Notes under the pieces: generated by a model
The model's database searches: none
Seen by the model: the letters and a program-made list of their open reading frames with translations, nothing else
What the model was told of the DNA's origin: nothing
Program-made: the position numbers and the translations under genes
Shown here: positions 1 through 20,664 of the stretch, piece by piece
How the letters are laid out: each line of letters begins with the position of its first letter
Numbering within the stretch: position 1 is the stretch's first letter
Assembly: GCA_050116355.1 (NCBI GenBank)
Contig: JASFOV010000012.1
Span: 1-20,664 of the forward strand
DNA: 20,664 nucleotides
Source of the DNA: Anaerolineae bacterium
GTDB lineage: Bacteria; Chloroflexota; Anaerolineae; JAAYZQ01
Reading direction: 5' to 3'

Positions 1-831
1 CTCGAGGTCAACGGGGCTGCCGGGCGGCACGAGGGCCGCAACATCAGCGACGTGCACCCACAGGCAATCGTCATCCAGGCTCAAGGCATCATCGGGCTCC
101 TGGTTGCCCTCGTCATCGATGGCAAAGGCAGGGAGATGGGTGAGGTCCACGCGGTCCTCTTCCGGCAGAGCGGGTAGTTGCAGGTCAGGGGCGCTGGTGG
201 GCAAGCGCAGCCGCAGCGGGTATGGATCGGTTGTGCGATCCCAATGGCCCAATTCGAGCAAGAGAGCATGGGCAGACTCGGGCGTCTCGGCACGATCCAG
301 CTCGCGGAGGAGCTGGCTCCTGGGGACGCGCTCCAGCGCCAGATCCTCGACCTCTCTCAGGTACTCGCCGTCCTCAGGCAGGACCTTGCGGGCACGCACT
401 CGCTTCAGAAAAGCGGCCCTGACCCGTTCTTGCTCTGCGCGGGCCTGGCGATCAGCCTGCTCTTGGGCCACCTCTTCGGGGGTGCAGGCCTGGACCTGAT
501 GCGGCGTACCGCGGAAATAGAGCCCGTCCTCCACCAACTGCCAGGCTTCCCAGGCGGACGCGGGGGTAAAGGCGCCGTAGGCCAACTCGGCCAATTCGGC
601 GAGGGTGGTCGTGGTGCCAGCCAGGAGCTCCCAGGCGGTCTTGACCTCGCCGATCTGGGGTTGAAGCTCATCGAGACTGTGCAGTGGCCCGGGATGCAGC
701 GGCTCAACATCCTTGAGGCGCACCTTGAGCGTCTCGCCGTCCTCCAGCTCGATCTGCAGCTTCTTTCCGACCCTAGCCACCCGGGCCGGACGGGTCTTGT
801 ACAGGACCAGGCTGTCCTTGCGCACAGACAT
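1..831 (-). CDS. RNase II/R family 3'-5' exoribonuclease, N-terminal ~277 aa. The gene continues past the window start, so its 3' part is missing.
   Basis: I translated the minus strand myself because this ORF has no stop in the window and is absent from the ORF track. It starts MSVRKDSLVLYKTRPARVARVGKK (OB/cold-shock-like N-terminus) and ends ...DLTHLPAFAIDDEGNQEPDDALSLDDDCLWVHVADVAALVPPGSPVDLE, which is the canonical start of the RNB catalytic domain (the DxxDDA acidic cluster). The ATG is the complement of 829-831, with GGAG directly upstream. Every ORF-track ORF here (178..873+, 405..1043-, 104..499+) is in another frame or antisense. Confidence 0.8.
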   Translation of the reverse strand, partial: MSVRKDSLVLYKTRPARVARVGKKLQIELEDGETLKVRLKDVEPLHPGPLHSLDELQPQIGEVKTAWELLAGTTTTLAELAELAYGAFTPASAWEAWQLVEDGLYFRGTPHQVQACTPEEVAQEQADRQARAEQERVRAAFLKRVRARKVLPEDGEYLREVEDLALERVPRSQLLRELDRAETPESAHALLLELGHWDRTTDPYPLRLRLPTSAPDLQLPALPEEDRVDLTHLPAFAIDDEGNQEPDDALSLDDDCLWVHVADVAALVPPGSPVDLE

Positions 832-921
832 CTCCTACCCTCTTTCGCGCCGCAGTCTGGCAGAGTTGGATAACAGTCAGGGGCTCGCGCGTGAGCCGAC
901 CTGATCCACTGCGGCGCTCCG

Positions 922-950
922 ATTATAGCACCCTTCAAGGTGACCGGCAA
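922..950 (-). promoter_or_regulatory. sigma70-type promoter for the RNase II/R gene: -35 TTGCCG, 17-nt spacer, extended -10 TGcTATAAT.
   Basis: On the minus strand: TTGCCG (complement of 945-950), 17 nt, TGC then TATAAT (complement of 922-930). This places the transcription start about 85 nt upstream of the ATG at 831. Confidence 0.5.
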
Positions 951-1035
951 AAGCGTGTCCGGGCAAGAGGCGCGTACGCTGCGGCGCCCAAGCATGCAGG
1001 GCCGGGGCCATCTCATTTGGACTTGACGAGTAGAC

Positions 1036-1049
1036 ATCGTCATGACGAT
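1036..1049. promoter_or_regulatory. Perfect 14-bp palindrome ATCGTCATGACGAT in the divergent intergenic region, a candidate transcription-factor operator.
   Basis: ATCGTCA and TGACGAT are exact reverse complements. The palindrome lies between the divergent RNase II and arsA-like promoters. It is flanked by two copies of the 10-mer CATGCAGGGC at 993-1002 and 1180-1189. Confidence 0.35.
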
Positions 1050-1198
1050 CTGCCGGGGTGAGCACCCAGAGGCGCCCTCCGAGCCTGTCGAGGGGCATGT
1101 CGAAGGGTGCTCGCGGCGGCTGCTTCGACGGGCTCAGGACGCCGCCGCTCACTGGTCTGAGACAAATGAGCTGGCCCTACATGCAGGGCATGAATTTG

Positions 1199-1227
1199 TA
1201 GACAAAGGATGTTCCTTGTGGTATACT
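1199..1227 (+). promoter_or_regulatory. sigma70-type promoter of the five-gene operon: -35 TAGACA, 17 nt, extended -10 TGgTATACT.
   Basis: TAGACA at 1199-1204, a 17-nt spacer, TG at 1219-1220 and TATACT at 1222-1227. The ATG at 1322 is preceded by AAAAAGGAATC. Confidence 0.5.
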
Positions 1228-1321
1228 CGGGGCAAGACGTGCAAGCAACGCACCAAGGTGAATCGGGCCCTATGCCTGACAGCAGCCGAGACAACCAATT
1301 CGCGACGAGCAAAAAGGAATC

Positions 1322-2272
1322 ATGACCCTTGCAGACCTAGATCAAATCCAGAAACGCGTGATTATGTTCGGCGGGAAGGGGGGCGTGGGCAAGACCACGA
1401 CCTCGTCCACGACAGCGCTGCACTTTGCCTCTCAGGACCTGCAGACGCTGATCATCTCCAGCGACCTGACGCCGTCCCTGTCTGACATCTTTGAGACTGA
1501 CATCGGCGCCACAGAGACCCCGATCCCGGGTGTGCCCAATCTGTGGGGGTTAGAAATCGATCCCGACGAAGTTATGCGCCGTTGGAAGGTCAAGTTCGGC
1601 CCGGAGATCTATGAGGCATCCCAGGTTTTTGTGGATATGCCGTACGACGAAATCGTCGACTATGTAGCCATGGCACCTGGTATTCAAGAGGAATTTCTGC
1701 TGGACTTTATACTAGAACGGATACGTGATGGCCGATATGAGATGGTCGTTTGGGACACCGCTCCCGCCGGCGACACCCTACGTTTGCTGGAACTTCCGCA
1801 CAAGTTCTTGAGCCACCTGAAGATAGCGCCCAAGATGTACCTAGGGGTGCGCGACAAATTACAGCTGAGCAAGGTGCCTTTTTTGGAGCTCATCGACAGT
1901 TGGCGAGAGCTATCGGAGGAGATCACAGGTTTCTTCAAGGATCCGGCCAATGCCGAGTTTGTCCTTGTCACGATTCCAGAAGCCCTGGGCGTCTACCAGG
2001 CTCGCAGGCTCGTGGGCGAGTTTGCCCAGTTTGGTCTCGACATCCAGCATATGATCGTGAACAACGTCATCTTCCAGGCGGATTCGGACTTTATGAGGCA
2101 GCGACAGGCTATGCAGCGCCCCTACCTTCAGTTGCTGTCAGAAGAGTATGGTCACACCATACACATCACGCAGTTACCATTGTTCGCCACGGAAATGAAG
2201 GGGACCGATCGCCTACGAGAGCTCGAGTCCGTTCTTTTTGCGCCCGAACCGGAAAGGAAGCCCGTGCGATGA
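1322..2272 (+). CDS. ArsA/GET3-family anion-transporting ATPase homologue, single nucleotide-binding domain.
   Basis: P-loop GGKGGVGKTT. Signature DTAPAGDTLRLL, versus DTAPTGHTLRLL in ArsA/Get3 (His replaced by Asp here). Length 316 aa. Clean ORF with a Shine-Dalgarno site. Confidence 0.85.
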   Translation: MTLADLDQIQKRVIMFGGKGGVGKTTTSSTTALHFASQDLQTLIISSDLTPSLSDIFETDIGATETPIPGVPNLWGLEIDPDEVMRRWKVKFGPEIYEASQVFVDMPYDEIVDYVAMAPGIQEEFLLDFILERIRDGRYEMVVWDTAPAGDTLRLLELPHKFLSHLKIAPKMYLGVRDKLQLSKVPFLELIDSWRELSEEITGFFKDPANAEFVLVTIPEALGVYQARRLVGEFAQFGLDIQHMIVNNVIFQADSDFMRQRQAMQRPYLQLLSEEYGHTIHITQLPLFATEMKGTDRLRELESVLFAPEPERKPVR

Positions 2273-2994
2273 AGCCGGATTATCCCACCGCCATTTGGCG
2301 TCCAGCCGCCAGTGCCAATTTCGGGACCCGGCCGGCACAGGTCCTGATCGACTGTGTCGTCCTGCATGCGACGGTGGGGAGCTTGGCGGCGACACTGGGC
2401 TGGTTCTCCAATCCCGACAGCGGCGTGTCGGCTCACTACGTTGTCGCTAAAACCGGTGCTGTCTACCAGATGGTGGAAGAGGAACAACGAGCTCAACATG
2501 CCGGAGCCAGTAGCTATCAAGGCAGAACGGACTTTAACGACTTTTCCATTGGGATTGAGATGGTCAACAAGAACGATGGCCTCGATCCCTATCCAGCCGA
2601 GCAGTTCGAAGCCATGGTCGATTTGACGGGCTATTTGGTGGCCAAGTATGGTATCAAGCGAGAGTGGATAGTCACCCACGCCGACATCTCCACAGTGGGC
2701 AAGACCGATCCACGGGGCTTTCCTGTACATGAGCTGTTGATACGCCTGTACGACCCCGCTGCTAACCTGCCGGAAAGCATTGTGCGTGAGGCCGCCTGGA
2801 ATGCAGCAGGCATCCCCTACAATCCAGAGGCTGCCTTCGCCAAATACGCTCGTGAGCACAACCTCGGCAACCCGCAAACGGAAGAGTTCGACTTTTCGTA
2901 CAAGGGGGTCAACTACCGGGGGCAGGGATTTAGCAGCGCCATTGTGTTCTGCAAGGTGGGCGATTGGTCCAACCTGAAGGAGACGAGTTGGTGA
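2269..2994 (+). CDS. N-acetylmuramoyl-L-alanine amidase, amidase_2/PGRP/AmpD-like family. No signal peptide. About 80-aa C-terminal extension.
   Basis: The ATG at 2269 overlaps the upstream stop (ATGA). Motifs: LHATVGS, SAHYVV, QHAGAS, THADIS...KTDPRGF, as in zinc amidase_2. ORF-track entry 1750..2994 is in the same frame, but its N-terminal part overlaps arsA in a different frame. The true start is therefore 2269. Confidence 0.8.
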   Translation: MKPDYPTAIWRPAASANFGTRPAQVLIDCVVLHATVGSLAATLGWFSNPDSGVSAHYVVAKTGAVYQMVEEEQRAQHAGASSYQGRTDFNDFSIGIEMVNKNDGLDPYPAEQFEAMVDLTGYLVAKYGIKREWIVTHADISTVGKTDPRGFPVHELLIRLYDPAANLPESIVREAAWNAAGIPYNPEAAFAKYAREHNLGNPQTEEFDFSYKGVNYRGQGFSSAIVFCKVGDWSNLKETSW

Positions 2995-4058
2995 CGAATG
3001 GCCGGCGCGTGGTCGTCGCCATGAGCGGAGGCGTTGATAGCTCGGTGGCGGCGGCCTTGCTGGTGGAGCAGGGCTACGAGGTGGTCGGGGTGATGATGCG
3101 CCTCTGGGCTGAGCGCGAAAACCGGTGCTGCGCCCCGGAAGCGGTCGATGACGCGCGACAGGTGGCAGCACAGCTGGGCATCCCTTTCCACGTTGTCGAT
3201 TACGGACAGGAGTTCAAGCGCTGTGTCGTGGACTACTTTTTGCGCGAGTACAGCCAAGGGCGCACGCCCAATCCCTGCCTGGCCTGCAATAGGCACATTC
3301 GCTTCGGACAGCTGCTGCGACATGCGCAGGCCTCAAACGCCGACAAGTTGGCGACTGGGCATTACGCCCGCATAGAGCAAGAAGAAGGCCAACTTCATCT
3401 GCGCATGGGCCTTGATCCCAGCAAAGACCAATCGTATGTGCTCTACATGCTGGGTCAGGATGAACTGAACCATGTCTTGTTTCCGCTAGGGGAGTTTACA
3501 AAGGAACAGATCCGGAGTATGGCCCGGGCACGGGGGCTGGCTGTGGCGGATAAGGAAGAGAGCATGGACCTGTGTTTTGTTATGGATGGCGACTATCGCC
3601 GGTTCTTGCGCCAGTATGCCCCGGAGGCGGTACAACCGGGCCCCATCCTAGATGGCACGGGTCGCGAACTTGGCGAACACAGCGGGTTGCCCTTCTATAC
3701 CATCGGCCAGCGACGGGGCTTGGGCATCGCCGCTCCCGAAGCGCTCTATGTGACTCGCCTGGACACAGCCAACAACGCGCTCATCGTCGGTCCTGCCCGC
3801 GAACTAGGGCAGAGCTCGCTGACCGCAGCACAGGTGAGCTACATCAGCGACCGCCAACCAGAGCAGCCAGTGCACGTGCAGGTCAAGATTCGCTACAGGG
3901 CCTCGCTCACCGAGGGGACTTGGATCCCTCTGGCCGACCGACATGCCCGAGTTGAATTCGCCTCTCCATTGCGCGATATTACCCCAGGTCAAGCGGTTGT
4001 CGCCTATCAACAGGACCGAGTGCTGGGGGGCGGCATCATCATGGGAAGTGGGGAATGA
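2991..4058 (+). CDS. mnmA: tRNA-specific 2-thiouridylase MnmA.
   Basis: PP-loop VVVAMSGGVDSSVAA. Catalytic cysteines in NPCLACNRHIRF and DLCFV. 355 aa. A GTG start at 2991 overlaps the amidase stop (GTGA), with GGAG 8 nt upstream. TTG at 2988 is an alternative start. Confidence 0.85.
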   Translation: MTNGRRVVVAMSGGVDSSVAAALLVEQGYEVVGVMMRLWAERENRCCAPEAVDDARQVAAQLGIPFHVVDYGQEFKRCVVDYFLREYSQGRTPNPCLACNRHIRFGQLLRHAQASNADKLATGHYARIEQEEGQLHLRMGLDPSKDQSYVLYMLGQDELNHVLFPLGEFTKEQIRSMARARGLAVADKEESMDLCFVMDGDYRRFLRQYAPEAVQPGPILDGTGRELGEHSGLPFYTIGQRRGLGIAAPEALYVTRLDTANNALIVGPARELGQSSLTAAQVSYISDRQPEQPVHVQVKIRYRASLTEGTWIPLADRHARVEFASPLRDITPGQAVVAYQQDRVLGGGIIMGSGE

Positions 4059-4321
4059 TACAAACACCGGCCATCTTTCTCTCCCTCATCCTGGCTTCTG
4101 TCTATGCCGTCGTGTTCCACCTGCTCAAGGGGCGTACCCTTCGCGATCTGCTGTTTCTGTGGCTAGCAGCCGTGATCGGATTTGCCGCAGGCCAGGTAGC
4201 GGGTCAGATGCTGAACTTCATCCCGTGGACCATCGGTGAGGTTCGGGTCGTAGAGGGCACACTCATATCGGTGCTGTTTCTGATCGTGGCCCGCTGGCTG
4301 ATGCAGGACAAGACGAAATGA
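4055..4321 (+). CDS. Small integral membrane protein, 88 aa with about 3 TM helices. Unknown function.
   Basis: MIQTPAIFLSLILASVYAVVFHLL..., three hydrophobic segments. ATGA overlap with the mnmA stop at the start, and ATGA overlap with the next gene at the stop. This implies translational coupling. Confidence 0.6.
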   Translation: MIQTPAIFLSLILASVYAVVFHLLKGRTLRDLLFLWLAAVIGFAAGQVAGQMLNFIPWTIGEVRVVEGTLISVLFLIVARWLMQDKTK

Positions 4322-6087
4322 CAGAGCAAGTGACGAAAAGCACACCCAATGCAATCACTCAGAAGTCAGGAGTGAAAGGCAGGGAGCTATCTCCTATTCA
4401 CGAGGCTGAACCACGCGACACCGCGCAGGTATGGCTGGCAGATGGCCGGGTATTTGAAGGACCGGTAGGTACGCCCCTGGAGGAGTTCCTCCAAATCGCC
4501 GAGCCCGATGCCCAAGTGCCAACTGTTGCGGCATTGGTCAACGGTGAACTACGGGAACTGACGTACCGGGTGGAAGCCGACATCGAAGTGACACCTATCA
4601 CTATGGCGCACAGCGACGGCTTCCGGATCTATCGCCGCTCGCTGGCCTTTCTGCTGGTGACCGCCGTCCATGAGCTATTCCCCGACGCCACAGTATACGT
4701 CGACCACTCGCTCACATTCGGCGGCTACTTCTGCCAGATCCAAGGCCGGGAAGCCTTTTCAGAGGAGGAACTGCGCCAGGTCGAAGCCCGAATGTGGGAA
4801 ATCGTCGCGGACGATGAACCCATCCTCAAGGCCCGGGTCCCCTTGAATGATGCGATTGCCCTGTTCAAAGCCCGGGGCGACGACGACAAGGTGCGGCTTC
4901 TCTCTCGCAGGAGCAAGGGCTACCTGACGCTGTACCAACTGCGTGGCTTTCGCGACTATTTTCACGGCTACATGGTCCCCTCCACCCAGTATCTGCAGGT
5001 ATTTGACTTGCGGAACTACCCGATGGGGTTCATCCTTCGATTTCCCCGCAGCCAGCCGCCGATGCAGTTGCAGCCGGTCCTCGATTACCCCAAGCTCTTG
5101 AGTGTCTTCCGTGAGTATGGCCATTGGATGGAGCTGATGGGCATACGCGACGTCGGCTGTCTCAATGATGCCATTGCCGGAGAACAGGTACGCGAGATCA
5201 TCCTCGTGGCCGAGGCGCTGCACGAACAAAGAGTCGCCCGCATAGCGCAAGAGATCGCCTCCCGCCAGGGAGAATGCCGCTTGGTGCTGATCGCGGGTCC
5301 GTCGTGTTCGGGCAAGACCACATTCTCCAAACGACTGAGCATCCAGCTGTTGGCCAATGGACTGCGGCCTTTTGCCCTGGAACTGGACAACTACTTTTTG
5401 GAACGGCAGAAGACACCCCGGGACGCGAACGGAAATTACGATTTCGAATCCCTTGATGCAGTCGACGTCCAGTTGTTCAACGAGCACCTGCTACAGTTGC
5501 TGGATGGCATGGAAGTCACTTTGCCGCGCTACAACTTTCGGACTGGCCTGCGGGAGGTGGGCCAGTCCGTTCGCCTGAGACCCGACCACATCGTCATCGT
5601 TGAAGGCATCCACGGGATGAATCCCAAACTAGTACCGGACATACCACCTGGCGTAACCTACCGGGTCTACACCTCAGCCCTGACCCAGCTCAACATAGAT
5701 AAGCACAACCGTGTCCCGACGACTGACACCCGCCTGCTCCGCCGGATCTTACGGGATGCCGCCTATCGAGGATACACGGCTCAACAAACGATCGATCGTT
5801 GGGAGAGCGTGCGCCGCGGCGAAAAGCGATGGATCTTTCCCTTTCAAGAACATGCCGATGTTATGTTCAACTCAGCGCTTGTCTATGAGCTTGCCGTGCT
5901 GAAACCGTTGGCAAAGCCCCTGCTGCTTCAGGTCAAGCCCTTTACCCGGACCCACGTGGAAGCGAAACGACTCATGGCCTTTCTCGAATGGTTTGAACCG
6001 TTGGCGCCTACCCTGGTGCCGGACAACTCGATCTTGCGCGAGTTTGTAGGGGGCTCAATCCTCAGAGACTTTCACGTGTCCGTGTAG
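4318..6087 (+). CDS. Fusion protein: ThrRS-like TGS N-terminal domain plus a PRK-family nucleoside (uridine/cytidine-type) kinase C-terminal domain.
   Basis: N-terminus VWLADGRVFEGPVGTPLEEFLQIA is TGS-like. Kinase P-loop LIAGPSCSGKTTFSKRLSIQL and LELDNYF are typical of the uridine kinase/phosphoribulokinase family. 589 aa. Confidence 0.75.
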   Translation: MTEQVTKSTPNAITQKSGVKGRELSPIHEAEPRDTAQVWLADGRVFEGPVGTPLEEFLQIAEPDAQVPTVAALVNGELRELTYRVEADIEVTPITMAHSDGFRIYRRSLAFLLVTAVHELFPDATVYVDHSLTFGGYFCQIQGREAFSEEELRQVEARMWEIVADDEPILKARVPLNDAIALFKARGDDDKVRLLSRRSKGYLTLYQLRGFRDYFHGYMVPSTQYLQVFDLRNYPMGFILRFPRSQPPMQLQPVLDYPKLLSVFREYGHWMELMGIRDVGCLNDAIAGEQVREIILVAEALHEQRVARIAQEIASRQGECRLVLIAGPSCSGKTTFSKRLSIQLLANGLRPFALELDNYFLERQKTPRDANGNYDFESLDAVDVQLFNEHLLQLLDGMEVTLPRYNFRTGLREVGQSVRLRPDHIVIVEGIHGMNPKLVPDIPPGVTYRVYTSALTQLNIDKHNRVPTTDTRLLRRILRDAAYRGYTAQQTIDRWESVRRGEKRWIFPFQEHADVMFNSALVYELAVLKPLAKPLLLQVKPFTRTHVEAKRLMAFLEWFEPLAPTLVPDNSILREFVGGSILRDFHVSV

Positions 6088-6283
6088 GCAGATGTTGTCC
6101 TGGATGCCGCATCCAACAAGGCCATTGGCACGGCCAGCCAGATCTGGATTCTGTGGCACTCTGTAGGCATGGAGATATTCTGTTGCGCCAGTTGCTTGGC
6201 GGTATCTCACGTTTGGAGCATGAACCCAGCCCATACGCGAACAGATCTATGTCATCGAGTCTGTAAGATGACTGCCAACTAGT

Positions 6284-6312
6284 GTTAGCTCAACACACAG
6301 CTGACTTTTTTT
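6284..6312 (+). terminator. Probable intrinsic terminator: 7-bp stem GUUAGCU/AGCUGAC including one G-U wobble, 8-nt loop, then T7.
   Basis: GTTAGCT at 6284-6290, loop caacacac, AGCTGAC at 6299-6305, then TTTTTTT at 6306-6312. It lies about 200 nt after the kinase stop, at the boundary where G+C drops. Confidence 0.45.
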
Positions 6313-6363
6313 CATAGGTTGCGGGAAGGTGAACCCCTACGGCTATAGCACTGCTTGGTCGTG

Positions 6364-6786
6364 TCAGAATCTGATCGGCTCCTTTGAATCGTCTGCCAAG
6401 GTCCAGAAGTGTGCTTCGCCCGTGAATATGCGGCAAGGTCGAACAATCGGTCTTACCGAAAACCCTACGAGAGCGTCAAGCCAGGATCTATTCTGATAGG
6501 CTTTGTCCAGATTCTCTTCGTCCTCCAGAAACTCGATCTCGCCTGTTACTCTCATATGTTTCCAATCCTCCGGGCCTGCCCCATTGTTGAAGAAGCACAC
6601 CTCAACCTTGGGATTCTCCTGCAATTGCCTGGTAACCTCCTTTTCAGCCAGCGGTACAAAGTAGAATCCGCTTTCGTCAGCGTACCACAGATAGAAAGTT
6701 CTCACCCGCGGTTGATCACCGTCTGTCGTGGCCAGATAGCAGACAGGGTTCTCAGTCGCGAACTCGATACACTCATTGATGTCCAT
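6364..6786 (-). CDS. Pyridoxamine 5'-phosphate oxidase-like FMN-binding split-barrel protein (general-stress-protein-26-like).
   Basis: 140 aa, MDINECIEFATENPVCYLATTDGDQPRVRTFYLWY.... Strong Shine-Dalgarno site AAAGGAG 7 nt before the ATG on the minus strand. Lower G+C than the flanks. Confidence 0.75.
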   Translation of the reverse strand: MDINECIEFATENPVCYLATTDGDQPRVRTFYLWYADESGFYFVPLAEKEVTRQLQENPKVEVCFFNNGAGPEDWKHMRVTGEIEFLEDEENLDKAYQNRSWLDALVGFSVRPIVRPCRIFTGEAHFWTLADDSKEPIRF

Positions 6787-6939
6787 TCTTCACTCCTTTC
6801 ACTCTCACGTAAGGGAGCAGCTTGAACGAGCACTGATCCTTCACCCTCCCCCAAGCTATGGCAGAGAGAGGCTGGGCCATATCGATGGCGCCAAGGCCCC
6901 GTCGTCCAGCGCCGGCGGGGCTCAATGACACGAGAACGC

Positions 6940-7281
6940 CTATTTGCCCACCGAAACGTAGTCGGTATAGATACTATCCATGGGAGTCGCGAGAGTTGCC
7001 CACTTTTCCATGGCTGCTGCCCAGGGCTCAAAGACCTGTTGAGCTTCCTTTGACATCTCACCTGGAGAGGGAAAAAATCGGTCGCGAGCTTCGACGCTCT
7101 CAAACTCGTACATCACCAGATACTTACCTTCTCTATCACCCCGGTCACCCCTTAGGAGATAGCTTTCCGAACCTTCAGGTGAGGGGAGTGGATACACCTC
7201 TTCTGTCACAAACCTCTCGAAATCCTCAGCTTTCACTCCTGGCTTGAGCGCGATCATGTGCATACCGAAGACTTTCGACAT
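6940..7281 (-). CDS. Small cytoplasmic protein of 113 aa with a predicted ferredoxin-like beta-alpha-beta-beta-alpha-beta (Dabb-type) fold.
   Basis: MSKVFGMHMIALKPG...KYLVMYEFESVEARD...SIYTDYVSVGK. I prefer the ATG at 7279-7281 (complement) because AAGGAGG sits 8 nt upstream. The track's start at 7299 is a GTG inside that Shine-Dalgarno site. Confidence 0.6.
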   Translation of the reverse strand: MSKVFGMHMIALKPGVKAEDFERFVTEEVYPLPSPEGSESYLLRGDRGDREGKYLVMYEFESVEARDRFFPSPGEMSKEAQQVFEPWAAAMEKWATLATPMDSIYTDYVSVGK

Positions 7282-7770
7282 GACTGGATCCTCCTTCACT
7301 CCAAGGTACAGCTTCCAATAGCCGCATGCCCCACCGGTGACATGCAGCTACACCTCTTGTCAGTTGAGCACACGAACTTTCACTCACCTAATGACAAGAT
7401 CTGATACGTTTGCCATTCAGCAACAAACCGGATTGAACCGTGAACCATAGGTCCGACAAAGCCCGCGTTGACATTCGCAATCCCACGCTATGACTGCATT
7501 TCAATCTGCTTGACCAACTGATTTCGTGTCGGAACATGATGGGTGGCTGCGGTGCAAGGGGCACAATGGCAATGCCGTGAAGAAGCTGCCCCCTGCCGCC
7601 GAAAACATGGATTCCAGTGAGGTTACTGTGTTCTGCGAGGGTACTGTACGCTGCGCTGTCTGTGCTGCTGCTACAACTCCATTATACCTCACGGAAGCAC
7701 GGATGTCAATAGCCCGAATCAAGTCATTCAGAATGTTGCTTCTTGTTCATTTTGCCCTCTCCTCACTTCC

Positions 7771-7799
7771 TTGCAAATTGGCTCGTGTTGGGGTAGAAT
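7771..7799 (+). promoter_or_regulatory. Promoter P1 upstream of the SPFH gene: TTGCAA, 17 nt, TAGAAT.
   Basis: TTGCAA at 7771-7776, a 17-nt spacer and TAGAAT at 7794-7799. Confidence 0.45.
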
Positions 7800-7840
7800 G
7801 TATCACCAAGCGGGCACTCAATACGAGGCCGGGTTTGTTG

Positions 7841-7868
7841 TTGCGTCCCTGCCAATCTGTGGTATAGT
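7841..7868 (+). promoter_or_regulatory. Promoter P2 upstream of the SPFH gene: TTGCGT, 16 nt, extended -10 TGgTATAGT.
   Basis: TTGCGT at 7841-7846, TG at 7860-7861 and TATAGT at 7863-7868. It uses the same TGTGGTATA motif as the promoters at 1218-1227 and 14236-14246. Confidence 0.45.
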
Positions 7869-7951
7869 ATACGCAGTTCCTGCTTGATCCACCACTCGCT
7901 TGCACGACGTAGAGACAGCTTGACACCTACCGAAAGGGGTTGGCACAAACC

Positions 7952-9775
7952 ATGCAAGCGTCCAACAGCAATGACCGAATTCAGATACCAACGTGGGCCA
8001 AGATCCTCTATCTACTCTTTGTTGCCCTGGTCGCCCTCATTGCCTACCGGGTCGGGTCGATCTGGTTCGGTCACATTGTTGTCATCCTTTTCCTTCTGCC
8101 GTTGACTTGGACGTTTGCGCCCCGAAGCCGCCGGTTGGTTCGTTTCCTTTTCGTATACATAGTCCTCACCACCCTATTGGCAACAGCATTTTTCCTCTTC
8201 TTGAACGATCCGTATCGCAGTGCAGCCATTGAAGATGCAGGTCTGCTCAACTTTCTGATTGGCGGGCAGGCGGCTCGCGTCATTGTGTCGATCGTGACCG
8301 CTGTCTTGCTCAGCGCCCTTGTGCTGCTCGGTCCCATTCTCTTGCTGGCATGGGTGAGCAGCGAGTGGATCCTGCAGATGCCGGACGTGTACGACATCAG
8401 CCGCTGGCAGGCGATGCGAATGCTGGCTGGCACCATGCTCAATACCACCGCTGCCTACTTTGTGGTCGATGAGGGTGAGATAAAGCAGTCAAAACCCAGT
8501 GGGCTGCTGCCCCGGTTAGGTGGGCCAGGTATGGCCGTGATCAAACCTTACAATGCAGTGGTATTTGAGCGCGGCGGTGAGATCACGCGCATCGAAGGCC
8601 CAGGCGCATACCGGACCGAACGCTTCGAAATGGTCAAGGGCATTGTCGATCTGCGGAAGCAATGGCTCAACTTCACGGCTGAAAACGTCCTAACCAAAGA
8701 CAATGTGCCGCTCACTTTCCACTGTGGCGTCGGCTTCCAAATCGAGCCACAATGGGAGACTGCGCGGCGAGTAGAGGCACCTGGTGAGAGCCGCGAAGGC
8801 CGGAAATTCACCGGGATCATCGACGGCGACTATGCGGTTTATCGGCGCACCATCTACCGGGCGGTTTACAATACGACGGCCGGTGGTTGGAGACTGTCCA
8901 GCCAAGGGGCAACCGAGACCCAACTACGAAAGATCATGCGCCAGTACCGCCTCGAGGATCTGTACCGCTTAGAGGATGACCAACTCAAGCAAGATGCCCC
9001 GGTCATCAACACCATCGAAGAACAGGTGCGGGACAACACAGGCACCATCCTTCACACATGGGGTGCAACGCTATCCACATTTTCGATCAAGAGCTTTGAG
9101 GCCCCAGAAGATGTCAAGGACAGGCTGCTCGAAATGTGGGCGGCGCGCTACGCAAGCCGGAGGCAAATCATTGACGCCGAAGGCAGCCGGGATGCGGATC
9201 TCACCAGGTGGCAAGCACAGGAAGAGATTACCATCCGAGAAGCCAGGGCAGATGGGCAAGCCGAACTCACGCGGTTGATGGCCGAGACGGAGAAGCATAT
9301 CCAATTGGCCAACGCCGAGCGATTGGCCCTTGAGTCCAAAGCGGCTGGGGAGAGCCAGGCCATCCGGGAAAAACGCCGAGCGGAGAGTGAAGTTGAGGCA
9401 GAACGGATCCAGGCCGAGGCTGAAGCCAGACGAAGGGCAGCCGAATTGCGATTGGATAGCGCCCGAGCGGAGGCACAGGTCAAGGCATGGGCCCGCCGGC
9501 TGGAGGGAGACGCCGAAGCACAAGCCCGAGCCGAAATGTTCCGGCAGATCTTAAACGTCCTCTATAGCCGCGACGAGCACCCCGAGATTGACGAGCGCAC
9601 AATCTCTCAGATCGCCGAGAACCTGGCGACAAGAGTCGGGCTGGAGGAAGCAATGCGGTACCTGGCCGCGGTATCTGGGCGACGAGACAAGGGCCTGCTT
9701 TCAGCCGGCAGCGACAAATCATCAGAGGACGCATCCGACGACAACCCCGGCGAACAGGCCGGCCCACGGAGCTAG
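7952..9775 (+). CDS. SPFH/Band-7 (flotillin/stomatin-like) membrane protein with about 4 N-terminal TM helices and a long Ala/Glu/Arg-rich coiled-coil C-terminus.
   Basis: TM helices lie within residues ~20-140. The SPFH-like core is GPGMAVIKPYNAVVFERGGEITRIEGPGAYR...TKDNVPLTFHCGVGFQI. The coiled coil is EAERIQAEAEARRRAAELRLDSARAEAQVKAW.... The ATG at 7952 is in frame with the track ORF 7940..9775, whose first codon is TTG. Confidence 0.75.
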   Translation: MQASNSNDRIQIPTWAKILYLLFVALVALIAYRVGSIWFGHIVVILFLLPLTWTFAPRSRRLVRFLFVYIVLTTLLATAFFLFLNDPYRSAAIEDAGLLNFLIGGQAARVIVSIVTAVLLSALVLLGPILLLAWVSSEWILQMPDVYDISRWQAMRMLAGTMLNTTAAYFVVDEGEIKQSKPSGLLPRLGGPGMAVIKPYNAVVFERGGEITRIEGPGAYRTERFEMVKGIVDLRKQWLNFTAENVLTKDNVPLTFHCGVGFQIEPQWETARRVEAPGESREGRKFTGIIDGDYAVYRRTIYRAVYNTTAGGWRLSSQGATETQLRKIMRQYRLEDLYRLEDDQLKQDAPVINTIEEQVRDNTGTILHTWGATLSTFSIKSFEAPEDVKDRLLEMWAARYASRRQIIDAEGSRDADLTRWQAQEEITIREARADGQAELTRLMAETEKHIQLANAERLALESKAAGESQAIREKRRAESEVEAERIQAEAEARRRAAELRLDSARAEAQVKAWARRLEGDAEAQARAEMFRQILNVLYSRDEHPEIDERTISQIAENLATRVGLEEAMRYLAAVSGRRDKGLLSAGSDKSSEDASDDNPGEQAGPRS

Positions 9776-10025
9776 ACAGATTGCCCTCGTTTACCGCTTC
9801 TGTGTTCGGACTGCAATTCGTGTCAAGATGCACCACAGTTTTTTTGGGCTACTCCTTTGCAGAGCGCTCGAACATCGGCATTCGCAGGTGGCTCATAGAA
9901 GGATTTCTGAGGACGGGATTGGAGATGCAAGGATCTGGTGCCGGAGCGCTCCCGGCATACCAGTCTAGGAAGAAGGTGGATCCGGCATCTGTCCAGAGCC
10001 GCCCCGATGCCAAAGGCGGGTAGAG

Positions 10026-11480
10026 ATGGAATGCGTTTCGTGCAAACAACCGATCCCGCTGGACACCCAGTATTGTCCACGGTGTGGGGCAGACAACACG
10101 GAGTGGCAGCGGCTACAGCAGCGGTCTGGACTGGGACAATGGCTTGACTTTTTCGACAGCACAGTCTGGGCCCATATCTTCTGGATTGTGGTGCTGGGAG
10201 CCGCGTTGCTCATGCTGACCGCGGCCTTCTTTGCAGTGCAAAGCGGTCTCTTCTGGTTCTTGGGAGCTCTGCTGGCTGTGAGTCTATGCACCGCCTTCTA
10301 CTTGCTCGCTTTCGGCTGGCGTTGGAGCATCCGCGAGTACGAGTGGCTCCGGAAGCAGATGGCTCGTTGGAGGCCCCCAGTGCGAAGCTTGGTCGTCGTG
10401 AGCTTCCTTTTGGGTACTCTCTTGCTGCCAGTAGCTGCCTTGCTGCCTGGCCCCGTATCCGCTACGCCCGCAGCCGCCGCCTCAGACCTGCCACCCGTGC
10501 CGGAAGGTCAAAACGGTCCTACGGCAACCTTCACACCACGTCCCACTTCCACCTTCACGCCAGCTCCCATCCGTCAAAGAGAACCAGAACCTGATCCGCC
10601 CATCACTGCCACCCCACCGCCAGATGGAAAGGGCGCGCTTCCGTCAAGCATGACGGAGCCTTGGCTTCTATCAGCGGCTTCGGCTGCGGTGTGGCCGGTC
10701 TCGGCGCTGCTGGCGCCGAGCCAAAACCAGGAGATGGCGGTGCAGCCCCAGGGCACGGCCTTAGACCTGGGAAACCGGCTGGCTCCAGTACTGCTGGGGA
10801 TTGCACTGGGTCTCTACGGCCTGGGATTCGGCTTGGCAGCCGACTTGAGCTTTGCGAGCTGGTTGAATCGGCGGCTACCCCGTCCGATCTTTGCCGATCG
10901 CAGCCGGCTGGCCCGAGTCCTCCGTCGCGAGGCGGAATTCCTGCTGCGTTCGGGGCAAAAGGAGCGGAATTGGGGGACCCAACGCCGCTACGAGCGCTTT
11001 GAGCATGATCAGGACCAATTCGAAATCACTCAGGAGCAGATCCGGGAGTTCTACCGGTCTATGCCACCTGAAGACTTGTCCTCGGCAAGCTGGCTATTGC
11101 CAGAGGGTCAGGAAAACGTCCACGTCAAGTTCACAAACCAGGCACCAGGCGAAGCCAGGGATTCATGGGAGATTTGGGAGAACCGGCCCGCCATGGAGGT
11201 TCAGATCGAGGCGATGGAGCGCACCGACGATGGTGGAATGCGCATCCAGATCGCTGTCTTGGCCGACGACGTGGAGAAGGCAATGCGCCAGGACGGGGAT
11301 ACGGTTCACCTGCGGCTCCGGGGACTGAGCCACTACGAACTAACAGCAGACCTCTGGGGCTGGCCCACGGAACTGAGCGAAACCGATGACTACCGGCTCG
11401 TACAAGTCGTCAGACGGGACGTATCGGTCATTGATCCGCCGGAAGCGATCCCCCTGCCCAAGCTGGAGGAAGCCGAGTGA
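10026..11480 (+). CDS. Zinc-ribbon (CxxC-x10-CxxC) membrane protein with about 5 TM helices, a Pro/Thr-rich linker and a C-terminal soluble domain of about 200 aa with no family I can name.
   Basis: N-terminus MECVSCKQPIPLDTQYCPRCG. Hydrophobic helices follow. Linker TFTPRPTSTFTPAPI...PPITATPPPDG. 484 aa. The stop is 4 nt before the psuK ATG. Confidence 0.65.
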   Translation: MECVSCKQPIPLDTQYCPRCGADNTEWQRLQQRSGLGQWLDFFDSTVWAHIFWIVVLGAALLMLTAAFFAVQSGLFWFLGALLAVSLCTAFYLLAFGWRWSIREYEWLRKQMARWRPPVRSLVVVSFLLGTLLLPVAALLPGPVSATPAAAASDLPPVPEGQNGPTATFTPRPTSTFTPAPIRQREPEPDPPITATPPPDGKGALPSSMTEPWLLSAASAAVWPVSALLAPSQNQEMAVQPQGTALDLGNRLAPVLLGIALGLYGLGFGLAADLSFASWLNRRLPRPIFADRSRLARVLRREAEFLLRSGQKERNWGTQRRYERFEHDQDQFEITQEQIREFYRSMPPEDLSSASWLLPEGQENVHVKFTNQAPGEARDSWEIWENRPAMEVQIEAMERTDDGGMRIQIAVLADDVEKAMRQDGDTVHLRLRGLSHYELTADLWGWPTELSETDDYRLVQVVRRDVSVIDPPEAIPLPKLEEAE

Positions 11481-11484
11481 GACC

Positions 11485-12408
11485 ATGAGCCATATACTTG
11501 TCATCGGCGCGGCGAGCATCGACACGAAGGGTCGCGCTGACCAGCCATTCCAACGCGGTACTTCGACTCCGGGCGCTATCCGTGTCAGCGTTGGTGGAGT
11601 CGGTCGCAATGTCGCCGAGAACCTGGTACGGTTGGGAGAGACCGTGGTTCTGGTGTCAGCCGTAGGTGACGACGGATCCGGACGCCGTATTCTCAACCAG
11701 GCGGACGAGTGCGGGATCGACATGAGCCACGTCATCGTGGCTCATGAGCACCGCACGGCCGCCTATCTCGCCGTTCTGGACGAGACGGGCAATACGGTCA
11801 TGTCGGTCGACGATATGTCCATCAACCGCGAAGTGATTACGCCGGTGTACATCTACCATCGTCGTGCTCTCTTTCGTGACGCCCAGATGGTAGTCGTCGA
11901 CGCCAATCTGTCACCTTCCACGCTGCGCACCATCTTTGCCCAAGCCGAAAAATACGACGTGCCGATCTGCGCCGATCCAACGACAGCAACACTAGCGCCA
12001 CGCCTCAAGCCCTACCTCTGCCAGCTGGCACTAGTCGCGCCCAACGCCGCTGAGGCCGAAGCCCTATGCGGGGTGCAGGTCACCGACCGGGAGAGCGCGT
12101 TGGACGCAGCCCAGAGATTGGCTGGTTTGGGCGCCCGCCTGGCCATCGTCACCTTGGGTGCCACAGGGCTCGTCTATGCCACCTCGCACGAAAGCGGACA
12201 CGTACCAGCCATTGAGGTCGAGGTCGTAGATCTCACAGGCGCCGGGGACGCCTTGACAGCCGGCGTGGTGTTCGGCTTGCTGAACGAGTTCCCCACTGAC
12301 GAGGCTGTCCGGCTGGGAGCATCGGCAGCCGCACTCACACTGCATAGTCGCGAGACGGTTTGCCCAACCTTGAGCCTTGAGCGCCTATACGATCAACTGA
12401 GGTTCTGA
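11485..12408 (+). CDS. psuK: Pseudouridine kinase (PfkB family).
   Basis: PfkB signature VDLTGAGDALTAGVVFGL. About 307 aa. Sits immediately upstream of psuG. The ATG at 11485 is in frame with track ORF 11386..12408. Confidence 0.75.
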   Translation: MSHILVIGAASIDTKGRADQPFQRGTSTPGAIRVSVGGVGRNVAENLVRLGETVVLVSAVGDDGSGRRILNQADECGIDMSHVIVAHEHRTAAYLAVLDETGNTVMSVDDMSINREVITPVYIYHRRALFRDAQMVVVDANLSPSTLRTIFAQAEKYDVPICADPTTATLAPRLKPYLCQLALVAPNAAEAEALCGVQVTDRESALDAAQRLAGLGARLAIVTLGATGLVYATSHESGHVPAIEVEVVDLTGAGDALTAGVVFGLLNEFPTDEAVRLGASAAALTLHSRETVCPTLSLERLYDQLRF

Positions 12409-12418
12409 CCGAGAGCAT

Positions 12419-13339
12419 ATGACACGACCCATGCACCTGAGCAGCGAGATCCAAGCTGCCCAGGACAGTAACCTACCCATCGTCGCCCTGGAATCGACTG
12501 TCATTGCCCATGGCTTGCCCTACCCCACCAACCTGGACACAGCACGCCGGATGGAAGCCATCGTGCGGGAGAATCAAGCCGTGCCGGCCACGATTGCAGT
12601 GCTACAAGGACAGCTGCGAGTTGGCCTTTCCGCGGATGAACTGGAACATCTGGCCCGAGACTCCAACATCCGGAAAGCCAGCCGGCGGGATCTACCCATT
12701 TTGGTCGCCGAGAAAGGGGATGGGGCAACAACTGTTGCCGCCACAGCGACCATTGCCGCCTGGGCAGGGATCGAGGTCTTTGCCACTGGTGGCATCGGTG
12801 GCGTACACCGGGATCCCCCCTTTGACATCTCCAATGACCTGCCGACTTTGGCTCAGGTGCCAGTCACGGTTGTATGTTCTGGCGCCAAGTCTATCCTGAA
12901 CCTGCGAGCAACTCTGGAGTGGCTGGAGACAGCCGGCGTCCCCATTGTTGGCTTTGGTACAGACGAGTTTCCAGCCTTCTACTCCCGAAGCAGCGGTCAC
13001 AAGGTTGACGTCCGGGCGGACACCCCAGACCAGGTGGCGAACCTGGTGCACAGCCAGCGCCAGCTGGGCTTGGGCGGTGGTCTACTCGTGACTGTGCCTG
13101 TCCCAGCATCAGCCGCCCTGTCCAATGAGTACCTGGAAGCGAGCATCACGGCAGCACTGCAGATGGCACAGAAGGAAGGCATAACCGGCAGCGCCACCAC
13201 ACCATTCTTGCTGGATTGGATCGTGGATCAGACCCAGGGCGCAAGCTTGAAGGCCAATGTGGCCTTGCTGGAAAACAACGCCAAGGTTGGCGCACAGGTC
13301 GCCATGGCGGTACAGCAACTCAAAACACAAGGAACCTAG
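12419..13339 (+). CDS. psuG: Pseudouridine-5'-phosphate glycosidase (YeiN/IndA-like).
   Basis: N-terminal LESTVIAHGLPYP. TGGIGGVHRD. 306 aa. Confidence 0.85.
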   Translation: MTRPMHLSSEIQAAQDSNLPIVALESTVIAHGLPYPTNLDTARRMEAIVRENQAVPATIAVLQGQLRVGLSADELEHLARDSNIRKASRRDLPILVAEKGDGATTVAATATIAAWAGIEVFATGGIGGVHRDPPFDISNDLPTLAQVPVTVVCSGAKSILNLRATLEWLETAGVPIVGFGTDEFPAFYSRSSGHKVDVRADTPDQVANLVHSQRQLGLGGGLLVTVPVPASAALSNEYLEASITAALQMAQKEGITGSATTPFLLDWIVDQTQGASLKANVALLENNAKVGAQVAMAVQQLKTQGT

Positions 13340-13342
13340 TTC

Positions 13343-14026
13343 ATGACCTGGAAGCCAGACTATACAGCGCTCATCGTGTCGTACGCTTATGTTTTCTCGG
13401 TTATCGGTGTAGCCGAACTATTGCGGCGGCTGGGCAAGCGTCCCCAGGAATTCACGCGCAAGTTCATCCATATTGGCGTGGGCATGTGGGTCGTGGGCAC
13501 AGTGTTCCTGTTCGAGACTTGGTACCTGGCCCTCATCCCGCCGATCTCCTTCATCGTCATCAATGCACTTTCCTATTGGCGCGGCACCTTCCAGGCAATG
13601 GAAGGCGGCGACAGAGGCAATCTGGGTACCGTCTACTTCCCTCTATCGTTTGCAGTGCTCATCTATTGCTTCTGGAGCCAGCCAGTCCTCATGGTGGCCA
13701 GTCTGATGCCCCTAACCTGGGGGGATGCTATGGCAGGTCTGGTAGGAAAGCGGTACGGCCACTACCGCTATACCATCGCCGGGCGATCCCGCTCCGTGGA
13801 AGGATCGGTCGCCATGCTGTTTTGGAGCTGGATCACGACCTCCCTGGCGCTATTCATCATGCCATACCTGCTGGGCAAGCCACTCATAAACTGGCTGCTA
13901 GCCCTGATCTATGGTGGGGCCATCGCAGTGGTCTGCACGCTGGTCGAGGCCCTCACGCCCTGGGGGCTGGACAACTTGACCATCCCGGCTGCCACCTGGT
14001 TGCTCCTGGACTTGCTGCGGAATTGA
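13343..14026 (+). CDS. CTP-dependent polyprenol/diacylglycerol kinase-like integral membrane protein (CdsA / dolichol kinase / phytol kinase superfamily).
   Basis: 6-7 TM helices. C-terminal motif WGDAMAGLVGKRYGHYRYTIAGRSRSVEGSVAMLF (GD..A..G...G.....KS.EGS pattern). Starts 3 nt after the psuG stop. Confidence 0.65.
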   Translation: MTWKPDYTALIVSYAYVFSVIGVAELLRRLGKRPQEFTRKFIHIGVGMWVVGTVFLFETWYLALIPPISFIVINALSYWRGTFQAMEGGDRGNLGTVYFPLSFAVLIYCFWSQPVLMVASLMPLTWGDAMAGLVGKRYGHYRYTIAGRSRSVEGSVAMLFWSWITTSLALFIMPYLLGKPLINWLLALIYGGAIAVVCTLVEALTPWGLDNLTIPAATWLLLDLLRN

Positions 14027-14217
14027 GGGCAATCCCACCCAACTTCACTTCGACTGCTGATGCCACTGGTGCGTGGCGGCCTACTTGCCCCTGGATCAAG
14101 GCTGGGCCTTGATGATCATCGATCACCAAAAGGAGGCGAAGGGACCAGCTACAGAATCGTCCCGTAGCTGACGACCAACCATCCGCCAAACAACTGTGCA
14201 AAGCCACCTCTCAGCTT

Positions 14218-14246
14218 TTGACGGCAGCGCCAAAGTGTGGTATAGT
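14218..14246 (+). promoter_or_regulatory. Promoter of the dksA/traR-like gene: TTGACG, 17 nt, extended -10 TGgTATAGT.
   Basis: TTGACG at 14218-14223, a 17-nt spacer, TG at 14238-14239 and TATAGT at 14241-14246. The ATG at 14302 has GGGAGG 6 nt upstream. Confidence 0.55.
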
Positions 14247-14301
14247 CCTGCATCAACTCAGTTCCCAAACCATTCAGTCTCAGACATCCGGGAGGACAGC
14301 A

Positions 14302-14664
14302 ATGACTGCCGTGACAACACATGCTGAGTCCAACACTGCAAGGTTACAGCAAGAACGCCAGGAGACAGTCGAAAAACTTGAGCGATTGAACAGTGAGCTG
14401 CGGGCGCTGGCTGAACCAAGTGCTGATGAGGGAGATACCGATGCCTACGAGCGGGAAAAGGTGTTGGCTCTGGTGCACAGTCTGAAACGCAAGTTAGAGT
14501 CTCTCGACCATGCACTGGAGATGGCCAAGAAGGGTACCTACGGTATCTGCGAAAGCTGCGGTGACCGCATTGACCGCGCCCGTTTGGAGATTCTGCCGCA
14601 GGCGACTCTGTGCCTGAAGTGCCAGCGTGTCTACGAACGACGCAACAAGCGAGGCCGGTGGTAG
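14302..14664 (+). CDS. DksA/TraR-family C4-type zinc-finger protein (YteA / general stress protein 16O-like).
   Basis: CESCGDRIDRARLEILPQATLCLKCQ zinc finger with an N-terminal coiled coil. 120 aa. The track ORF 14218..14664 begins at a TTG inside the promoter, so I prefer the ATG at 14302, which has a Shine-Dalgarno site. Confidence 0.75.
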   Translation: MTAVTTHAESNTARLQQERQETVEKLERLNSELRALAEPSADEGDTDAYEREKVLALVHSLKRKLESLDHALEMAKKGTYGICESCGDRIDRARLEILPQATLCLKCQRVYERRNKRGRW

Positions 14665-14699
14665 GTTGGCCCAGCCGAGTGTCTAGGGTCCATCACCCT

Positions 14700-14728
14700 T
14701 TGACAAAGCAGAATCGCTGTGCTATAAT
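14700..14728 (+). promoter_or_regulatory. Consensus sigma70 promoter: TTGACA, 17 nt, TGcTATAAT.
   Basis: TTGACA at 14700-14705, a 17-nt spacer, TG at 14720-14721 and TATAAT at 14723-14728. It is rare to see all of these consensus elements together in a high-G+C genome. Confidence 0.65.
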
Positions 14729-14734
14729 TTTTCT

Positions 14735-14837
14735 ACTCTGAGCGTGGCTTGGTTTCGAAGCAGAAACTGCCTAGACAAGCATGAGGATACAAAAAGCGGT
14801 GCAGGAAACGCCAGGCTCACCGGCCTGGCGTTTTTTT
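14735..14837 (+). ncRNA. Candidate ~100-nt small RNA or transcription-attenuator leader upstream of PFOR. Unclassified.
   Basis: The region is bounded by the consensus promoter (transcription start about 14735) and a strong intrinsic terminator ending at 14837. It has no credible ORF: the only one is 24 codons with no Shine-Dalgarno site. A 5' hairpin is possible at 14746-14771. Positions 14739-14748 (UGAGCGUGGC) are complementary in 9 of 10 positions to the terminator left arm at 14810-14819 (GCCAGGCUCA). Confidence 0.4.
14809..14837 (+). terminator. Rho-independent terminator: 8-bp G+C stem CGCCAGGC/GCCUGGCG, 6-nt loop, U7.
   Basis: cgccaggc at 14809-14816, tcaccg at 14817-14822, gcctggcg at 14823-14830, then ttttttt at 14831-14837. 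Confidence 0.75.
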
Positions 14838-14921
14838 CGCGAGTACGGTCTCTAGTAGCATCAGGTCACTACACTATGGTCACACTGATTCACAATGCAC
14901 ATACCAAATCAGGGGGTTTCA

Positions 14922-17900
14922 ATGGCAGAAAGAAAGATGGTAACCATAGATGGCAATGAAGCCGCAGCCTATGTTGCGCACAAGATCAACGAAGTCATTG
15001 CCATCTACCCAATTACGCCCTCAAGCCCAATGGGTGAGCACGCGGATGCCTACTCGGCCGAGGGGCAGACCAACATCTGGGGAACCGTTCCCTTGGTCGT
15101 AGAGATGCAGGCCGAGGGTGGCGCCGCAGGCGCCGTCCACGGAGCGCTGCAGACTGGGGCTCTGACGACGACGTTCACCGCTTCCCAAGGTCTGCTGCTG
15201 ATGATCCCAAACATGTACAAGATTGCAGGCGAGCTAACCCCTACGGTGTTTCACGTTTCGGCGCGTAGTGTTGCCTGCCAGGCCTTGTCCATTTTTGGCG
15301 ATCACAGTGACGTCATGGCCACACGCGCCACAGGATGGGCGTTGTTGTCCAGTAACTCACCTCAGGAGGTCCAGGACCTGGCCTTGATCGCCCAAGCAGC
15401 AACCCTGGAAGCCCGCGTTCCCATTGTCCACTTCTTCGACGGCTTTCGCACCAGCCACGAGATCAACAAGGTCCAACAACTAACTCGCGATGACATTAAA
15501 TTCATGATCGATGACGACCTGGTCCTGAAGCATCGCAACCGCGGATTCAGCCCCGAGCGCCCCTTCATCCGGGGTACCGCCCAGAACCCTGACGTGTTCT
15601 TCCAAGCTCGCGAAACCGTCAACCCATTCTACCTGGAGACACCTGACATTGTCCAGCGAGCCATGACCAAATTTGCGGAGCGCACCGGTCGTCAATACCA
15701 ACTCTTTGAGTATGTCGGCGCACCTGATGCCAACCGTGTGATTGTCATGATGGGTTCGGGAGCAGAAGTGGCCGAGGCCACTGTCGACTATCTAGTGGAC
15801 CAAGGCGAAAAGGTTGGACTGCTGAAGGTCCGCCTTTACCGGCCTTTCAGCGTTGAGCATTTTGTCCAGGCACTGCCAGAGACAATCGAGATCGTCGCCG
15901 CGCTGGACCGGACCAAAGAACCAGGCAGTGCCGGCGAGCCGCTGTACCAGGATTGTCTGACGGCACTGGCTGAAGCAGGCAAAGCGATCAAGGTCGTTGG
16001 CGGACGATACGGGCTCTCGAGTAAGGAGTTCACACCGGCCATGGTCAAAGGTCTCTTTGACGAGATGGCCAAGGAGGAACCCAAGAACCACTTCACGCTG
16101 GGGATCTATGACGATGTCACGCAAACCAGCATCGAGTACGATCCAAACTTCAACATCGAGGCCGACGACGTGGTTCGGGCGATGTTTTACGGTCTTGGTT
16201 CCGATGGCACGGTTGGCGCCAACAAGAACAGTGTCAAGATCATTGGTGAGGACACGGACAACTATGCGCAGGGGTACTTCCAGTACGACTCGAAGAAGGC
16301 CGGCGCTGTCACTGTGTCTCACCTACGCTTTGGCCCGCGTCCCATCCGCCAGACGTGTTTGATCAGCTCGGCGAATTTTGTGGCGTGCCACCAGTTCGTC
16401 TTCCTTGAGAAATTCGACATGCTGGAGAACGCGGCACCCGGCGCAACTTTCCTCCTGAATGCACCCTATGGTCCCGGTGAGGTATGGGACAAACTACCGC
16501 GCAAGGTGCAGGAGCAGATCATTGAGAAGGATCTCAAGGTGTATGTCATCGACGCCTACCGCGTGGCCAAGGACACGGGCATGGGGGTCCGGATCAATAC
16601 CATCATGCAGACCGCCTTCTTTGCCCTGTCGGGGGTGCTGCCCAAAGATGACGCTATCGCCGCCATCAAGAATGCCATCAAAAAGACATATGGCAAGCGT
16701 GGCGAAGCGGTGGTGAAAAAGAACTTTGCTGCCGTCGACATGACACTCTCCAATCTTTTCCGAGTCGAGGTTCTGGATGAGATCACCAGTGAGATCGAGA
16801 TGCCTCCCGTGGTGCCACCCGAGGCACCCGAGTTTGTCCAAACCGTCACCGCCTCCATCATGGCCCGCAAGGGAGACTCGCTCCCCGTATCGGCTCTGCC
16901 GATAGATGGTACCTATCCCTCAGCAACTACCCAGTGGGAGAAGCGGAACATCGCTCTGGAGATTCCGGTGTGGGAGCCAGACATCTGCATCCAATGCGCC
17001 AAGTGTGCCCTGGCCTGCCCGCATGCGACGATCCGTTTCAAAATCTACGATGAAGCCTTGTTGAGCGATGCGCCAGAGGCCTTCAAGTCGGCCAAGGCGC
17101 GAGGCAAAGAGTATGCGGACATGGTGGCCACCATCCAGGTCGCTCCGGAGGATTGCACTGGCTGTGGGCTTTGTGTAGAGGCCTGTCCGGCCAAGGACAG
17201 GACGGAGCCCAAGCGCAAGGCGATCAATATGGCTCCGCAGATGCCGATCCGTCTCCAAGAACGGGAGAACTACGAGTTCTTCCTAGGCCTTCCCGAGTTC
17301 GATCGAACGCAGGTCAAGACCAACTCTGTGAAAGGTTCACAACTCCTGCAGCCGTTGTTCGAGTACTCGGGTGCGTGCGCGGGATGTGGTGAGACGCCGT
17401 ATGTGAAGCTGTTGAGCCAACTGTTTGGCGACCGGGCGCTGGTCTCCAACGCAACCGGCTGCTCTTCGATCTATGGCGGCAACCTGCCCACCACTCCGTG
17501 GGCGATCGACCGGAACGGGCGAGGGCCGACCTGGTCCAATAGCCTCTTTGAGGATAATGCCGAGTTCGGGTTTGGGTTCCGGCTGACTATTGACAAACAG
17601 ACCGAATACGCCCGTGAGTTGGTCCATGAACTGCGGGACGCCATCGGCCCAGAACTGGCCGACGGCCTACTGCAGGCCGAGCAGGTGACAGAAGCAGACA
17701 TCGCTGACCAGCGGGCCCGAGTAGCGGAACTAAAGGAGAAGCTCTCGGAGATGGACGGCCCCCAGGCGGCACAACTGCGCAGCCTGGCAGATATGCTCGT
17801 CAAACGCTCAGTGTGGATCGTCGGAGGCGATGGCTGGGCATACGACATCGGCTATGGCGGTCTGGACCATGTACTAGCATCGGGTAGGAACGTGAACGTG

Positions 17901-18458
17901 CTGGTCCTTGACACGCAGGTATACTCCAATACCGGGGGGCAGATGTCGAAAGCCACGCCGCGGGCGGCAGTCGCCAAGTTTGCGGCTGGTGGCAAGCCCT
18001 TACCCAAGAAAGACCTGGGCAGGATCGCCATGACCTACGGAAACATCTATGTGGCGCAAGTAGCGATGGGCGCTAACGATCGCCAGACGGTTCGGGCTTT
18101 TGTCGAGGGTGAGAGCTATGACGGCCCGAGTCTGATCATCGCCTACAGCCACTGCATCGCCCATGGCTTCAATCTGCGGCTGGGGTTCCAGCAGCAACAG
18201 GCAGCGGTGGATTCAGGCTCGTGGCCGCTGTACCGCTACGACCCGCGCCGCGCTGATGAGGGGCTCAACCCACTACAGCTTGACTCGCGCGCGCCCAAGA
18301 TCCCGTTGCAGGATTATGCCTACAATGAGACCCGCTTCCGGATGCTGACCCAGTCGAAGCCGGAGGAAGCGGAGCGGCTGCTCGCCTTGGCCCAGAAGGA
18401 CATCAACGAGCGCTGGCAGATGTACGAGCAACTGGCATCGCTAGACTATAGTGCTTAG
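14922..18458 (+). CDS. nifJ: Pyruvate:ferredoxin (flavodoxin) oxidoreductase, single-polypeptide NifJ/YdbK type.
   Basis: N-terminus MAERKMVTIDGNEAAAYVAHKINEVIAIYPITPSS. Two 4Fe-4S ferredoxin motifs, CIQCAKCALACP and CTGCGLCVEACP. TPP-binding GGDGWAYDIGYGGLDH. About 1178 aa. The ATG at 14922 has AGGGGG 7 nt upstream. The track start at 14895 adds 9 unlikely residues. Confidence 0.9.
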   Translation: MAERKMVTIDGNEAAAYVAHKINEVIAIYPITPSSPMGEHADAYSAEGQTNIWGTVPLVVEMQAEGGAAGAVHGALQTGALTTTFTASQGLLLMIPNMYKIAGELTPTVFHVSARSVACQALSIFGDHSDVMATRATGWALLSSNSPQEVQDLALIAQAATLEARVPIVHFFDGFRTSHEINKVQQLTRDDIKFMIDDDLVLKHRNRGFSPERPFIRGTAQNPDVFFQARETVNPFYLETPDIVQRAMTKFAERTGRQYQLFEYVGAPDANRVIVMMGSGAEVAEATVDYLVDQGEKVGLLKVRLYRPFSVEHFVQALPETIEIVAALDRTKEPGSAGEPLYQDCLTALAEAGKAIKVVGGRYGLSSKEFTPAMVKGLFDEMAKEEPKNHFTLGIYDDVTQTSIEYDPNFNIEADDVVRAMFYGLGSDGTVGANKNSVKIIGEDTDNYAQGYFQYDSKKAGAVTVSHLRFGPRPIRQTCLISSANFVACHQFVFLEKFDMLENAAPGATFLLNAPYGPGEVWDKLPRKVQEQIIEKDLKVYVIDAYRVAKDTGMGVRINTIMQTAFFALSGVLPKDDAIAAIKNAIKKTYGKRGEAVVKKNFAAVDMTLSNLFRVEVLDEITSEIEMPPVVPPEAPEFVQTVTASIMARKGDSLPVSALPIDGTYPSATTQWEKRNIALEIPVWEPDICIQCAKCALACPHATIRFKIYDEALLSDAPEAFKSAKARGKEYADMVATIQVAPEDCTGCGLCVEACPAKDRTEPKRKAINMAPQMPIRLQERENYEFFLGLPEFDRTQVKTNSVKGSQLLQPLFEYSGACAGCGETPYVKLLSQLFGDRALVSNATGCSSIYGGNLPTTPWAIDRNGRGPTWSNSLFEDNAEFGFGFRLTIDKQTEYARELVHELRDAIGPELADGLLQAEQVTEADIADQRARVAELKEKLSEMDGPQAAQLRSLADMLVKRSVWIVGGDGWAYDIGYGGLDHVLASGRNVNVLVLDTQVYSNTGGQMSKATPRAAVAKFAAGGKPLPKKDLGRIAMTYGNIYVAQVAMGANDRQTVRAFVEGESYDGPSLIIAYSHCIAHGFNLRLGFQQQQAAVDSGSWPLYRYDPRRADEGLNPLQLDSRAPKIPLQDYAYNETRFRMLTQSKPEEAERLLALAQKDINERWQMYEQLASLDYSA

Positions 18459-18471
18459 CCATTACATGCAT

Positions 18472-18501
18472 GCCGGGCACGGGCCGAAACTCGTGTCCGG
18501 C
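18472..18501 (+). other. G+C-rich hairpin with a 10-12-bp stem, 14 nt after the PFOR stop. No U-tract follows. It may be a leaky terminator or an RNA-stability element.
   Basis: GCCGGGCACG at 18472-18481, loop ggccgaaact, CGTGTCCGGC at 18492-18501, with one G-U wobble. The flanking A/T pairs extend the stem to 12 bp. It is followed by atctagggtac, which is not U-rich. Confidence 0.35.
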
Positions 18502-18530
18502 ATCTAGGGTACAAGAGAAAGGAATGATCC

Positions 18531-19523
18531 ATGGTCGATCTCAGTACAACCTATATGGGGCTAGAACTAAAGAATCCCCTTGTCCCCTCTGCCTCGCCCC
18601 TGTCGGCTGACCTAGACAACATCAAGCGCATGGAAGATGCTGGCGCGGCCGCTGTGACCCTGCACTCGCTATTTGAGGAGCAGGTTGAGTTTGAGGCAGA
18701 AGCTCTGAACCACTTCCTCGAGCGCGGTACCGACAGCTTTGCGGAGGCCTTGTCGTACTTTCCCGAGGTGTACGAATACCGGCGCGAGCCGGATGACTAT
18801 GTTGAACACATCCGCCAAGCCAAGGCCTCGGTTGACATTCCCATCATCGCCAGCCTCAATGGGGTCAGCCCCGGCGGCTGGACGGGGTATGCCACCAAGT
18901 TCCAAGAGGCGGGTGCCGATGCAGTGGAGCTGAATGTCTACTTTATCCCCACCAACTTTCACCTGATGAGCTACGATATCGAAGACCTATATGTCAAGCT
19001 GCTCAAGGAAGTCAAGAGCAAGGTGGAGATTCCCGTCGCCATGAAACTGAGCCCCTACTTTAGCGCCATGCCCCACGTCGCTTCGATGCTGGACGCCGAA
19101 GGGGCCGATTCACTCGTGATGTTCAACCGGTTCTATCAACCAGACATCGACATCGAGGCGCTGGAAGTCACCCCAAACCTACAGTTGAGCACTCCGGTCG
19201 AGACGCGATTGCCGCTGCGATGGATCGCCATCCTGTACGGAAACGTGGACTGTTCCATGGCCCTTACGAGCGGCATCCACAGCTCGGAGGATGTGATCAA
19301 AGCTGTGATGGCGGGCGCTGACGTCGCCAACATCTGCTCGGTCCTGCTTAAGGAAGGGATCGGCAAGATCACCGACCTGGTAGACGGCGTGCAAGCATGG
19401 ATGGCGGAGCATGAGTACGAGTCAGTCGCACAGATGAAAGGCAGCATGAGCCACAAATCGGTGGCCGAGCCGGCGGCCTTTGAGCGGGCCAACTATATGA
19501 AGGTGCTCAACAGCTACAAGTGA
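18531..19523 (+). CDS. Dihydroorotate-dehydrogenase-like TIM-barrel flavoprotein (PyrD/PreA superfamily, the 'DHOD-like protein' group).
   Basis: 330 aa. ...IPIIASLNG..., LTSGIHSSEDVIKAVMAGADVANICSVLL. Shine-Dalgarno site AAAGGAA 11 nt before the ATG. Confidence 0.65.
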   Translation: MVDLSTTYMGLELKNPLVPSASPLSADLDNIKRMEDAGAAAVTLHSLFEEQVEFEAEALNHFLERGTDSFAEALSYFPEVYEYRREPDDYVEHIRQAKASVDIPIIASLNGVSPGGWTGYATKFQEAGADAVELNVYFIPTNFHLMSYDIEDLYVKLLKEVKSKVEIPVAMKLSPYFSAMPHVASMLDAEGADSLVMFNRFYQPDIDIEALEVTPNLQLSTPVETRLPLRWIAILYGNVDCSMALTSGIHSSEDVIKAVMAGADVANICSVLLKEGIGKITDLVDGVQAWMAEHEYESVAQMKGSMSHKSVAEPAAFERANYMKVLNSYK

Positions 19524-19647
19524 CACCCGCCCGGCTCGACTCTTGATGGAACAGCCAAGGGGGATAGCTTTGCTGGTGCAAGGCCATCCCCTTTGCTATT
19601 GACCGCCAACCAGGCGAGCCGTCGATGGCATCGAGCGAGGCGTATCC

Positions 19648-20373
19648 ATGGACTTGAGCGATCTCAACCAATTGAAGAGGGACCGACGCGCGATCCGCCA
19701 TCTCTTGTCGCCGACCGATCCAGTGGACGCACTCACGAGCTACTACGCCCTCTGGCACGATCCACAACGCACCCAGCTGATGGTGCACCATGAGGCGACG
19801 GGCCGCGCAGATGGCTTTGTCGCAGTCTGCATGACGGGCACGGACCTCTTTCGCCCTCTGGTGACCCTGCGAGCGCCAGACGAAAGAGTCGCGGGAGAGT
19901 TGCTCCGTGCCGCCCTCGCACCCAACCGCCCGTACCAAGTGATCGTACCGGTCACGGCCGCCTCTCTCGTACGTGCCCACATCGATGTCTCCAGTTCTAG
20001 ACTGGCCCAGATCTACCGCCTGGATCCATCCCAGTTCGAACCGGTCATCAATGTCTTGGTGCAAAGGGTCGTAAGTGATGAGGGGATCCCTCGCTTCCAG
20101 ATCGAGTCCCAAGGAAAGGTTGTGGCCATGGCAGGCACCAATTGGCGCTCCCCATCCTTTGCCGAGGTGTTTGTCTATGTACATGCCAGCGGACGAGGCC
20201 GGGGTTGGGGCAAGTCTGTGGTCTCAGCCTGCACTGTGGAGCTGCTCGAAAGCCGTCTCAAACCTCTGTATATGGTCGAAGAAGACAATGAGGCATCCGT
20301 GCGAATCGCGGAAAGCCTGGGATACAGAAACATCGGACACAGCGAATTTGCTGCGGAGGGCCGGATCAAATAG
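19648..20373 (+). CDS. GNAT-family N-acetyltransferase. The C-terminal acetyl-CoA-binding core is preceded by an N-terminal region of about 140 aa.
   Basis: FAEVFVYVHASGRGRGWGKSVVSACTVELLES...YMVEEDNEASVRIAESLGY, with the R/Q-x-x-G-x-G motif. The overlapping minus-strand ORF 19507..20184 is rejected as antisense. Confidence 0.7.
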   Translation: MDLSDLNQLKRDRRAIRHLLSPTDPVDALTSYYALWHDPQRTQLMVHHEATGRADGFVAVCMTGTDLFRPLVTLRAPDERVAGELLRAALAPNRPYQVIVPVTAASLVRAHIDVSSSRLAQIYRLDPSQFEPVINVLVQRVVSDEGIPRFQIESQGKVVAMAGTNWRSPSFAEVFVYVHASGRGRGWGKSVVSACTVELLESRLKPLYMVEEDNEASVRIAESLGYRNIGHSEFAAEGRIK

Positions 20374-20491
20374 TGTGGCGGTCACCCGTTGACAGGGGCT
20401 GGATCTTGGATCTCAAAAGATACGGGCCGCCTGAGGGATCGATTCGCAGCCACCGGAATCAGGATGCAGATCTACCCCCCACTCCGCGCCG

Positions 20492-20664
20492 CTAGCCGTC
20501 CTTCATCACGTCCAAAGCGTCGCCATTGGGTGCGGCGATGCGCTCTCCCTCCAGGCGCAACGAGACAACCTGAGACACACTGTCATCCCCCATAGAGATG
20601 CCGTAGATGGTATCCGCTGCTTTGATGGTCCCCCGGTTGTGGGTGATGATGATAAACTGCGTGC
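20492..20664 (-). CDS. smc: Chromosome segregation protein SMC, extreme C-terminus (57 codons plus the stop). The gene starts beyond the window end.
   Basis: Minus-strand translation ...TQFIIITHNRGTIKAADTIYGISMGDDSVSQVVSLRLEGERIAAPNGDALDVMKDG*. It matches the conserved SMC C-terminal signature (FIVITHNKGTMEAAD.LYGVTMQE.GVSKLVSV.LE). The stop is the complement of 20492-20494. The reading frame has 2 leftover nt at the window edge. Confidence 0.8.
   Translation of the reverse strand, partial: TQFIIITHNRGTIKAADTIYGISMGDDSVSQVVSLRLEGERIAAPNGDALDVMKDG

Follow-up and report, generated by a model that had tools for sequence, protein, structure and literature searches.

The locus analyzed here raises the question of which membrane partner an SPFH protein uses when the NfeD gene that usually accompanies it is missing. 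SPFH scaffolds are found in all domains of life, and to our knowledge the partners known for them in bacteria are few, namely NfeD, FtsH and YdjG/H. In the window, that is, the whole 20,664-nucleotide stretch of Anaerolineae DNA under analysis, an SPFH gene (gene 1) is followed by a gene for a zinc-ribbon (ZnR) membrane protein (gene 2), and a first-pass annotation of this DNA had stated that no NfeD-like gene was present. Indeed, searches of the substantial ORFs of the window detected no NfeD domain, nor did one turn up in the syntenic contig L001.

Gene 1 (positions 7952 to 9775, forward strand) encodes a multi-TM stomatin-like SPFH protein of 607 aa, as judged from the ORF, a Pfam Band_7 match and the matches of its family profile to PDB sequences. 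An alternative start codon, TTG, lies at 7940, but the ATG at 7952 is favored because the homologues begin with MQAS, MQAP or MPAS. A genome scan using the single SPFH sequence as the query gave no matches, whereas an alignment-based scan succeeded. The 44 homologues of the family (450 to 790 aa) share the same N terminus and carry, in all but one case, PF01145. In the window protein, Band_7 scored 34.6 bits (cutoff, 23.6) over just aa 196 to 264; Pfam matched at profile positions 2 to 70 alone because the SPFH domain has an internal insertion, and the PDB profile matches covered the remaining SPFH domain and the helices after it. Using Pfam, the family alignment and these profile matches, we placed the SPFH/Band_7 domain at about aa 190 to 400 (8519 to 9151, forward strand). 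The family profile matched PH stomatin (7e-12), QmcA (8.5e-10) and human stomatin (about 3e-6), while no flotillin-specific domain was detected, with Pfam giving Band_7 alone and the PDB profile matches containing no flotillin. Judged by sequence, gene 1 is closer to stomatin/QmcA than to the FloA/YqiK flotillins with which it had been contrasted at first; the unusual four-segment N terminus on which that contrast relied held up, but the nearer relatives lie elsewhere.

Hydropathy, together with conservation in 31 members, delimited a membrane region at the N terminus of the SPFH protein (aa 12 to 138; 7985 to 8365, forward strand). It comprises four hydrophobic blocks, at about aa 12 to 33, 34 to 52, 61 to 86 and 101 to 141, all of which are kept across the 31 homologues. 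The last block, with 32 aa, a conserved Gly-Pro and a conserved SSEWIL motif after it, may form one TM helix or a hairpin, and since a hairpin is possible, the SPFH domain and the soluble domains of ZnR are not certainly on the same membrane side. An A/E/R-rich helical (coiled-coil) region follows at about aa 400 to 530 (9152 to 9541, forward strand), where family profile positions 354 to 502 align to QmcA 132 to 283 and a weak TolA-like match spans aa 403 to 528. Thus, the description of this protein as having about four N-terminal TM segments and a coiled coil was correct.

Gene 2 (10026 to 11480, forward strand) is an ORF for a four-TM protein of 484 aa whose family gave 106 profile matches. 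Its N-terminal zinc ribbon, C3-x2-C6-x10-C17-x2-C20 (10032 to 10085, forward strand), is predicted to be cytoplasmic and was modeled by AF2 with pLDDT values of >90; the four cysteines, those of the CxxC-x10-CxxC motif first read from this ORF, are at least 90% conserved among 66 family members, and the ribbon gave a weak Pfam DZR match (17.7 bits). TM1 (aa 47 to 69), TM2 (aa 74 to 97) and TM3 (aa 119 to 139) occupy 10164 to 10442 (forward strand) and are supported by the AF2 model (helices with pLDDT of 84 to 97), conservation and hydropathy; between TM2 and TM3 lies a conserved, positively charged motif, IREYEWLRK..WRP (aa 99 to 117), predicted to be cytoplasmic. The TM3-TM4 loop (aa 140 to 243; 10443 to 10754, forward strand; pLDDT of 45 to 53) is probably extracytoplasmic, and its Pro/Thr-rich segment, noted before as a linker, is disordered in the model at about aa 145 to 245. 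TM4 (aa 244 to 277) and the juxtamembrane LPRPIF (aa 284 to 289) are encoded at 10755 to 10892 (forward strand; pLDDT of 93 to 97), and P285 and P287 are at least 90% conserved. Both the AF2 model, which is confident over the zinc ribbon, TM1 to TM4 and the C-terminal core, and the family alignment gave four TM helices rather than the five or so counted initially; a fifth hydrophobic stretch (aa 212 to 232) is weak, of low confidence and missing from the relative P0003. The charge distribution supports an N-in/C-in topology according to the positive-inside rule.

The C-terminal region of ZnR (10893 to 11390, forward strand) is predicted to be a cytoplasmic alpha+beta domain consisting of a helix (aa 292 to 310), a variable-length insert modeled with low confidence (aa 311 to 389) and a beta core (aa 390 to 455) carrying the conserved residues R399, G403, G404, D442 and W444. 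This domain did not match any sequence in Pfam, NCBIfam or the PDB, in line with the initial remark that it could not be placed in any family, and the ZnR profile, searched against PDB sequences, returned a zinc-ribbon match only (RNA polymerase II subunit 1qyp; E value, 0.013). At the level of fold, the domain consists of a helix and an antiparallel sheet with cystatin/NTF2-like matches, and an NfeD-like OB fold was dropped on this account. A PepSY-like domain, suspected from the terminal hairpin (...D.WG.I), was likewise rejected, as Pfam PepSY was found in 0 of 66 members and the resemblance is a fold-class impression only.

A word-indexed search with either the ZnR protein or a 10-sequence alignment retrieved the same three close relatives, and the family surfaced through an exhaustive profile search, which yielded the 106 matches, or about 100 cluster representatives; the full architecture is present in at least 67. 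The shared plan comprises zinc ribbons (0 to about 6 at the N terminus, depending on the relative), TM1 to TM3 with REYEWLR, a variable outside loop, TM4-LPxPIF and a small alpha+beta domain with the signature RTxxGG...ADxWG. No Pfam family was common to all 66 members scanned, and the database annotation of these proteins is 'hypothetical protein [Chloroflexota bacterium]'. These data indicated that ZnR is not an orphan but a member of a real, unnamed and undescribed Chloroflexota family with a conserved architecture.

We then determined how often the two genes occur together, an issue raised by the first-pass suggestion of a novel partner. From the SPFH side, a ZnR gene adjoins the multi-TM SPFH gene in 9 of 17 GTDB species loci, lying immediately downstream in seven (L012, L013, L014, L018, L021, L022 and L025) and within 10 kb in two others (L020 and L023). 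Three of the loci counted as negative (L010, L015 and L017) end right after the TPR/S24 gene, which separates SPFH and ZnR elsewhere, and three SPFH loci with long flanks (L009, L019 and L024) have no ZnR gene. From the ZnR side, six of eight informative look-ups, made with distant members of about 20% identity, revealed an SPFH neighbor, in the orders ZnR-SPFH-SPFH-TPR (P0084/L026), SPFH-TPR/S24-[IS630]-ZnR (P0065/L030), SPFH-SPFH-TPR-ZnR (P0057/L032), SPFH-ZnR-PfkB (P0071/L035) and SPFH-S24-ZnR (P0166/L040), and with a cut-off SPFH C terminus directly upstream of ZnR in P0058/L027; a subfamily with a long N terminus (P0068/L034 and P0088/L038) has no SPFH neighbor. The linked loci differ in gene order, spacing and flanking genes, often with a TPR/S24-peptidase gene between SPFH and ZnR, and the counts are inflated by shared ancestry because every locus is from Chloroflexota. 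The co-conservation of the two families thus reaches well past close relatives, to identities as low as about 20% for ZnR and 26 to 35% for SPFH, whichever gene comes first and amid different flanking genes. Since this linkage extends across distant Chloroflexota, ZnR probably partners the scaffold where NfeD would usually do so, and from the genomic context and the models we consider it reasonably probable that genes 1 and 2 form a two-part membrane module in which ZnR is a dedicated partner or client of the SPFH protein.

Two other readings of the adjacency were weighed against this module. One holds that SPFH and ZnR are functionally independent and that their adjacency is synteny inherited within Anaerolineae: every example comes from Chloroflexota, the closest relatives keep the whole block PRK-SPFH-ZnR-psuK-psuG-m227 in synteny, and the spacer between the two genes (250 nt; 9776 to 10025) is variable and not conserved in relatives, being 62 nt in L001 and 716 nt in L003. 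An RNA element or attenuator in this spacer was tried and rejected, with no Rfam match, no conservation and no convincing terminator. Yet the linkage outlasts rearrangement, with ZnR up- or downstream, one or two SPFH copies, TPR/S24 or IS630 in between and different flanks, and it remains at about 20% ZnR identity, so that functional independence appears very unlikely. According to the other, ZnR serves the downstream pseudouridine catabolism through uptake, anchoring or regulation of psuK/psuG, and its SPFH neighbor is incidental. The ZnR stop at 11480 is indeed separated by 4 nt from the psuK ATG at 11485, as had been noted, versus 250 nt from the SPFH gene; the gap is the same in L001 and becomes a 4-nt overlap in L003. 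The genes that follow in the same direction (11485 to 14026, forward strand) encode a psuK-like PfkB kinase (11485 to 12408), psuG (Indigoidine_A; 12419 to 13339) and a 227-aa membrane protein, m227 (13343 to 14026), and many Anaerolineae share their synteny with the pair; within the clade of the window the pair sits directly upstream of psuK/psuG, psuK and/or psuG follow ZnR on the same strand after short gaps in L012, L014, L018, L021, L022, L025 and L035, and a uridine-kinase-like gene lies upstream. However, ZnR stands beside SPFH without nearby psu genes in L013 (where the SPFH-ZnR pair is intact), L023, L026, L030, L032 and L040, and no transporter family match was obtained for ZnR. Moreover, the SPFH gene of L009 lies directly against psuK, with no ZnR gene, which argues that the psu linkage is a property of the whole block in one lineage and is not specific to ZnR. 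We therefore regard a role in pseudouridine catabolism as distinctly unlikely.

The pair could also be the membrane-sensing part of a conflict, defense or programmed-cell-death system, present in the window in a reduced form. In L040/L041, SPFH-S24-ZnR lies among SIR2_2, two STAND (NACHT/AAA_16-TPR) NTPases, a radical-SAM/SPASM gene and a CHAT protease; in L030, AAA_16/TPR and rSAM/SPASM genes adjoin SPFH-TPR/S24-ZnR; and the SPFH members P0027 and P0045 are fusions to SIR2_2 and to a STAND ATPase. This reading is unlikely, as PADLOC matched none of SPFH, ZnR or TPR except for a weak generic TPR match, the window and its psu-linked (type A) relatives lack these genes and have housekeeping neighbors in conserved synteny, and no mobile-element signature flanks the pair. 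A broader version of the two-part module, which we put forward as a doubtful extension, is that SPFH and the four-TM ZnR, often with a TPR/S24-peptidase protein, make up an undescribed, Chloroflexota-specific membrane-surveillance module. In it, the SPFH ring would hold ZnR, whose outside loop would sense the condition of the envelope; in certain lineages the module would feed pathways of conflict or cell death in filamentous bacteria, with S24 autoproteolysis, STAND NTPases, or SIR2 or CHAT effectors as its outputs, and in the lineage of the window the module would be wired into the pseudouridine-catabolism operon. The S24, STAND, SIR2 and CHAT links in some loci hint at an undescribed signaling use of SPFH scaffolds.

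The partner reading was compared with known SPFH systems, of which Bacillus subtilis YdjG/SamG is the closest case to ZnR. YdjG combines zinc ribbons with an NTF2-like domain and one TM segment, and it serves as a membrane anchor for YdjI/SamI, an SPFH protein (PMC11237479, PMC8581546). YdjI is recruited by the membrane proteins YdjG and YdjH/SamH, and its placement or regulation depends on this membrane partner (PMC8581546; bioRxiv 10.64898/2026.02.06.704340). The sequence of this operon (pspA-ydjGHI) was taken from a metagenome contig (L036), in which it was located by a published primer sequence. Like ZnR, YdjG starts with a zinc ribbon, its sequence beginning MIISYKCPNCGSD (L036), and both have a membrane anchor and a gene linked to an SPFH gene. 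The order of parts differs, being ZnR-ZnR-NTF2-like-1TM in YdjG and ZnR-3TM-loop-TM-alpha/beta domain here, and YdjI has a zinc finger at its C terminus and is soluble, whereas the SPFH protein of the window has four membrane segments of its own. The ZnR profile aligned to YdjG by hhalign over 12 columns of the zinc knuckle alone (probability, 20%), with sensitivity limited because the template was a single sequence, and the SPFH family aligned to YdjI over 26 columns (probability, 5%); PspA and a TPM-domain YdjH homologue were found neither in the window nor in the syntenic contigs. Without detectable sequence homology, ZnR may thus repeat the domain combination of YdjG (zinc ribbon, membrane anchor and, in ZnR, a putative NTF2-like domain). 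The proposal of a novel partner withstood the conditions first set for refuting it, as the C-terminal domain matches no well-known family and the two genes are co-conserved, but a zinc-ribbon membrane partner of an SPFH protein has a precedent.

NfeD-family partners of stomatin-type SPFH proteins include Escherichia coli YbbJ (with QmcA), Pyrococcus horikoshii PH1510 (with PH1511) and YuaF/YqiJ. These are, like ZnR, small multi-TM proteins with a soluble C-terminal domain, encoded beside a stomatin-like SPFH gene, and the best solved relatives of the SPFH family are PH stomatin and QmcA. No NfeD domain was matched by Pfam, however, in the window protein or the 66 family members. Whereas the C-terminal domain of NfeD is a five-stranded OB barrel (PMC4208085), ZnR has cystatin/NTF2-like matches and no OB barrel, and it carries two further parts, a zinc ribbon at the N terminus and a long outside loop that varies. 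ZnR appears to replace NfeD in Anaerolineae and would add to the SPFH partners a further family of about 100 sequence clusters that has no Pfam model and is annotated as hypothetical. The general idea of HflK/HflC-FtsH, an SPFH ring corralling a membrane client, also fits, and the two tandem SPFH paralogues beside ZnR in L026 and L032 resemble the hetero-oligomeric HflK/C pair; in contrast, ZnR would be a client without a protease or ATPase domain, and the window holds a single SPFH gene.

As a rule, SPFH proteins assemble into rings or domes, QmcA being a 26-mer (PMC12624060), and by analogy with its family, gene 1 probably builds a large ring- or dome-shaped assembly at the membrane. ZnR would fill the role that NfeD has for stomatin/QmcA, or YdjG/YdjH for YdjI, which makes the pair a concrete case for how SPFH rings recognize clients. 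The positive-inside rule would place four parts of ZnR in the cytoplasm, namely its zinc ribbon, REYEWLR loop, LPxPIF segment and C-terminal domain, and docking of these parts onto the SPFH domain or the coiled coil would be possible there. The TM3-TM4 loop, predicted to face outward, may be where lineage-specific contacts with the envelope, or sensing, take place. It is hypervariable across the ZnR family, and among relatives it gives way to an Ig-like Big_7 domain in P0057, to PD40-like repeats in P0086 and to a coiled coil in P0051, while some have almost no loop.

Gene 1 (7952-9775, plus strand; 607 aa), which runs in the same direction as gene 2, encodes an SPFH protein: it passed the Pfam Band_7 threshold with a match limited to aa 196-264, and the remaining domain and the subsequent helices were covered by a family profile built from 31 homologues, which matched the solved structures of PH stomatin, QmcA and human stomatin. 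These profile matches ruled out a flotillin and indicated that the SPFH protein is stomatin-like and complete, and that it contains an internal insertion. Hydropathy placed four hydrophobic blocks ahead of the SPFH domain, in agreement with the multi-TM N terminus described in the first-pass annotation, and these blocks were kept in all 31 aligned homologues, as were a loop rich in Arg and the motif 'SSEWIL'. The last block (32 aa, with a conserved Gly-Pro) may span the membrane as a single TM helix or form a hairpin of the stomatin type, so the SPFH domain may sit on either side of the membrane. Three tandem multi-TM SPFH paralogues were present on one Anaerolineae contig (locus L011, 790-5546). 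The closest database copies of both window ORFs were annotated as Anaerolineae bacterium MAG proteins.

Gene 2 (10026-11480, plus strand; 484 aa), encoding the zinc-ribbon (ZnR) protein, carried the CxxC-x10-CxxC motif, the Pro/Thr-rich stretch and the stop codon 4 nt ahead of the psuK ATG at 11485, just as annotated at first pass. A word-indexed search returned only three close relatives, and a profile run exhaustively against 1.84 billion representatives revealed 106 matches at E ≤ 1e-3, at least 67 of which have one architecture in common. Zero to about six zinc ribbons stand at the N terminus; TM1 and TM2 come next, then the loop 'L-R-E-Y-E-W-L-R' with its positive charge, TM3 and a hypervariable loop. 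TM4 leads into 'LPxPIF', a variable-length insert, and a C-terminal core of ~65 aa with near-invariant R399, G403, G404, D442 and W444. The hypervariable loop is Pro/Thr-rich in the window protein, Ig-like (Big_7) in family member P0057, PD40-like in P0086, a coiled coil in P0051, and almost missing in members of 265-290 aa. Since about six ribbon repeats precede the TM region in some members (L014 2055-3254 and L021 11560-12759) and those of L018 and L022 have none, the zinc ribbon is a module that varies in copy number or can be dispensed with. No Pfam family was common to the 66 members scanned, NCBIfam and PDB sequence searches yielded nothing except a zinc-ribbon match, and relatives were annotated at source as 'hypothetical protein [Chloroflexota bacterium]'. 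These data established the existence and architecture of an undescribed family.

The genomic linkage of the two families was examined from both sides. An alignment-based SPFH-side scan that took one genome for each GTDB species, with the ORFs of the loci found then HMM-scanned, identified 17 loci, all in Anaerolineae or other Chloroflexota. The ZnR gene lay directly downstream of the SPFH gene in seven (L012, L013, L014, L018, L021, L022 and L025) and within 10 kb in two (L020 and L023). Among those without it, three contigs stop right past a TPR/S24-like gene (L010, L015 and L017), a gene that stands between SPFH and ZnR genes in other loci; three lack it although their flanks are long (L009, L019 and L024), and two are short contigs (L016, and L011 with its three tandem SPFH genes). 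On the ZnR side, where ten distant members (~20% identity to the window protein) were looked up, an SPFH gene was adjacent or one to two genes off in six (P0084, P0058, P0065, P0057, P0071 and P0166), absent in two members of a long-N-terminus subfamily (P0068 and P0088), and two contigs were too short to inform. The co-occurrence check proposed at first pass thus gave 9/17 SPFH loci and 6/8 informative ZnR look-ups. Across loci, ZnR lies before or after SPFH, SPFH copies number one or two, flanking genes differ, and the two genes are separated by nothing, a TPR/S24 gene or an IS630 element; this variation argues for a maintained linkage rather than frozen synteny, with the caveat that one phylum supplied all the examples. 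The long-N-terminus subfamily (L034 499-4547 and L038 3194-6939) has its zinc ribbon at ~aa 100 and is 470-650 aa long; P0068 and P0088 have in common another neighbor, a divergently transcribed 577-621 aa protein (52% identical between loci, without a Pfam match), and their loci also share a BFN_dom gene.

To model the ZnR protein, a 66-sequence alignment was used as AlphaFold2 input (mean pLDDT 76). Confidence exceeded 90 in all four TM helices as well as in the zinc ribbon and C-terminal core, while aa 145-245 were disordered and the insert (aa 311-389) was low-confidence. About five TM helices had been counted initially; the model backed four, and the stretch that would be a fifth (aa 212-232) is only weakly hydrophobic and not present in P0003. 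From the Lys/Arg distribution (positive-inside rule), the N terminus, TM2-TM3 loop and C-terminal domain are predicted to be cytoplasmic and the variable loop outside. The full-length model gave nothing informative in fold searches. When aa 283-484 were modeled separately, a single helix and then an antiparallel sheet resulted; this provided the predicted fold class of the C-terminal domain, for which the hits were latexin, NTF2-like proteins, VirB8, IcmL and DotI, and the Tim44 C-terminal domain.

Stomatin-type SPFH proteins usually share their operon with an NfeD partner. As the first-pass annotation had stated, no NfeD domain was found in the window ORFs, nor in the annotated syntenic contig L001, and ZnR showed neither of the two NfeD features tested (domain match and OB-fold C terminus). 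Among known cases, B. subtilis pspA-ydjGHI comes closest. There, YdjG combines two zinc ribbons with an NTF2-like domain and a TM segment (PMC11237479), the soluble SPFH protein YdjI reaches the membrane only with YdjG and YdjH (PMC8581546), and YdjI restrains YdjG/YdjH in return (bioRxiv 10.64898/2026.02.06.704340). We retrieved this operon from a metagenome contig through a published primer sequence and compared profiles. The zinc knuckle was the sole part of YdjG and ZnR to align, so their relationship is one of architecture: three like parts are arranged in another order, and no homology could be demonstrated. Unlike the B. subtilis operon, the window lacks PspA and a TPM partner. Pairing of an SPFH scaffold with its own membrane protein is of a known kind; the ZnR family itself is undescribed.

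Genomic context supports the earlier proposal of a novel partner, and we think it fairly likely that ZnR is a dedicated partner or client of an SPFH ring. Its zinc ribbon and C-terminal domain, both predicted to be cytoplasmic, and its juxtamembrane motifs would touch the ring, and its variable outside loop would supply lineage-specific envelope contacts. A role in conflict systems is also suggested by the S24, STAND, SIR2 and CHAT neighbors of loci with a TPR/S24 gene and by SPFH-SIR2 and SPFH-STAND fusions (P0027, SIR2_2; P0045, STAND ATPase), but PADLOC gave no match for such a role and the window carries none of these four genes.

In some loci (L040 1-16873, L041 and L030 1-6798), an SPFH-S24 peptidase-ZnR trio lies amid genes of kinds that include SIR2_2, NACHT/AAA_16-TPR STAND NTPases, radical-SAM/SPASM proteins and a CHAT protease, surroundings that resemble those of conflict or cell-death systems. 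A TPR protein recurs as the third gene beside these SPFH genes (L026 9930-10928, L032 3104-4249, L030 3779-4804 and L040 6947-7948; also L010, L015, L017 and L023) and is missing from the window; its C-terminal domain is S24-peptidase-like, with GDSM in L030, GHSM in L040 and apparent degeneration in L026 and L032.

In the window lineage, a uridine-kinase-like gene precedes the SPFH/ZnR pair, and psuK (PfkB), psuG (Indigoidine_A) and a 227-aa membrane protein without a family match follow on the same strand (11485-14026, plus). ZnR-psu adjacency was seen again in at least eight further loci; the block trails SPFH/ZnR at short gaps in L012, L014, L018, L021, L022, L025 and L035, and the SPFH gene alone in L009. 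Since the SPFH gene of L009 directly adjoins psuK without a ZnR gene, and six loci have the pair without psu genes (L013, L023, L026, L030, L032 and L040), the general association is that of SPFH with ZnR, and the psu linkage is lineage-specific.

The 250-nt SPFH-ZnR spacer showed no conservation, Rfam match or clear terminator. In L003 (6119-6833; same in L004-L007), a 716-nt spacer holds a frame weakly like the SPFH-family C terminus (E 3e-4), which may be left over from a frameshift or rearrangement. Upstream in the window, 4318-6087 encodes a 589-aa protein whose C-terminal part is a uridine-kinase/PRK domain (aa 319-521) and whose N-terminal region (aa 107-233) weakly resembles the N terminus of threonyl-tRNA synthetase; this gene is kept upstream of SPFH among close relatives. 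Between the two sit a PNPOx-like gene (6364-6786, minus) and a 119-aa ORF without a family match (6940-7299, minus), neither present there in the syntenic relatives L001 and L003, and GC falls to ~0.52 around these genes (6364-7299). The minus strand also carries, at 7709-7681, a perfect 12/12 match to a sigma-70-like promoter.

Follow-up and report, generated by a model that had tools for sequence, protein, structure and literature searches.

A conserved two-hairpin leader as a candidate transcription attenuator upstream of PFOR in Anaerolineae

The PFOR gene of an Anaerolineae bacterium is preceded by a conserved element, most likely an mRNA 5′ leader, which we read, with about even confidence, as a cis-acting transcription attenuator that probably depends on a trans-acting factor. 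This leader lies between a consensus promoter and the PFOR start codon, and most likely decides whether transcription reaches the gene. That transcription starts from this promoter at about 14735, that it ends at the U-tract, that read-through is regulated and what kind of effector acts are all inferred from sequence. Terminator/antiterminator leaders are a known class, to which the element is most likely a new addition restricted to this clade.

The window, meaning the whole stretch of 20,664 nucleotides that was analysed, belongs to a contig that recurs in several JGI, ENA and Logan metagenomes. A search of the window for tRNA and tmRNA genes found none. The features relevant to the leader are as follows.

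Upstream of the DksA/TraR-type gene, + strand: genes for a PfkB kinase, an IndA-like glycosidase and a 227-aa unknown protein
14302 to 14664, + strand: gene for a DksA/TraR-type C4 zinc-finger protein, 120 aa (Pfam PF01258, E = 1e-13)
Between the DksA-like gene and PFOR: intergenic region, 257 nt in the window
14700 to 14728, + strand: sigma-70-type promoter with -35 TTGACA (14700-05), a 17-nt spacer and extended -10 TGcTATAAT (14720-28), 12/12 match
14735 to 14837, + strand: predicted leader or prematurely terminated RNA, ~103 nt (covariance model R1)
14739 to 14748, + strand: 5′ strand of the candidate antiterminator, UGAGCGUGGC (P1a UGAGC, P1b UGGC/GGCG)
14746 to 14771, + strand: hairpin 1, GGC-uu-GGUUUC-GAAGCA-GAAACU-GCC, candidate anti-antiterminator
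14772 to 14808, + strand: A-rich linker, ~37-40 nt, unstructured and not conserved
14809 to 14837, + strand: hairpin 2 with U7, predicted intrinsic terminator (from folding and stem conservation)
14838 to 14911, + strand: spacer between terminator and ribosome-binding site, not conserved and with no promoter
14912 to 18458, + strand: ribosome-binding site GGGGG (14912-16) and PFOR coding sequence (nifJ-type, 1178 aa) starting at ATG 14922
Downstream of PFOR, + strand: genes for a DHODH-like protein and then a GNAT acetyltransferase

The PFOR protein carries the Pfam domains POR_N, PFOR_II, POR, EKR, Fer4 and TPP_enzyme_C; its start codon is called at the same place on metagenome contigs, and its ribosome-binding site, GGGGGUUUCUAUG, is kept among orthologues. 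The DksA/TraR-type protein, an identical copy of which is found on 16 metagenome contigs, has a promoter-like site of its own gene at 14218-14246. In the window sequence, the region from the DksA-like stop codon to the leader promoter is free of terminators, so that hairpin 2 would also terminate the DksA-like transcript.

The promoter proposed by the original prediction is present at 14700-14728 and fits the consensus at 12/12 positions, with the -10 hexamer TATAAT at 14723-14728 and the TG extension at 14720-21; only two such 12/12 sites occur in 20 kb when both strands are scanned. Transcription is predicted to start at ~14735. Among the orthologues described below, TTGACA and TGCTA are invariant, the -10 element matches at 5-6 of its 6 positions in 13/13 sequences, and a wider promoter block, CCTTTGACAAA...TCGCTGTGCTATAAT, is also conserved. 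Between hairpin 2 and the PFOR ATG, a separate promoter for PFOR (sigma-70-like with at least 9/12 matches, extended -10) was found in none of 12 sequences, and inspection by eye of the same interval did not find a sigma-54-like promoter. In an outgroup Anaerolineae locus (L006), PFOR stands under the same promoter type, TTGACC-17-TGCTATAAT, ~70 nt before the ATG, and the element is absent. With no other promoter ahead of PFOR in any lineage, the gene is most likely transcribed from the consensus promoter, by polymerase that passes through hairpin 2.

Folding of the 104-nt RNA with ViennaRNA, a check that had been proposed along with the element, gives hairpins 1 and 2 as the dominant structure (-36.6 kcal/mol, z = -2.1). 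The core of hairpin 1 pairs GGUUUC (14751-56) with GAAACU (14763-68) across a 6-nt loop. Its outer stem pairs GGC (14746-48) with GCC (14769-71), and this GGC is common to the antiterminator strand; the local hairpin sharing three nucleotides with that strand is thus found as anticipated. Hairpin 2 consists of CGCCAGGC (14809-16), the loop UCACCG (14817-22) and GCCUGGCG (14823-30) followed by U7 (14831-37), and alone folds at -16.6 kcal/mol, which bears out the 8-bp GC stem and U7 that had been placed at 14809-14837. The distance given to PFOR is likewise correct, with the A of ATG 14922 being the 85th base past the U-tract. A simple terminator scan did not flag hairpin 2, probably as the extension of its stem uses up A/U pairs. 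No further copy of either inverted repeat occurs in the 20-kb window. Several other leader elements were considered and set aside. The sole AUG frame that might encode a leader peptide (14781, 24 codons) has no Shine-Dalgarno sequence and is missing from the orthologues on inspection; a third helix in the linker found no support, the folding energies being no different from those of shuffles (no better than dinucleotide shuffles in 12/12 sequences tested). By inspection, the linker is G-rich, not C-rich, as regards a Rho utilisation site, and its GGA motifs, which might serve CsrA, are not conserved.

Orthologous loci were traced through the DksA-like proteins, those 56-91% identical to the window's protein being followed to their contigs. 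The resulting set comprises 13 sequences from at least 12 independent Anaerolineae lineages, named here window, L091, L094/95, L179, L097, L181, L183, L185, L187, L189, L193 and L144. All 12 lineages have the order DksA-like gene, element and PFOR in the same orientation, with a gap of 214-493 nt between the two genes, and the genes upstream of the DksA-like gene vary among them. Trained on 10 sequences of 9 lineages, L144 among them, the covariance model R1 recovers the three additional lineages L187, L189 and L193 at E = 1e-18 to 1e-20 and has no match elsewhere in the window. PFOR itself was tried as an orthology guide with an N-terminus query; the best 80 genome loci come from many phyla at 63-75% identity, and none shows intergenic homology or a DksA-like neighbour, so that it proved a poor one.

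The element is found with PFOR and nowhere else among the loci covered. R1 does not find it in the best 80 PFOR loci of other taxa, and of 80 distant DksA-like loci listed it finds none in 79, the exception being L144, one of its training sequences. The metagenome DksA-like matches listed are mostly distant homologues; among the at least 80 such loci listed, L144 alone has PFOR downstream together with the element, and the other 78 have neither. Similarly, three inspected DksA-like loci that lack PFOR downstream (L099, L191/L192) lack the element too. A pattern scan of viral contigs gave 32 matches, of which the covariance model recognised 0. In L193, where the gap is enlarged to 493 nt, the promoter and element have kept to the PFOR side, with 54 nt up to the ATG against 313 nt back to the stop codon of the DksA-like gene. 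The linkage to PFOR everywhere and this placement in L193 indicate that the element belongs with PFOR.

Conservation within the element is sharply divided, as the mean pairwise identities over 11 lineages show.

Hairpin 2 stem: 0.95
Hairpin 1 stem: 0.90
Hairpin 2 loop, 5′ half (CA; U92 counted with the stem): 0.82
5′ strand: 0.67
Tail after hairpin 2: 0.47
Hairpin 1 loop: 0.41
Hairpin 2 loop, 3′ half: 0.37
Linker: 0.35

The promoter, the hairpin 1 stem (GGUUUC/GAAAC) and the hairpin 2 stem (CGCCAGGC/GCCUGGCG) thus stand at 90-95% identity across lineages, and because they are so conserved, the promoter and both hairpins lie far beyond chance. The stretch from hairpin 2 to the ribosome-binding site is not alignable between orthologues. 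The stem of hairpin 2 reaches 8-10 bp (CGCCAGGC(U)/(G)GCCUGGCG) with -14 to -18 kcal/mol in every lineage; in hairpin 1, 9-10 of 12 sequences keep the outer stem paired. The hairpin 1 loop has G at position 4 in 12/13 sequences and mostly G at position 1. Within the species, one strain variant with 99.66% identity over 4 kb has 8 of its 13 substitutions in the spacer, at 14852-14900, and 0 in the promoter or element. The few changes within the stems are compatible with wobble pairing on the + strand only, namely G.U to A-U at 23:40, U-A to U.G at 92:97 and at 25:38 (the latter in L193), and G-C to G.U at 90:99, the single such change in the hairpin 2 stem (in L189). Changes that preserve pairing on the + strand only favour a constraint at the RNA level over one at the DNA level.

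The U-tract is less uniform than the stem before it. It is good in seven lineages (window, L091, L094/95, L183, L187, L189 and L193) and poor in the other five of the 12 (L179, L097, L181, L185 and L144), where it has degenerated to UUCGUAC, UUUACGU, UCUUUAC, UUCGCCU or CCUGAUUUUUU. Termination may therefore not be the function for which hairpin 2 is conserved.

The element belongs to no Rfam family. At the gathering threshold, Rfam 15 has no match in the window, nor in any of 12 related loci, of which 11 are orthologous and one is the outgroup L006, consistent with the original prediction, which could assign no known riboswitch or sRNA class. The best match below threshold, Hrs12, scores 23.4 bits (E = 0.14) where 70 would be needed, and comes from the resemblance between terminators alone. 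Our search of the literature on RNA motifs upstream of PFOR in Chloroflexi and on ANTAR RNA motifs found no such element reported. The features that mark a riboswitch, that is, a structured aptamer, conserved unpaired nucleotides and covarying helices, were not found in the leader, the linker of which is only 35% identical. The suggestion that this is a ligand- or protein-controlled leader thus gains from its conservation in 12 lineages and its link to PFOR, but not from any aptamer-like structure, and the U-tract is poor in 5 of the 12.

The pairing on which an antiterminator would depend had been predicted between 14739-14748 (UGAGCGUGGC) and 14810-14819 (GCCAGGCUCA), and the 9/10 complementarity is indeed there, with a duplex energy of -17.7 kcal/mol (RNAduplex). 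As the 3′ strand of the candidate antiterminator, positions 14810-19 take in the left arm of hairpin 2 and the first loop bases. When the 5′ segment is shuffled, the pairing of the window is equalled in 1% of cases, and in 7% (p ~0.07) when any partner in the shuffled upstream transcript is allowed. Among single sequences the shuffle fraction ranges from 0.007 to 0.71, with L187 no better than shuffles. Taken alone, the complementarity is only modestly beyond chance.

The best upstream partner of the left arm is the 5′-terminal 20 nt in 13/13 sequences, and the register is the same in 13/13; in an alignment of 12 sequences (A5), 87% of cells are paired in this register, against 32-46% when it is slid by 1-3 columns. 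When nascent transcripts are folded without the right arm of hairpin 2, the minimum-energy structure places the 5′ strand on the left arm and loop in ~10/12, through the helices P1a (UGAGC:GCUCA) and P1b (GGCG:CGCC). Pairing in P1a also explains why UCA is conserved in the loop of hairpin 2, which the hairpin itself does not need, and no other explanation was found for it. The positions of the hairpin 2 arms outside the antiterminator are also invariant, and these are not accounted for by the attenuator model. Compensatory covariation is seen in no helix, scores nowhere exceeding those of shuffles; in the antiterminator none of the changes is two-sided, the ones seen being one-sided and compatible with wobble pairing, and its covariation score is below the shuffle mean (13 sequences, with low helix variation). 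The search among orthologues therefore returned a conserved register in 13/13 but no covariation. The same holds for the proposed opposition of antiterminator and anti-antiterminator: both competing pairings are kept in register, but they do not covary, and folding favours the terminator state over the antiterminated one by 6-14 kcal/mol. The structures are proposed from conserved complementarity only, and the antiterminator pairing is conserved, not proven; if functional, it would probably need a trans-acting factor.

A possible course of events can be outlined from these structures. RNA polymerase would initiate at ~14735 on the near-perfect extended -10 promoter and transcribe, in this order, the 5′ strand, the invariant 6-bp hairpin with its 6-nt loop, the ~40-nt unstructured spacer and the invariant GC hairpin. 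If the GC hairpin forms, transcription would stop at ~14837 and an RNA of ~100 nt would be released, so that PFOR would be made only upon read-through by the polymerase. Read-through may be promoted by pairing of the 5′ strand (UGAGC..GGC) with the left arm of the terminator and the first loop bases (GCC..GCUCA), which would act as the antiterminator, and the outer stem of hairpin 1 (GGC/GCC) would compete for the same GGC as an anti-antiterminator. Against this course of events, the 3′ strand of the antiterminator emerges only a few nucleotides ahead of the right arm of the terminator. Because the terminator is thermodynamically favoured, switching would require kinetic trapping or a trans-acting factor. 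Invariant stems combined with the lack of a conserved junction or aptamer point to a protein or other macromolecule as the effector, rather than a small-molecule ligand, and such an effector would bind hairpin 1 or the antiterminator helix.

Other readings of the same elements have to be weighed against attenuation. One that we hold doubtful, though a real possibility, is a stand-alone small RNA or dual-function leader with its own promoter and a terminator shared with the DksA-like gene; the ~100-nt RNA would act in trans, with the conserved 5′ end base-pairing to a target or hairpin 1 sequestering a protein, and transcription of PFOR by read-through would be incidental. A consensus promoter followed in the window by a canonical terminator (8-10 bp stem with U7), together with strong U-tracts in 7/12 lineages, is what such an RNA would have, and the strongly favoured terminator state makes the short RNA the expected main product, just as the predicted ending of the DksA-like transcript at hairpin 2 suits a shared terminator. 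In 12/13 sequences, moreover, the PFOR Shine-Dalgarno sequence and spacer are complementary to the 3′ strand of hairpin 1, and the register is the same. A second complementarity, of the 5′-terminal CUCU(U)GA with the Shine-Dalgarno sequence, was rejected, being significant in the window and L091 only and absent elsewhere. The single-stranded linker, which is the usual location of a seed, is however the least conserved part (0.35), conservation residing in the stems, and the conserved 5′ strand is predicted to be paired. Furthermore, a separate PFOR promoter was found in none of the lineages, the element is never seen apart from PFOR and tracks it when the intergenic region expands, and five lineages lack a good U-tract. 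The alternative put forward in the original prediction, a 5′ hairpin with an A-rich single-stranded stretch and a terminator, thus keeps the expectation of an abundant terminated RNA but is weakened by the poor conservation of just that stretch.

Quite unlikely, in our estimate, is a constitutive, unregulated leader, in which hairpin 2 would be a leaky terminator of the DksA-like gene lying within the PFOR 5′ UTR, the hairpins would mainly stabilise or process the mRNA, and the complementarity of 5′ strand and left arm would be incidental. The modest significance of that complementarity, the missing covariation in the alternative pairing, a variable U-tract suggesting that termination strength is not tightly selected, and the lack of an aptamer-like structure all fit such a leader. 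What it leaves unexplained is that both stems, and with them the hairpin 2 loop in its 5′ half, hardly vary across lineages in which the flanking protein is only 56-70% identical, an invariance far beyond the needs of a generic terminator or stabiliser hairpin, and that two mutually exclusive pairings are both kept in register. Highly improbable, finally, is a role at the DNA level, with GTTTC-N6-GAAAC and CGCCAGGC-N6-GCCTGGCG as operators for dimeric transcription factors that roadblock elongation. Invariant half-sites with a spacer fixed at 6 and variable in sequence do form the pattern of a protein-binding palindrome, and the absence of covariation is also predicted by it. Yet it would be unusual for operators to lie where these sites do, centred downstream of the start at ~+33 and ~+85; a U-tract follows hairpin 2 in 7 lineages; the one-sided changes (23:40, 92:97, 90:99 in L189 and 25:38 in L193) are G.U-compatible on the + strand only; UCA is conserved within the 'spacer' of the second repeat, unlike a spacer; and both motifs are unique in the 20-kb window.

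Under the attenuator reading, the leader has parallels in several known systems. As far as the Bacillus pyr operon is generally known, attenuation by PyrR follows the same three-way logic: a 5′ hairpin sequesters the 5′ strand of the antiterminator, whose 3′ strand doubles, as here, as the 5′ arm of an intrinsic terminator that precedes the regulated gene. Control by a protein that binds the first hairpin may apply to the PFOR leader as well. The PFOR leader differs in showing no similarity to the PyrR binding loop in sequence or structure and having no PyrR-related gene nearby, and in that its antiterminator would be a long-range helix enclosing ~60 nt, not a local stem-loop. In the ON-type adenine riboswitch of pbuE (ydhL), the closing helix is likewise made from the 5′ end and a 3′ strand overlapping the 5′ arm of the terminator, and the terminator is likewise thermodynamically favoured, so that read-through depends on trapping the closing helix while the RNA is still being made. 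Unlike pbuE, the PFOR leader has no conserved multi-helix aptamer, junction nucleotides or covariation, and the region enclosed is a single hairpin with an unstructured, non-conserved linker.

Small RNAs known to arise from 3′UTRs (DapZ and MicL types) or from terminated leaders (the riboswitch-derived SreA and EutX) offer the parallel of a terminated short RNA, which is expected to be abundant here too. As is commonly described for small RNAs that share a terminator, the promoter is internal, just past the stop codon of the upstream gene; the PFOR leader differs from them in having no conserved single-stranded seed and a downstream gene without its own promoter. The RNAs bound by the ANTAR proteins EutV, NasR and AmiR likewise carry a small hexaloop hairpin upstream of an intrinsic terminator, and the G4 of that loop is found in 12/13 PFOR leaders. 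The ANTAR motif is defined by a tandem pair of hexaloop hairpins with A1 and G4, of which the second overlaps the terminator (PMC3369931). In the PFOR leader, position 1 is mostly G, the linker is ~40 nt and, by manual inspection, the regions ahead of the left arm hold no further hairpin of this type; the leader was accordingly rejected as an ANTAR target.

The predicted leader RNA is small and clearly delimited, at ~100 nt, with both of its hairpins invariant, and it would form an uncatalogued family new to RNA databases. A bolder reading, which we think unlikely and put forward tentatively, makes it the founding member of a new class of riboregulators dedicated to PFOR: an ON-type switch captured by an effector, the terminated RNA of which additionally acts in trans. 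Were this true, the long-range antiterminator helix or the invariant hexaloop hairpin would be captured by an effector of redox or carbon status, either a protein or a metabolite such as CoA, acetyl-CoA or pyruvate, and the trans-acting part would fall to the abundant ~100-nt RNA by way of hairpin 1, whose 3′ strand is complementary to the PFOR ribosome-binding site. In anaerobic fermenters, the way from pyruvate to acetyl-CoA and reduced ferredoxin begins with PFOR, and the Anaerolineae are abundant and almost uncultured in digesters, sediments and mats. No report of RNA-level control of PFOR in Anaerolineae was found in the literature searched. A terminator-bearing leader between a consensus promoter and PFOR would imply that carbon and electron flux in these bacteria is gated after transcription initiation.

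The six-nucleotide loop (14757-14762) of hairpin 1 (14746-14771, plus strand), the candidate anti-antiterminator of the proposed attenuator leader, is variable among the 13 sequences that carry the element, save for a G at its fourth position, which is kept in 12 of them. A hexaloop of this kind shares one trait with those bound by ANTAR proteins, though the remainder of the ANTAR motif is absent. The 3′ strand of the hairpin, (A)GAAACUGCC (14762-14771), is complementary to the Shine-Dalgarno sequence and spacer of the PFOR gene, AGGGGGUUUC (14911-14921), and the register of this complementarity is kept in 12/13 sequences, with energies of -7 to -14.5 kcal/mol. Because of this complementarity, the 5′ strand of hairpin 1 mimics the PFOR ribosome-binding site. 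The GGAGGUUUC site is present also in an outgroup that lacks the element, and the complementarity may therefore be without significance.

Locus L089 is a strain variant of the window, with 99.66% identity and 13 substitutions across 4 kb. Eight of these substitutions, all of them transitions, are clustered within 49 nt (14852-14900) of the spacer that separates the terminator from the ribosome-binding site of PFOR, and this cluster could represent a local divergence hot spot or a recombination patch. The terminator U-tract is U6 in this strain, as against U7 in the window.

The window contains a second consensus promoter of perfect match:

7681-7709, minus strand, promoter TTGACA-17-TATAAT, 12/12 match

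It is separated from the ATG of a small ORF at 7280 by a leader of about 395 nt (7280-7675, minus strand). The ORF has no match in Pfam and the leader none in Rfam, and the predicted fold of the leader is not better than those of shuffled sequences.

The DksA/TraR-type zinc-finger gene (14302-14664) lies directly upstream of PFOR (14922-18458) in 12/12 lineages (the window and loci L091-L193), and it has no terminator of its own ahead of the PFOR promoter, L193 being a possible exception. The genes farther upstream vary among these lineages; in the window, three of them form one block:

11386-14026, PfkB kinase, IndA-like pseudouridine-5′-phosphate glycosidase and a conserved 227-aa protein

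This block, whose 227-aa protein has no Pfam match, is syntenic in several element-carrying lineages, not in all. At L097 and L181, a divergently oriented regulator of the GntR/FCD family adjoins the DksA-like/PFOR unit upstream of the DksA-like gene, and at L181 a RACo-like reductive activator also lies beside the unit. Pyruvate- and lactate-responsive repressors belong to the GntR/FCD family.
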